Positions 1-64,000 of a stretch of 64,000 nt of DNA are shown one piece after another. The stretch's first letter is position 1. Every line of letters starts with the position of its first letter. The DNA lies in contig DAIOHD010000001.1 of NCBI GenBank assembly GCA_036744835.1, positions 208,967 to 272,966 of the forward strand. The letters run 5' to 3'. Source of the stretch: Candidatus Magasanikiibacteriota bacterium. GTDB taxonomy: Bacteria > Patescibacteriota > Patescibacteriia > Magasanikbacterales > GWA2-37-8. The notes under the pieces were generated by a model, which worked only from the letters and a program-made list of their open reading frames with translations, ran no database searches and had not been told where the DNA came from. Made by a program: the position numbers and the translations under genes.

Positions 1-503
1 GTTTGAGCGAGGGTATGAAAGTTGCGGAATTTGGCTGTGGACGAACCGGTCATTTTTTGTTTACAGCGTCTAAAGTAGTGGGAGATACGGGGATTGTTTA
101 TGCTATGGATATTTTGAAAGATGTTTTAGAAAGTGTTAAAAATCGTTGTCGTTTTGAAGGTTACCATAATATTTTAACTATTTGGACAGATATAGAAAAA
201 GTTGGCGCTGCCAGTGTTCCAGAAAGAAGTATTGACAAAGGCTTCTTTGTTAATGTATTCTTTCAATTGAAAAATAAAGGAGGCGCTTTTGAGGAAGCTA
301 CACGGTTGATAAAAGAAAATGGCGATTTAGTAATAGTAGATTGGTCATCCAAAGTTGGAGAAACTTTGGGACCGGATCGGGATAAAATGGTTGACCCAAA
401 AGAACTGATTCAATTGGCCAAAGAGCATAATTTTGTTTTACAGGAAAATTTTCCAGCCGGAGATTATCATTTTTGTTTAATTTTTAAAAAAGAAGGAGTG
501 TAA
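1..503 (+). CDS. Class I SAM-dependent methyltransferase, 5'-partial (runs off window start)
   Basis: Gly-rich motif I (EFGCGRTG) sits only about 10 aa into the ORF, so the N-terminus probably lies upstream of the window. Confidence 0.5.
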   Translation, partial: LSEGMKVAEFGCGRTGHFLFTASKVVGDTGIVYAMDILKDVLESVKNRCRFEGYHNILTIWTDIEKVGAASVPERSIDKGFFVNVFFQLKNKGGAFEEATRLIKENGDLVIVDWSSKVGETLGPDRDKMVDPKELIQLAKEHNFVLQENFPAGDYHFCLIFKKEGV

Positions 504-513
504 TTAATAAGTT

Positions 514-915
514 ATGAGTATCTTAAATTTGTTGAAAATAGAGTATTGGTTTTCTCAGCCTTATATTTTGTACGGCAATACAAAATGGTTTTGGATGTTT
601 TTTATTTTTATTTTGATTATAGTTGGTTTTGTTTTTAAATTTTTACAAAAAAATAGTTTAGATAAGATAAAGGCTGAAATTTTTCGTCGTTTTGGTAATG
701 TTTTCTTAGGTATTTCTATTTTTTTATTGTTTTGGTTCTTCTTTCGTCAACAACACATTCCTTTTTTTGCTTGGCGTTTTTGGTGGTTGCTAGCTTTGTT
801 TTTTGCCGCTTCTTCTGCACTGAGCACTTTGCGTTATATGTTAAAGAGAATCCCGGAAATTCGTAAATTTGAAGAAGAAAAGCAAATGCGAGAAAAATAT
901 TTGAAAAATAAATAG
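514..915 (+). CDS. Small hypothetical membrane protein
   Basis: 133-aa ORF with 3 hydrophobic segments; no recognizable family. Confidence 0.3.
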   Translation: MSILNLLKIEYWFSQPYILYGNTKWFWMFFIFILIIVGFVFKFLQKNSLDKIKAEIFRRFGNVFLGISIFLLFWFFFRQQHIPFFAWRFWWLLALFFAASSALSTLRYMLKRIPEIRKFEEEKQMREKYLKNK

Positions 916-920
916 TTTTT

Positions 921-1280
921 ATGCCGGGGAGGTACAAAAAAGACGTTGGTGATTGGGGGGAAGAGAAAGCGGTGGAATTTTTACGAAGACAGGGGTTTGA
1001 AATAGTTGATCGAAAATTTAGCACTACTTTTGGTGAAATTGATATCGTCGCTAAAAAAAGCGACGATTATTATTTTGTAGAGGTTAAAACCAGATTTGAT
1101 ATAGAATTGGCCAATAATTCGGCTGTTACTTATGACAAATTACAAAAACTCTTGAAAAGCATGCGTATTTATGCCTATAAAAAGAAATTAGAGGACGTGT
1201 CACTTATTCCGGCAGCTTTGGTGGTGTATATAAATAAAAATACAAAAATAGTTAAGTTTTTATTTAATGTGATATATTGA
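921..1280 (+). CDS. UPF0102/YraN-family predicted endonuclease
   Basis: N-terminal region (GEEKAVEFLRRQGFEIVDRKF...GEIDIVAK...YFVEVKTR) matches the YraN fold pattern. Confidence 0.55.
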   Translation: MPGRYKKDVGDWGEEKAVEFLRRQGFEIVDRKFSTTFGEIDIVAKKSDDYYFVEVKTRFDIELANNSAVTYDKLQKLLKSMRIYAYKKKLEDVSLIPAALVVYINKNTKIVKFLFNVIY

Positions 1281-1305
1281 CAGGTATTAATTTAATAAGT
1301 AATAT
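1277..1305 (+). promoter_or_regulatory. Putative sigma-70 promoter for ndk (TTGACA-N17-TAATAT)
   Basis: Perfect -35 hexamer at 1277-1282, 17-nt spacer, 4/6 -10 at 1300-1305, about 50 nt upstream of ndk. Confidence 0.3.
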
Positions 1306-1355
1306 ATAGTCATTAAAAAAACAATAGTTTTGAGTTTATTTTAAAATATTTTATT

Positions 1356-1949
1356 ATGAAAAAAGAACGTACATTCGTTATCGTCAAACCAGATGGTGTT
1401 CAAAGATCTTTAATCGGAGATATTATCAAAAGAATTGAGCGTACCGGTTTAAAATTGGTAGCTTTGAAAATGGCCGTGCCAACAGAAGATCAATGTTGGA
1501 CTCATTATAATAAAGACGATGTTTGGTTTGAAAGTAAGGGAACAAAAATATTGGAAAATCGTAAAAATTCCGGTATGTCGATAGAAAAATCAGCTATTGA
1601 ATATGGCAAAGATATTATCAAAGCTTTAGTGAAATTTATGACTTGTGGTCCGGTGGTAATGATGATATGGGAAGGTAATGAAGCTGTTGGTGTAGTTAAA
1701 AAATTGGTTGGTTCTACGGAACCGGCAACGTCTGATGTTGGAACTATTCGCGGAGATTTAACATTGGATTCTTATAATTTAGCCGGTGCAGATGATCGTG
1801 CTGTACGTAATTTAGTACATTGCACCGATAATCCAGCCGAATCTCAAAGAGAAATAGATATTTGGTTTAAACCAGAAGAAATTATTAATTATAGACTATT
1901 GGCTGAAGAGATACTATACGATGTGAATTTGGATGGAATTTTGGAATAA
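1356..1949 (+). CDS. ndk: Nucleoside diphosphate kinase (long form with internal insertion)
   Basis: ERTFVIVKPDGVQR N-terminus and catalytic NLVHCTDNPAESQREI segment; 197 aa versus about 140 aa typical. Confidence 0.8.
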   Translation: MKKERTFVIVKPDGVQRSLIGDIIKRIERTGLKLVALKMAVPTEDQCWTHYNKDDVWFESKGTKILENRKNSGMSIEKSAIEYGKDIIKALVKFMTCGPVVMMIWEGNEAVGVVKKLVGSTEPATSDVGTIRGDLTLDSYNLAGADDRAVRNLVHCTDNPAESQREIDIWFKPEEIINYRLLAEEILYDVNLDGILE

Positions 1950-1954
1950 AAAAA

Positions 1955-1978
1955 GCACTCCTTCGGGAGTGCTTTTTT
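1955..1978 (+). terminator. Intrinsic terminator of ndk
   Basis: GCACTCC-TTCG-GGAGTGC hairpin followed by TTTTTT. Confidence 0.65.
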
Positions 1979-2112
1979 AAAAACTCAAATGTCAAATCTC
2001 AATATTTAAAAGATTTAAGAAATTAAAAAAATTTAAGAGATTATGGTTTGTGTTAAAAAATCTTTTAAATCTTTTCAATCTTTAAATTATTTGGTTTTGA
2101 CTTTTGACATTG
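1979..2112. repeat. MITE-like intergenic element, copy A (CTCAAA-heptamer arms)
   Basis: 5' arm AAAACTCAAATGTCAAATCTC and 3' arm GGTTTTGACTTTTGACATTG are mutually reverse-complementary; same arms recur at 4 other loci. Confidence 0.4.
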
Positions 2113-2274
2113 TTATTTTTATGGTACAATACCTATGTTCCACCAACGGGGTAAAACTGTTCTACAAAAAAACATGTGAAGGTTTGTCGATATTTGCTTG
2201 ACCTGCGGGTTAAGCGTGAGACTTACCACCTATACATTTAGGGGCATGTTTTAACCCCTTGGTTGAACGCAAAA

Positions 2275-2306
2275 AAATCCCTACCAATGGTAGAGATTTT
2301 TTTATT
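2275..2306 (-). terminator. Intrinsic terminator downstream of rpmB (minus strand)
   Basis: CTACCA-A-TGGTAG hairpin flanked by an A-run (plus side) and T-run (minus side). Confidence 0.4.
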
Positions 2307-2307
2307 T

Positions 2308-2478
2308 TTAACCTTTTTTGATAGTGCGGCGACAAGTTGTACAAGCTTTTACAGTCATACCCATCATTTTTACATTTTGTAAATTTGGCTTTTGTTGACG
2401 GGGAACTTTGTTTTTAGCGTGACTAACATGATTGGCACGTGCGGAGGTTTTTCCACATATAGTGCAAGTTCGGCTCAT
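2308..2478 (-). CDS. rpmB: Ribosomal protein L28 (56 aa; below ORF-track size cut-off)
   Basis: Manual minus-strand translation MSRTCTICGKTSARANHVSHAKNKVPRQQKPNLQNVKMMGMTVKACTTCRRTIKKG matches the L28 consensus (MSRVC.V.GK....GN.VSHA.N.TKRRF.PNLQ). Confidence 0.75.
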   Translation of the reverse strand: MSRTCTICGKTSARANHVSHAKNKVPRQQKPNLQNVKMMGMTVKACTTCRRTIKKG

Positions 2479-2525
2479 ATTTTTGTTGCTAATTTAAGTT
2501 AAATGCTTTATAATTAAGTAAAAAT

Positions 2526-2554
2526 ATTATAACTAAATTATTAAATTTTGTCAA
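2526..2554 (-). promoter_or_regulatory. Consensus sigma-70 promoter for rpmB (minus strand TTGACA-N17-TATAAT)
   Basis: Reverse complement of 2526-2554 reads TTGACA aaatttaataatttagt TATAAT, about 45 nt upstream of the rpmB ATG. Confidence 0.5.
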
Positions 2555-2559
2555 TATTT

Positions 2560-3165
2560 ATGCAGTGGATGTCAATTCTGTTTTATTTCTTAATTATCGT
2601 TCCTTCGGCCATAATTCATGAATATGCTCATGGTTTTATGGCGGATAAACTCGGGGATCCGACCGCTCGTTATGCCGGACGTTTGACATTGAATCCCAAG
2701 GCCCATATTGATCCTTGGGGTACAGTTTTAATGCCGATCATTCTATCTGTTTTGAGTGCCGGTAAATTTTTGTTTGCTTATGCTAAACCGGTACCATATA
2801 ACCCATATAATCTCAAAAATCAAAAATGGGGAGGGGCTTTGGTGGCAATAGCCGGTCCGATGTCCAATTTTTTATTGGCTTTCTCATTCGCTCTGCTAAT
2901 CAGATTTTTGCCCTATAGTGATTTAACCCAGTTTTTGTATATTATCGTTTACGCAAATGTTTTACTTTTAGTCTTTAATTTGATACCCATTCCTCCTCTG
3001 GATGGTTCTAAAATACTTTATGCATTGTTACCGGCGGGAAGTGAAAAAATAATTTATTTTTTGGAAAAAAATAGTTTTATAATTTTGTTAGTTTTTGTTT
3101 TTTTCTTGTTTAATTTGATTTTCCCGATTATTCAGTTTTTGGTTAGATTTTTAGTTGGATTCTAA
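2560..3165 (+). CDS. M50 (site-2 protease) family zinc metalloprotease, membrane
   Basis: HEYAHGFMADKLGD (HExxH within a TM helix), LNPKAHIDPWGT and a multi-TM profile; start may be the TTG at 2548. Confidence 0.6.
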   Translation: MQWMSILFYFLIIVPSAIIHEYAHGFMADKLGDPTARYAGRLTLNPKAHIDPWGTVLMPIILSVLSAGKFLFAYAKPVPYNPYNLKNQKWGGALVAIAGPMSNFLLAFSFALLIRFLPYSDLTQFLYIIVYANVLLLVFNLIPIPPLDGSKILYALLPAGSEKIIYFLEKNSFIILLVFVFFLFNLIFPIIQFLVRFLVGF

Positions 3166-3168
3166 TAG

Positions 3169-3278
3169 GTTGTAAATGTTGTAATTGTCATAGATGTTGT
3201 AGGTGTTGTAATAAAACAATTAGAACAAGCATATTAGCGCGATAAATCATTTTAAACAAGCGCATTAGCGCGATAAAA
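3169..3278 (+). promoter_or_regulatory. Two sets of direct repeats upstream of the DUF360 gene
   Basis: GTTGTA(A/G) at 3169, 3178, 3196 and 3205 (9-bp spacing within pairs); a 23-bp direct repeat AACAAGCrcATTAGCGCGATAAA at 3224-3246 and 3255-3278. Confidence 0.3.
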
Positions 3279-3289
3279 CAATTAATTAT

Positions 3290-3628
3290 ATGAAAACTCT
3301 TCTCAGTTGGCTCTTAAACTCCGCCGCTTTAATAGCTCTAACTTATTATCTGCCTGGCATTAGCGTTTCTGGTTTTGCACGAGCGCTATTAGTAGTTTTG
3401 GTTTTGGGTTTGGTTAATACCCTTATTCGTCCAGTTGTTTTGTTTTTTACACTACCGATTAATATTTTGACTTTAGGATTATTCACATTTATTATCAACG
3501 CTTTGATGTTTTGGTTGGTTGGCTGGTTAGTAGAGGGTTTTTATGTAGCTGGTTTTGTACCGGCATTTTGGGGTGCGCTGTGTATGATGATTATAGGGTG
3601 GATAATAAATGCCATATTAAATAAATAG
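3290..3628 (+). CDS. DUF360/holin-superfamily-IV-like small membrane protein
   Basis: 112-aa ORF with 4 TM helices and a YLPGISVSGF...LVNTLIRP pattern. Confidence 0.4.
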   Translation: MKTLLSWLLNSAALIALTYYLPGISVSGFARALLVVLVLGLVNTLIRPVVLFFTLPINILTLGLFTFIINALMFWLVGWLVEGFYVAGFVPAFWGALCMMIIGWIINAILNK

Positions 3629-3799
3629 TCCAGTAATACAACTTTTAGTTGTTTATGAAAAATTATGCTAGCAATCGAGCACAAAAAGGCAAAACTGCCT
3701 ATCGTACTCCAAGTTTATTTAAAGCCAATAAGGCTATAGTTTACGCAGATTTAAAATCAAGAGTAAATTCTAAAAAAACTAACACCTTTCTTAATTATT

Positions 3800-4735
3800 A
3801 TGAAAAAAAATAAAGGAAAAGTTAGCTTATATTATAGTCATGATATTGACGAATATACCAAAGCTTTAAAAGAAAAAACTAAAAAATTAAAAAAAGTTAA
3901 ATTTTCTTCCTTTAAATTGAAATATAAAAACGGACAATTTTCTTTTTTACGCTTGGCTTCTTCCGATATAAAAACCAAAGATAAGGTTTTATTTATTGCT
4001 GCCGGTATCCACGGTGAGGAAACCGCCGGTCCGTTGACGATTTTAAACAATCTTAAAGAAATTTTTTCTTATGCGCGAAAAAATAAAGTTAAATTGATTA
4101 TTTACCCTCTTTGCAACCCTAGCGGTTTTTCACAGATGACCAGATATAATATTGACGGTGATGAGGGAGGGGAAACCGGTAATAATGATTTTTTACGCTA
4201 CGAAATGGCTGATGGAACTTTTAAAGATGATATTAAAAAAAGCAATAATTATAAGGCCTGGTATTGGTCATCAGAGATTACCAAAAAATTACCATTGGAA
4301 ACAAAAATAATGCATAAGCTTCTCAAAAAAGAACCACTTACTCAGGTTAGGGCTTTGCTTGATTTACATCAAGATTATATCAGTAACGTTTCTTTACCTT
4401 TTTCCTATCACTATTCTTTCGGAAAACTTGGGGTTTATAAAGATATTATAAAAAATATCAAAAAAATAGTACCGCTTTATAAAAATAGGATGATAGATGC
4501 GGGTTTTTGTGAAGTAGATAAAGAAGGAGATCGTAGTCATTGTTTGGAAGAGGCAATGTTGTCAGATAAAAACGGTTTTGTTGTGCGTCACGATGGAACT
4601 TTGCCGGATCTTTTTTATCGTCTAGGAACACCATATTGTATCACTGTGGAAACTACCGGCGCTACACCGTTGCAAGAAGCGATGGCGGTAAATATGGCCT
4701 GGATAAAAGGATTGATAGATTTAATTAAAAAATAA
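3800..4735 (+). CDS. M14 / succinylglutamate desuccinylase-aspartoacylase-like zinc hydrolase (putative)
   Basis: IAAGIHGEETAGP (HxxE zinc motif), DLHQD and PLCNPSGF. Confidence 0.35.
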   Translation: MKKNKGKVSLYYSHDIDEYTKALKEKTKKLKKVKFSSFKLKYKNGQFSFLRLASSDIKTKDKVLFIAAGIHGEETAGPLTILNNLKEIFSYARKNKVKLIIYPLCNPSGFSQMTRYNIDGDEGGETGNNDFLRYEMADGTFKDDIKKSNNYKAWYWSSEITKKLPLETKIMHKLLKKEPLTQVRALLDLHQDYISNVSLPFSYHYSFGKLGVYKDIIKNIKKIVPLYKNRMIDAGFCEVDKEGDRSHCLEEAMLSDKNGFVVRHDGTLPDLFYRLGTPYCITVETTGATPLQEAMAVNMAWIKGLIDLIKK

Positions 4736-4745
4736 TTTATATATT

Positions 4746-5426
4746 ATGAAAAAAACAATTGTAATTTCTTTGGGCGGTTCTATTATTATTCCCAAAGAAG
4801 GTTTTGACACAATGTTTTTAAAAGGGTTTAAAAAACTTATTTTGAGTTTGATAAAAAAATATAGATTTATCATAGTTTGTGGCGGGGGACAGACGGCCCG
4901 TAGTTATCAACAAGCCGCCCGCACGCTTGGAGATTTGAGTTCTGAGGATTTGGATTGGATAGGTATTCATTCTACCAGATTAAACGGACATTTAATGAGA
5001 ACTATTTTTCGTCGACATGCCCATAAAGCGGTAGTAAAATATCCGCTTAAAAAACAGGATTGGAAAACCCCGATAATGTTAGCTGCTGGTTGGAAGCCCG
5101 GTTTTTCCACAGATTATGATGCAGTGTTGTTAGCGAAAAAATACGGCGCAAATACAGTAATAAATTTATCCAACATTGACTATGTTTACGACAAAGACCC
5201 TCGTGTTAATAAGGATGCTAAAAAACTGGAAAATATAGATTGGGAACAATTTCAAAAAATTGTTGGCACTAAATGGATTCCCGGAGCAAATTTACCTTTT
5301 GATCCGGTAGCTAGTGTTTTGGCAAGAAAAAACAAAATGAAAGTACTATTTGTCAAAGGAACGCAGCTAATAGAAGTCAAAAAGGCGATAGAAGGTAAAA
5401 AAATCAAAGGTACGGTAATCTCATAA
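4746..5426 (+). CDS. pyrH: Amino-acid-kinase family protein, archaeal-type UMP kinase-like
   Basis: 226 aa; IVISLGGSII...FIIVCGGGQTARSY resembles archaeal PyrH more than the bacterial form. Isopentenyl-phosphate kinase is not excluded. Confidence 0.45.
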   Translation: MKKTIVISLGGSIIIPKEGFDTMFLKGFKKLILSLIKKYRFIIVCGGGQTARSYQQAARTLGDLSSEDLDWIGIHSTRLNGHLMRTIFRRHAHKAVVKYPLKKQDWKTPIMLAAGWKPGFSTDYDAVLLAKKYGANTVINLSNIDYVYDKDPRVNKDAKKLENIDWEQFQKIVGTKWIPGANLPFDPVASVLARKNKMKVLFVKGTQLIEVKKAIEGKKIKGTVIS

Positions 5427-5433
5427 ACACAAA

Positions 5434-5463
5434 ATCCCTCGCTTTAAAGCGGGGGATTTTTTT
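5434..5463 (+). terminator. Intrinsic terminator
   Basis: ATCCCTCGC-TTTAAA-GCGGGGGAT hairpin followed by a T-run. Confidence 0.45.
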
Positions 5464-5524
5464 AATGTTAAGTATTTAATATAAGATATAAAATTCTTTA
5501 TTTTAAATTAGTTAAAAAACAGGA

Positions 5525-5635
5525 AGCCTCGTCACGCTTAGCGTGACTACAACCCCAGACTTTTCTTCGCGGGCCACGCTTAGTGTGGCTTTACCGGCGC
5601 TTAGCTAAAACGGGGCCACGCTAAGCGTCGGGTTG
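5525..5635. repeat. Cluster of TNA-loop hairpins (CGC-TNA-GCG cores), REP-like
   Basis: GTCACGC-TTA-GCGTGAC, GCCACGC-TTA-GTGTGGC, GCGC-TTA-GC and CCACGC-TAA-GCGT units; related clusters at 33534-33550 and 63186-63270. Confidence 0.45.
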
Positions 5636-5698
5636 ACAAAATCTTTAAAATATGCTAATTTAAGCTATTAAGTTCTTTTACAAGCGAGGTAAAAAACC

Positions 5699-6574
5699 AT
5701 GGACAGGTGTAGACAAGATCTCCACCTGCATATTGGTGGAGATAATTTAGAAAACATTGTAAAAAATGCAAAAAAGTCCGGGATCAGAACACTTTCATTA
5801 CTTGACAAGGAGAGTGTGGAAAGGACTTTGGAGATTGAAGCGGTTTGTAAAAAGTACAGTTTGAATTGTTTGCGTGGCGTGGAGGTTAATGCTAAATATG
5901 CAAACAAGGTCTATCATTTTCTGATATATAAGTTTAGAAATATTCAGAAAGTGCGGGGATTCTTTAAGAGAGAAGCCAAAGCCAAGTATAAACGAGTAAT
6001 TAAGGTGATTGCTCTTTTACAAAAACTAGGCTGGCAAATTGATCTGGAAAAATTGGGCAATATACCCAAGACTAATCTCGGGCGGCGTTTGGTGGTGGAA
6101 AATATTCGAAATCACGCAGACAATCAGGAAAGGCTATTAAAAGAAGGGATTTTTAGTAATGATGATTTTTATCGCCGTTATTTGGAACTTGGTAAACCGG
6201 CTTACTATGATCGTAAGGTTAGTAGTGTTTATCAGTTGATCAAAACTATGCGTGCGGCTGGAGCCTTGATAGTCTGGGCTCATCCATGGCGAACCATCAG
6301 AGAAAATTTTGGAGAAGAAAATTTCCGAGATAATTTTTCGGGAGTTTTCAATTATTTTAGGAAGATAGGGATTGATGGAGTTGAGGTTTACTATCCTGAA
6401 GTTCCTAAAGAGACGGTAATTTTTATGTATTGTCTTTGCCGGAAAAATCAACTGTTGGTTACCATAGGTTCTGATAGTGTGGGGTCTGAATTGATTCCAC
6501 TCCCTATAATAATCAAAGGGAAGGAACCTAATGATATTTCTAATGCCAACTCGCTTTACAGAGGGGTGCTCTGA
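5699..6574 (+). CDS. PHP-domain metal-dependent phosphoesterase
   Basis: DLHLHIGGDN, GVEVN, WAHPWR and GSDS motifs in PHP order; locally higher GC than neighbours. Confidence 0.5.
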   Translation: MDRCRQDLHLHIGGDNLENIVKNAKKSGIRTLSLLDKESVERTLEIEAVCKKYSLNCLRGVEVNAKYANKVYHFLIYKFRNIQKVRGFFKREAKAKYKRVIKVIALLQKLGWQIDLEKLGNIPKTNLGRRLVVENIRNHADNQERLLKEGIFSNDDFYRRYLELGKPAYYDRKVSSVYQLIKTMRAAGALIVWAHPWRTIRENFGEENFRDNFSGVFNYFRKIGIDGVEVYYPEVPKETVIFMYCLCRKNQLLVTIGSDSVGSELIPLPIIIKGKEPNDISNANSLYRGVL

Positions 6575-6612
6575 CAACAGACCCCCTCTTTTTTTGTGTC
6601 AAGCTCTTACCC

Positions 6613-6640
6613 TTGACAAATAATTTAATCTTGATATAAT
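6613..6640 (+). promoter_or_regulatory. Consensus sigma-70 promoter (TTGACA-N16-TGaTATAAT, extended -10) of the rplJL operon
   Basis: -35 at 6613-6618, -10 at 6635-6640 with an upstream TG, about 165 nt upstream of rplJ. Confidence 0.6.
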
Positions 6641-6641
6641 G

Positions 6642-6765
6642 GTTTCACCATAGACAGTAGCTCCCCTTTGGGGTTAAATAAGCTACCGAGGTAATCTCAC
6701 CCAAATTTTTGGGGTCAGGTCGAAGATGACCGTTTTGTCTGTGGTATAACCATAGATTTTTTTTG
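6642..6765 (+). promoter_or_regulatory. Structured 5' leader of rplJ, candidate L10(L12) autoregulatory leader
   Basis: 10-bp closing helix (CCATAGACAG/CTGTCTGTGG, one G-U) enclosing hairpins TAGCT-CCCCTTTGGGG-AGCTA, CCCAAA/TTTGGG and GGTCA/TGACC. Sits between promoter and start codon. Confidence 0.4.
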
Positions 6766-6806
6766 TTAACGCTTAATTTCTAAGCGTTAGCGAGATCTAA
6801 AAAATT

Positions 6807-7331
6807 ATGCCAAAAACAAAACAACAAAAAAAGGTAATCGTGGAAAGTTTAGGTGATGACGTTAAGAAAGCAAAAGCTGTAGTTTTTGCCAATTTCCAAG
6901 GTTTAACTGTCAAAGATTCCGAAGATTTACGTAAAAAATGTCGTAATGTCGGAGTAAATGTGATGGTGGCCAAAAAAACCTTATTACGTAAAGTTTGCGA
7001 AGAGCTTGGTTTAAGTGATATTAATCCAAAAACTTTTGAAGGTGGTGTTGCCACTTTTACAAGTCAAAACGATGAAATTGCCCCGGCCAAAGTAGTCGCA
7101 GATTTTGCCAAACAAAATGATAAAGTTCTTATTTACGGTGGAATTTTAGAAAATAAATTTATTGCCGGTGATTATGTAAAAAACTTGGCCTCATTACCAA
7201 GCAAACAAGAACTTTTAGGCAAATTGGTTGGTACTATCAACGCTCCGGTTTCTGGATTTGTAAATGTTTTAGCCGGAAATTTACGTGCTTTAGTTTCAAT
7301 TTTGAATAATATCAAAGAATCAAAAGCTTAA
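6807..7331 (+). CDS. rplJ: Ribosomal protein L10
   Basis: Typical L10 N-terminus and length, immediately upstream of rplL. Confidence 0.9.
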
Positions 7332-7378
7332 TTAATTTAAAATTTTCAGTTTATAGACTGAAGTCTAATAATAAAATT

Positions 7379-7777
7379 ATGTCAGAAGAAAAAAATGTAG
7401 TTGTTCCTGAAAAGTTTCAATCTTTGGTGGAACAAATTGAAAAATTGTCTGTCTTGGATTTAGCCGAATTGGTTAAAGTCTTAGAAGAAAAATTTGGTGT
7501 TTCTGCTGCTGCTCCAGCTATGATGATGGCCGCTGCCCCAGTTGCCGCTGCTGCTGCTGAAGAAAAAAGCGAATTTAATGTTGAATTAACTAGCTGCGGT
7601 GATAACAAAATCAATGTTATCAAAGCTGTAAAAGAAATTACTGGTTTAGGTCTTGCTGAAGCCAAAGCTTTGGTTGACGCTGCTCCCAAAGTAATTAAAG
7701 AAGGTGTTAAAACTGCCGAAGCTGAAGAAATGAAAAAGAAAATTGAAGAAGCTGGTGGTAAAGTAGAATTGAAATAA
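7379..7777 (+). CDS. rplL: Ribosomal protein L7/L12
   Basis: Ala/Pro hinge plus conserved C-terminal domain ([24 protein letters not shown]...[21 protein letters not shown]). Confidence 0.9.
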
Positions 7778-7793
7778 ATAATTTCGATTAAAT

Positions 7794-7861
7794 AAAAAAA
7801 TCGCCCGTAAGGGCGATTTTTTTATTTAAAAAATACGCCACTTTTTAGGTGGCGTTTTTTT
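7794..7861. terminator. Tandem bidirectional intrinsic terminators between rplL and the convergent purC-E
   Basis: TCGCCC-GTAA-GGGCGA plus T-run, and ACGCCAC-loop-GTGGCGT plus T-run; A-runs on the other side serve the minus strand. Confidence 0.65.
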
Positions 7862-7881
7862 AAGGGTTAAATAACACTTTT

Positions 7882-16953: not shown

Positions 16954-18329
16954 TGTCGATTCGTAATTTCGTATTATTTCGTAAGTTCGTACGTAATTTA
17001 TTTATGTCTCGTGATTTAATCTCACAACTCAAAAATCTCAAACATAAAGATATCACTCCCAGTGATGCGTGGTTGAAGCAAAACCGCGGTATTTTGTTAT
17101 CTCAAATCAAAAACAATGCCGTGTCCAATGCTCATACTTCTTATGAAAATTTTTGGATTGCAATGTCCGTGTTTTTTGGTGAAAAAATGATTTTAAATGT
17201 AGTAAAACCCCTATCTATTCTTTTGATAGTCACTATGGTCGGAACTTCTGGTTGGATAGCTACTGTGGATGCTGCTTACGAAAGTTTACCCGGAGACATA
17301 TTATATGGAGCCAAAAGAGTGGTAGAAAAAACCCAGATTACTACCGCTTCGGTTTTGGGTAATAAAGATACTGAAACTAAACTTCATTCTGAATTTGCCA
17401 AACGTCGCGCCAATGAAATAAAAAAAGTTTCTGTTAGTGATGATCCGAAAAAAACCGAAAGAGTTGTAGAAACAGTAAAAGATTTAAAAAATGAGATGAA
17501 TAATTTGAGTGATAAATTGGAAGGAAGCAAACAAGTTAGTTTAGCGGCCAACACTCTCAAAGAAGTAAAGAAAAATACGGATCAGATTAAAAGCGTTTTG
17601 ACCGAAGTAAAAGATGACCTATCTCTTGTAGCGACTTCAACAGTAGATAAAAATACAGTAGAAGTTATTTCGCAAGCCAAAGACATGGTAAAAGATGTAG
17701 CGGTTAAAACCGTTGAAGCGGTGGTAAGTAAACATCTAGAAGGTGACGTTAGTGTTAGTACGGATGAAATCAAAAAAATGTTAAACGAAACTGTTACTGA
17801 AACTATCAATGAAACCTTGGTTAAAACCGGTAATTTGGTGGGGGTAAATAATATTGTTGAAGCGGTTAAAACAGAAATTAAAGTTCTTGATAGTGCCAGT
17901 TCTACTGCTTTTTCTACAACCAGCTCAGCTGATTTGGCGCAACAAATAGAAAATATAGCCAGCACTACCAAGCAAGCTGCGTTACAAACTCAGGAAATTA
18001 TCAAAGATTCCGATAAAAAGACCGATGAATTACAATCAATGTTAAATAGCGGAGATTTGGCCGGAGTTTTAAATATGGTAAAGGAAGTAAACGAAGTAAA
18101 TAAAACCGTGGAGAAAATTATTGATACGGCGGTTGGCAGTGTTCAATTGGCTTTGCCTCCGGTAGTCAGTGTGGTAAAAGAAAAAACCGAAGCCGGAATC
18201 AGTGTTACTTCAACAGCGGATGTAAAAGTGATAGTGACGAGCACTCCGACGGCTTCAACGACTATCATAGTAACAACTACCCCGGTTAATACGTCTACTA
18301 CGGTAGAGACAAGCACACTTAAAAAATAA
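16953..18329 (+). CDS. Putative anti-sigma factor: short cytoplasmic N-terminus, one TM, long extracytoplasmic coiled-coil / S-T-rich domain
   Basis: Start overlaps the sigma-gene stop (translational coupling); topology typical of ECF anti-sigma partners. Confidence 0.45.
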   Translation: MSIRNFVLFRKFVRNLFMSRDLISQLKNLKHKDITPSDAWLKQNRGILLSQIKNNAVSNAHTSYENFWIAMSVFFGEKMILNVVKPLSILLIVTMVGTSGWIATVDAAYESLPGDILYGAKRVVEKTQITTASVLGNKDTETKLHSEFAKRRANEIKKVSVSDDPKKTERVVETVKDLKNEMNNLSDKLEGSKQVSLAANTLKEVKKNTDQIKSVLTEVKDDLSLVATSTVDKNTVEVISQAKDMVKDVAVKTVEAVVSKHLEGDVSVSTDEIKKMLNETVTETINETLVKTGNLVGVNNIVEAVKTEIKVLDSASSTAFSTTSSADLAQQIENIASTTKQAALQTQEIIKDSDKKTDELQSMLNSGDLAGVLNMVKEVNEVNKTVEKIIDTAVGSVQLALPPVVSVVKEKTEAGISVTSTADVKVIVTSTPTASTTIIVTTTPVNTSTTVETSTLKK

Positions 18330-18703
18330 TTTTCAATTTTTAATTTTACAATTTTTAATGAATTTTTAAGATTTAATGCTTAAATTATTTTTGAAAATTT
18401 ATTCATTGTAAATTAATTAAAAATTTTAAATTTTAAATTAAAAATTTCATTTAAATCTTAATTCACCCGACTTACTCCTTCCAGTTTGTAGAAAAGATAA
18501 ATCTTATCTCCAAGCTGGAGGGGGCTACTAAGTCAATCCACTGTTGCTTACAAGGTCGAGAGTCCATATGGACTCGCACAGTATTGTGCGTTTGGCGGGC
18601 TAAGGGCATATGTCTTAGGTCATCAAACAAAAAGTTCCGAATTTTTCTGACCCTGCTTGTCGGGCGCGCAGAAAACCGGAAACTATAAATTATTAATTAA
18701 ATT

Positions 18704-21700
18704 ATGAACTTGAAGAAAATTTTTACCATGGGCGTAGTAATGACAACCATCGTGTGGTCATTAGGCGTTGCCACTTTGGTTCCTTCTGTAGCTAATGCTA
18801 TGGATTCTACCTGTCCAACTTTAGTTGCAGGTGACATGATCAAAGTTACTGGCAAACCAGCTATCTATGCTCTTGATAACAACTTGAATTATCGCTATTT
18901 TCCAGATGGTGATGTGTTCAAATCCTGGAACGCTGATGAAGCTTATGGTGCATACTATAAGTCCATCACCCAAGCTTGTTTTGACAGCTTGGCTCAACCT
19001 GCCGCAGCTCCATACCATGTTTTCTATCGCTCCGGTTCTTACCTCGTTAAGTACCTAAGCTCTGATACATTGTATGTTGTTTCTTTAAACAACAAATTGA
19101 TTCCTATCACTGATGCTGCAGCAAAAGCTATTTTTGGCACCAATTATACTTTCAAAACAATTGGTTTGTCTGAATGGCCTCTATATACCAAAGATACCAC
19201 CACTATCACTGAAGCTACCGTTTATCCTGGTATGCTCGTGAAATCTGGCAGTATCAATTATTTTGTTGATGAAGGTAAAGTGTTACGCGAAGTTACTGCC
19301 GAAGGCATGACCGCTAACCGTTTCAAAGCTGCTTTTGTTCGCACCGTTTCTGTTTCTGGTTTGACAACTGGTGCTACTATCAGCTCTGAAGTTACTTCTT
19401 TGACAAAAAGAGTTGGTGATTCCGGTACTCCTGGAACCACCCCAGCTCCAACAACTAACGTAACTGTTAGCTTGGCTGCTGATACCCCAGCTTCTATGAC
19501 TGTTCCTGGTGGCTCTACCAATGTTACAATGTTGAAATTCAACGTTAATGGCAGTGGTATTGTTAATCAGATCATTTTGAAAAGAAATGGCATTGGTTCA
19601 AATTCTGATTTGACCAATGTTTATCTTTACAGCGGTACCACTCGTTTAACCAGTGGTCGTACTATCGCTTCCGATACCAACACTGTTACTTTTGGTAGTT
19701 TGAACATCAGCTTACCAGCTACTTTGACTGCTGTAGGTGATTTCACAATTGCTGGTGGTAATAATGGTAACCAAAGCGGATTGTCTGTTGTAAAAGTAAA
19801 TACTGTTGACATTAATAATGTAAATGGTAATTATTTCTCTCTTAACACCAATGCTACCGCTTCCGCTGTTACTATTGATGATATCTCTGGTAATTGGGAA
19901 GTAACATTGGGTTCAACTGGAGCTGATCTTGCTAAATTTAAAGTTGTTGCTGGCGTTAATGATATTAACGTAAGCAGAATCGTATTACGTCAAGGCGGCG
20001 CTTTGGCTAATACAAATTTAGCTAATCTCAAATTGTATGTTGGTTCCACTTTATTGGCAACTGCCAGCAATTTGGTTGGTGAAAAATTGATTTTCAATTT
20101 GATTACTCCTTATACTATCGCCAAAAGTCAAACCAAGAACTTCACTGTTACTGGTGACTTGACTGGTGGTCGTACAACCGACAATGTTAAATTCTATGTT
20201 GACGAAGTTACCGATTTATATGTAGTTGATTCTATGTATAATGTTGGTGCTCGTGTCACAAACAGCTGGGCTCTTGGCGATCAAATCGTCAATATGGCCG
20301 GTGGTCAAATCACCTTGGCTGATAACGGTCCTGCTGCTTCCACTATTGCAGTTAATACTACCAATAACAACTTGCTTAAAGTTAATGTTTCTTCTGAAAG
20401 AAACGTAACTGTTAAAAAAGTTAAATTGACTATTAATGTAGGTGGAGCTTTTGCTTATCCTGGTGATGTTACTGACATCAAGAATGTTAAATTAGTTGAT
20501 ACCGATACAGGTTATACCTTGGTTGGTCCAGCTGATCTAAGTTCTTTTACTGATGCTAATCCAGTATTTACAAAAGAATTTACTGATTCTTTTGATTTAA
20601 CAGCTGGCACTGTCAGACACTTGGCTATCCAAGCTGATTTTGATACAGCTCTTACTGATCTTGCTACTATTAAAGCTACTTTGGACTTAAGCGGTGCTAA
20701 TTATCTTTATGATAATGATGCTTCCGAATACATGGCTAGCAGTAAAATCGTTCCGTCCACTTTGGTCGGTAAAGATATGACTGCTTCCACTGCTTCGGTT
20801 ACTATTACAAAAACTGCTACTCCAAACAACTCTACTCAAGTAAAAGGCAACAAAGATGTTAGTGCTCTTGGTATTAGTTTCTCTGCCGGTACAGCTCAAG
20901 ATCTCAAACTTAACAAAGTTGTTTTAGCCGTTTATGGCAACTCAGCTACAAATAATTGGGGTACTGTTTCTGGTGATACTGATGCTAATACTTTGGTTGA
21001 ATCCATTTCTTTATGGGATGGTTCCACTCAAGTTGGTGTAACTAGATCTCTTACTTTGGTAGATAACGATGCTAGTGGTGCTTTTACCGCTGGTGATTGG
21101 TACAAAGCAGAATTCAACAATCTCAGCCTCGTACTTAATAAAGGTGCTAATAAACAGTTGATTGCTAAAATAAATTTACGCAATACTTTTACTGGTACTA
21201 AGTACATTGCTGTTGATGCTGACAAAGCTTTGTTGGAAATTGAAAATGCAGAAGGCAACATTTTGACTGGTTTAACCGGTAAATTAAATGGAACTACAAC
21301 AAAACTTCCTTTAATTACTGCTGTTCAAACTGGTACATTAACTGCTGCTGTAGATGGAAATACTCCAACTACTGGAATGATTTTGACTGGTGCTAGCAAT
21401 ATTGTTTACACCACATATCGTTTCAATGCATCTGATGAAGCCTTCACTATCGTTGGTGCAAAGATCGTTAATAGCGATCCTACCAAAGATGCTACCTTCA
21501 ATAAAATTACTTTGGAATACAAGAATGAAGCTGGTTCTACTGTCACTAAAGAAGGATATCTTTCTGCCGGTGCTTTGACCTTCTCTGATGGTCAAATGGA
21601 TCTCTTTGTTCCTGCTAACACCAACGCTATATTGACAATTAAAGCTGACCTCAACAAAGCTGATGATGCTGGTACTTGGGGCAATGCTTTGAAAATTGGT

Positions 21701-22339
21701 TTGGAGAAATCTGCTAACCAATTCGGTGCTTCCGCTAACTTGACAGATGCCTTTATCGCTATTGGTAAAGCTTCTGGTGCAAAAGTTTACGGCAACACCA
21801 ACAATATTACTTTGGTAGATTCCACAGTAAACGCTAAAACAGCTCGTAAAACTAATATTATCGTAGCTAACGCTAAAACCGATGGCGCTTCTTCTCAGAA
21901 GATTAACGATAATGTTGGTACTTATACCTTCACTTCCGAAGCAGAAGTTGGCAGCAACCAGAATTCTACTGTAACTGCCGTTACTGTTGCTTTGAGTGGT
22001 AGTATGATTACTGCTGGAGGAGATAATTTAGTAACTGTAAACGTATACGACAGCCCAAGCTTTGGTGCTGAATCCTTAATGGGTCAAGCCGCTTTGCCTG
22101 TAGCTGGAGGTGCTATTACTGGTGCTATTACTTTAACAACTCGCAATGAATTTAACGGTGTAAAAACCCTTTACTTCGTTGTAGATTCTACTGATGTCAA
22201 CTTAACTCCTGGTACAACTGGTACCAAGACTTTGGGTTCTCAAATTACTACATTCACTTGGAATGACGGTAAGGCTACTGGTATCACTCCAGTTTCCGGA
22301 GTACCTGTTGTTGGCGCTACAATGTCTTACAGCCTATAA
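18704..22339 (+). CDS. Giant secreted/surface protein (1211 aa), T/S/N/V/G-rich beta-repeat protein, S-layer or adhesin-like
   Basis: Signal peptide MNLKKIFTMGVVMTTIVWSLGVATLVPSVANA; repetitive beta-rich composition; no cytoplasmic-enzyme motifs. Confidence 0.5.
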   Translation: MNLKKIFTMGVVMTTIVWSLGVATLVPSVANAMDSTCPTLVAGDMIKVTGKPAIYALDNNLNYRYFPDGDVFKSWNADEAYGAYYKSITQACFDSLAQPAAAPYHVFYRSGSYLVKYLSSDTLYVVSLNNKLIPITDAAAKAIFGTNYTFKTIGLSEWPLYTKDTTTITEATVYPGMLVKSGSINYFVDEGKVLREVTAEGMTANRFKAAFVRTVSVSGLTTGATISSEVTSLTKRVGDSGTPGTTPAPTTNVTVSLAADTPASMTVPGGSTNVTMLKFNVNGSGIVNQIILKRNGIGSNSDLTNVYLYSGTTRLTSGRTIASDTNTVTFGSLNISLPATLTAVGDFTIAGGNNGNQSGLSVVKVNTVDINNVNGNYFSLNTNATASAVTIDDISGNWEVTLGSTGADLAKFKVVAGVNDINVSRIVLRQGGALANTNLANLKLYVGSTLLATASNLVGEKLIFNLITPYTIAKSQTKNFTVTGDLTGGRTTDNVKFYVDEVTDLYVVDSMYNVGARVTNSWALGDQIVNMAGGQITLADNGPAASTIAVNTTNNNLLKVNVSSERNVTVKKVKLTINVGGAFAYPGDVTDIKNVKLVDTDTGYTLVGPADLSSFTDANPVFTKEFTDSFDLTAGTVRHLAIQADFDTALTDLATIKATLDLSGANYLYDNDASEYMASSKIVPSTLVGKDMTASTASVTITKTATPNNSTQVKGNKDVSALGISFSAGTAQDLKLNKVVLAVYGNSATNNWGTVSGDTDANTLVESISLWDGSTQVGVTRSLTLVDNDASGAFTAGDWYKAEFNNLSLVLNKGANKQLIAKINLRNTFTGTKYIAVDADKALLEIENAEGNILTGLTGKLNGTTTKLPLITAVQTGTLTAAVDGNTPTTGMILTGASNIVYTTYRFNASDEAFTIVGAKIVNSDPTKDATFNKITLEYKNEAGSTVTKEGYLSAGALTFSDGQMDLFVPANTNAILTIKADLNKADDAGTWGNALKIGLEKSANQFGASANLTDAFIAIGKASGAKVYGNTNNITLVDSTVNAKTARKTNIIVANAKTDGASSQKINDNVGTYTFTSEAEVGSNQNSTVTAVTVALSGSMITAGGDNLVTVNVYDSPSFGAESLMGQAALPVAGGAITGAITLTTRNEFNGVKTLYFVVDSTDVNLTPGTTGTKTLGSQITTFTWNDGKATGITPVSGVPVVGATMSYSL

Positions 22340-22370
22340 TCATTTAGGTTAATAAGATAAAGTAAAACAA

Positions 22371-22450
22371 AACCCCGCCTAAAAGGCGGGGTTTTGTTAT
22401 ATATGCAAGCCCCTCATCTGCGTGCAGGTGAGGGGGCGGGGTTTTGTTTT
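22371..22450 (+). terminator. Two consecutive intrinsic terminators after the giant surface gene
   Basis: AACCCCGCC-TAAAA-GGCGGGGTT plus T-run, then CCCCTCA-(nested hairpin)-TGAGGGG followed by GCGGGGTTTTGTTTTT. Confidence 0.65.
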
Positions 22451-22765
22451 TGATGTTTTTTTACTTTCTCAAAAATCAAAAATAGTGTAGAATATACATA
22501 ATCAATCTTTAAATCTTGCAATCTTGTAATCTTTAAATTTTTTAATATTATGAATTTAAAAGAAAAATTTTACATAACGTTGAGTTTTGTGCTCGTCGTT
22601 TTTTTTATTTTTGCTGACCTTTATCTTTACCGTTATTATTATCAAGTAAAAACATCTCCGGTTTTACAAATGGATATTTCAGCGGTGTATGAGAAGTATG
22701 TGGAGGGGATAAAATAAAATCGTATATCGTATAACGTGTATCGTATTTCACATACTATATACGAT

Positions 22766-23342
22766 ATACTAAATACTATATACTAAATATTATTTAAATA
22801 TGTCTAAAACTACTAAACTCATTTTACTTATCAACAGCGGGATCATCCTAGTTCTTTTGGTCATCGGCGGATATCTTTGGTTCGCTCAATCCCAGCTCTT
22901 TGTCAAAGCAGGTTTAGCGGAAAGCAAATTCCCTTATAAACTTTATACCGCTTTTGAACTCCAAGGTATGTATTCTCAAGAACCTCTAGAGAATGTGAAA
23001 ACAACCCAAACACCGGAGCAAACCCATGCGTTATTTATTTCCGCTTTGCGAAAAGGGGATATAGACGGAGCAGTGGAGTGTTGTGTATTGAAAGTAGATA
23101 AAGAAAAGATGAGAGAAAAATTAAACAGAATTAAAGACGCGGATAATTTTATGTTGATGGTGAAAGATATTTCCACCGCTGATTTTTCTTATAATAAAGA
23201 TTTAGAAAAAGAATCAAGAATAAATATTGAATTTTATGGTATTGAAAAGGATAAAAAAATTGGAGCGCTGATGACTTTCCAAAAAAATCTTGATGGTATT
23301 TGGATGATAGAATCTTTTTGATAAGTATATAGTATTTAGTAT
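22766..23342. repeat. Perfect 19-bp inverted repeats flanking the 22800-23321 ORF
   Basis: ATACTAAATACTATATACT at 22766-22784 and AGTATATAGTATTTAGTAT at 23324-23342 are exact reverse complements. Confidence 0.6.
22800..23321 (+). CDS. Hypothetical membrane-anchored protein (173 aa)
   Basis: N-terminal TM/signal anchor (LILLINSGIILVLLVIGGYLWF); no recognizable family. Confidence 0.35.
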   Translation: MSKTTKLILLINSGIILVLLVIGGYLWFAQSQLFVKAGLAESKFPYKLYTAFELQGMYSQEPLENVKTTQTPEQTHALFISALRKGDIDGAVECCVLKVDKEKMREKLNRIKDADNFMLMVKDISTADFSYNKDLEKESRINIEFYGIEKDKKIGALMTFQKNLDGIWMIESF

Positions 23343-23365
23343 TAAGTATTAAGTATTTTAATATT

Positions 23366-26300
23366 ATGCACAGGAGGGGAAAGTTTTTATTTTTCGCAGG
23401 GCTTATGTTTGCTCTGTTTTTTAATCTACAAAATGTATTTGCTTATGACCACAGTATTGCTCATCCGGGAATAGCTGATTTAGCGGTAAAACTTTATAAC
23501 AGTCAAAATGAAATACAAATTACGGCCCAACAAGTGGAATATATTTTACAAGGATCCAATAATGAAGATTCTCCTGTCCGCTGGTTTAACCATTTTTATG
23601 ATCCGATTTATAATATTGGGTTTAGTGATTTCGTATTTGGAGAAAAACTGGGTATTTTCCCGACCGCACCAGTTTGGCTACAAAGTCCTTATGATCAAAT
23701 ACAGTATTCAGTCGGCGATAGGAGTTGGCAAAGAGCGATAGATGATTACGCTCGTGGAGATGAAGAAAAAGCATTCTTGGGATTAGGACACGCTATCCAT
23801 CTGATATCAGACATGTCCGTACCCGCGCACACTCGCAACAGTGCTCATCCGGGAGATTCATACGAAAGTTTTGTTAAAAGTAATTGGAGTAGTATTGCCC
23901 CAAATCTCAATTATGAATTTAGAGAAATAAATAGCTTACAACAAGCTTTTACAGATTTAGCAAATTATTCCAATAATAATTTTTATTCTGACAGAACTAT
24001 TAAAAACAATAAATATAGCATTGTAAATATAATTGAAAATAATTTAATACAAAATAACAACGGCTTATTTTATAGATATTATTTTTCTAAAATAAACAAT
24101 AAACAATATAAAATTTTTGTAAATAAAAATCCTTTAAAATGGAACGATGAAGAAATTTATGAGCTTGATGATTATTTAGTACTAACCGACTATTCTCAAA
24201 CCCTCATCCCCCAAGCTGTTTCCTACAGCTCTGGTTTGATAAAATTATTTTTACAAGAAGCAGAAGCCAAAAAATCTCAATTACAATATGAAAAAATGTC
24301 TTGGTGGCAAAAAATTAATAATGTATTATTTAACGATGATTTGCCGATAGTTCGTCAAACTGTAGAAGGGTATGTAATGGAAAAAACTCTGGCCCCAGCT
24401 ATTGAATTTGGTGGAGATGTTTTGGATAAAGCCAAAGAAATCAAAGAAACAGTTGAAAAAATTGCGCAAAAAAATCAAGAACCAGAAGTTTATGAAAAAA
24501 TTATACCTGAAGCCAAAGCGGAAGAAGAAAAAACAATAATTATATCATCTACAACATTTACAACACCCACAACACTTATAACAACTACAACATCTTATTA
24601 TTCCAGTGGGGGAGGGTCATCTTATGTTCCACCAACTGTGGAACCTACTACCACACCTGAAATCAACCTTGATTTAGAAACCCCATCCCCGGAACTTTTT
24701 TTGGAATTATTTCAAACCACTACTAGTAATTTTATCACCTTGAATTTTAGCTCCAGCGAAACCTCGTCGCTACCTGTGAGTTTTGAGGGGAAACATAGCA
24801 CTTCTACTTTTTGGAATTCGCTTTTTTCTTGGACTACGTCTACGTTATATATTTTTGAAACAAATAAGAGTGGAGAATATAATTTTCGAGTGCGTGCGAT
24901 TGACGGTGTTTATAATACTTCTACTTGGACAGAAATGTCTGTCACTGTGCCACAAAGAGAGTGCATTTATAGCTATTTAACCGGGGAACAAGAAGATGAT
25001 GAGGTTGTTCTGACTCCGGATAGCAGTCCTTATCTTTTAGATTATTATTATGTATCACCCGGAAAGAAATTGATAATAGAACCTGGGACAGTAATAAAAA
25101 GTTTATCTTATGAGGATGGCGAAAATATTTTTGCTTACGCCAATTTGGATGTAGCCGGAGAATTGGAGATATTGGGCACTTCGGAAAATAAAGTGATTTT
25201 TACTTCTGTTTATGACAATAGTTTTGAAAATGAATGTTTAAATACGTTATCTTTGGCCACTTCAAGCGAACAGGTAATGGGCGGAATTTTGATAGGAGTT
25301 TTTGATACTACTGTTGATTTGAAAAATTTTGAGATGAGACAGTTTGATAGACCGCAACCCCATGTTCAGTTAGCTTCTTTTGGTGGTTTTTATAATGATT
25401 ATATTTATCCTACCAATGAATGTATTATTGTTGAAAATTCGGCTATAAATATTACCGGTGCTGTTTTTAAAGGATGCGGGGGAGAAGGAGCATTACAAAT
25501 AAAAAATTCGCAAGTTACGATAAAAAATAGCCAAATAATATCCGATTTAAACGCTTATGATAATGGTGTGGTAGTAGAAGGGGGCGATTTATTTTTGGAT
25601 ACAGTAAAAATAAGCGGTTATCGTGAATATCCTTTAAAAATTTTAGCGGAAGCAAATTTTCAGTTTATTGATTTATCTTTGGAAAATAATAGAGTTAATG
25701 CTATTTTAAACCCTGAGTTAAAAGGTGATTTAAATTTAAAAAAAGATGAAAATTTTTGGGTTTTAAATAGAGATATTTTGAATAGTTTGTCTTCGTTTAC
25801 AGTTGATCCTGGGGCAAGTTTTTATTATGAAGGAATGGATGGTATATCTTCTAACAAAAATCTATCTCTCATCGGTACGCCAGAAGATAGGATTAAAATA
25901 TATTTACCAAATATTTATGAAAGCGCCATGTCATTTAACGGTACAACAAATATTTTTAAATACGTGGATTTTGTCGGTTTGGAGCCCTATCTAAATACCG
26001 GATTGAAAGATTCATACGGAGTAGAAAATTCTTGGGGCTTAGTTTTGTCGGATTCTTACAGAAGAGAAATTTTAAATTTTAGCAAAAGACGTAGTCAGGG
26101 TTTGATAATCAGAAATGGCAATCTTGTTTTAGAAAATGTCAGATTTTTTAATAGTTTTATTCCGTGGTCTGTCGCTTTGAATTTATATAATTCTACTAGT
26201 TCTTTAAAAGAAGTTTCTTTTATTACGATTAAGCCTTATGGAGAAATTTTTTATTTGGAAGAAGCGGAAAATTTGGGTATTAACGGAGACGGCGGAATTG

Positions 26301-26518
26301 TTGATTTGGATAATGTGAATTTTGCTGATTTGTTTTGTGGTATTCATTCCGATCCGGATTATTATTATGGTTTGATAAAAACCGTAACTACCAACATGTC
26401 GGCAGGTAATTTTGAAAATGTTATTTATAATTTTGTGCCTGAAGATTTGATAATTTTTTCAGTGCCGGAGGAAGAAGTGACCTCAACACCAGAGGGTGAA
26501 GGTGGCTTGGTGGAGTAG
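23366..26518 (+). CDS. Giant secreted protein (1050 aa): zinc phospholipase-C/P1-nuclease-superfamily N-terminal domain, T/S/P linker, C-terminal beta-helix-like region
   Basis: Signal peptide; NHFYDP and HAIHLISDMSVPAH match the Zn-PLC/P1 blocks (HFWDPD and HxxxDMTxPLH); linker TTFTTPTTLITTTTSYYSSGGG. Confidence 0.55.
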   Translation: MHRRGKFLFFAGLMFALFFNLQNVFAYDHSIAHPGIADLAVKLYNSQNEIQITAQQVEYILQGSNNEDSPVRWFNHFYDPIYNIGFSDFVFGEKLGIFPTAPVWLQSPYDQIQYSVGDRSWQRAIDDYARGDEEKAFLGLGHAIHLISDMSVPAHTRNSAHPGDSYESFVKSNWSSIAPNLNYEFREINSLQQAFTDLANYSNNNFYSDRTIKNNKYSIVNIIENNLIQNNNGLFYRYYFSKINNKQYKIFVNKNPLKWNDEEIYELDDYLVLTDYSQTLIPQAVSYSSGLIKLFLQEAEAKKSQLQYEKMSWWQKINNVLFNDDLPIVRQTVEGYVMEKTLAPAIEFGGDVLDKAKEIKETVEKIAQKNQEPEVYEKIIPEAKAEEEKTIIISSTTFTTPTTLITTTTSYYSSGGGSSYVPPTVEPTTTPEINLDLETPSPELFLELFQTTTSNFITLNFSSSETSSLPVSFEGKHSTSTFWNSLFSWTTSTLYIFETNKSGEYNFRVRAIDGVYNTSTWTEMSVTVPQRECIYSYLTGEQEDDEVVLTPDSSPYLLDYYYVSPGKKLIIEPGTVIKSLSYEDGENIFAYANLDVAGELEILGTSENKVIFTSVYDNSFENECLNTLSLATSSEQVMGGILIGVFDTTVDLKNFEMRQFDRPQPHVQLASFGGFYNDYIYPTNECIIVENSAINITGAVFKGCGGEGALQIKNSQVTIKNSQIISDLNAYDNGVVVEGGDLFLDTVKISGYREYPLKILAEANFQFIDLSLENNRVNAILNPELKGDLNLKKDENFWVLNRDILNSLSSFTVDPGASFYYEGMDGISSNKNLSLIGTPEDRIKIYLPNIYESAMSFNGTTNIFKYVDFVGLEPYLNTGLKDSYGVENSWGLVLSDSYRREILNFSKRRSQGLIIRNGNLVLENVRFFNSFIPWSVALNLYNSTSSLKEVSFITIKPYGEIFYLEEAENLGINGDGGIVDLDNVNFADLFCGIHSDPDYYYGLIKTVTTNMSAGNFENVIYNFVPEDLIIFSVPEEEVTSTPEGEGGLVE

Positions 26519-26526
26519 TTTTTATC

Positions 26527-26690
26527 CCCCTCTCTTATTCAAGAGAGGGGCGAGGGGAGAGTCTAAATCCCTCCCTCTGCCCGAGAGGGAGGTTAGGAGG
26601 GAGCGGGAGAGACTCCACCCTAACCCTCCTCTTAAACAAGAGGAGGGAACTTCCCCTCTCTTATTTAAGAGAGGGGTGAGGGGAGAGTCT
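26527..26690. repeat. Array of five GC-rich polypyrimidine/polypurine hairpins (two identical 38-bp units)
   Basis: CCCCTCTCTT-ATTC-AAGAGAGGGG at 26527-26550 and CCCCTCTCTT-ATTT-AAGAGAGGGG at 26653-26676, plus CCTCCCTC/GAGGGAGG, GGAG-AGA-CTCC and CCCTCCTCTT-AAAC-AAGAGGAGGG between them. ORF 26496-26699 is an artefact of this repeat. Confidence 0.55.
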
Positions 26691-26699
26691 TTAACGTAA

Positions 26700-26733
26700 C
26701 AAAAAACTTTCGCTTACCGGCGAAAGTTTTTTG
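26700..26733. terminator. Bidirectional intrinsic terminator between the convergent 1050-aa gene and glyA
   Basis: A-run, ACTTTCGC-TTACCG-GCGAAAGT, T-run. Confidence 0.65.
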
Positions 26734-26770
26734 ATGCTCCATAGCTTTACTGCTTACAAGCTTACTTACT

Positions 26771-28018
26771 TTACTGTAGTTTCGGATAAAGTGGAAATAT
26801 TTTACTCATTTCTAAAACCTTCTTTTTAATTTCCGCCAGTTTTTCCTCATCATCTTTATTTTGTATCACTTCATCAATCCAAGAGGCTATAATTTCCATT
26901 TCTTTTTCTTTCATCCCGCGCGTAGTGAGTGCTGGAGTGCCCAAGCGAATACCGGAAGGATCCATAGCAGTTCTAGTTTCACCAGGAACCATATTTTTAT
27001 TTACTGTAATGCCGGCTTTATCCAGTGCTTTCTGCGCCTCACGCCCTGAAATATTTTTATTACTCAAATCAATCAATAATAAATGGTTATCAGTTTGACC
27101 AAAACAAATAGTATATCCCATTTTTTTAAATTCTATTTCCAACACTTTGGCGTTTTTGACAATTTGTGTTGCGTATTCTTTGAATTCCGGTTCCAGCGCT
27201 TCTTTGAACGCCACAGCTTTGGCTGCAATATTATTTTCATGAGGCCCACCTTGAAATCCCGGGAAAACGGATTTATCAATATCTTTGGCGAATTTTTCTT
27301 TACACATTATCATACCACCGCGAGGTCCGCGAAGAGTTTTGTGAGTGGTTGTGGTAACGATATCAAAATAGGGGACCGGATTTTCCATCACACCTCCGGC
27401 GATAAGTCCGGCGATATGAGCGATATCAGCCATAGTGATAGCTCCAACTTCATCAGCTATTTCTTTGATTTTTTTCCAATCAATATGACGAGAATAAGCC
27501 GAGTAGCCGGCTAAAATAATTTTGGGTTTATTTTCAATCGCCACTTTTTTTAATTCATCATAATCTATCAAACCCTCGCTGTTGGTTTTGTAACGAATGA
27601 AATTAAAAATTTTGGCCATATACGTGACCGGATGGCCATGGGTCAAATGACCCCCATGTTCCAAATCCATGCCAAGCACCGTGTCTCCTGGCTTCAATAA
27701 CGCGAAATAAACGGCTATATTAGCCGGAGCACCCGATAATGGTTGGACATTGACGTGCTCTGCCCCAAAAAGCTCCTTGGCACGGTCTATGGCGGTTTTT
27801 TCCACCTCATCCACGTGTTCACACCCGCCGTAATAACGCTTGCCAACGTAGCCCTCGCTGTACTTGTTAGTCAAAACAGAACCTAGTGCTTGTAGTACGG
27901 CCAAAGATACGAAGTTTTCCGACGGAATCATTTCCAAGCTTTCTTCTTGGCGAGCTTGTTCGTGTTTGATAGATTGGTATATTTCAGGATCAAATTGTAA
28001 TAAGTTTTGGTTATGCAT
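26771..28018 (-). CDS. glyA: Serine hydroxymethyltransferase
   Basis: Full-length SHMT pattern (PSENFVS...; HGGHLTHG; [14 protein letters not shown]). Confidence 0.9.
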
Positions 28019-28035
28019 AAAATAAATTTTATTTC

Positions 28036-28115
28036 AAAACTCAAATGTCAAAACTGTTAGAAGTTTTTAGGTTTTGAGATGTGGATTTGAGATTTGCGTT
28101 TTGACTTTTGAGTTT
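28036..28115. repeat. MITE-like element, copy C (arms only, compact)
   Basis: CAAAACTCAAATGTCAAAACTG ... GGTTTTGAGATGTGGATTTGAGATTTGCGTTTTGACTTTTGAGTTTT between the nudix stop and the glyA start. Confidence 0.4.
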
Positions 28116-28507
28116 TATTGTTTTATATCATTAATTATTTGATATACATTATCTGCGCAATCTTCTGGCAAGTTGTTAATGTCGTGCCAATCCCACTCTG
28201 CAATTTCTATGCCTGGTTTTATTTCTCCAATTCTTTTTGCCAAATAATGGATTAAGATAAAAACCTCATTTTCTTTTTTAACCAAAATTGGTCGCAAAGG
28301 TTTTATTATTTCTACTTCAATACCCATTTCTTCTTTTACTTCTCGTTTGCAGGCATCTTCCAAAGTTTTTTCATAATCTTCAACTTTACCGCCTGGAAAC
28401 ATCCACGGTGAAATACCGTTTTCTTTTTGTTCCCGGTTTAGTAAAACTTTATTGTTTTCAATAATTACCGGACCGGAAGCGATAAAAGAAATGTTGTAAG
28501 AATCCAT
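28115..28507 (-). CDS. NUDIX hydrolase
   Basis: Nudix box GGKVEDYEKTLEDACKREVKEEMGIEV. Confidence 0.7.
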   Translation of the reverse strand: MDSYNISFIASGPVIIENNKVLLNREQKENGISPWMFPGGKVEDYEKTLEDACKREVKEEMGIEVEIIKPLRPILVKKENEVFILIHYLAKRIGEIKPGIEIAEWDWHDINNLPEDCADNVYQIINDIKQ

Positions 28508-28555
28508 ATGTTTAATTTTTTTTAATAATATCCAATATCCAATATTTTAAATTGT

Positions 28556-30148
28556 TTAGAGCTTTTTAACCAAGTATGTTTCTTTTTCCTTAAACCCTAA
28601 TTTTTTGTAGTAGCCTTTTACACCTACTCCCGAAATTACCGCCAGAGTATTTATATCATTATCTTGACATATTTTTTCTGCCATCGCAACCATTTGTTTC
28701 CCAAAACCTTTGTGTTGACTATCTTTTTTGTTTTTAGTTTTTAGTTCCAATGACTGTCCATAAGTATGAAGTTCGCGAATAAAAGCAGGGAATAGACCAT
28801 TTTTATCTAAGCGCAATCGACAAAAAGCAAACACAACGTTTCTGTTTTTGTCTTCGAAACTTAGAAAGTATTCTTTTCCACCACTAGCTTCATATTTATC
28901 AATAAACAATTTAGGCTTTAAACTTTCAACTTTCAACTTTCTACTATCAACGTGTCCTATTTCCCGACAGCGTAAACAATTACATTTTAAACCGCGTTTT
29001 TTCATCTCCATCTGGATAACTTGTCTTAGATTGGTCATTTTGTTGCCAGCTTCAATATGATGAGAAGGAATATCGCGAATAAGTCGGGAGATGCGGACAT
29101 AGCGCGGGATTTTTGTTTTGACAGCAATCAGAGTTTCCAAAAGTTTTTTATCTGAATAAGGTTTATATTTTCCTTTTTTTAGCCAAGTATAAAGTTCGGA
29201 ATTTTTTACCACTGTGCAAGGATAAATTTTTATCATATCCGGACGATAATCGGGGTCGTCAAAAATTTCTAGCATCATTTTCAAATCTTTTCCCGGAGTT
29301 GATCCGGGTAGTTGTGGCATCAAATGTAAGTCAACTTTAAATCCATAAAGCTTTAATAAACGCATGGCATTTTTAATCTCCAAGGATCCATGTCCGCGTT
29401 GGATAGTTTTCAAAATTTTATCATCAATTGTTTGCGCGCCAAGTTCCACGCGGGTGCAGCCCTGTTCGCGCATTTGCCAAACAGTTTTTTCATTGATAAA
29501 ATCCGGTCTAGTTTCAAGCGTTATACCAATAATTCTATGCTTAGCTTTTTCATTCTTCTTTTGTTCAATAATCAATTGTTTTTTTAAAATATCTAACTTT
29601 TTACTTTCAGTTTTCAACTTTCTACTCGCGTTTGCTGCTTGAAAACAGCGAACGATAAACCAGTACTGGTATTGGAGGGGATAGGCATTCCAAGTTCCGC
29701 CTTTGACAATCAATTCTATTTTATCGGTCGGATGACCGTTTTTTTGCAAAGCATCGATACGGCGGACTACTTGTTCAAAAGGATCAAAATGTAATTGAAA
29801 TGCCCGCGCGGCTGCTGGCTCGTCGGAAATATAACTTTTAGGCATGTTTTTTTCATCCGGACAATAAACGCATTTTCCCGGGCAGGGGTATGATTTTGTT
29901 AAAACTGTAATTATGGAAACTCCGGATAAAGTTCGTATTGCTCGTTTGGTTAGCAGTTTTTCTAATGTCGGATTTTGCTTAATCTTGCCGTTTTTGAGTA
30001 ATTTATGATATACTGCCAGCAGGTCTGATTTTTTGGGAATGTCTTTTATGACTTTATTTACACGCAAAAAATCGCGACGAATCTGATCAAATTTGTCGTT
30101 AGTAATATTCTTTAATTTAGCTAATTTTAGAACAATCTGCTCGTTCAT
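28556..30148 (-). CDS. elp3: Elp3 homologue: radical-SAM plus C-terminal GNAT acetyltransferase (tRNA U34 carboxymethylation enzyme family)
   Basis: SYPCPGKCVYCPDE (CxxxCxxC with the Elp3-characteristic CVYCP), DPFEQVVRRIDALQKNGHPTDKIELIVKGGTW and HLMPQLPG...IKIYP...RISRLIRDIP are collinear with yeast and archaeal Elp3; GNAT block HKGFGKQ. Confidence 0.8.
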   Translation of the reverse strand: MNEQIVLKLAKLKNITNDKFDQIRRDFLRVNKVIKDIPKKSDLLAVYHKLLKNGKIKQNPTLEKLLTKRAIRTLSGVSIITVLTKSYPCPGKCVYCPDEKNMPKSYISDEPAAARAFQLHFDPFEQVVRRIDALQKNGHPTDKIELIVKGGTWNAYPLQYQYWFIVRCFQAANASRKLKTESKKLDILKKQLIIEQKKNEKAKHRIIGITLETRPDFINEKTVWQMREQGCTRVELGAQTIDDKILKTIQRGHGSLEIKNAMRLLKLYGFKVDLHLMPQLPGSTPGKDLKMMLEIFDDPDYRPDMIKIYPCTVVKNSELYTWLKKGKYKPYSDKKLLETLIAVKTKIPRYVRISRLIRDIPSHHIEAGNKMTNLRQVIQMEMKKRGLKCNCLRCREIGHVDSRKLKVESLKPKLFIDKYEASGGKEYFLSFEDKNRNVVFAFCRLRLDKNGLFPAFIRELHTYGQSLELKTKNKKDSQHKGFGKQMVAMAEKICQDNDINTLAVISGVGVKGYYKKLGFKEKETYLVKKL

Positions 30149-30215
30149 TTCTGAAAATTTAAAATTGGAAATTAATTAAAAATTGTAAAATTAAAAATTG
30201 AAAATTATTAAGATT

Positions 30216-30944
30216 ATGGTTTATAATCCCGCTCAAATTATACGCACTATTACAGCAAATTACAATACCATCGCCAAAGATTGGGATGTTTCGCGCTTTC
30301 GCCCGAGTGAAGTCAAAGTGTTGCTTTTAAAAAATACTAAACCCGGTATGGTAGTGGGGGACATTGGCTGTGGTAACGGAATAATCATTCCGGAATTGAT
30401 GAAACGAAAAATAAAAAAATACTATGGTTTGGATATTTCCTCCCAATTGATAAAAATTGCCAAAAAAAGATATGCGGAAGAAATCAAAAAAGGCCAGGTA
30501 GAATTGAAAGCTGGCAATGCTCTGAAGTTGCCGTATCAGAAAAATAAATTCGATTTGATTTTTAGTTTCGCGACTATGCATCACATACCGGGCGGTAAAA
30601 ATCATTTGAAGTTTTTACAAGAGATAAAAAGGATTCTCAAACCCGGTGGTAAGGCTATAATTGTCAATTGGAATTTACTAAGTGATGCCACTTATGATCG
30701 CTTTGATATCAAAAATGCTTTGATAAAATCGGCACAAAACGGAAACGGAGAAAGAGATGTTTATGTCGGTTGGAAAGGTACTCCGGGAGCAAATATTAGA
30801 CGTTTTATTCATATTTTTTTACCGGAAGAAATGGCCGTCTTGGCCGCAGAAGCTGGTTTTACCAAAATTAAAATTGATTATTATACTCAACTTGGAACCA
30901 AAGAGCAAAACGGCGAAGAGTTGGTGACGATTTTACAAAAGTAA
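30216..30944 (+). CDS. Trm9/ALKBH8-MTase-like class I SAM-dependent methyltransferase
   Basis: Motif I VVGDIGCGNG; LKLPYQKNKFDLIFSFATMHHIP...LQEIKRILKPGGKAIIVNWNL parallels Trm9 (LNLPHKNETFDFAISIAVVHH...LSKLRQGGQALIYCWAL). The upstream TTG at 30198 is possible. Confidence 0.55.
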   Translation: MVYNPAQIIRTITANYNTIAKDWDVSRFRPSEVKVLLLKNTKPGMVVGDIGCGNGIIIPELMKRKIKKYYGLDISSQLIKIAKKRYAEEIKKGQVELKAGNALKLPYQKNKFDLIFSFATMHHIPGGKNHLKFLQEIKRILKPGGKAIIVNWNLLSDATYDRFDIKNALIKSAQNGNGERDVYVGWKGTPGANIRRFIHIFLPEEMAVLAAEAGFTKIKIDYYTQLGTKEQNGEELVTILQK

Positions 30945-30945
30945 T

Positions 30946-32151
30946 ATGAAAATACTACAAGCCAATAAATTTTATTATCATCGCGGTGGTGCGGAAAAAG
31001 TTTTTTTTGACACTATTTCTTTGTTACGCGAAAAAGGGGATGAGGTGCAAGAATTTTCCATGAATCATTTGCAAAATTTACCCTCTGAATATGCAAAATA
31101 TTTTATTTCTGAAGTTGATCTGAAGGACAATAAAAATAAATGGCAAAAATTTTGGCATTTATTTAATTCCGGCGAAGTAGAAAAAAAATTAAATTCATTG
31201 TTTAAAGAAAAAGGCAAACCAGACATCGCTCATTTGCATAATGTTTATCACCAGCTTTCTGCCACGATTTTTAAAAAACTTAAACGTGCCAAAATTCCTA
31301 CCGTTCTGACAGTGCATGATGTGCAGCCGATGTGCCCCAACCATCGTATGATCAGAAACAACAGCTTGTGCGAACGTTGTCATAAGCATAAGTATTATCA
31401 ATGTGTTTTTGGCCGGTGTGTGGAAGATTCTTTTATCAAAAGCAAGGTGGCGGCTTTTGAAGCCTATTATTATTGGTGGAAAGGAATTTATGATGGAATA
31501 GATATTTTTATTACACCAAGTCAATTTTTCAAAAATAAAATGATAGAATGGGGTTTCCCTGAATATAAAATGAGAGTTGTCCGCAATCCTTACTTGTCAC
31601 CTGTGCAAGTTCCGCCACTTGGCGACAAGGTTTTATATTTAGGTCGGTTACATCAGGAAAAAGGCATCGAGATTTTTATGAAAAGTTTACTACAATTACG
31701 AGATGTTCCGGTGATTATTGCCGGGAACGGACCGGAAGAAAAATATGTGGAAGAATTTGTAAAAAAACATGAATTAAAAAATGTGGAATTGGTTGGTTGG
31801 GTGGCGGATAATAAGTGGCAAGAAATGATAAAACAAGCCAAAGTGGTAGTGGTACCGTCGTTATTTTATGAGAATTGTTCCATTTCTATTTTGGAAGCGC
31901 TTGGTTACGGTAGATTGGTTGTGGCTAGTGATAGAGGAGGAAACAGAGAATTGGTTATTGATGGTCAAACCGGATTTTTAGTTTCTCCAGAGGATTCTGT
32001 TGCACTGACCGAAGGGATTAAAAAAGCTTTTAAATTATCTGAGGTGGAAAGTTGTAAAATTATTGATAATGCTAGAGAGTTGATCGCAAAAAATCATTCC
32101 CCGCAAAAGTATATTGAAGAGCTACAAAAAATTTATCAAGAATTAGTTTAA
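30946..32151 (+). CDS. Glycosyltransferase family 4 (GT-B)
   Basis: C-terminal EALGYGRLVVASDRGGNRELV (EX7E-type) motif. Confidence 0.65.
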   Translation: MKILQANKFYYHRGGAEKVFFDTISLLREKGDEVQEFSMNHLQNLPSEYAKYFISEVDLKDNKNKWQKFWHLFNSGEVEKKLNSLFKEKGKPDIAHLHNVYHQLSATIFKKLKRAKIPTVLTVHDVQPMCPNHRMIRNNSLCERCHKHKYYQCVFGRCVEDSFIKSKVAAFEAYYYWWKGIYDGIDIFITPSQFFKNKMIEWGFPEYKMRVVRNPYLSPVQVPPLGDKVLYLGRLHQEKGIEIFMKSLLQLRDVPVIIAGNGPEEKYVEEFVKKHELKNVELVGWVADNKWQEMIKQAKVVVVPSLFYENCSISILEALGYGRLVVASDRGGNRELVIDGQTGFLVSPEDSVALTEGIKKAFKLSEVESCKIIDNARELIAKNHSPQKYIEELQKIYQELV

Positions 32152-32157
32152 AAAAAA

Positions 32158-32186
32158 TCGTCTCGCTTAGCGAGACGATTTTTTTA
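32158..32186. terminator. Bidirectional intrinsic terminator between convergent GT4 genes
   Basis: A-run, TCGTCTCGC-TTA-GCGAGACGA, T-run; same CGC-TTA-GCG core as the REP-like hairpins. Confidence 0.65.
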
Positions 32187-33341
32187 AACTGTTTTAAGTT
32201 GAAGTTCGTGAATTTTTTCCTCAGTTTGATAGATACTTTCGGTTTTCTTAGCAATATCTTCCCAAGCATAATTTTTTTCTACCGTTTGCTTATTCTTTTC
32301 CCCGGCGCTTTCAAGCAACTCGGGTTTTTCCAAAAGATTTATAATCTTATTGGTCAAAGAAAGAATGGATGCATTGGTAAACCAGAAATGACTATCGTTG
32401 ATAACTTCTTGGTGTTCGGGAATATCGGAAACAAGAGTTGGTAAGCCGTGAGACATCGCTTGTAAAACGGTAATTGGCAAACCTTCGTTTTCGGAAGGAT
32501 GAACGAGCATTTTTGCATTGGCATAAAGCTCTTCAAGTTTGTTACCGCTTTGATTTCCGGTAAAAACAATATCTTTATCATTTTCGGCCAAACGATGTAA
32601 ATATTCTACATATTTATCAGTGAAAGCCCCATCGCCGACAATTGCTAATTTATAATTTTTTAACAGTTGCGGATTTTTGGCTTTGGCGTTTTTATAAGCT
32701 TTTATCAAGTAGTGGGCTCCTTTGTGAGCTACCAAACGAGAAATCATTGCCAAATATTTTCCTTTTTCCAGTCCAAATTCTTTCAAATATTCGTCACCGA
32801 TAATTGTTTGAACCGGTGTTACTCCATTTGGATTATATGCGGTATAACATTTATATTCGTTAAGTGCATAGTTTTGGATGGTTTTACTCACAGCAATAGT
32901 TTGATGAGCAAATTTGCAAGAAGCTTTTTCACCCATTGCAAGCATGAGACGAGCAAACCAATTCCATTTTTGGTGGTATCTGTCAATACAATGAAAAGTG
33001 GAAATAACTTTAGTTTTTGGAGATAAAATTCTCGGAATAAAAGATAAAAGAGAAGGGCCAACACCGTGATAGTGGATAACATCGGCCTTTTGCATAAAGA
33101 TAGCATCTAAGGTGGAAATGAAAGTATGTACAATCGCATCTAAATGTTTAGTGTGTAAAGTGGTACGATGAACGATTTTCATACCTTTAAATTCCGTCAC
33201 GTTTTTTGGAGTATACCAATTTCTGGCATAAACCAAAACTTCATGTTTTTTGGCCAATTGTGCGCCAAGCTCTTCAACGTGTTTTTCAATACCGCCAAAG
33301 ATTGCCGGGACGCCTTTTTGACCGATCATAGCTATTTTCAT
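32184..33341 (-). CDS. Glycosyltransferase family 4 (GT-B)
   Basis: N-terminal MKIAMIGQKGVPAIFGGIEKHVEEL and C-terminal ENEGLPITVLQAMSHGLP motif. Confidence 0.65.
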   Translation of the reverse strand: MKIAMIGQKGVPAIFGGIEKHVEELGAQLAKKHEVLVYARNWYTPKNVTEFKGMKIVHRTTLHTKHLDAIVHTFISTLDAIFMQKADVIHYHGVGPSLLSFIPRILSPKTKVISTFHCIDRYHQKWNWFARLMLAMGEKASCKFAHQTIAVSKTIQNYALNEYKCYTAYNPNGVTPVQTIIGDEYLKEFGLEKGKYLAMISRLVAHKGAHYLIKAYKNAKAKNPQLLKNYKLAIVGDGAFTDKYVEYLHRLAENDKDIVFTGNQSGNKLEELYANAKMLVHPSENEGLPITVLQAMSHGLPTLVSDIPEHQEVINDSHFWFTNASILSLTNKIINLLEKPELLESAGEKNKQTVEKNYAWEDIAKKTESIYQTEEKIHELQLKTV

Positions 33342-33533
33342 ATTTTATAAAGTTTTAGGTCTCAAGCTTTAAATTAGCTTGAAAACCAGAAATTAACATT
33401 ACTCCGACCTGTTTTTTGAGTAACGAAGTATTATAGCATATTTTGACGCTTTTGTCAACCCCGCTGAGCTGGGTAAAAAGTATCTATTTTAAAGGGGTTT
33501 TTTTATTTTTTAAATTAATTTTTGCTAGCATTA

Positions 33534-33550
33534 GCCACGCTAAGCGTGGC
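33534..33550. repeat. TNA-loop hairpin (GCCACGC-TAA-GCGTGGC), member of the REP-like family
   Basis: Perfect 7-bp stem and 3-nt loop; same unit as at 5572-5631 and 63230-63247. Confidence 0.45.
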
Positions 33551-33657
33551 AAGCCCCCAAAGTGGCTAAGATTGGCCAAAAAATAATTTTAAAATTCTCA
33601 TTTTTACCTTTGCTTTAAATCAAACTATGTAGTATAATGGTCATATAATCAAAATTT

Positions 33658-34536
33658 ATGATCATAGATGGTAAAAAAATAGCTGACAAATTAAACCAAA
33701 AAACGGTTGACTTGGTTAAGAAATTGAAAAAGCGAGGAATATCTCCCAAAATCGCCGTGGTTTTAGTGGGAGATTCAAAACCTTCGCAAGTTTATGTTAC
33801 GCAAAAAGAAAAACTGGCTAAAAAGCTTGGTTTTGATTTTGAATTGATAAAATTGAAAAATAAAATTACCACAATGGAATTAAAAGATAAAATCATTTCT
33901 TTGCAAAAACAAAAAAATCTTTGCGGTTTGATAGTTCAACTACCGCTCCCAAAAAAAATAAATACTTTTGAAATTTTGAATTGTTTAGATTATGAGATTG
34001 ATATTGATTGTTTGAGTGCGCATGGTTTGGGTAGGTTATATCAAGATAAAAGAGAGTTGGAACCGCCAACTGCTGGTGCAGTCATGGAAATTTTGAAAAA
34101 CCTTAAAGTAAAATTTGTTGGCAAAGACGTAGTGATTATCGGGGCGGGGATACTGGTTGGAAAACCATTGGCAACTATTTTGATGCAAGAAAGAGCAACT
34201 GTAACTGTGTGTAATAGCGCAACCAAAGATTTGAAAAAGAAATGTTTGGGAGCGGACATTATTGTGGCTGGTACTGGAGTGAGAAATTTGGTAAAAGCTA
34301 GTATGGTCAAAAAGGGCGCGATAGTGATTGATGCGGGTTTTTCTTTTGTAAATGGTAAATCCTACGGCGATGCCGATGTTACGGCTCTGGATAAAAAAGG
34401 TGTTTGGGTTACTCCAACTCCGGGAGGAGTAGGGCCGGTGACGGTGGGTAAATTGATGTTCAATGCTGCAAAGTGTGGGGAGATAAAAATAAAAAATTAC
34501 AAAAATTACAAAGATTGCAGAAATTGCAAAGGTTGA
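33658..34536 (+). CDS. folD: Methylenetetrahydrofolate dehydrogenase/cyclohydrolase
   Basis: Typical FolD N-terminus (IIDGKKIA...PKIAVVLVGDSKPSQVYV) and NAD-binding GAGILVGKP; short K/N/Y/C-rich C-terminal tail. Confidence 0.85.
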   Translation: MIIDGKKIADKLNQKTVDLVKKLKKRGISPKIAVVLVGDSKPSQVYVTQKEKLAKKLGFDFELIKLKNKITTMELKDKIISLQKQKNLCGLIVQLPLPKKINTFEILNCLDYEIDIDCLSAHGLGRLYQDKRELEPPTAGAVMEILKNLKVKFVGKDVVIIGAGILVGKPLATILMQERATVTVCNSATKDLKKKCLGADIIVAGTGVRNLVKASMVKKGAIVIDAGFSFVNGKSYGDADVTALDKKGVWVTPTPGGVGPVTVGKLMFNAAKCGEIKIKNYKNYKDCRNCKG

Positions 34537-34595
34537 AAATTGTGAATTGATAATTCATTAAAAATTGAAAATTAAAAATTAAAAATTTTCAAATT

Positions 34596-35507
34596 ATGTC
34601 TTGGTTTCTCATCGCATTAATTGGTTATTTTGTTTTGGCGGGAGTTTCGGTCTCTGATAAATTCATTTTATCCAAAAAACTGGCGACACCGGCGGTTTTT
34701 GTTTTTTATTCCACTGTTCCTCTTTTGGTTTTATTTTTATCTTTATTTTTTGGAGTGGAGATTTTTTTGGGCTTGGGTTTATTTTGGGCGGCGATTTCTG
34801 GACTGGCTTTACTTTTTGGCTTTTGGACAATGTATAAAGGTTTTTTCAAAAGTGAAGTTTCTCATGCTGGACCACTTTTGGGAGCTGTAATGCCAATTTT
34901 TGTTTTGGTTATTAGTTACTTTTTTTTGGGAGAAGTGTTAAGCGACAAACAACTGGCAGCCTGTTTTTTGTTGATTTGTGGATCGTTTTTGATTTCTTTT
35001 GAAAAAAGTGTTCAATATAATGGTTGGCACCAGGGTTTTGCTTGGATAATTTTGGCTGGATTTTCTTTTTCTGTTTCTCATGTAGCAGCTAAATATTTAT
35101 ACGATATTTATGGTTTTACCGCCGGACTGGTATGGAGCAGAGGAATGTCTGGAATATTTGGTTTAGCTTTGATTTTTATACCGTCGGTTCGCACGGAAAT
35201 AAAATCTTGGTTTAAAAATAAAGAAAAAGATTTATTACTGCAAAATACAAATAAACTGCCTTTAATAATTTTTAACAAAACTTTTGGTTTAGTTGGTGTA
35301 TTTTTGGTGCAATTGGCTGTGGCGCTCGGTAGTGTAACTTTAGTCAATGCTATGGCTGGTGCGCAATTTGGATTATTGATAATTTTAGTAGCTCTATTGA
35401 GTCGGTTTTATCCGAAAATTTTTAAAGAAGAATATAGTAAACTTGAAGTATTGCAGGAAATAATCGCAGTGGTTGTGATTGGAGTAGGGTTGGGGATGCT
35501 AATTTAA
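34596..35507 (+). CDS. DMT/EamA-like permease (10 TM)
   Basis: Two-fold repeated 5-TM hydrophobic pattern. Confidence 0.4.
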   Translation: MSWFLIALIGYFVLAGVSVSDKFILSKKLATPAVFVFYSTVPLLVLFLSLFFGVEIFLGLGLFWAAISGLALLFGFWTMYKGFFKSEVSHAGPLLGAVMPIFVLVISYFFLGEVLSDKQLAACFLLICGSFLISFEKSVQYNGWHQGFAWIILAGFSFSVSHVAAKYLYDIYGFTAGLVWSRGMSGIFGLALIFIPSVRTEIKSWFKNKEKDLLLQNTNKLPLIIFNKTFGLVGVFLVQLAVALGSVTLVNAMAGAQFGLLIILVALLSRFYPKIFKEEYSKLEVLQEIIAVVVIGVGLGMLI

Positions 35508-35630
35508 AAAACTCAAAACTCAAATCTCAAAACTCAAAACTATTGTATCGCTTCGCGATGCTTATAATAAAATCGTCCCGACTTGTCGGGACACCAAAGT
35601 TTTGACTTTTGACCTTTGACTTTTGAATTT
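35507..35630. repeat. MITE-like element, copy D (CTCAAA arms plus a conserved two-hairpin core)
   Basis: AAAACTCAAAACTCAAATCTCAAAACTCAAAAC ... core TATCGCTTCGCGAT and GTCCCGA-CTTG-TCGGGAC ... AAAGTTTTGACTTTTGACCTTTGACTTTTGAA. Confidence 0.45.
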
Positions 35631-35638
35631 AAATAACT

Positions 35639-36640
35639 ATGTTTTACAAAAAACTTTTAAAATATTCTTTAATCATTATTGCTGTACTTGGTTTTCTTTA
35701 CGTCCAAGCTTGGCTTCTAAGCCTAAAGAAAAATGAAGGTGTAATTTTTGGTGTTAGTTTCAATCCGGACCACGCTCGTTATTTACAAATAGATCAGGGT
35801 AGGGTTTTTTCTGCAATAATCAAAGATTGGGGATTTAAGTATGTGCGTATTCCTGTGCAGTGGAATATTGTAGAAAAAGAGCAAGGTAAGTTTGATTTTA
35901 GTGAAACGGATTATTTTTTGAACGAAGCGGAAAAAATGGGAGTTAGAGTTATCTTGGCGATTGGTCAAAAAACTCCGCGTTGGCCGGAATGTCATACTCC
36001 TGATTGGACCGAGGAATTAAGCGATGAAGAGTATATTGAAAATTTAAATAATTATATTTTACAAACCGTAAATAGATACAAAGATCATTTGGCTTTGGAA
36101 ATGTGGCAAGTGGAAAATGAGCCATTTTTACCGTTTGGAATTTGCCGTAAAAGTTTCAAATATAAAGATTTAAAAGCTGTAGTGGAATTAGTCAGGAGTT
36201 TAGACAACAAGCATCCGCTTATCACTACCGACAGCGGGGAGATTAGTACTTGGCAAAGAAGTGCGCGAGCAACTGATTATTTTGGCACTACTATGTATCG
36301 TGTTATCTGGAATAAGCATTTAGGTTATTTTGACTATGATTGGTTGCCACCATTTTTTTATGTGAGTAAATTGTGGTTAGCTGGCAAAAGTGTTTCACAC
36401 GCTTTTGTAATGGAGCTTCAAGCTGAACCATGGGTTGATAGCCATCATCTTATTTTGACTCCTTTGGAAGAGCAATATAAATCAATGGATTTAAATAGGT
36501 TGCAAAAAAATATTATTTACGCGCAAAAAGTTGGTTTTCCACGAGTCTATCTTTGGGGCGCGGAATGGTGGTATTGGTTAAATGAAAAAAAAGATGCGGA
36601 TGATTTTGTAGAAGAAATAAAAAATTTGAAAAAAGAATAA
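35639..36640 (+). CDS. Glycoside hydrolase, GH5/GH113-like (TIM barrel), membrane-anchored
   Basis: N-terminal TM; WQVENEP (NEP catalytic acid/base motif) and VRIPVQWNIVE. Confidence 0.45.
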   Translation: MFYKKLLKYSLIIIAVLGFLYVQAWLLSLKKNEGVIFGVSFNPDHARYLQIDQGRVFSAIIKDWGFKYVRIPVQWNIVEKEQGKFDFSETDYFLNEAEKMGVRVILAIGQKTPRWPECHTPDWTEELSDEEYIENLNNYILQTVNRYKDHLALEMWQVENEPFLPFGICRKSFKYKDLKAVVELVRSLDNKHPLITTDSGEISTWQRSARATDYFGTTMYRVIWNKHLGYFDYDWLPPFFYVSKLWLAGKSVSHAFVMELQAEPWVDSHHLILTPLEEQYKSMDLNRLQKNIIYAQKVGFPRVYLWGAEWWYWLNEKKDADDFVEEIKNLKKE

Positions 36641-36684
36641 AAAAAGGCGATTTTTAAAAATCGCCTCGGGAAGATCTATCTTTT

Positions 36685-37050
36685 CTAAAGTTCTAATAAA
36701 TTGATGAATCCTTTGCGGAGGTAGCCGATACAGTAGGCCCCCTCCTTTTTTTTGAAGATGTTTCTTGAAATAGGAGTGAGACTTTTTGATTTGATGTACA
36801 ACTTGGAGATTTCGGTTAAGACATAAAAAGAATTTTCTGGCAGAATGATGTCTTTGACAGAAATTCTCCTTTTTTTGTTCGCGTACAGCTTGGAGACAAC
36901 CACGCTATCTTCAAGAACGTGGATGACCAATACCAACAAAGCGACACCGTTTTTTCTTTCCTGATTGTCAAACACGGTCCAGATTTGTCCCATTTTGAGT
37001 TTGGGGCATCTGGGCTGAACCCGAAGTTTCAGGGGAAGATTGTTTTTCAT
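36685..37050 (-). CDS. Hypothetical basic protein (121 aa); weak PemK/MazF-like N-terminus
   Basis: GQIWTVFDNQERKNGVALLVLV faintly resembles MazF; no partner antitoxin ORF; locally GC-rich. May be spurious. Confidence 0.2.
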   Translation of the reverse strand: MKNNLPLKLRVQPRCPKLKMGQIWTVFDNQERKNGVALLVLVIHVLEDSVVVSKLYANKKRRISVKDIILPENSFYVLTEISKLYIKSKSLTPISRNIFKKKEGAYCIGYLRKGFINLLEL

Positions 37051-37169
37051 TACTACACCTCTTTGTAGTTGTTAAGGGGAAAAGAACGAATAAATTAATA
37101 TAATACAATTTTATCATTTTGTCAATATTAAAAACCGCCTTTTAGGGCGGTCTTTTTGCATTTTATATC

Positions 37170-39455
37170 CTACTTTAATTCGATCTGAAACACTCTTCCT
37201 TTATCTAAAATATAAGCTGTTTTATTTTTTTCTTCTATTATCATGTCAGTTGGTTCTTCAAATTGATCAGAAGTGTATTGCTCTTTTAATGTGCCGTCTT
37301 TATTTAATAGAATTAGCCTCTTTTCTTTATTATCTAAGATATAAATATATTTGTCTTCGGAATAAGTCCAAATTTTAATTCCAGAAGTCAAGGCAGGTTC
37401 CAAGCTCGAAATGACAAAAGGTTGTATTTCTCCTGCTGTAAATTTTAAAATATTTCCGTCATCTTTCAAAAGATATAAATCACCGTCAACTGCAAAAGAA
37501 ACTGCATTACGAATATCTATGTTTGTTGATTTTATCCAATCTTTACCCAAGCCGTAACCTGAAGAAATTGCATCATGGCGATAAATTTGATTGTTAAATT
37601 TATCCAATGTATAAAGGCGGCTGCTATAAGGTAGTATTTCTTTTATTTGCGCTTCGTTATTTTGAAATGTTAGGGATATTTTGGAAAAATTATTTTCTTC
37701 GGAATTATATTTGTAAAGTTCTTTATTTTCATTTAGAAAAAGTGAATTCTTTCCATCTTTAAGAGAAGCAACTAAATATGGATTTTTATTTCCCGGAATT
37801 TTTAAAGTAACTGTGCCGTCTTTGGTCAATAAATTATAAGTATAAATAGTATCGTTGTCATAGCTAAAACTCAAAATTTTTCCTTCGATTTTGGTAAATT
37901 TTATTACATTGTTAAAGCCCAAAACACTCCAATTTGTAAGCAAGGTTATTTTAGGTTCTTTTACAAATTTTTGAATTTCTTTTTCTATTTCTTTGAAACG
38001 ATCTGTTAAATCTCGACAAATAGCTTTGTCGTTTTCGCGACAAATCAAATTGTTTAATATTTCTTTAATTTCATTTTTAGAAGAATTGATGGAAATTTGA
38101 TCGCCATAAATCATAGTGATTTTTATTTCTTCCATTTTTTCTTCAAGTAAAGAGAAAGTTTCTTGATAATAAAGGTTTTCTTTTTGAATTTGCTTAGCAT
38201 TGTGCAAGTAAAAAAGACTTACAACAAAAATTGTCAAAACAATCAAAGAAGAAACAAATAAAAATTTAGTTAATAACGGTAAATGTTTAAAATTTTGTTT
38301 ATAACTGTAAAAAGCTTGTGACCATCTTTCTTTGATTTGTCGACGTTGATTTTTAAAATTAAAAACAAAAATAAATAAATCTTTCAAAGCTTTTCCTAAA
38401 ATTGTAAATAAAGCCGCAACCATTAAAAATATCCACCACAATAACTGCCCGATTCCTTTTAGAGTTATTAATAAATATTTGCCGATAATTTTGGCGATAT
38501 TTATAAAATTATCTTTGTTCAATTTTTCTGTAAAACGTTGTTTCAGGTGTATTGACTCGGCAGCGGTGATATTTATGGTATCGGATTCTTTTTCCGGAAA
38601 ATTATTTTTCAATTTTTCTTCTCTTGTTTTATTTATTTTATTTTTTATCGGAGTAATCAAATTTTCCCATAGAGAAGGGGATAATGTGTTGGCCGTATTT
38701 TGTTCGGTCAAAAAAAGCGAATTTATTTTTTCTCCGCCACTTGTTTGAGGGCGAGATTTTTTTTCAGTAATTATCTCTGGGCTCAATTTTTCTTTGAGGT
38801 GTATGATTAAACCGCCAAAAGAAAGGCCGTTTTTGAGTTCCGATAATACCCTGTGAATGTGCTCGGTACTTTGTTCGGGGGTGCGAACAGTAATGATTTT
38901 TTGTAAACGATCGTGATTAAAATAATTTGTGATTTTTTGAGTTCCCAAGAAGAAATAGTCTCCAAAATTAATTTTACCTTGAACAATTTGAGAAAAAAGA
39001 ATTTTTTCTTTTTCTTCTTCATCTTGTTTTTCTACCAAATCCATTTTTTTATAAACACCTTCTTTACTTTTATAAAAAAGTAAAATATTCGGTTCTCCAC
39101 AATAAGAAAAAACAACCGAATTGCTTTTGACGGCTCCGACTATACAACTAAGAGATAAATTTAAACTAAATAAAGAGAGATTTTGTTGGTTGATTTTCTC
39201 TAAAACAATTTCTAAAGAATTTCTTTCTGAAGTGTCGGCGGTTTCATAATAACCATTTTCTATTTCTTCCATTATTCTCTGTAGTTCGGTCAGTTGTTCG
39301 CTAGTACTGTGGTTGATTTCACAGATGGCAAAAAAATACCCTTTTTCTTTTTCTTCTGTTTCCGAAGTTGGTTGAATGAGGGTTAATAAAACGTGAGACA
39401 TTTCCGGGCGTCCGCCTTCGACAAAAAATTCGTTTAATTGGAGAAGTTTTTCCAT
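37170..39455 (-). CDS. Large membrane protein (761 aa): cytoplasmic N-domain (possibly degenerate PP2C-like), 2 TM, extracellular beta-propeller-like repeats
   Basis: TM helices at about residues 330-350 and 385-410; C-terminal repeats (YIYILD...LLNKDGTL). Confidence 0.4.
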   Translation of the reverse strand: MEKLLQLNEFFVEGGRPEMSHVLLTLIQPTSETEEKEKGYFFAICEINHSTSEQLTELQRIMEEIENGYYETADTSERNSLEIVLEKINQQNLSLFSLNLSLSCIVGAVKSNSVVFSYCGEPNILLFYKSKEGVYKKMDLVEKQDEEEKEKILFSQIVQGKINFGDYFFLGTQKITNYFNHDRLQKIITVRTPEQSTEHIHRVLSELKNGLSFGGLIIHLKEKLSPEIITEKKSRPQTSGGEKINSLFLTEQNTANTLSPSLWENLITPIKNKINKTREEKLKNNFPEKESDTINITAAESIHLKQRFTEKLNKDNFINIAKIIGKYLLITLKGIGQLLWWIFLMVAALFTILGKALKDLFIFVFNFKNQRRQIKERWSQAFYSYKQNFKHLPLLTKFLFVSSLIVLTIFVVSLFYLHNAKQIQKENLYYQETFSLLEEKMEEIKITMIYGDQISINSSKNEIKEILNNLICRENDKAICRDLTDRFKEIEKEIQKFVKEPKITLLTNWSVLGFNNVIKFTKIEGKILSFSYDNDTIYTYNLLTKDGTVTLKIPGNKNPYLVASLKDGKNSLFLNENKELYKYNSEENNFSKISLTFQNNEAQIKEILPYSSRLYTLDKFNNQIYRHDAISSGYGLGKDWIKSTNIDIRNAVSFAVDGDLYLLKDDGNILKFTAGEIQPFVISSLEPALTSGIKIWTYSEDKYIYILDNKEKRLILLNKDGTLKEQYTSDQFEEPTDMIIEEKNKTAYILDKGRVFQIELK

Positions 39456-39519
39456 AAACTTTGACTTTTTAGGTTATTCTTATTATACTAATAATAAGAA
39501 AAAATTACAATAGATATTT

Positions 39520-40113
39520 ATGCTTGAACACCTTTTTGGTTCAAAAACCAGACTTAAGCTTCTGAAGGTATTTTTTGCCTATCCGGAGCGATCTTTTTAT
39601 GTCCGTGAGTTGACTCGTCTTTGTGATAGTCAGATTAACGGCGTTCGTCGTGAATTGGCTAATTTGGAGGCTTTGGGCCTTATAGCTCGTTTTAATAATG
39701 CTTTAAATCAAGAAAAAACCAGAGAAAATATTAAAAGCTATCGTTTACAAACCGGGTTTTTACTCCATGATGAACTTCGAAATTTATTGGATAAAGTTTC
39801 CATGTTGGAAGAAAAAGAATTTGTAGAGGATTTACAAAAAAAGGCTGGTAAAATAAAATTTTTGATTTTATCCGGATATTTTACTCAAGATAAAGACGCA
39901 GCCACTGATCTATTATTGGTTGGGAATATCAAGGAATCAACTCTGGCAAAAATTATCCATGCTTTTGAAAAAAATATTGGCAAGGATTTGCGCTACACTG
40001 TTTTTAGTGAAGAAGAGTTCAAAGATCGTCGGGAAATGGGTGATAAATTTCTCTATAATTTATTGGAAAAACGTTATATCAAAGCGGTGGATGATTACAA
40101 TGTTTTAAGCTAG
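39520..40113 (+). CDS. Putative winged-helix transcriptional regulator
   Basis: N-terminal wHTH-like FYVRELTRLCDSQINGVRRELANLEALGLI. Confidence 0.35.
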   Translation: MLEHLFGSKTRLKLLKVFFAYPERSFYVRELTRLCDSQINGVRRELANLEALGLIARFNNALNQEKTRENIKSYRLQTGFLLHDELRNLLDKVSMLEEKEFVEDLQKKAGKIKFLILSGYFTQDKDAATDLLLVGNIKESTLAKIIHAFEKNIGKDLRYTVFSEEEFKDRREMGDKFLYNLLEKRYIKAVDDYNVLS

Positions 40114-40119
40114 TTTTTT

Positions 40120-40512
40120 ATGTATCTTTTTTTGGACAATAGTGCTGAAGATAATCTGTTTTTTATTGTTGTAAATCGTGATAAAAAAAACAAAAAATTT
40201 CTCTTTAAAAAAAAGAAAGCTCGCCAAGGTCCACTTTTTTGTTTTGACGAAATGATTAAAACAAAAAAAATTAATTTAAAAGACATACAAGGTGTCGGAG
40301 TTTTGATCGGTAGTGGTCGTTTTACGGCCACCAGAATCGGTGTAACTTTTGGCAATACATTGAGTTATTTTTTACATTGTCCGATTGTCGGTTTAGAAAT
40401 TTTTGATATTGATGAATTTTTGTCTAAAATTAAAAAAAATAAAACAGGAATTTATTTGAGCGCCAAGTATAGCGCCGATGCCAATATCGGTCAAAGTAAA
40501 AAATGTTTATGA
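40120..40512 (+). CDS. TsaB (YeaZ)-like N-terminal domain protein, truncated (130 aa)
   Basis: GVGVLIGSGRFTATRIGVTFGNTLSYFLHCPIVGLEIFD matches the TsaB GPGSFTGxRIGxxxAxGLAxxxxxPxxGVSxL block; C-terminal half absent. Confidence 0.4.
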   Translation: MYLFLDNSAEDNLFFIVVNRDKKNKKFLFKKKKARQGPLFCFDEMIKTKKINLKDIQGVGVLIGSGRFTATRIGVTFGNTLSYFLHCPIVGLEIFDIDEFLSKIKKNKTGIYLSAKYSADANIGQSKKCL

Positions 40513-41993
40513 TCTCAGATTATGCCAAATATCGTTTTTATGAATTTTTACCCGGTTTGAGTATTTGGTTTACTTTGATTTTAACTGTTATCCTGTCTTT
40601 TGTTAAACCCCTTTGGATGATATATTTTATTTTAGTTTTTTCTGTTTACTGGGTTTTACGAGTGATGTACTTCTCTATTTATTTGATTTTATCATGGTTT
40701 CGTTTTCGTAAAGCCGTAAAATTGAATTGGTATGATTTACTGATGAAAAAATTTCCCGACTGTCAACAAAAAAGAAAAAATGTGATTTTTTTACCGGTTT
40801 ATAATGAAGAATACGAAGTTTTGCGAACTACTTTGAACAGTTTTTTAGAGTCTTCTTACCCGGCGCAAAAACTTTTTGTGGTTATTTCAGGCGAAGAAAG
40901 AAAAATGGAACATTGGAAAAATTTACAGGAAAAAATTAAAAAAGATTTTTCTGGAAAGTTTGCTGATTTAATTTTTAATACTCACCCAAAAAATTTATTA
41001 GATGAAATACCGGGGAAAGGTAGTAATATTCATCATGCTGAAATTGAATTTAAAAAATATATAGATAATTTTGGTTGGAATTATAAAGATGTTATAACCT
41101 CGGTTTTTGACGTTGATACTGTGGTACATCCTCAATATTTTGCTCATTTGACTTATTTATATTGTTTACACCCCAATCCGGAGCGCAGTTCTTTTCAACC
41201 TATAACTTTGTATAATAATAATTTGTGGGAATCCCCGTCTATTTTACGCATTATGTCTTTCGGTACGACTTTTTGGATGCTTTTTTCACTTGCCAGATTG
41301 GATAATTTGGTAACTTTTTCTTCTCATAGTATGAGTTTCCAAGCAATTGTAGATGTTGGTGGGCATTCCAAGAATATTGTTTCTGAAGATTCGCGTATTT
41401 TTTATCAGTGTTGGCTTTATTACAAAGGGGAATATGAAGTTACCCCTCTTTATATTCCGGTATCAATGGACACTGTAAGAGATGATAGTATTTGGAAAAG
41501 TTTAAAAAACCTTTATTTTCAACAAAGACGTTGGGCTTGGGGTGCTGAAAATATCCCTTATTTATTATGGAAAGCACCCAAGGTAAAAGAAATATCTTGG
41601 TGGAAAAAAATAGGGATTATTTTTAGAGAGTGGGAAGGTAAATGGAGTTGGGCGGTTGTGGCCATTTTGATTACAGTGGTTGGTCGTCTACCTTTGTATG
41701 TGGCTGGAGATCAAGTTCGTCAAAGTGCTTTGTTTTTTAACACTCCGCACATGTTGGAGGTTATGATGACATTGGCGATGGGCGGTTTGTTTATCTCTGC
41801 TATCATGAGTATGTTGATTTTACCTCGTAAACCAGTTCATGAGCCGCATTTTAAATACTTAACCATGATTGGGCAATGGGTACTTCTACCAGTTTCTTTA
41901 TTGTTTTTTTCGGCTTTACCGTGTTTAGATTCCGTGACCCACTTGATGTTTGGAAAATATTTGGGTTTTAATGTTTCACAAAAAAAGAGATAA
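40503..41993 (+). CDS. Processive family-2 glycosyltransferase (membrane; D,D,D,QxxRW)
   Basis: LPVYNEE, FDVDT and QQRRWAWG motifs plus N- and C-terminal TM helices. Confidence 0.65.
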   Translation: MFMISDYAKYRFYEFLPGLSIWFTLILTVILSFVKPLWMIYFILVFSVYWVLRVMYFSIYLILSWFRFRKAVKLNWYDLLMKKFPDCQQKRKNVIFLPVYNEEYEVLRTTLNSFLESSYPAQKLFVVISGEERKMEHWKNLQEKIKKDFSGKFADLIFNTHPKNLLDEIPGKGSNIHHAEIEFKKYIDNFGWNYKDVITSVFDVDTVVHPQYFAHLTYLYCLHPNPERSSFQPITLYNNNLWESPSILRIMSFGTTFWMLFSLARLDNLVTFSSHSMSFQAIVDVGGHSKNIVSEDSRIFYQCWLYYKGEYEVTPLYIPVSMDTVRDDSIWKSLKNLYFQQRRWAWGAENIPYLLWKAPKVKEISWWKKIGIIFREWEGKWSWAVVAILITVVGRLPLYVAGDQVRQSALFFNTPHMLEVMMTLAMGGLFISAIMSMLILPRKPVHEPHFKYLTMIGQWVLLPVSLLFFSALPCLDSVTHLMFGKYLGFNVSQKKR

Positions 41994-42002
41994 TTAAAAA
42001 AT

Positions 42003-43436
42003 ATGTTGAAAAAAATTTTTTATATTTTATTGGTAGTTGCTATTTTGATGTTTATGTTTGGAGCGAGCATGTATTTTTGGTTTCAAAGTGGTGGTATGCA
42101 AGAATATGTTTTAGAAAATTATGGTAAACAAACTATTCAAAACGACTATCTTTACGAGATAATTCGTGATAGTTTAGGTTTCCAAGAAGAAAAGCATATT
42201 TTACTTTTATTTTTAAACAATACAGAGCTACGTCCGGGAGGTGGTTTTATAGGTTCTTATGCCGTTATTAGTACTCAAAATGGGACACCTCACTTGTTAA
42301 AAGTGGAAGGCACAGAGATTATAGATAATTATGCCGCTTCTTATTTGGAGTCTGTTCCTCCTCGACCTCTAAAAGATTATTTGGGAGTGGAAAAATGGTT
42401 TTTCCGTGATAGTAATTGGTCGCCTGATTTTGAAGAATCGGCTAAAAAAAGTTTAGAACTATATATAAAAGAAAAAGGTGTAGCTGCTGATAAAATAGAT
42501 TATGTATTAGGACTTACTCCTACGGTTATTAGAGAAATCTTGAAAATTACAGGTCCGATTAAAGTTGGAGAAATGGAATTTAATGCTGAAAATTTTATTG
42601 AAAAATTACAATGGGAAGTAGAATACGGTTATGCTAAAAAAGGAGTTTCTTTTGATGAAAGAAAAAAAACTTTGCAAGATCTAACCAAAGCTGTATTATT
42701 TAATTTTGGTCGCGATTTTTTGAAATACAATGAAGAGTTTATGAATTTGGCTAAAAGAATGTTAAGTGAGAAACAAATCATTGTCTATGCTATCGATGAG
42801 AAAATTCAAGATTTAATTAAAAATGGAGATTGGAGTGGTCGAATGTATCAAACCAACGGCGATTTTTTATTGTGGGCGGATGCAAATCTAGGCGCTTTAA
42901 AAACAGATTTAGTTATGGAAAGAAATCTTTCCTATACCATTATTCCAACTAGCAGTAATCAATATTTTGTCAGAGCGACTATGAAATATGTTCATAAGGG
43001 TGAATTTGATTGGCGCACTACCAGATATAGAACCTATACTCGTATTTTTGTTCCTCAAGGAAGTAAATTGATAGGAGTAAAAGGGGCGATGTTTAAAGAA
43101 AAAAGTTTAGAACCGGCAATTATTGAAGAAGGTTTAGAAAAAGATAAACAATGGTTTGGTACTTTTATAGCAATCGAACCGGGAAAAACCGGAGAATTGA
43201 CTTTTGAATTTTATTTGTCACCAAAGATAAATTCCTTGATAAAAGAAGGTAAATACGAATTATTGGTACAAAAACAATTGGGTACCGAGAGTCATGGATT
43301 GACACTAAATCTTGATTTTGGTAAAAAAGTAAGTAATGCTTCGCCTTCGGAAGATACTAAAGAGTTTGGTGATAATATATATAAAATAAATACAGATCTT
43401 CGCTTGGATAAAAGTTTTAATATAGTTTTAGAATAA
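42003..43436 (+). CDS. Membrane-anchored extracytoplasmic protein, DUF4012-like
   Basis: N-terminal TM; RPGGGFIGSYAVI motif. Assignment is from memory. Confidence 0.35.
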   Translation: MLKKIFYILLVVAILMFMFGASMYFWFQSGGMQEYVLENYGKQTIQNDYLYEIIRDSLGFQEEKHILLLFLNNTELRPGGGFIGSYAVISTQNGTPHLLKVEGTEIIDNYAASYLESVPPRPLKDYLGVEKWFFRDSNWSPDFEESAKKSLELYIKEKGVAADKIDYVLGLTPTVIREILKITGPIKVGEMEFNAENFIEKLQWEVEYGYAKKGVSFDERKKTLQDLTKAVLFNFGRDFLKYNEEFMNLAKRMLSEKQIIVYAIDEKIQDLIKNGDWSGRMYQTNGDFLLWADANLGALKTDLVMERNLSYTIIPTSSNQYFVRATMKYVHKGEFDWRTTRYRTYTRIFVPQGSKLIGVKGAMFKEKSLEPAIIEEGLEKDKQWFGTFIAIEPGKTGELTFEFYLSPKINSLIKEGKYELLVQKQLGTESHGLTLNLDFGKKVSNASPSEDTKEFGDNIYKINTDLRLDKSFNIVLE

Positions 43437-43453
43437 TTTTTTAAATTGATTTT

Positions 43454-44461
43454 ATGTTTATTAAGAAAGTAGGAATTGATTTAGGGACAAATAATGTTAT
43501 GGTTTATGTACCTAAAAAGGGGATTGTGGTAAACGAACCTGGTGTGGTGGCTATTTCTAAAAACGATGGTAAAATTTTAGCTGTTGGTTTGGAAGCCAAA
43601 GATATGACAGGAAGAACTCCCGATAGTATAATTGCCGATCACCCTCTCAAGGAAGGGGTTATCGCAAACTATCACACAACCGAAGCGATGTTGCGTTATT
43701 TTATCAATAAAGCTTTGGGGGGGATTCATTTATTTCGTCCAGAAGTAATGGTGGCAGTACCAGCAGGAATTAATTCCACGGAGCGTCGAGCGGTTATCGA
43801 TGCTACTATTGCCGCTGGAGCTCGAGCCGCTTATCTTATCAAAGCTCCTTTGGTAGCTGCAATTGGGGCAGATATTCCGATAGGTGCGGCTTCAGGACAC
43901 ATGGTAATAGATGTTGGCGCTGGCACTTCGGATATTGCTGTGATTTCTTTGGGAGGTATAGTTTCATGGGGTTCGGTTAGAATCGGAGGTAATAAATTCG
44001 ATCAATCTATTAGTGATTTTATACGTCGTAAATATAACCTGGAAATTGGAGTGCACACGGCCGAAGAAATTAAAATTGTTGTTGGTTCGGCTATGTATAT
44101 TGCCAAACCCTTAACTGCCGATATAAAAGGACGTGATTTGATAACCGGCTTGCCAAGAATTGTTGCGGTTAGTTCAGATGATGTGACCGAAGCTTTACAG
44201 CATGATTTAAATTTATTAATGAATGCCATAAAAGAAGTGTTACACAAAACTCCGCCGGAATTATCTGCGGATGTAATGGATAAAGGCATTATCTTGACCG
44301 GAGGTTCGGCATTGTTGCGAAACTTGGATGAATTAATTACTCAAGCCACCGGCGTGCCAACTTATGTAGCTGATGAACCAATGTTTTGTGCGGCCAAAGG
44401 AACGGGGATTGCGCTGGAAAATATTGAGAGTTATAAGAGAAGCATATTAGCGACTAAATAA
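43454..44461 (+). CDS. mreB: Rod-shape-determining protein MreB
   Basis: Actin-fold motifs (IGIDLGT; VIDVGAGTSD; TGGSALLRNLD). Confidence 0.85.
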   Translation: MFIKKVGIDLGTNNVMVYVPKKGIVVNEPGVVAISKNDGKILAVGLEAKDMTGRTPDSIIADHPLKEGVIANYHTTEAMLRYFINKALGGIHLFRPEVMVAVPAGINSTERRAVIDATIAAGARAAYLIKAPLVAAIGADIPIGAASGHMVIDVGAGTSDIAVISLGGIVSWGSVRIGGNKFDQSISDFIRRKYNLEIGVHTAEEIKIVVGSAMYIAKPLTADIKGRDLITGLPRIVAVSSDDVTEALQHDLNLLMNAIKEVLHKTPPELSADVMDKGIILTGGSALLRNLDELITQATGVPTYVADEPMFCAAKGTGIALENIESYKRSILATK

Positions 44462-44471
44462 TTATTTAAGT

Positions 44472-44588
44472 TAAAAGTCAAATGTCAAAAGTCAAAACCA
44501 TAGTATCGCTTCGCGATATCTAATAAATTGTCCCGATACAAAATTGGGACACAAAAGTTTTGAGATTTGCGTTTTGAGTTTTGAAATT
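44472..44588. repeat. MITE-like element, copy E (same conserved core as copy D)
   Basis: TAAAAGTCAAATGTCAAAAGTCAAAACC ... core TATCGCTTCGCGATA and GTCCCGATACAAAATTGGGAC ... AAAGTTTTGAGATTTGCGTTTTGAGTTTTGAAATT. Confidence 0.45.
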
Positions 44589-44592
44589 CGCT

Positions 44593-45717
44593 ATGATTAT
44601 AGGGATTGAAGCTAATCATGCCAATAAAGAGCAGAGGACAGGGGTAGAAAACTATTGTTGGCATATTATAAATAATCTTAAAAAACAAATCCCCTCGGAC
44701 GTGAGGGTGATTTTATATACACAAAAACCTCTTTTGCCTGAATTGGCACAAGGGTTACCTTTGAATTGGGAAATTAAAATTTTAACTTGGCCTTTGGGTA
44801 AGTTATGGAGTCAAATCAGATTATCTTTTGAATTGTTTAAAAATAAACCAGATATTTTTTTTGCGCCTGGTCAACTAATACCGTTTTTTTGTCCTCAAAA
44901 AACCGTAGTAACGGTGCATGACAGCGCTTTTATGATTTTTCCAACCAGTTATCGTTTTTGGGGTAGGCAATATCTAAAATGGATGAATAAAAGAATAGTT
45001 AAAAAAGCTATGTTTATTTTAACTCCTTCGGAGTTTAGTAAAAAAGAGTTTAAAAAATTATATAATTTTGCCGAAGATAAAATCATAGTAACTCCACTTG
45101 GTTATGAAAAAGAAGTTTATAACACAACAAACCAAGAAATTTCAGAGAGAATCTTAGAAAATTTAAATATTAGAAAGCCATTTATTTTTTATGTCGGTCG
45201 TTTGGAATATAAAAAAAATATAGTTTCAATTTTGGAATCTTTTGAACAAATTAAAAAAGAAAATAAGTTTTTTGGTCAGTTGGTTTTAGGTGGTAAGCCG
45301 GGTTATGGTTATGAAAAAATAAAAAAAATAATCGAACAAAGTAATTTTAAAGAGGATATAGTTTTGCCTGGATGGTTAAGCAACAAGCAGATTGTCGTTT
45401 GTTTTCAGAAAGCTGAATTTTTTGTGTTTCCTTCTTTATATGAAGGGTTCGGCTTGCCGCTTCTTGAAGCAATGGCCTGTGGTTGTCCGATTGTGGCTGC
45501 CAAAGGCCATAGTTTAGAGGAAGTTGGAGGTGATGCAGTTGAATATTTTGATTTTAAAAATAAATCGGAATTAACTGAAAAACTAAACTTTTTACTTAGT
45601 GACAAAAATAGAATAATTTGGCTTAAACAAAGAGGTTTACAAAGAGTGCAACAATATTCTTGGGAAAAAACAGCTATTTATACAAAAGATTTGTTTTTAA
45701 GGTTGCAAAATAGTTAA
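44593..45717 (+). CDS. Glycosyltransferase family 4 (GT-B)
   Basis: EGFGLPLLEAMACGCPIVA motif; the upstream TTG at 44581 lies inside the repeat arm, so ATG 44593 is preferred. Confidence 0.65.
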   Translation: MIIGIEANHANKEQRTGVENYCWHIINNLKKQIPSDVRVILYTQKPLLPELAQGLPLNWEIKILTWPLGKLWSQIRLSFELFKNKPDIFFAPGQLIPFFCPQKTVVTVHDSAFMIFPTSYRFWGRQYLKWMNKRIVKKAMFILTPSEFSKKEFKKLYNFAEDKIIVTPLGYEKEVYNTTNQEISERILENLNIRKPFIFYVGRLEYKKNIVSILESFEQIKKENKFFGQLVLGGKPGYGYEKIKKIIEQSNFKEDIVLPGWLSNKQIVVCFQKAEFFVFPSLYEGFGLPLLEAMACGCPIVAAKGHSLEEVGGDAVEYFDFKNKSELTEKLNFLLSDKNRIIWLKQRGLQRVQQYSWEKTAIYTKDLFLRLQNS

Positions 45718-45748
45718 TTTTTTGGTATATTAATAATCTAAAAACGAT

Positions 45749-46696
45749 GTGTTTATTGGAAATAAAAAAAATGAAATTTTTTTTGAAAAAGCCGTAATTA
45801 ACGGCTGTCTTTCTCATGCTCATTGTTTTTGCGGTCCGGAAAATATCGGTAAAATGACCTTGGTCAAAAAAATTGCATCTCGAATTTTATCTGTGCCAGA
45901 AAATGAAGTTTATCAAAATCCCAATTTTTATTATTTTGAAAAATCAGTCGATGAAAAAACAGGTAAGGTAAAAAAAGAGATTACCATCGCGCAAGCTCGA
46001 GAAATAAGAGATAAAATGACCAAAAAATCTTGGAACAAAAACGGACAAGTTTTGGTTCTCAATGGTGCGCAATATTTAAATGCCGAGTCTGGTAACGCTT
46101 TGTTGAAAGCTTTAGAAGAACCGGCAGAAAAAAGTTTTTTGTTTTTATTAGGAGACCATGAGAAAAATATTTTACCGACTGTACTTTCTCGTTGCCAAAA
46201 GACTTTTTTTCTACCAGTTAATAAAAAAGATATTTTTCTAGGTTTAAAAGAAAAAGGATACGATAAAGAAAGTGCGGAAATTGCCGCTACTTTTGCAGGG
46301 GGTTTGCCGGGAAGAGCTATAGCGATAATAGAAAATAAAGAAATTATTGAAGAATTAAAAACAGAAGCGCGAAAATGGCTCTCGTTGTTAAAAATGAATT
46401 TTACCCAAAGATTGGAAGAATTAGAAAATATTTTATCGGAAAAAGACGGTAATAAAGTTAGGGAGAATTTAATAAATAAATTTAATTTTTGGCTGGAACT
46501 TTGGCGTGAGTTATTAATTTTTAAAATTAATAATAAAAACGATAATCCAATTTTGAAAGAAGGAGAGTTGACATCTTTGAATTATAATCCGGTCCAGATA
46601 CAAACTATTATTGAAGAAATTATCAATAGTCAAAATTATTTAAAAAACAATGTTCAAACGCGTTTAGTCGTTGAACGATTATTATTAAAATTTTAA
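45749..46696 (+). CDS. holB: DNA polymerase III delta' subunit-like AAA+ protein
   Basis: Degenerate Walker A (FCGPENIGKMT), clamp-loader-like order; GTG start uncertain. Confidence 0.55.
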   Translation: MFIGNKKNEIFFEKAVINGCLSHAHCFCGPENIGKMTLVKKIASRILSVPENEVYQNPNFYYFEKSVDEKTGKVKKEITIAQAREIRDKMTKKSWNKNGQVLVLNGAQYLNAESGNALLKALEEPAEKSFLFLLGDHEKNILPTVLSRCQKTFFLPVNKKDIFLGLKEKGYDKESAEIAATFAGGLPGRAIAIIENKEIIEELKTEARKWLSLLKMNFTQRLEELENILSEKDGNKVRENLINKFNFWLELWRELLIFKINNKNDNPILKEGELTSLNYNPVQIQTIIEEIINSQNYLKNNVQTRLVVERLLLKF

Positions 46697-46699
46697 TTT

Positions 46700-47785
46700 A
46701 TGCGCTTTAAAATATTTTTTCTTAACCTGCTTTTGGCCAGTATTGTTTTAACCGGAGCCAGCTGTATTAGTGTGGGACAAAAAGAAACCGGCCCAATGGG
46801 TGTTTTTCGTTCGCCGGACAAAGGTGAAAAATGGGAACCGGTTACAGCTTTTCCTACTCCGCAAGGTGTAAAAAGTATTGCTGGTATAAAGGTTTATAGA
46901 ATTTTCGAAGATCCTAGTGATTCGAATGCTTTTTATTTAGGGACTCGTGGGCAAGGTTTATTTTATACTTATGATAATGGTGACAGTTGGCAAACAGTGT
47001 CTTTTTTTGCTGATAAATTTATTTATGCTTTGGCTGTAGATCCTAAAGATAAATGTAATATTTATGTTAGTGATGGAGCCAATATTTATAAAACTGTCGA
47101 CTGTAGTCGAACTTGGAATTTGGTTTTTACCGAAAACAGAACAGGAGAAAGATTTGTTTCAATAGCCATTGAAAATATCAATACACGAGCTATTTATGGT
47201 GCACAGCTAAACGGAGATATTTTAGTTTCTCGTGATGAAGGAAAAACTTGGCAAACCATAAAACGTTTTGGTTTTCAATTGCAACAAATGGAAATAGATC
47301 ATAAAGTTGCCGGTAGAATCTATATTGCTTCTTATCGCCAGGGATTGTATCGCAGTGATGATGGGGGTAAAAATTGGGTAACCTTGAATGACGAATTGAG
47401 AAAAATTGGCGGTGAAACCTTTAATTTTTATCGTTTAGTTTTAAATAGTGCGCAAAAGGATTCTCTTTTTTGGATTAGTAAATATGGGATTCTGCGTTCA
47501 GACAATGCCGGAGTAAATTGGAATGAATTAAAATTATTAACTCCACCGGGTTCAGCTTCTATTTTAGCTTTTGATGTTAATGAAAAAAATCCAAAAGAAT
47601 TATATTATACAGCTTCGCAAATAGGAGAAAAAAATGTGCATATTAAATCAACATTTTATAAATCTTCAGATGGTGGTATTACTTGGGAAACAAAGAAACT
47701 GCCTACTAATACTTTGCCAGTGATGATAAAAATTAATGCAAAAAATGACAATACTTTGTTAATGGGTTTTACAATTTTAAATTAA
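46700..47785 (+). CDS. Secreted BNR/Asp-box repeat beta-propeller protein
   Basis: Signal peptide; six S-x-D-x-G-x-T-W-like repeats (YDNGDSWQT, SRDEGKTWQT, SDDGGKNWVT, SDNAGVNWNE, SDGGITWET). Confidence 0.5.
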   Translation: MRFKIFFLNLLLASIVLTGASCISVGQKETGPMGVFRSPDKGEKWEPVTAFPTPQGVKSIAGIKVYRIFEDPSDSNAFYLGTRGQGLFYTYDNGDSWQTVSFFADKFIYALAVDPKDKCNIYVSDGANIYKTVDCSRTWNLVFTENRTGERFVSIAIENINTRAIYGAQLNGDILVSRDEGKTWQTIKRFGFQLQQMEIDHKVAGRIYIASYRQGLYRSDDGGKNWVTLNDELRKIGGETFNFYRLVLNSAQKDSLFWISKYGILRSDNAGVNWNELKLLTPPGSASILAFDVNEKNPKELYYTASQIGEKNVHIKSTFYKSSDGGITWETKKLPTNTLPVMIKINAKNDNTLLMGFTILN

Positions 47786-47802
47786 GTTTAATAAATTTAT
47801 TT

Positions 47803-48351
47803 ATGAATTTAAATACGTTTAAGTCGGATTTTGATAAGGTGGTGGAATTTTTAAAAACAGATATTTCCGGTTTGCGTACCGGTCGAGCTAATACCGCTTT
47901 GGTTGAAAATGTAATGGTTGAAGCTTATGGCGCCAAACAACAGCTTAAAGCTGTAGCCGCTGTATCTATTGCTGATTCAAAAACTATCAACATTGAACCT
48001 TGGGACAAAAGTTTATTAGCGGCAGTAGAAAAGGGTATTAGAGATTCCGGAATAGGTATTAATCCGGTTAATGATGGACGTCTTATACGTGTGTGTCTAC
48101 CGGAATTAACCGTTGAACGTCGGGCTGAATTGGTTAAAGTTTTACACCAAAAACTTGAGAATGCTCGTATTTCTGTTCGAAAAGTTAGAGAAGAAATTAA
48201 GGATAGTATTTTGGCTGAAGAAAAAAATAAAACAATTTCTGAAGATGAAAGATATCATCTACAAGAACAACTCGAAGAAATGGTAAAGAAATACAATGAA
48301 GAAATAAAGGCAGTTGGAGAAAATAAAGAGAAAGAAATAACTAATGTTTAA
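47803..48351 (+). CDS. frr: Ribosome recycling factor
   Basis: Full-length RRF pattern (RTGRANTALVENVMVEAYG...). Confidence 0.85.
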   Translation: MNLNTFKSDFDKVVEFLKTDISGLRTGRANTALVENVMVEAYGAKQQLKAVAAVSIADSKTINIEPWDKSLLAAVEKGIRDSGIGINPVNDGRLIRVCLPELTVERRAELVKVLHQKLENARISVRKVREEIKDSILAEEKNKTISEDERYHLQEQLEEMVKKYNEEIKAVGENKEKEITNV

Positions 48352-49732
48352 TTATATGGTGGATAAATTCGCAAATATTATTGCTTTGGCAAAAAGAAGA
48401 GGTTTTATTTTTCCTTCGGCTGAAATTTATGGCGGATTATCGGCTTCTTATGATTACGGACCTCTTGGAGTGGAATTAAAAAATAATTTGAAAAAAGCTT
48501 GGTGGAAAAAAATGGTACAAGAGAGAAATGATATAGTTGGATTGGATTCTTCTATTTTGACTCCTAAAATAGTTTGGGAAGCTTCTGGCCATATGCAAAG
48601 TTTTCACGATCCATTGGTAGAATGTAAAAATTGTCATCATCGTTTTCGTGCCGACCATCTTTTGGAAGCTAAACAAGCTCAACCTGGATATGCCAAAGAA
48701 AAGCCAATTGATATCAAAGATATTAACTGTCCGGATTGTGGTGGAGAACTGACAGAGCCAAAAAGTTTTAATCTTTTGGTTAAAACAGAGCTTGGAGCGG
48801 TTGAAGGTCAAAAAGAAGAAGTTTATTTACGCGGTGAAACATGTCAAGGTATTTATTTGGATTATCTGGCGGTTAAAGAAACGATGCGAAAAAAAATACC
48901 TTTTGGTGTTGCTCAGATAGGCAAGGCTTTTCGTAATGAAATTACTACTAAGAACTTTATTTTTCGTATGCGTGAATTTGAACAAATGGAAATGCAATAT
49001 TTTGTTAATCCCAAAGAGGCGGGAAAAATTTACGAATATTGGAAGGATCAAAGATTTGCTTGGTATAAATCTTTGGGAATACGGGAAGAAAATATTCGTT
49101 TACGTCAACATGAGCAGGATGAACGAGCTCATTATGCCAAAGATGCTTGGGATATAGAATACAACACTCCTTTTGGTGGTTGGAAAGAAATGGCCGGTAT
49201 TCACAATCGCGGAGATTGGGATTTAAGTCGTCATGGGGCTTTTTCTAAGACTAACATGATTTATAAAGACGCGGAAACAGGAGAAGAATATATTCCTTGG
49301 ATTATAGAGACTTCTGATGGTGCTGATAGGGCAACGTTGATGTTTTTGATTGATGCCTATGAAGAGATGGAAGCGAGGAGCGGGGATGAAGATTCTAAAC
49401 ATGAAAAAGAATTAGTTCTTAGATTACATAAAGATTTGGCACCGATAAAAATAGCTTTTTTGCCATTATCTAAAAAAGAACCTTTGGTTAATTTGGTCAA
49501 AGAAATCCAAGCATCTCTTTGGGGAAATTATATGACCCAATATGATGAAACAGGTTCTATTGGCAAACGTTATCGTCGTCAAGATGAAATCGGCACGCCA
49601 TATTGTGTGACCGTTGATTTTGAAAGTTTGGAAGATAAAAAAGTCACGGTTCGTGACAGAGACACAATGGAACAAGAAAGAATAGAGATTGATAAATTAG
49701 AAAGTTATTTCAGAAATAAGTTTGGTTATTAA
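48344..49732 (+). CDS. glyS: Glycyl-tRNA synthetase, alpha2 (class II dimeric) type
   Basis: FPSAEIYGGLSASYDYGPLGVELKNN motif 1 region, class II motifs 2 and 3; overlaps the frr stop. Confidence 0.85.
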   Translation: MFNYMVDKFANIIALAKRRGFIFPSAEIYGGLSASYDYGPLGVELKNNLKKAWWKKMVQERNDIVGLDSSILTPKIVWEASGHMQSFHDPLVECKNCHHRFRADHLLEAKQAQPGYAKEKPIDIKDINCPDCGGELTEPKSFNLLVKTELGAVEGQKEEVYLRGETCQGIYLDYLAVKETMRKKIPFGVAQIGKAFRNEITTKNFIFRMREFEQMEMQYFVNPKEAGKIYEYWKDQRFAWYKSLGIREENIRLRQHEQDERAHYAKDAWDIEYNTPFGGWKEMAGIHNRGDWDLSRHGAFSKTNMIYKDAETGEEYIPWIIETSDGADRATLMFLIDAYEEMEARSGDEDSKHEKELVLRLHKDLAPIKIAFLPLSKKEPLVNLVKEIQASLWGNYMTQYDETGSIGKRYRRQDEIGTPYCVTVDFESLEDKKVTVRDRDTMEQERIEIDKLESYFRNKFGY

Positions 49733-49735
49733 ATT

Positions 49736-51022
49736 ATGTCCAAGATTTTTACGTTAAAAAACGGTTTGAAAGTTGTAAAAACATTTGTTCCCGGTACAAA
49801 GGCGATAACAGTCATGTTGATGTTGCCAGTTGGTTCGCGCTACGAGCAAAAAGATATCTCTGGTGCTTCTCATTTTGTCGAACATCTGATGTTTAAAGGA
49901 ACAAAAAAACGTCCGACAGCTTTAGAGTTATCTCGAGAATTGGATGCTTACGGCGCTCAGTACAATGCTTTTACTTCGCAAGAATATACGGCTTATTACG
50001 TTAAAATAGACGGTTCAAAAGCGGCTTTGGCTTTTGATTTGATTTCGGATATGGTTTTTAATTCTAAATTGGATGAAAAAGAGATAGAAAAAGAAAAAGG
50101 AGTTATTGTAGAAGAACTTCGCATGTACGAAGATAATCCTACTATGGACATTGATTCTCTTTTTTCTAAAGCAATTTTTGGCGATATGCCACTGGGTCGT
50201 GATGTGGGTGGAGTGGAAAAAACCGTTAGAAATATTAGTAGAGAACAATTATGGCAATATTATAAAGGAAGTTATGTCCCGCAAAATGCAATATTATCAG
50301 TAGCCGGAAAATTAGATAAAAAAACGGATACTTTGGTTTTAAAATATTTTGGTAATTTAGAAAATAATTTAGCAGAGAAATGGTTTAAAGTTGAAAATTA
50401 TCAAAAAAATGTTTGGTCGAAAAAAACGCTTTCACTTGAAAAAAGAGTTTTAGTAAAACAAAAAAATATAGATCAAGCTCATGTTATTTTGGGTTTTCCA
50501 GGTTTTAGTCAGAAAGACAAAGATCGTTTTACTGGTGCGGTTTTATTTAATATTTTGGGCGGGAGTATGAGTTCACGTCTTTTTTCGGAAGTCAGAGAAA
50601 AAAGAGGCTTGGCTTATATGGTTCGTGCCGGGAGTGATTCTTTTCGCGATACCGGAACGGTGCAAATTCAAAGCGGTTTGGATCCGGCGCGTTTGAGCGA
50701 AGCTTTTAGAGTGATTAAAAATGAATTAAAAAAAATTAAAAAAGAAAAAGTTAGTAAAAAAGAATTATTGAATGCAAAAAATAATTTAATTGGTCACTTG
50801 ACTCTGGTGCTGGAGGATAGTAGCGCTCAAGCGCAGATGGCGGCCAAGGACTTGGTTTTTTTGGGAAAAGTCGAAAACTATCAAGAAATTTGTAAAAAAA
50901 TTAAAGCGGTTACTGAAAATAAAATTATCAAATTAGCACAAAGATTATTTGATGAAAGAAAAATGTATTTAGCGGTTATTGGGCCTTATGGTAAAAAAGA
51001 AGTTTTAAAATGTTTAAAATAA
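49736..51022 (+). CDS. M16-family (pitrilysin/insulinase-like) zinc peptidase
   Basis: HFVEHLMFKGT (inverted HxxEH zinc motif). Confidence 0.7.
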   Translation: MSKIFTLKNGLKVVKTFVPGTKAITVMLMLPVGSRYEQKDISGASHFVEHLMFKGTKKRPTALELSRELDAYGAQYNAFTSQEYTAYYVKIDGSKAALAFDLISDMVFNSKLDEKEIEKEKGVIVEELRMYEDNPTMDIDSLFSKAIFGDMPLGRDVGGVEKTVRNISREQLWQYYKGSYVPQNAILSVAGKLDKKTDTLVLKYFGNLENNLAEKWFKVENYQKNVWSKKTLSLEKRVLVKQKNIDQAHVILGFPGFSQKDKDRFTGAVLFNILGGSMSSRLFSEVREKRGLAYMVRAGSDSFRDTGTVQIQSGLDPARLSEAFRVIKNELKKIKKEKVSKKELLNAKNNLIGHLTLVLEDSSAQAQMAAKDLVFLGKVENYQEICKKIKAVTENKIIKLAQRLFDERKMYLAVIGPYGKKEVLKCLK

Positions 51023-51027
51023 AAAAT

Positions 51028-51795
51028 ATGTCTCAGAAGAAATTATATTTTTTTGCCAACTGGAAAATGTATTTAGATTATGACGAAAGTAATATTTTAG
51101 CCAATGGTTTAGTGGAAGTTTTGAAAAACAAAAAACGTGATTATGAAATGACTATTTTCCCCAATGCTTTGTCTTTGCAATCAACAAGTCAAACATTTAA
51201 TGATATTGGCATAAATACCGGTATTCAAAATGGTTATTGGATAGATAAGGGTGGATATACAGGAGAGACTTCTTTTATGATGGCTGAAAATATTGGCTGT
51301 AAATATGCTCTTTTGGGGCACAGTGAACGCCGACATCAATTTAAAGAAACTAATCATGAAATTAGAATGAAATTGGAAAATATTTTGAATAATACGAAAT
51401 TAATTCCTGTTTTATGTGTTGGTGAAACACAACAAGAAAGAAATGAAGATAAAACACTTGAGATTTTGGAAGCTCAACTTAGAGCGGCTTATGATAGTTT
51501 GGCTTGGGACAAGGATAGATCTTTGATTATTGCCTATGAGCCGGTTTGGGCGATAGGTACGGGCAATGCCTGCGAACCCTTAGACGCGCAAATTCAACAC
51601 GAAAGAATTAAAAAAATAACAAATCAACTTATTCCAGAGGTGAAACCGATCATTTTATATGGTGGTAGTGTAAATGCGGAAAATTGTTTTGATTATATCA
51701 AGCAAGAAGACATTAGCGGTGTTTTGGTTGGTGGATCTTCTACAAAATTTGAAAGCTGGCTTGAAATTATAAAAGCCGGAGAAAAAGATGTATAA
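51028..51795 (+). CDS. tpiA: Triosephosphate isomerase
   Basis: FFANWKMY, ALLGHSERR and ILYGGSV motifs; start moved to ATG 51028 to fit the TIM N-terminus. Confidence 0.8.
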   Translation: MSQKKLYFFANWKMYLDYDESNILANGLVEVLKNKKRDYEMTIFPNALSLQSTSQTFNDIGINTGIQNGYWIDKGGYTGETSFMMAENIGCKYALLGHSERRHQFKETNHEIRMKLENILNNTKLIPVLCVGETQQERNEDKTLEILEAQLRAAYDSLAWDKDRSLIIAYEPVWAIGTGNACEPLDAQIQHERIKKITNQLIPEVKPIILYGGSVNAENCFDYIKQEDISGVLVGGSSTKFESWLEIIKAGEKDV

Positions 51796-51797
51796 AT

Positions 51798-52697
51798 ATG
51801 TATAACTTTATTTTTTTAGGAATAATTGTTCTGTGTTTTGGTATAATGGCTTATTTATTTTTTAATAAGTTGGCTAGTTTGTCTAACCTGGATACAGAAA
51901 ATCTTCCAGAAGAAATAGAACAAAAAAAGAAAAAAGAGATTGTTATAAAGAGATTGGAAATTCAGGGAATAGAATTGGGTAAAAAAATTATTAAATCACT
52001 AGCACCTTTTAAAGGTATTTGGTTTTTTTTGCAAAGAAAGTTTCGTATTTTAGTTATTCAAATTGAAAAATTATGGCATCATGAAGAAGCAATACATAAA
52101 AAAACGACAGAAAAAGAATTAACCCCGATAGAAAAAGAAGAAAAAATAAAAGAAATTATTAAAGAAGCGGAAAATTTTTTTACAGTTAAAAATTATGATA
52201 AAGCCGAAGAGTTCTTTATTGCCGCTTTACGCTTAGATCCAAAATCAGCTTTGGTTTACCGAGGGTTAGCTGATACTTATTTTGTAAAAAAAGCTTTTAA
52301 TGAGGCGGCGGAGACATATGAATTTTTACTTGGTTTAAACAAAGAAGATGACGGCGTATTAATGAAACTAGGAGAGATAAAAGAATTACAGAATAAATTA
52401 GACGAAGCAATAAATTATTATCAACAGGCTGCAACAATAGGTGATAATGTGTCATCAAGATTTTTTCATTTGGCTGAATTACTGCTTAGAGTTAATCAAC
52501 CAGAAGTTGCCAGGGAAGCCATAAAAGAAGCTTGTACTTTGGAACCGAAGAATCCCAAGTATCTTGACTTATTGATAGAAACTGCTATAATATGTGGCGA
52601 CAAGACTTTTGCGGAAAATTCTTTGCAAGAATTAAGGTTAGTTAATCCGGAAAATAATAAATTGGCAGATTTTAAAGAAAGAATAGATAAACTTTAA
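51798..52697 (+). CDS. TPR-repeat protein with N-terminal TM anchor
   Basis: TM helix followed by several 34-aa TPR-like repeats (AEEFFIAALRLDPKSALVYRGLADTY...). Confidence 0.45.
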   Translation: MYNFIFLGIIVLCFGIMAYLFFNKLASLSNLDTENLPEEIEQKKKKEIVIKRLEIQGIELGKKIIKSLAPFKGIWFFLQRKFRILVIQIEKLWHHEEAIHKKTTEKELTPIEKEEKIKEIIKEAENFFTVKNYDKAEEFFIAALRLDPKSALVYRGLADTYFVKKAFNEAAETYEFLLGLNKEDDGVLMKLGEIKELQNKLDEAINYYQQAATIGDNVSSRFFHLAELLLRVNQPEVAREAIKEACTLEPKNPKYLDLLIETAIICGDKTFAENSLQELRLVNPENNKLADFKERIDKL

Positions 52698-52711
52698 AAT
52701 CGCAATTAAAT

Positions 52712-52793
52712 GGGTGGGTACCAAAGTGGTCAAATGGGGCAGACTGTAAATCTGCTGGCTCCGCCTTCGAAGGTTCGAAACCTTCCCCACCCA
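52712..52793 (+). tRNA. tRNA-Tyr (anticodon GTA), long variable arm
   Basis: Acceptor GGGTGGG/CCCACCC, anticodon stem GCAGA/TCTGC, loop CTGTAAA, 13-nt variable arm, T arm GAAGG-TTCGAAA-CCTTC. Confidence 0.8.
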
Positions 52794-52803
52794 CAAGTAA
52801 GAA

Positions 52804-52876
52804 GCCGTCTTAGCTCAGTTGGTAGAGCAGCTGTTTTGTAAACAGCATGTCATGGGTTCGAGTCCCTTAGACGGCT
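52804..52876 (+). tRNA. tRNA-Thr (anticodon TGT)
   Basis: Acceptor GCCGTCT/AGACGGC, D arm GCTCAGTTGGTAGAGC, anticodon stem GCTGT/ACAGC, loop TTTGTAA; U50-U64 mismatch in T stem. Confidence 0.75.
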
Positions 52877-52882
52877 CACTGT

Positions 52883-52955
52883 GCCGTTGTAGCTCAGTTG
52901 GTAGAGCAACTCCATGGTAAGGAGTAGGTCCGCGGTTCAAATCCGCGCAACGGCT
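52883..52955 (+). tRNA. tRNA-Thr (anticodon GGT)
   Basis: Acceptor GCCGTTG/CAACGGC, anticodon stem ACTCC/GGAGT, loop ATGGTAA, perfect T arm CGCGG-TTCAAAT-CCGCG. Confidence 0.75.
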
Positions 52956-52990
52956 CGGAAGTTAATTTAAAATTTAAAATTTATATTTTT

Positions 52991-53155
52991 ATGCCGTCGA
53001 CAAATGCAGATAATATGATTAAATTGGAGTGCACGGAATGTAAGCGTGTAAATTATTTTTCCAATAAAAACAAGAAAATCTTGAAAAATAGATTGGAAAT
53101 GAAAAAACACTGCTTGCACTGTAAGAAACATACTGTACATAAAGAAACAAAGTAA
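52991..53155 (+). CDS. rpmG: Ribosomal protein L33 (54 aa; below ORF-track cut-off)
   Basis: Manual translation [54 protein letters not shown] matches L33 ([11 protein letters not shown]...[20 protein letters not shown]) with its zinc-ribbon Cys pairs. Confidence 0.75.
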
Positions 53156-53189
53156 TGATTAAGGCAGATTTTTTCTGCCTTAATTTATT

Positions 53190-53260
53190 AGGGAGTTCGT
53201 ATAGTGGTAGTACAAGGGTCTCCAAAACCTTTAGCGCGGGTTCGATTCCTGCACTCCCTG
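53190..53260 (+). tRNA. tRNA-Trp (anticodon CCA)
   Basis: Acceptor AGGGAGT/ACTCCCT, D stem GTA/TAC, anticodon stem AGGGT/ACCTT (one G-U), loop CTCCAAA, T arm GCGGG-TTCGATT-CCTGC. Confidence 0.8.
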
Positions 53261-53263
53261 CTA

Positions 53264-53303
53264 ATAAAAATATCACCAATTTAAATTGGTGATATTTTTA
53301 TTA
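53264..53303. repeat. Perfect 40-bp palindrome immediately 3' of tRNA-Trp
   Basis: AATAAAAATATCACCAATTT|AAATTGGTGATATTTTTATT (20-bp arms, no mismatch). Confidence 0.6.
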
Positions 53304-53305
53304 TT

Positions 53306-53440
53306 AGCAAGAAGCAGGAATCGAACAGGGAAAGGGTGAAAACGGCAGTTTTCACTTTAGGAGGAAAGGTATTGGAAAACCTGAAGGTTTTCCAAGGAGG
53401 AACGAAGTGACGACGTGAGCATTCCTGCACTCCCTGCACA
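53306..53440 (+). other. Structured element closed by a duplicated 17-nt tRNA-Trp 3' segment; candidate small RNA or integration scar
   Basis: GCAGGAAT at 53314-53321 pairs with ATTCCTGC at 53421-53428; internal hairpins GTGAAAAC-GGCA-GTTTTCAC (53336-53355) and GGAAAACC-TGAA-GGTTTTCC (53374-53393); 53421-53437 is identical to tRNA-Trp positions 53245-53261. Confidence 0.35.
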
Positions 53441-53469
53441 AAAAAAATACCCATCCGGGTATTTTTTTG
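53441..53469. terminator. Bidirectional intrinsic terminator
   Basis: A-run, TACCC-ATCC-GGGTA, T-run. Confidence 0.5.
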
Positions 53470-53476
53470 TGCAGGA

Positions 53477-53505
53477 TTGACAAAACCCCTCATCTATGTT
53501 ATACT
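53477..53505 (+). promoter_or_regulatory. Sigma-70 promoter (TTGACA-N17-TATACT) of the DEAD-box helicase gene, with a ~110-nt 5' UTR
   Basis: -35 at 53477-53482, -10 at 53500-53505. Confidence 0.5.
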
Positions 53506-53620
53506 TGCCTTTCTTTAATCTCAAGTCGTCAAAATTGACAGACTTGCGACTCGAACCTCTCTTACTGTGTCATACTGGTAGTGACTCACTTCAAAGGATA
53601 TCGGGTCATTAAATAAATAT

Positions 53621-54892
53621 ATGATACAGAAAAACAATTCGGCTATCCGATTTGACAATCTTGGTATAGCCCCAAAACTGTTGGATATTCTCCGACAAAA
53701 CAATTTTACCGTGCCAACACCTATCCAGCATCAATGCATTCCCCAAGCTTTGGAAGGTAAAGATATTGTGGGTGTGGCGCAAACCGGCACCGGAAAAACT
53801 TTAGCTTTCGGTTTGCCGATGATTCAGCGCTTGTCCGCTCTCAAAGGACAAGGTCTCATTTTATTACCGACTCGTGAACTTGCTTTGCAGGTTGATGAAG
53901 TTTTAAACCAAGTCGGTAGGTCTTTTGGCTTGAAAACCGCTATACTTATTGGCGGAGCTTCCATGGGTCAACAGATCCAGGCTTTGCGTCGCAATCCACA
54001 CATTATCGTCGCGACTCCTGGACGAATGAACGATCATCTTCAACAAAAAACCGTTTCTTTACAAAATACAAAAATTATAGTGCTTGATGAAGCCGACCGT
54101 ATGCTTGATATCGGTTTTATGCCACAAATTGTGGAGATTTTAAAAAATGCCCCCAAAGAAAGACAGACCTTGATGTTTTCCGCGACTATGCCACAATCTA
54201 TTGCTACTCTTGCCGCGCGTTATATGAAAATGCCACTTCGTATAGAAGTTGCTCCGTCGGGTACTCCGGCTGCGAATGTGGAACAAGAAATTTTTATAAC
54301 ATCCAAAGAATTAAAATTGGCTTTACTGGAAAAAATATTATCAGATAATCCAGGTCAAGTTTTGGTTTTTTCACGTACTAAACATGGAGCAAAAAAAATT
54401 TCCAATAATCTTCGCGATATCGGTTTCAAGGCAGTGGAGATACATTCCGATCGCACCTTGGCTCAACGTCGAAATGCGATGGATGGATTTAAATCCGGAC
54501 AATATCGCATTTTGGTAGCTACAGATATTGCCGCTCGTGGAATTGACGTTACCGGAATTTCTTTGGTTATAAACTATGATTTACCCGGAAACTCTGAAGA
54601 TTATGTGCATCGTATCGGTCGGACTGGTCGTGCTGGAAAATTTGGCAAAGCCATTTCTTTCGCTACTCCAGATCAACGCAGTGATATTAGACAAATTGAA
54701 AGATTGATTAAAAAGACCATTCCTATTTTGGCCTTACCACCATTACAACCTCGTCATAATATAGCTAGAATCAATATTTATCAAAATGAACGTTCAGAGG
54801 TGCGTCGTAAACCTTTCAAAAAAAATGATTTTTTCTCTTCTCGCCGTAAAAAACAAAATCCGAAAAGAAAGCGTTACGGTATAATAAATTAA
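53621..54892 (+). CDS. DEAD-box ATP-dependent RNA helicase
   Basis: Q motif, AQTGTGKT, PTRELA, DEAD, SAT and HRIGRTGR; basic C-terminal tail. Confidence 0.85.
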   Translation: MIQKNNSAIRFDNLGIAPKLLDILRQNNFTVPTPIQHQCIPQALEGKDIVGVAQTGTGKTLAFGLPMIQRLSALKGQGLILLPTRELALQVDEVLNQVGRSFGLKTAILIGGASMGQQIQALRRNPHIIVATPGRMNDHLQQKTVSLQNTKIIVLDEADRMLDIGFMPQIVEILKNAPKERQTLMFSATMPQSIATLAARYMKMPLRIEVAPSGTPAANVEQEIFITSKELKLALLEKILSDNPGQVLVFSRTKHGAKKISNNLRDIGFKAVEIHSDRTLAQRRNAMDGFKSGQYRILVATDIAARGIDVTGISLVINYDLPGNSEDYVHRIGRTGRAGKFGKAISFATPDQRSDIRQIERLIKKTIPILALPPLQPRHNIARINIYQNERSEVRRKPFKKNDFFSSRRKKQNPKRKRYGIIN

Positions 54893-54942
54893 AACAAGAA
54901 TTAGTTTAATACAAGCAGATTGGTTTTTATATTTAAAAAAAT

Positions 54943-54970
54943 AACCCTGATATTAATCAGGGTTATTTTT
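54943..54970 (+). terminator. Intrinsic terminator of the helicase gene
   Basis: AACCCTGA-TATTA-ATCAGGGTT followed by a T-run. Confidence 0.6.
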
Positions 54971-54979
54971 AAAAGGTAA

Positions 54980-55114
54980 TTAAGCTTGAGGAGCTTCTTC
55001 TTCAGTAGCTGGGGTTTCTTCAGCTGGAGCTTCTTCGGTTGTAGGAGCTTCTACTTCTGTATTAGTTTCTTCAGAAACAACAGTGTTGTTTTCTTCGTCA
55101 AAATTTACGAACAT
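54980..55114 (-). CDS. Possible small acidic protein (44 aa, E/A/P/T-rich)
   Basis: Minus-strand ATG...TAA ORF MFVNFDEENNTVVSEETNTEVEAPTTEEAPAEETPATEEEAPQA; low complexity, could be non-coding. Confidence 0.2.
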   Translation of the reverse strand: MFVNFDEENNTVVSEETNTEVEAPTTEEAPAEETPATEEEAPQA

Positions 55115-55198
55115 AGTCGTGTAAATTTAAGAATAACTGACGACTAGTGGTAGCCGACCAAAAAATTATACCATAAAATCTATTTTGTGTCAACCCTT

Positions 55199-55609
55199 TT
55201 ATCTTAAAATTGCTTGATTGTCCAATGTATCATTAACTAACTTGTCAGCCTCTTTATTATTTTCGCGTAAAGTGTGGCGATAAGAAACTTTCTTAAATTG
55301 TGTCGCGGCGTTATAAGCTTGAATAAAAAGTTTTTGCAAAGTCGGTTCTTTAACTTTGTAAAGTCCTTTCATTTGATTGACTATCAGTTCGCTATCTAAA
55401 ATACAATCTATTTCCGTCCCGCCAAGTTCATAAGCTCTTTTGAGTCCGGCAATGAGAGCACTATATTCGGCAAAATTGTTAGTTTGTTCTCCTAAATATT
55501 TTCCAAAAGCATCTATATTTTTTCCGGTTTCGTCTTTGATTACTATGCCTGCGGCAGCCGGGCCAGGATTTCCTCTCGCACCGCCGTCTGTAAATATAGT
55601 TAATTTCAT
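55199..55609 (-). CDS. rnhA: Ribonuclease HI
   Basis: IFTDGGARGNPGPAAAGIVI N-terminus and RNase H fold length. Confidence 0.8.
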   Translation of the reverse strand: MKLTIFTDGGARGNPGPAAAGIVIKDETGKNIDAFGKYLGEQTNNFAEYSALIAGLKRAYELGGTEIDCILDSELIVNQMKGLYKVKEPTLQKLFIQAYNAATQFKKVSYRHTLRENNKEADKLVNDTLDNQAILR

Positions 55610-55698
55610 AGTTTATAAAGTTTATTTTAGTAGGATAAGAAATACAAAATTATAAGTAATTACGAATCGAGATTGAAAATTTATAATTTAAAATTAGC

Positions 55699-57042
55699 TT
55701 AATATTCAAGTTTCCATAATCCGTTTTTATCATTATATTTTCCGCCAAAAAATAAGGTCCGGTTATCACTATCACTAATAGCGGTAGTAATTTGTTGCGC
55801 AAGTAATTCATGGCTTACTAAATAGTAGGGGAAAAGAACCGTGGTATTATCGGCCCAAACCAGACCCAAAGTATTGTGTTTATCAAGGGGTATTATTTGT
55901 TTTAGCTGCATTCCTGATCTGTTTAATAAAACCGGTTCTTCATTTTGGGCGCGTGTCCAAATTTCCCAAGTAGACCAAGCAATAAGCCAATTGTTATACT
56001 TTGAAATAATGTAGTTTTCTCCCGCTAATGTATATTTTTTATTTTGGGTAAAAAGTAACATTTCCGCTTGGTTTTTCTTTTTTAATAAGATAAAATCGTT
56101 TTTAGCTGTAAGAATTTCCCAGTTTTCTGTTTCAGTTCCAAAGTCATTATTAAAAATTTGATGGAAACCTAAATAATCCTTGATTAATTCCGGGTTATTG
56201 GTCGAAGAATTTATTTGGATAACCCAAAGTTGATTATTTTCAAAAAACCAATCAATAAAATTATTTTTATTAACAAAAGTTTGGTTCATGTTTTCTGGAT
56301 TGAAAATCATGATTTGTTCTTTTGTCGAATAGTAGATTTCTGGCAAAGAGCCGTTTCGCCAATTATATTTTGTAATAGGCATCTTGGTATATGCGGTTAG
56401 ATCTATATTCTTTTCCGGTTTTTGAGTGTTAAAAATAAAAATTTTTGAATAAGGTTTTTGTTTTGTACTGATAATATAATAAGAATTATCAGGAGAGAAT
56501 ATTATATCCAAAGGTTCCAAATCGGACAATTTGGTTACTAATAAATTTTCGCCTGTTTTTATATTTTTTTGCCAAAGTTCTTTTTCTTTTTCTTTTATTA
56601 AAGAATAAATCAAAAATTTTCCATCATTGGAGATAACCAATTCGATTACTTTTCCTTCATGTAAAAAAACTGGTTCAGTTTTTTTTAGGAGAATAATATC
56701 TTTGATGTAAATAGTTTCTTTATTTTTTACTTCAATATTTTTGTGCCAATCAAAATAGCCTGGACTTGTGATGTTGAGAGAAAATTTTCCAGGCACTAAA
56801 TTGTTAAGTCTTATCGGAAAACGAGATTTTAATTTAGTGTTATTTAGATAAACCTCTGCCCAGTTTGGAGTTATATCGATATTTATGGAGCCGGTTTCGC
56901 GTAAAAATCCGTTTTTAAAATCATAACGATAACCACTGGTATAAAGAATGATTGCCGGAGAAATTAATAAAAAAAGCCCTATAAAAAATAAAAATATAAA
57001 GCGTCTCAAGGGCTTGGTAAGTTTAGTTTCCGGGTATTCCAT
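55699..57042 (-). CDS. Membrane-anchored PEGA-domain / beta-propeller-like protein
   Basis: N-terminal TM, then a PEGA-like segment (ITPNWAEVYLNNTKLKSRFPIRLNNLVPGKFSLNITSPGY), then repeats. Confidence 0.4.
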   Translation of the reverse strand: MEYPETKLTKPLRRFIFLFFIGLFLLISPAIILYTSGYRYDFKNGFLRETGSINIDITPNWAEVYLNNTKLKSRFPIRLNNLVPGKFSLNITSPGYFDWHKNIEVKNKETIYIKDIILLKKTEPVFLHEGKVIELVISNDGKFLIYSLIKEKEKELWQKNIKTGENLLVTKLSDLEPLDIIFSPDNSYYIISTKQKPYSKIFIFNTQKPEKNIDLTAYTKMPITKYNWRNGSLPEIYYSTKEQIMIFNPENMNQTFVNKNNFIDWFFENNQLWVIQINSSTNNPELIKDYLGFHQIFNNDFGTETENWEILTAKNDFILLKKKNQAEMLLFTQNKKYTLAGENYIISKYNNWLIAWSTWEIWTRAQNEEPVLLNRSGMQLKQIIPLDKHNTLGLVWADNTTVLFPYYLVSHELLAQQITTAISDSDNRTLFFGGKYNDKNGLWKLEY

Positions 57043-57123
57043 AGTTAGGTTGCCAAAAATGTTTTTTTATAATATACTTTAAATTATACAATATCCTAAA
57101 AATGGTCTTTAGTCAATTAAAAT

Positions 57124-58428
57124 ATGTCTTATTTACTTATTAATGGTGGTAAAAAACTTCGTGGGGAAATCAAAAATCAGACGGCCAAAAATTCGGCCGT
57201 GGCTATTTTGTGTGCCACTGCAATGGTAAAAGGAAAAACCGCATTGTCGGATGTACCGGAAATAGAAGAAGTTTATAGAATTATAGAATTATTAAAAAGC
57301 ATCGGTATAAAAGTTAGAAAAATTTCTGCCGGGAAATACGAAATTGATTCCAGGGCTAATTTGAATTTAAATAATATTGATAAAAATGCCTCTGAAAAAA
57401 CTAGATCATCACTGTTGCTTTTAGGTGCTTTAGCTAATCGAGTTAAAAAATATAAACTTTATAAATCAGGAGGGTGTAAGCTTGGCGAAAGAACCATTCG
57501 TCCCCATCTGTATGCATTGGAAAAAATTGGAGTATTTGCCAAATCTAAAGAATATTTTTATGAAGTGGAAAATAAAAATTTATGCGGTGCTGAAATTGTG
57601 ATGTATGAATCCGGAGATACGGCTACGGAAAACGCCGTGATGGCCGCGGTATTGGCCAAAGGCAAAACTGTCATCAAAATGGCCTCAGCCAATTATATGG
57701 TTCAGGATCTATGCTATTTTTTGGCCAAAGCCGGTGCAAAAATCAAAGGAATAGGTACAACCACTTTGGAAATTCAAGGTGTGAAAAAATTAAAAGAAGT
57801 AAAAGATTATTCCATTATGCCAGATCCAATAGTCGCGATGACTTATTTGGCTGCGGCCATAATTACAGATTCGAAACTGATCATCAAAAATTGCCCGTTG
57901 GATTTTTTGGAATTGGAACTTTGTAAATTGGAGCGTGCTGGACAAAAATATTCTTTTAAGAAAAAATATTTATCTAAAAATGGTAAGTTTCATATTGTAG
58001 ATATAGAAATCACACCTTCTAAACTCGTGGCGTTGCCGGATAAAGTGGAATGTCGTCCTTTTCCGGGTTTAAATATTGACAACCTTCCTTTGTTTGTTGC
58101 AATTTTAGCTAAAGCTCAAGGACGTACTTTGATTCATGATTGGCCTTATGAAAATAGAGCTGTAAGTTATTTGGAATTACAAAAAATCGGTGCCAATTTA
58201 ACTTTACTTGATCCGCATCGCGTATGGGTGGAGGGTCCGACTAAATTTACTGCCAATGAAGCGGTTTGCCCGTCCATTTTACGAGTAGCGGTTATTTTAT
58301 TGCTTGGCATGATGGCCGCTCCTGGAAAATCAATTTTGCGCAATACTTATATGATTGAACGCGGATATGAAAATTTATATGAATCTTTAAATAAGATAGG
58401 AGCAGATATAAGGGTTATCAAAGATTAG
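57124..58428 (+). CDS. murA: UDP-N-acetylglucosamine 1-carboxyvinyltransferase
   Basis: N-terminus collinear with MurA (INGGKKLRGEIKNQTAKNSAVAILCA...) and EPT-fold length. Confidence 0.85.
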   Translation: MSYLLINGGKKLRGEIKNQTAKNSAVAILCATAMVKGKTALSDVPEIEEVYRIIELLKSIGIKVRKISAGKYEIDSRANLNLNNIDKNASEKTRSSLLLLGALANRVKKYKLYKSGGCKLGERTIRPHLYALEKIGVFAKSKEYFYEVENKNLCGAEIVMYESGDTATENAVMAAVLAKGKTVIKMASANYMVQDLCYFLAKAGAKIKGIGTTTLEIQGVKKLKEVKDYSIMPDPIVAMTYLAAAIITDSKLIIKNCPLDFLELELCKLERAGQKYSFKKKYLSKNGKFHIVDIEITPSKLVALPDKVECRPFPGLNIDNLPLFVAILAKAQGRTLIHDWPYENRAVSYLELQKIGANLTLLDPHRVWVEGPTKFTANEAVCPSILRVAVILLLGMMAAPGKSILRNTYMIERGYENLYESLNKIGADIRVIKD

Positions 58429-58533
58429 ACTGTCCGTGCCAAGGATGACCCGCTGATTCCGACAGGTAGGATGTCAAGGATCTTCGGGTTTTGTAATAAT
58501 AAATAAAACTATAAATTAAAAATTTGAAAAAGT

Positions 58534-59808
58534 ATGGATTTTAATACAAGCAATATAAATATTTCCGGACCGACACCGACCAAAAAAAGAGCGGGAAAAT
58601 ATTTTGGTTTATATCTATCTTTAATTTTATTTATTGTTTCTTTTGGCTTAGGGTTTTTTTCCGGACAATATTATTTTATCCATAAAAATATTATTGATGA
58701 AAACGGAGAAGTGGAACAAACAAAAGTTTTAAAATTAAATAGAATGTTAAATCATTCCGATGAGATTGAATTTGAACAATTTTGGGAAGTTTGGGATAAA
58801 ATAAAAGAAAAATATGTTAAAAAAGATGTTAAAGATGAAGATCTTTTTTATGGTGCGGTACAGGGGTTGGTTTATGCATTAGGAGACCCCTATTCTTTAT
58901 ATTTTCCACCAAAAGCTGCAGACGAATTTTCTAAAGATTTATCAGGAGAACTTGAAGGTATCGGTGCTGAAATAGGTATCAAAAATCAATTATTAACAGT
59001 AATCGCTCCGTTGGCAAACACGCCGGCAGAAAGAGCGGGATTAAGGCCTGGAGATGTTATTTTGCAAATCGGCGAAGAAATTACTTTGGGTATGGATGTT
59101 AATACTGCTGTATCAAAAATTAGAGGTAAGGCTGGTACAGAAGTTATTTTATCAGTTAATAGAAATGAATGGCTTGAACCTAAAGAAATAAAAATTGTTC
59201 GTGCTAAAATAAGTGTTCCGTCAGTTACTTTCAAGATGCAGAATAATGAAGTAGGCTATTTTAGGGTTATGCAGTTTAACGAAGATACGCAAAAACAATT
59301 TGATAAAGGAATCAAAGAACTTCAAAATCGCAGTGGTAAAAAAATAATTTTGGATTTACGAAATAATCCGGGTGGTTATTTGGACCAGGCTATTCGTATG
59401 GCTAGCGAATGGATAGAAAAAGGAGTAGTTGTCAGTGAAAAAGGAAATGATGGCAATAACAAAGAACATGAGACTACCGGTAGTGCGCGTTTACAAAATA
59501 TACAAACAGTAGTTTTGATCAACGGTGGTTCAGCCTCTGCGTCAGAGATCGTTGCCGGGGCTTTGCAAGACAATAAAAAAGCTACCATTATTGGAACAAA
59601 AACTTTTGGTAAGGGTTCAGTACAAGATTTTGAAATGTTTCCTGATGGTTCAGCACTTAAGTTGACAGTTGCTGAATGGTTTACGCCAAACGGAAGAAAT
59701 ATCAATAAAGAAGGGATAGTTCCTGATATTGAAGTGATAGAGGAATGGGATAAAGAGAAAATCGGCGAGGATGTGATGATTGATAAAGCACTCGAGTTGT
59801 TAAAATAG
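58534..59808 (+). CDS. ctpA: S41 carboxyl-terminal processing protease (PDZ plus peptidase), membrane-anchored
   Basis: PDZ (GLRPGDVILQIGEE), S41 blocks (LDLRNNPGGYL; NGGSASASEIVAGALQDN; TFGKGSVQ). Confidence 0.75.
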   Translation: MDFNTSNINISGPTPTKKRAGKYFGLYLSLILFIVSFGLGFFSGQYYFIHKNIIDENGEVEQTKVLKLNRMLNHSDEIEFEQFWEVWDKIKEKYVKKDVKDEDLFYGAVQGLVYALGDPYSLYFPPKAADEFSKDLSGELEGIGAEIGIKNQLLTVIAPLANTPAERAGLRPGDVILQIGEEITLGMDVNTAVSKIRGKAGTEVILSVNRNEWLEPKEIKIVRAKISVPSVTFKMQNNEVGYFRVMQFNEDTQKQFDKGIKELQNRSGKKIILDLRNNPGGYLDQAIRMASEWIEKGVVVSEKGNDGNNKEHETTGSARLQNIQTVVLINGGSASASEIVAGALQDNKKATIIGTKTFGKGSVQDFEMFPDGSALKLTVAEWFTPNGRNINKEGIVPDIEVIEEWDKEKIGEDVMIDKALELLK

Positions 59809-59862
59809 TAGATAAGCTTGTAAGCAGGTAAGGTGATAAACAACAAAAAAACAAATTAAAAA

Positions 59863-59890
59863 ACTTCCCTAATAGTAGGGGAAGTTTTTT
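59863..59890. terminator. Bidirectional intrinsic terminator (ctpA / era)
   Basis: A-run, ACTTCCC-TAATAGTAG-GGGAAGT, T-run. Confidence 0.6.
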
Positions 59891-59911
59891 AATTTACTAA
59901 CTTACCAGTTT

Positions 59912-60811
59912 TTACACTCGTTCCGTCCAGCGTTTGTCTGCATCCACATTTATTTCTAGAAAAACTTTTTTATTTAAAGCTGTCTCCAACTCTTTTCTAG
60001 CAGCAATACCTATTTCTTTTATAGCACGTCCGCCTTTGCCAATAATCATTTTTTTATATTCTTTGGAATTAGTTAAAACATTTGCGTGGATAACCATAAT
60101 ATTTTCTTTATCTTCAATACTTTCTATTTCTACGTGTGTAGTGTAAGGAACTTCTTGACGTAAAGCTAAAAAAATTTTTTCTCTAATGACTTCAGATATC
60201 CAAAATTCTTCACCAGCATCACTAAATTGTCCTGGTGGATAGTAAGGCTCACCTTCCGGTAAATATTCAAAAACTTTTTGACGTAAAGGTTCTACATGGC
60301 GGTTTTTGAGAGCTGATAGCTCAAAAACAGCATCAAATTGATCGCTTATAAGTTTGTAATCATCAATAAATTCTTTTTCTTTTTCTGGTAGATCGCATTT
60401 GTTAATAACCAAAATTTTTGGTGAAGTTGTTTTGCGTAAAAGTGACATATTGAACCTTTCTTCTGCACCAATAGCTTTGGTGGGGTCTACAACATAAATA
60501 ACCAAATTTATATCATGAAGCGATTCTTCTACCCGTTCAATCATTTTTCCGGCAAGAGGATTTTTCTTTTCTTTAAATATACCGGGAGTGTCTATAAACA
60601 CCGCCTGGCCCTGTGAAGTGTTTAAAACACCATGAATGATATTCCTGGTGGTTTGCGGTTTATGAGTAACAATAGCCACTTTTTGTCCGATAAGAGTATT
60701 TAAAAGTGTAGATTTACCGACATTGGAACGGCCGATTAATGTAATCATGCCGGACTTAAAAATAGGTTTAGTTTCTGTTGTTTGTTCGGTTTGTTTTTTG
60801 GTAGGGGACAT
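59912..60811 (-). CDS. era: GTPase Era
   Basis: G1 GRSNVGKST, DTPG, NKCD and C-terminal KH domain; about 20-aa N-terminal extension if ATG 60811 is used. Confidence 0.85.
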   Translation of the reverse strand: MSPTKKQTEQTTETKPIFKSGMITLIGRSNVGKSTLLNTLIGQKVAIVTHKPQTTRNIIHGVLNTSQGQAVFIDTPGIFKEKKNPLAGKMIERVEESLHDINLVIYVVDPTKAIGAEERFNMSLLRKTTSPKILVINKCDLPEKEKEFIDDYKLISDQFDAVFELSALKNRHVEPLRQKVFEYLPEGEPYYPPGQFSDAGEEFWISEVIREKIFLALRQEVPYTTHVEIESIEDKENIMVIHANVLTNSKEYKKMIIGKGGRAIKEIGIAARKELETALNKKVFLEINVDADKRWTERV

Positions 60812-61077
60812 AAAATTGGAAAAAAGTTATAATAATTTTTAATTTAAGATTTTCAATTTTTAATAAATTTTTAATGATTAAATTTTCAAATTATCTTATT
60901 ATTGTCTTATATTATTGAAAATTTTAAATTCAATAAAAATTAATAATTAAAAATTAGGTAAGTTTGATTGAAAATACGCTTTTTAGTTAAAAACCCTTTA
61001 TTTTGTAAGATACTTTTCAATAACTTTCTTTTGTAGTACTATATTATAGGAAATTAATAAAATAAGCAAGAAATAAT

Positions 61078-61536
61078 ATGAAAGTTATTTTACTTGAAAA
61101 AGTATCTGGGTTAGGCGATATTGATGATATAAAAGAGGTTTCCGATGGTTATGCTCTCAATCATCTTTTTCCTCGTCATTTAGCGGTACAAGCTTCAGCT
61201 CAAAAAGTAGCCCAACTTAAAGCCAAGGAAAAGAAAATGATAAAAGACGAAGAAAAAGAATTGCGCGAGGCTCAATCTTTGGCCGATCGTTTAGAGGGTT
61301 ATAATTTGGTTATTGAAGATAAGGTAAATGAAGAAAATTTTCTTTATGCCGCAGTAACACCACAACGCATAGCTCAAGCACTTAAAACCTATGGTTTCCC
61401 TCTCAATAAAAATATGGTGACGAGCGAGCCAATTAAAGAAATAGGGGATTATAAAATAAAAATTAAAATGCGACACGGACTGGAAGCCACAATCAATCTG
61501 TTGATTAATGCCAAAGAAGAAGCTCCAAAAAAATAA
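61078..61536 (+). CDS. rplI: Ribosomal protein L9
   Basis: MKVILLEKVSGLGDIDDIKEVSDGYALNHLFPRHLA N-domain. Confidence 0.85.
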   Translation: MKVILLEKVSGLGDIDDIKEVSDGYALNHLFPRHLAVQASAQKVAQLKAKEKKMIKDEEKELREAQSLADRLEGYNLVIEDKVNEENFLYAAVTPQRIAQALKTYGFPLNKNMVTSEPIKEIGDYKIKIKMRHGLEATINLLINAKEEAPKK

Positions 61537-61562
61537 TAAATAAAAATAATTTTAAATAGTAT

Positions 61563-63197
61563 ATGGGAAAAACCAAATATATTTTTGTGGTAGGCGGAGT
61601 CATGAGCGGAGTGGGTAAAGGTATCACCGTGGCTTCAATAGGTAGAATTTTAAGTAATTATGGGTTACGTGTTTCAGCAATTAAAATTGACCCTTATATC
61701 AATGTTGATGCCGGTACTATGAATCCTATAGAACATGGCGAGGTCTTTGTTACTGACGACGGAGATGAAACAGACCAAGATATTGGGAATTATGAAAGAT
61801 TTTTGGATACAAATATTTTGTCTACTAATTATATGACTACCGGTCGTGTTTATCAGAGTGTTATTGAAAAAGAGAGAACTATGCAATTTAAAGGAAAGTG
61901 TGTACAAGTTGTACCACATATCCCTTTGGAAGTTTTGGGGAGAATTGAAAAAGCAGTTAAACAAACCAAAGCTGATATAATGATTATTGAGATAGGAGGA
62001 ACAGTTGGAGAATATGAAAATATTTTATTTTTAGAAGCTGCTCGTAGTTTGAAATTAAGTCATCCAGAGGATGTACTTTTTGTTTTAGTTAGTTATTTAC
62101 CGGTTCCCGGTCATCTGGGAGAAATGAAAACCAAACCAACTCAACATGCAGCTAGAATGCTTAATAATAGCGGATTGCAAGCGGATATCATTATTGCTCG
62201 TGGTAGAGAATTACTTGATGATGTTCGTCGCGAAAAGTTGGCTTTTTTCTGTTCGGTTCGCAGTAAAGAAGATATTATTCCCGCTCCAGATGTTACTAAT
62301 ATTTACGAAATACCGGATAATTTTGAAAATTATAATTTAGGAAAAATAGTTGCCAAAAAGTTAAAATTACGATTGAAGCGTAAAAGCGATTTAAAATGGA
62401 AAAAATTTATTAGCCAAATGAAGAATGTTAAAAAAACAGTAAATATTGCCGTGGTGGGAAAGTATTTTACTACCGGAAATTTTACACTTTCTGATTCTTA
62501 TATTTCGGTAATTGAAGCGGTTAAACACGCGTCTTGGAATTGCGGAGCAAAAGCAAAAATGACTTGGTTGGATTCGGAAATTTATGAGAAAGACCCAAAA
62601 AAATTGATTGATTTAAAAAAGTTTGACGCTGTTATTGTACCTGGGGGTTTTGGTACACGTGGGGTGGAAGGAATAATAAAAGTTATTCAGCATGCTCGTG
62701 AAAAAAATATTCCATATTTAGGTCTTTGCTATGGAATGCAGTTGATGTCAATTGAATTTGCGCGTCATGTTTTAAAATTGAAAGATGCCAATACCGTGGA
62801 GTGCAATCCACAGTCTGCCAATTTGATTATAGGTATTAATCCAAATCAGAAGATGAATGTGAAAAATAATCGCTACGGCGGAACTATGCGTTTAGGGGCC
62901 TATGATTGTGAATTGAAAGATGGAAGTAGGGTTTTGAAATTATATGGATTTAAAAACATCTCTGAACGACATCGCCATCGTTATGAATTTAATAACGACT
63001 ATCGTAAAAAAATAGATGAGGCCGGTTTAAAAGTTGTTGGTATAAACAAAGAAAGTGATTTGGTAGAAATATTGGAGCTTAAAAATCACCCTTTCTTTAT
63101 CGGAACTCAATTTCATCCGGAATTTAAGAGTCGTCCACTTCATCCGCATCCTTTGTTTGTTGGTTTGATAAAAGCAGCTTTAAAAAGGTTACGCTGA
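61563..63197 (+). CDS. pyrG: CTP synthase
   Basis: YIFVVGGVMSGVGKG N-terminus and glutamine amidotransferase C-domain (GLCYGMQ). Confidence 0.9.
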   Translation: MGKTKYIFVVGGVMSGVGKGITVASIGRILSNYGLRVSAIKIDPYINVDAGTMNPIEHGEVFVTDDGDETDQDIGNYERFLDTNILSTNYMTTGRVYQSVIEKERTMQFKGKCVQVVPHIPLEVLGRIEKAVKQTKADIMIIEIGGTVGEYENILFLEAARSLKLSHPEDVLFVLVSYLPVPGHLGEMKTKPTQHAARMLNNSGLQADIIIARGRELLDDVRREKLAFFCSVRSKEDIIPAPDVTNIYEIPDNFENYNLGKIVAKKLKLRLKRKSDLKWKKFISQMKNVKKTVNIAVVGKYFTTGNFTLSDSYISVIEAVKHASWNCGAKAKMTWLDSEIYEKDPKKLIDLKKFDAVIVPGGFGTRGVEGIIKVIQHAREKNIPYLGLCYGMQLMSIEFARHVLKLKDANTVECNPQSANLIIGINPNQKMNVKNNRYGGTMRLGAYDCELKDGSRVLKLYGFKNISERHRHRYEFNNDYRKKIDEAGLKVVGINKESDLVEILELKNHPFFIGTQFHPEFKSRPLHPHPLFVGLIKAALKRLR

Positions 63198-63270
63198 GCG
63201 TAACTTTACCGACGCTTAGCTAAAAACGGGGCCACACTAAGTGTGGCAATTACCGCGCTCAGCGCGGGGT
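63186..63270. repeat. Cluster of TNA-loop hairpins (REP-like family), overlapping the pyrG stop
   Basis: GTTACGC-TGA-GCGTAAC, GCGC-TTA-GC, GCCACAC-TAA-GTGTGGC, CCGCGC-TCA-GCGCGG; block TTTACCGaCGCTTAGCTAAAAACGGGGCCAC is shared with 5589-5625. Confidence 0.5.
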
Positions 63271-63295
63271 TGATTTTTAGTTTAAATACTGATAA

Positions 63296-63331
63296 AATAA
63301 TCAGGCCTTTTAAAGGGCCTGATTATTGTTT
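63296..63331 (+). terminator. Probable terminator of pyrG
   Basis: AATAATCAGGCC-TTTTAAAG-GGCCTGATTATT hairpin; weak T-tract. Confidence 0.4.
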
Positions 63332-63346
63332 AAAAATAATTAAAAT

Positions 63347-64000
63347 ATGTCTTTTTTGTCAAAAATATTCGGTGATCCAAATGCTAAAGTTGTTAAAGAA
63401 ATAATGCCGATAATTGAAAAAATAAATTCCCTGGAAAACGATATGCAAAACCTAACATTGGAAGGTTTGCGTGCTAAAACCCAAGAATTTAAGAGTCGTC
63501 TTAAATCCGGAGAAATATTAGAAGATATTTTGCCGGAAGCTTTTGCTGTGGTAAGAGAAACGTCAAAGCGCATTACAGGTATGCGTCATTATGACGTTCA
63601 ACTTATTGGCGGTGTTGTACTTCATCGTGGTCAAATAGCGGAAATGCACACCGGGGAAGGTAAAACCTTGGTAGCAACTTTGGCGGTTTATTTAAATGCT
63701 TTAACCGGAAAAGGTGTTCATGTGGTTACTGTTAATGATTACTTGGCTAAACGTGATGCTGTTTGGATGGGGCAAATTTATGATGCACTTGGACTTAGTG
63801 TTGGTGTGATTCAAAATATGTTAGTTTCTTTTAAATTTTATAAACATGAAATTGAGGTTAAAGAAGAAAATGAAATTTTGGATGATAATATAAACAAAGA
63901 AGATACCGCTGTTTATAAGGTGAAAACAGAATATTTGGTTTCTTGTAAGAGAAAAGAAGTTTATGATTGTGATATAGTTTATGGAACTAACAATGAATTT
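63347..64000 (+). CDS. secA: Preprotein translocase SecA, 3'-partial (runs off window end)
   Basis: [12 protein letters not shown]...[15 protein letters not shown]...[20 protein letters not shown]...[14 protein letters not shown]; open to the window edge in frame. Confidence 0.85.

Follow-up and report, generated by a model that had tools for sequence, protein, structure and literature searches.

A putative tRNA-linked repeat downstream of tRNA-Trp in a Patescibacteria genome

Why does a short non-coding segment that directly follows a tRNA gene end in an exact copy of that tRNA's own 3' end? This question is raised by the tRNA-Trp locus of the 64-kb stretch of Patescibacteria DNA analyzed here (the window), which is part of a metagenome contig and whose features are collected in Table 1. 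The CCA end is absent from the encoded tRNA-Trp sequence. The 3'-terminal 17 nt of the tRNA (53245-53261), which start at A58 in the T loop and include one base beyond the discriminator, are the template of the repeat, and the downstream copy is their sole other match in 64 kb, even when up to two mismatches are allowed (0.00 expected). The segment bounded by the two copies comprises 159 bp and is non-coding. A first-pass annotation made from the letters alone had reported the exact 17-nt copy and interpreted the locus as an insertion with structured cargo. Its sequence statements on this region are borne out, and the repeat search, the copy search and the folds show that the pattern is not due to chance.

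Table 1. Coordinates of the tRNA-linked features in the window and of comparable units on other contigs
Feature	Position	Strand	Basis or remark
tRNA-Trp (CCA anticodon)	53190-53260/61	+	ARAGORN; Rfam tRNA 60.6 bits
Hairpin 1, perfect A/T-flanked palindrome	53262-53303, 42 nt (21+21)	+	repeat search
5' arm	53307-53326	+	repeat search, DNA search, folds
Purine-rich interior	53327-53420	+	sequence, repeat search, composition
Hairpin A, GTGAAAAC/GTTTTCAC	53336-53355	+	perfect
Hairpin B, TTGGAAAACC(T)/(A)GGTTTTCCAA	53372-53395	+	perfect, 10-11 bp
Exact 17-nt direct copy of tRNA-Trp 3' end	53421-53437 (= 53245-53261)	+	
Hairpin 2, A-tract/T-tract, terminator-like	53433-53475	+	repeat search
tRNA-Val element	12431-12762	-	same kind as tRNA-Trp element
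tRNA-Val	12689-12762	-	
tRNA-Val repeat copy 1	12621-12706	-	19 nt of tRNA 3' end, terminator and half of hairpin
tRNA-Val arm (AGGGAT..GAAC) and 103-nt purine-rich interior	12518-12620	-	
tRNA-Val repeat copy 2	12431-12517	-	
Non-CPR TLR-like unit, L096	3290-3540		IMG/VR contig
Non-CPR TLR-like unit, L136	140-620		IMG/VR contig
Non-CPR TLR-like unit, L145	760-1000		IMG/VR contig

Several details of the locus differ from the first description. The palindrome after tRNA-Trp is indeed perfect, but it spans 42 nt rather than the 40 bp (53264-53303) given before. Folded as hairpin 1, it has an energy of -23.4 kcal/mol (z -7.5 versus shuffled sequence). The terminator placed after the copy is confirmed as hairpin 2 (-27.5 kcal/mol, z -7.7 versus shuffled sequence), which is followed by the promoter of a DEAD-box helicase gene (TTGACA-17-TATACT, 53477-53505). 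Between hairpin 1 and the copy lies a segment of approximately 107 nt with the two internal hairpins, and the whole structured segment, copy included, measures approximately 125 nt. Described earlier as GC-rich, this segment is purine-rich instead, with 62% A+G and 50% G+C. Its two hairpins, both reported as 8 bp and perfect, are perfect, but hairpin B is longer than stated. AGGAGG occurs twice in the interior (53359-53364 and 53395-53400), and directly 5' of the copy there is a GACGACGTGAGC tail. Upstream of tRNA-Trp, after the stop codon of rpmG, an 11-bp terminator-like hairpin is present (53158-53184, + strand). This hairpin is kept in the related loci L154 and L155, and a different one occupies its place in L151; tRNA-Trp may be transcribed from a promoter of its own or by polymerases that continue from rpmG.

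The first-pass annotation overlooked an inverted repeat in the arm. Positions 53314-53326 (GCAGGAATCGAAC) are a perfect 13-nt inverted copy of 53240-53252, corresponding to tRNA positions 53-65 (T loop and T-stem 3' strand); 0.04 such copies are expected in the DNA search. The preceding nucleotides (53307-53313) form a degenerate complement of the acceptor 3' strand, matching at 5/7 positions with a 2-nt offset. In the folds, the arm can pair in two alternative ways, over 13 bp with the tRNA T arm or over 8 bp with the downstream copy. The latter pairing, GCAGGAAT (53314-53321) with ATTCCTGC (53421-53428), is the closing helix noted previously and is called helix P1 here. It takes up the first 8 nt of the copy; the other 9 nt are the acceptor 3' strand and the discriminator. 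The minimum-energy fold of the tRNA strand prefers another pairing, the 6-bp CAGGGA/UCCCUG, over P1. An H-type pseudoknot that combines P1 with CAGGGA/UCCCUG was rejected on geometric grounds, as it would require a loop of only 2 nt to bridge a stem of 8 bp. Because the arm inverts the tRNA T arm, the 3' part of the tRNA, hairpin 1 and the arm constitute a single long imperfect palindrome (53240-53326; -45.4 kcal/mol, z -12.4).

Repeats of this kind have been known since 1978 in tRNA and rRNA operons of E. coli (Egan & Landy 1978; Rudd 1999; PMC8144298) and have been named tRNA-linked repeats, or TLRs (Stenum et al. 2021, PMC8144298). A TLR is defined by its last 18-19 bp, which are identical to those that end the tRNA or rRNA gene upstream of it (PMC8144298, after Rudd 1999). 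E. coli K-12 carries 22 TLRs at 10 loci, with 1-5 per locus; they have no known function, and the claim that rtT acts in the stringent response was retracted (PMC8144298). In rrnA, rrnB and rrnD, the TLR (rrA/rrB/rrF) is located between terminators T1 and T2, and its RNA stems from read-through of T1, which is 87% efficient (PMC8144298). This RNA begins at the RNase E site located 3 nt after 5S and extends to 3 nt past the copy, which the same authors proposed to be a processing signal; the RNAs bind Hfq and CsrA in vitro via GGA motifs (PMC8144298).

The tRNA-Trp element exhibits the features that define this class. It begins 1 nt after tRNA-Trp on the + strand, and the tRNA-Val element is placed likewise on the - strand. 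The identity with the tRNA 3' end amounts to 17 exact nt at tRNA-Trp and 19 nt at tRNA-Val, the former being two short of the E. coli count only because CCA is not encoded. The number of units, one at each window locus and two or at least three at loci of relatives, is within the one to five seen in E. coli. When rrnB was checked directly, the order 5S-T1-TLR-18-nt copy-T2 was observed; the window Trp locus has the same succession of hairpin, element, copy and hairpin. Hairpin 1, which is terminator-like and may terminate efficiently, corresponds in position to T1, and hairpin 2 to T2. The copies are 176 bp apart in the window Trp locus, 150 in rrnB and 178 in tyrT (about 150-190 bp). Also in common are a stable-RNA gene directly upstream on the same strand, an exact copy of that gene's last 17-19 nt at the 3' end, a purine/GGA-rich interior with several hairpins, and the occurrence of one to several units per locus. 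Unlike the E. coli TLRs, the window element belongs to Patescibacteria, shows no detected sequence similarity to them beyond composition, and has a copy that ends at the discriminator plus one base, since CCA is not encoded. Its arm is a perfect 13-nt inverted T-arm copy, whereas rrnB has only a T-loop-like GGATTTGAAC. Taken together, these features suggest that the element is probably a TLR-type tRNA trailer, that is, a small structured RNA module directly 3' of the tRNA gene and on the same strand. The assignment rests on class-defining features, not on membership in the RtT sequence family. The element is already known in kind; what is new is the phylum and the absence of sequence similarity to the E. 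coli family.

A further structural parallel is found in tyrT-tyrV of E. coli (RtT/RttR, RF00391), in which a 178-bp repeat is present in 3.14 nearly identical tandem copies, as compared to a single unit at the window locus. There, arm GGGGAAGGAT pairs with ATCCTTCCCC around a GA-rich multi-hairpin interior, and the copy, 19 nt in length, has A58 of the T loop as its first base, like the copy in the window. In the annotation, the RttR RNA has its 3' end exactly at the CCA of this copy. In both systems, the closing helix joins the tRNA 3'-end copy to an arm that inverts the T-stem 3' strand, a single-stranded acceptor-strand tail comes after that helix, and the same GA-rich motifs (GAGCGA, GACGA, CCCGAAGG-like) precede the copy. 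The 8-bp helix of the window encloses two hairpins, and the Rfam consensus has an equivalent helix. Unlike the window locus, tyrT has no hairpin between the tRNA and the unit. With E<=10 allowed, the RtT model still finds nothing in 53100-53650, and at its gathering threshold (45 bits) it has no hit anywhere in the window, while the positive control scores 133-137 bits on four E. coli units. At permissive thresholds, Rfam matches in the window region and in three non-CPR examples described below are limited to tRNAs and spurious hits of miRNA-model hairpins. The sRNAs from tRNA 3' external transcribed spacers, such as 3'ETS-leuZ, resemble the proposed trailer as small RNAs freed from a tRNA primary transcript by tRNA-processing cuts (PMC8144298), but 3'ETS-leuZ has neither a tRNA 3'-end copy nor an arm and acts by base-pairing to other sRNAs.

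Interior similarity was assessed by pairwise local alignment against dinucleotide shuffles. Between lineages, it is mostly not above that expected from composition: the window Trp interior gives z 3.3 with E. coli unit 0 and z 0.7 with the window Val interior. Exceptions are close relatives, and E. coli versus L096/L145 (z about 5). A MAFFT alignment of the Trp and Val units was out of register and was left out of the results. Because interior similarity is mostly not significant, we claim a shared architecture, and not homology or common descent, with the E. coli TLRs. Short ORFs occur within units of both kinds. The E. coli tyrT TLR carries an annotated 29-codon 'protamine-like' ORF (tpr). 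In the window, a 12-codon ORF starting with TTG (53372-53410, + strand; MENLKVFQGGTK) has an AGGAGG 7 nt upstream; its length is kept at the same place in L151 and the ORF is missing in L154. It is not claimed as a gene because it lies inside hairpin B.

The same layout is found at tRNA-Val, as the first-pass annotation had proposed, with a longer direct repeat. This repeat spans 86-87 nt and is 100% identical except for one A in a run; the hairpin that it half includes has 16 bp. A 9-bp hairpin separates an inverted acceptor strand (TACACGCTGA) from the inverted T arm.

The suggestion that further tRNA 3'-end duplicates be sought also proved fruitful. Loci of Patescibacteria were gathered via rpmG, and the DNA downstream of every tRNA in them was scanned for a repeat of that tRNA's 3' end. 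Orphan copies no more than 600 nt after tRNA-Trp or tRNA-Tyr were detected at L014, L018, L024 (both Tyr and Trp), L034, L040 and L076, giving at least 8 units at 6 relatives' loci. There are two units at L014, L024-Tyr and L040 and at least three identical ones at L034; the range over all loci is 1 to at least 3. L017 may be a further case. Every clear case has the order tRNA, hairpin, inverted T loop/T-stem copy, purine-rich multi-hairpin interior and direct 3'-end copy; the inverted arm is matched to its own neighboring tRNA, and the direct copy begins in the T loop. In 19/21 catalogued units, the arm and the first bases of the copy form a P1 helix of 5-10 bp, with a 3' tail of 8-14 nt. In the two exceptions, the best helix is inside the interior (L024-Trp) or reaches only 4 bp (the decayed L154). 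Other pieces lie outside this pattern. After tRNA-Trp in L011 (5943-6060) and L069 (5739-5840), a direct T-arm-like piece is present (GGTTCGATACCC / GGTTCGATTCCTAG), accompanied in L011 by an inverted one (GGGAATCGAA), and neither locus has a full 3'-end copy; these pieces may be degenerate or variant units.

IMG/VR viral contigs were scanned for a T loop followed by an inverted T loop. Most hits are convergent tRNA gene pairs, and only 3-4 loci are relevant. The non-CPR contigs L096, L136 and L145 display the layout after tRNA-Arg and tRNA-His, with the CCA encoded and copied; L096 and L145 have a complete inverted T arm. The three units also have an A-tract/T-tract hairpin in common (loop CCGGTGG/CTGTGA/CCAGTGG). 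Elsewhere on these few-kb contigs, endolysin-type ORFs were noted at L096 3-824 and L136 1257-1856 (domains Glyco_hydro_25; Peptidase_M15 and PG_binding), and the tRNA clusters of L096 and L136 may be phage-borne or located at prophage ends.

Is the element inherited with the tRNA, and is it constrained? Scanning metagenomes with the 3' end of tRNA-Trp brought up L151, L154 and L155, three close relatives that also carry rpmG-tRNA-Trp. Their rpmG DNA is 84-87% identical and their tRNA 99-100% identical to those of the window. L151 contains the full element, with an interior 79% identical to that of the window. In L154 the interior is shortened and the hairpins are lost, and in L155 only the arm and the first ~25 nt are left, with the 3' half and the copy gone. 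Hairpin 1 has a completely different sequence in each of the four, yet it is always a perfect hairpin. The genes downstream are unlike in all four. Because the element occupies an orthologous place in three close relatives, it is vertically inherited, and because L154 and L155 have lost these parts, it is dispensable. Units are also gained, since L014 and L018 align over the tRNA and one unit and L014 has an extra ~310-nt unit inserted precisely beside the tRNA. The element thus accompanies its tRNA and is under partial constraint, yet it can disappear. Within a 42-nt core, 41 positions are identical between the window and L151, as compared to 87% identity in rpmG and 64% in hairpin 1. Hairpin A of L151 has two pairs changed on both sides in a compensatory manner (T-A to A-T and A-T to C-G).

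These comparisons bear on a serious rival explanation, namely that the element is a selfish or neutral repeat devoid of function. In this account, tRNA 3'-end copies of both orientations, direct and inverted, are made and homogenized purely at the DNA level. Terminator palindromes would be lengthened by template switching, gene conversion and unequal crossing-over would act at the 3' ends of tRNAs, and the units would then drift and decay. Palindrome correction is an established mutational mechanism, and by our reasoning it could mimic compensatory change without selection. The union of tRNA 3' end, hairpin 1 and arm in one palindrome is what such processes would leave behind, the 86-nt Val repeat takes in the terminator and resembles a local duplication, and both the decay in L154 and L155 and the poor conservation of interiors across lineages point the same way. 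Deletion of the rrn TLRs in E. coli has only weak phenotypes (PMC8144298). Against this explanation, a purine-rich multi-hairpin interior recurs beside different tRNAs in several phyla, the 42-nt core is more conserved than rpmG and hairpin 1, and E. coli TLR transcripts are discrete, processed RNAs. Overall, we regard a functionless repeat as unlikely, albeit the alternative to be taken most seriously.

The reading as an inserted cargo calls for separate consideration. The element could be a miniature or remnant site-specific integrative element, inserted in the T loop of the tRNA gene, with the 17-nt repeats as attL/attR cores and an integrase from another locus acting in trans. The stretch from the T loop to the tRNA end is a classical sublocation for tRNA-targeting integrases, and the repeat spans this part. 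Like the repeat at tRNA-Trp, att-site repeats are direct repeats of the tRNA 3' part from the T loop and can accrete in tandem. Arrays are indeed found, the extra unit of L014 sits beside an intact tRNA with its own hairpin, and non-CPR examples occur beside phage lysis genes on IMG/VR contigs. However, no integrase, transposase or reverse transcriptase gene is present within ~10 kb of the Trp or Val locus, where the neighbors are housekeeping genes, and the 159-bp segment is accompanied by neither a recombinase nor a larger island. Loci of 80 GTDB relatives contain no tRNA 3'-end copy more than ~600 nt from its own tRNA, and thus no full-size islands. The copy also omits the adjoining T-stem 5' strand that a core-type attR site needs. 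In addition, the orthologous position is common to three relatives whose downstream genes all differ, and the E. coli equivalents are stable, transcribed chromosomal features. The unit, only ~180 bp long, further departs from att-site repeats in its conserved internal architecture. A literature search for integrase or miniature-element explanations yielded nothing relevant. An integrative origin is therefore improbable. The earlier idea of an insertion is only partly supported: the extra unit of L014 and the arrays in L034, L040 and L024 are signs of unit gain, but membership in the known TLR class, vertical inheritance and the lack of a nearby recombinase speak against it. A retroviral-style primer-binding site with polypurine tract was also rejected, there being no reverse transcriptase nearby; the RNase_H/RVT_3 ORF at 55199-55609 encodes an RNase H-type protein.

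The element had also been said to occupy the position where secE-nusG normally follow rpmG-tRNA-Trp. This does not agree with the synteny in relatives: of the 16 checked in which rpmG and tRNA-Trp share a strand, only L076 has secE-nusG 3' of tRNA-Trp. In L076, an element lies between tRNA-Trp and secE, displacing neither. The secE-nusG pair is absent from the 64-kb window. At 5699-7777 (+ strand), an L10 leader (6630-6772) precedes rplJ-rplL, and upstream of this leader is a PHP-domain ORF, not rplK-rplA; this genome has the usual secE-nusG-rplKAJL cluster split up.

Which strand would be the product? No sigma-70-type promoter precedes the segment on either strand. Raw fold energies favor the tRNA strand in 17/19 units, but z-scores do not, and counts of G.U versus A.C in P1 do not separate the strands either. 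For the window Trp unit, the opposite strand folds more neatly (z -4.7 vs -2.9), with a 7-bp acceptor-like stem stacked on the 8-bp helix; its two G.U pairs are A.C mismatches on the tRNA strand. An RNA of the opposite strand would resemble a tRNA: its 5' end would be complementary to the copy, its 3' part would combine a true T-loop sequence (GTTCGATTCC) with an acceptor-like strand, and hairpin 1 would terminate it. The complete inverted T arm of L096 and L145 is consistent with such a molecule. In contrast, the minus strand has no promoter-like site between hairpin 2 and the copy, and its only promoter candidate (53524-53496, 9/12) must read through hairpin 2. A C-to-U change in the arm of L151 gives a G.U pair on the tRNA strand but a C.A mismatch on the opposite strand, and the acceptor-like stretch is unconserved among the window, L151 and L154. 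The RttR and RrB RNAs of E. coli are of the tRNA/rRNA strand, and neither ARAGORN nor Rfam detects a tRNA or tmRNA at the opposite-strand site. We consider an opposite-strand RNA very improbable; the missing minus-strand promoter, the L151 G.U pair and the E. coli RNA strand favor the tRNA strand. A tmRNA, a permuted tRNA and a T-loop intron were rejected as well, since an intact tRNA is present upstream and nothing further is detected by ARAGORN or Rfam.

For the TLR-type trailer, the comparison with E. coli allows a working scheme to be proposed. Some RNA polymerases would pass hairpin 1 and stop at hairpin 2, and the cut that matures the tRNA 3' end would create the 5' end of the trailer. 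The arm would then hold the copy in the T-stem-like helix P1, such that the acceptor-strand/discriminator signal is displayed as in a tRNA. The copied 3' end is presumed to act as a 3'-processing signal, and the same 3'-maturation machinery may define and stabilize the 3' end of the trailer. With CCA missing from the gene, the likely enzymes would be RNase Z or exonucleases plus the CCA-adding enzyme. RNase E, Hfq and CsrA, which act on or bind the E. coli TLR RNAs, may be inapplicable here. The expected product would be a discrete RNA of ~125-175 nt made in step with the tRNA. At the DNA level, the direct repeats permit unequal recombination, which leads to the tandem arrays and the gain and loss of units in relatives. 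The match of arm and copy to each tRNA has several possible origins: insertion with target duplication, gene conversion with palindrome correction, or selection.

TLRs have been known for almost 50 years without an assigned function, and the descriptions in the literature searched concern only E. coli and its relatives. That the same architecture occurs beside different tRNAs, both in a candidate phylum with reduced genomes and on non-CPR contigs unrelated to it, provides comparative material beyond E. coli. The features that persist are a copy whose start is in the T loop, an inverted arm matched to the tRNA, the two hairpins and the purine-rich multi-hairpin interior; what fails to persist is the primary sequence. 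A bolder reading, which we consider rather doubtful, is that TLR-type elements are ancient or have evolved repeatedly across several phyla (Pseudomonadota, the non-CPR contigs resembling Bacillota or their phages, and Patescibacteria) as trailers that mimic the acceptor/T-arm half of their own tRNA. The matching of both arm and tail to the own tRNA would then imply a tRNA-specific function. If so, the RNA could serve as a decoy or buffer for enzymes or toxins whose target is the 3' end of that tRNA, or in RNA-guided homing to tRNA genes. For annotation, short repeats of a tRNA 3' end are not necessarily footprints of integrated elements.

Two further observations were made during this analysis. 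After tRNA-Thr (GGT) of L151 (4678-4751, minus strand, with ~100 nt downstream) and at L002 1761-1930, there is a partial second copy of the tRNA 3' half, which begins in the anticodon loop and has a structured insert of ~40 nt at the loop. One possible interpretation is a pseudo-tRNA that carries an intron-like insert, another a tRNA-linked repeat of a different kind; tRNA-Thr(GGU) of the window has no such partial copy. Finally, an Rfam match to Rickettsia sRNA47 (59356-59659, - strand; 68 bits, above the gathering threshold) lies wholly within, and antisense to, the CDS of a Peptidase_S41 (Ctp-type protease; 58534-59808), and probably reflects conserved coding sequence rather than an sRNA.
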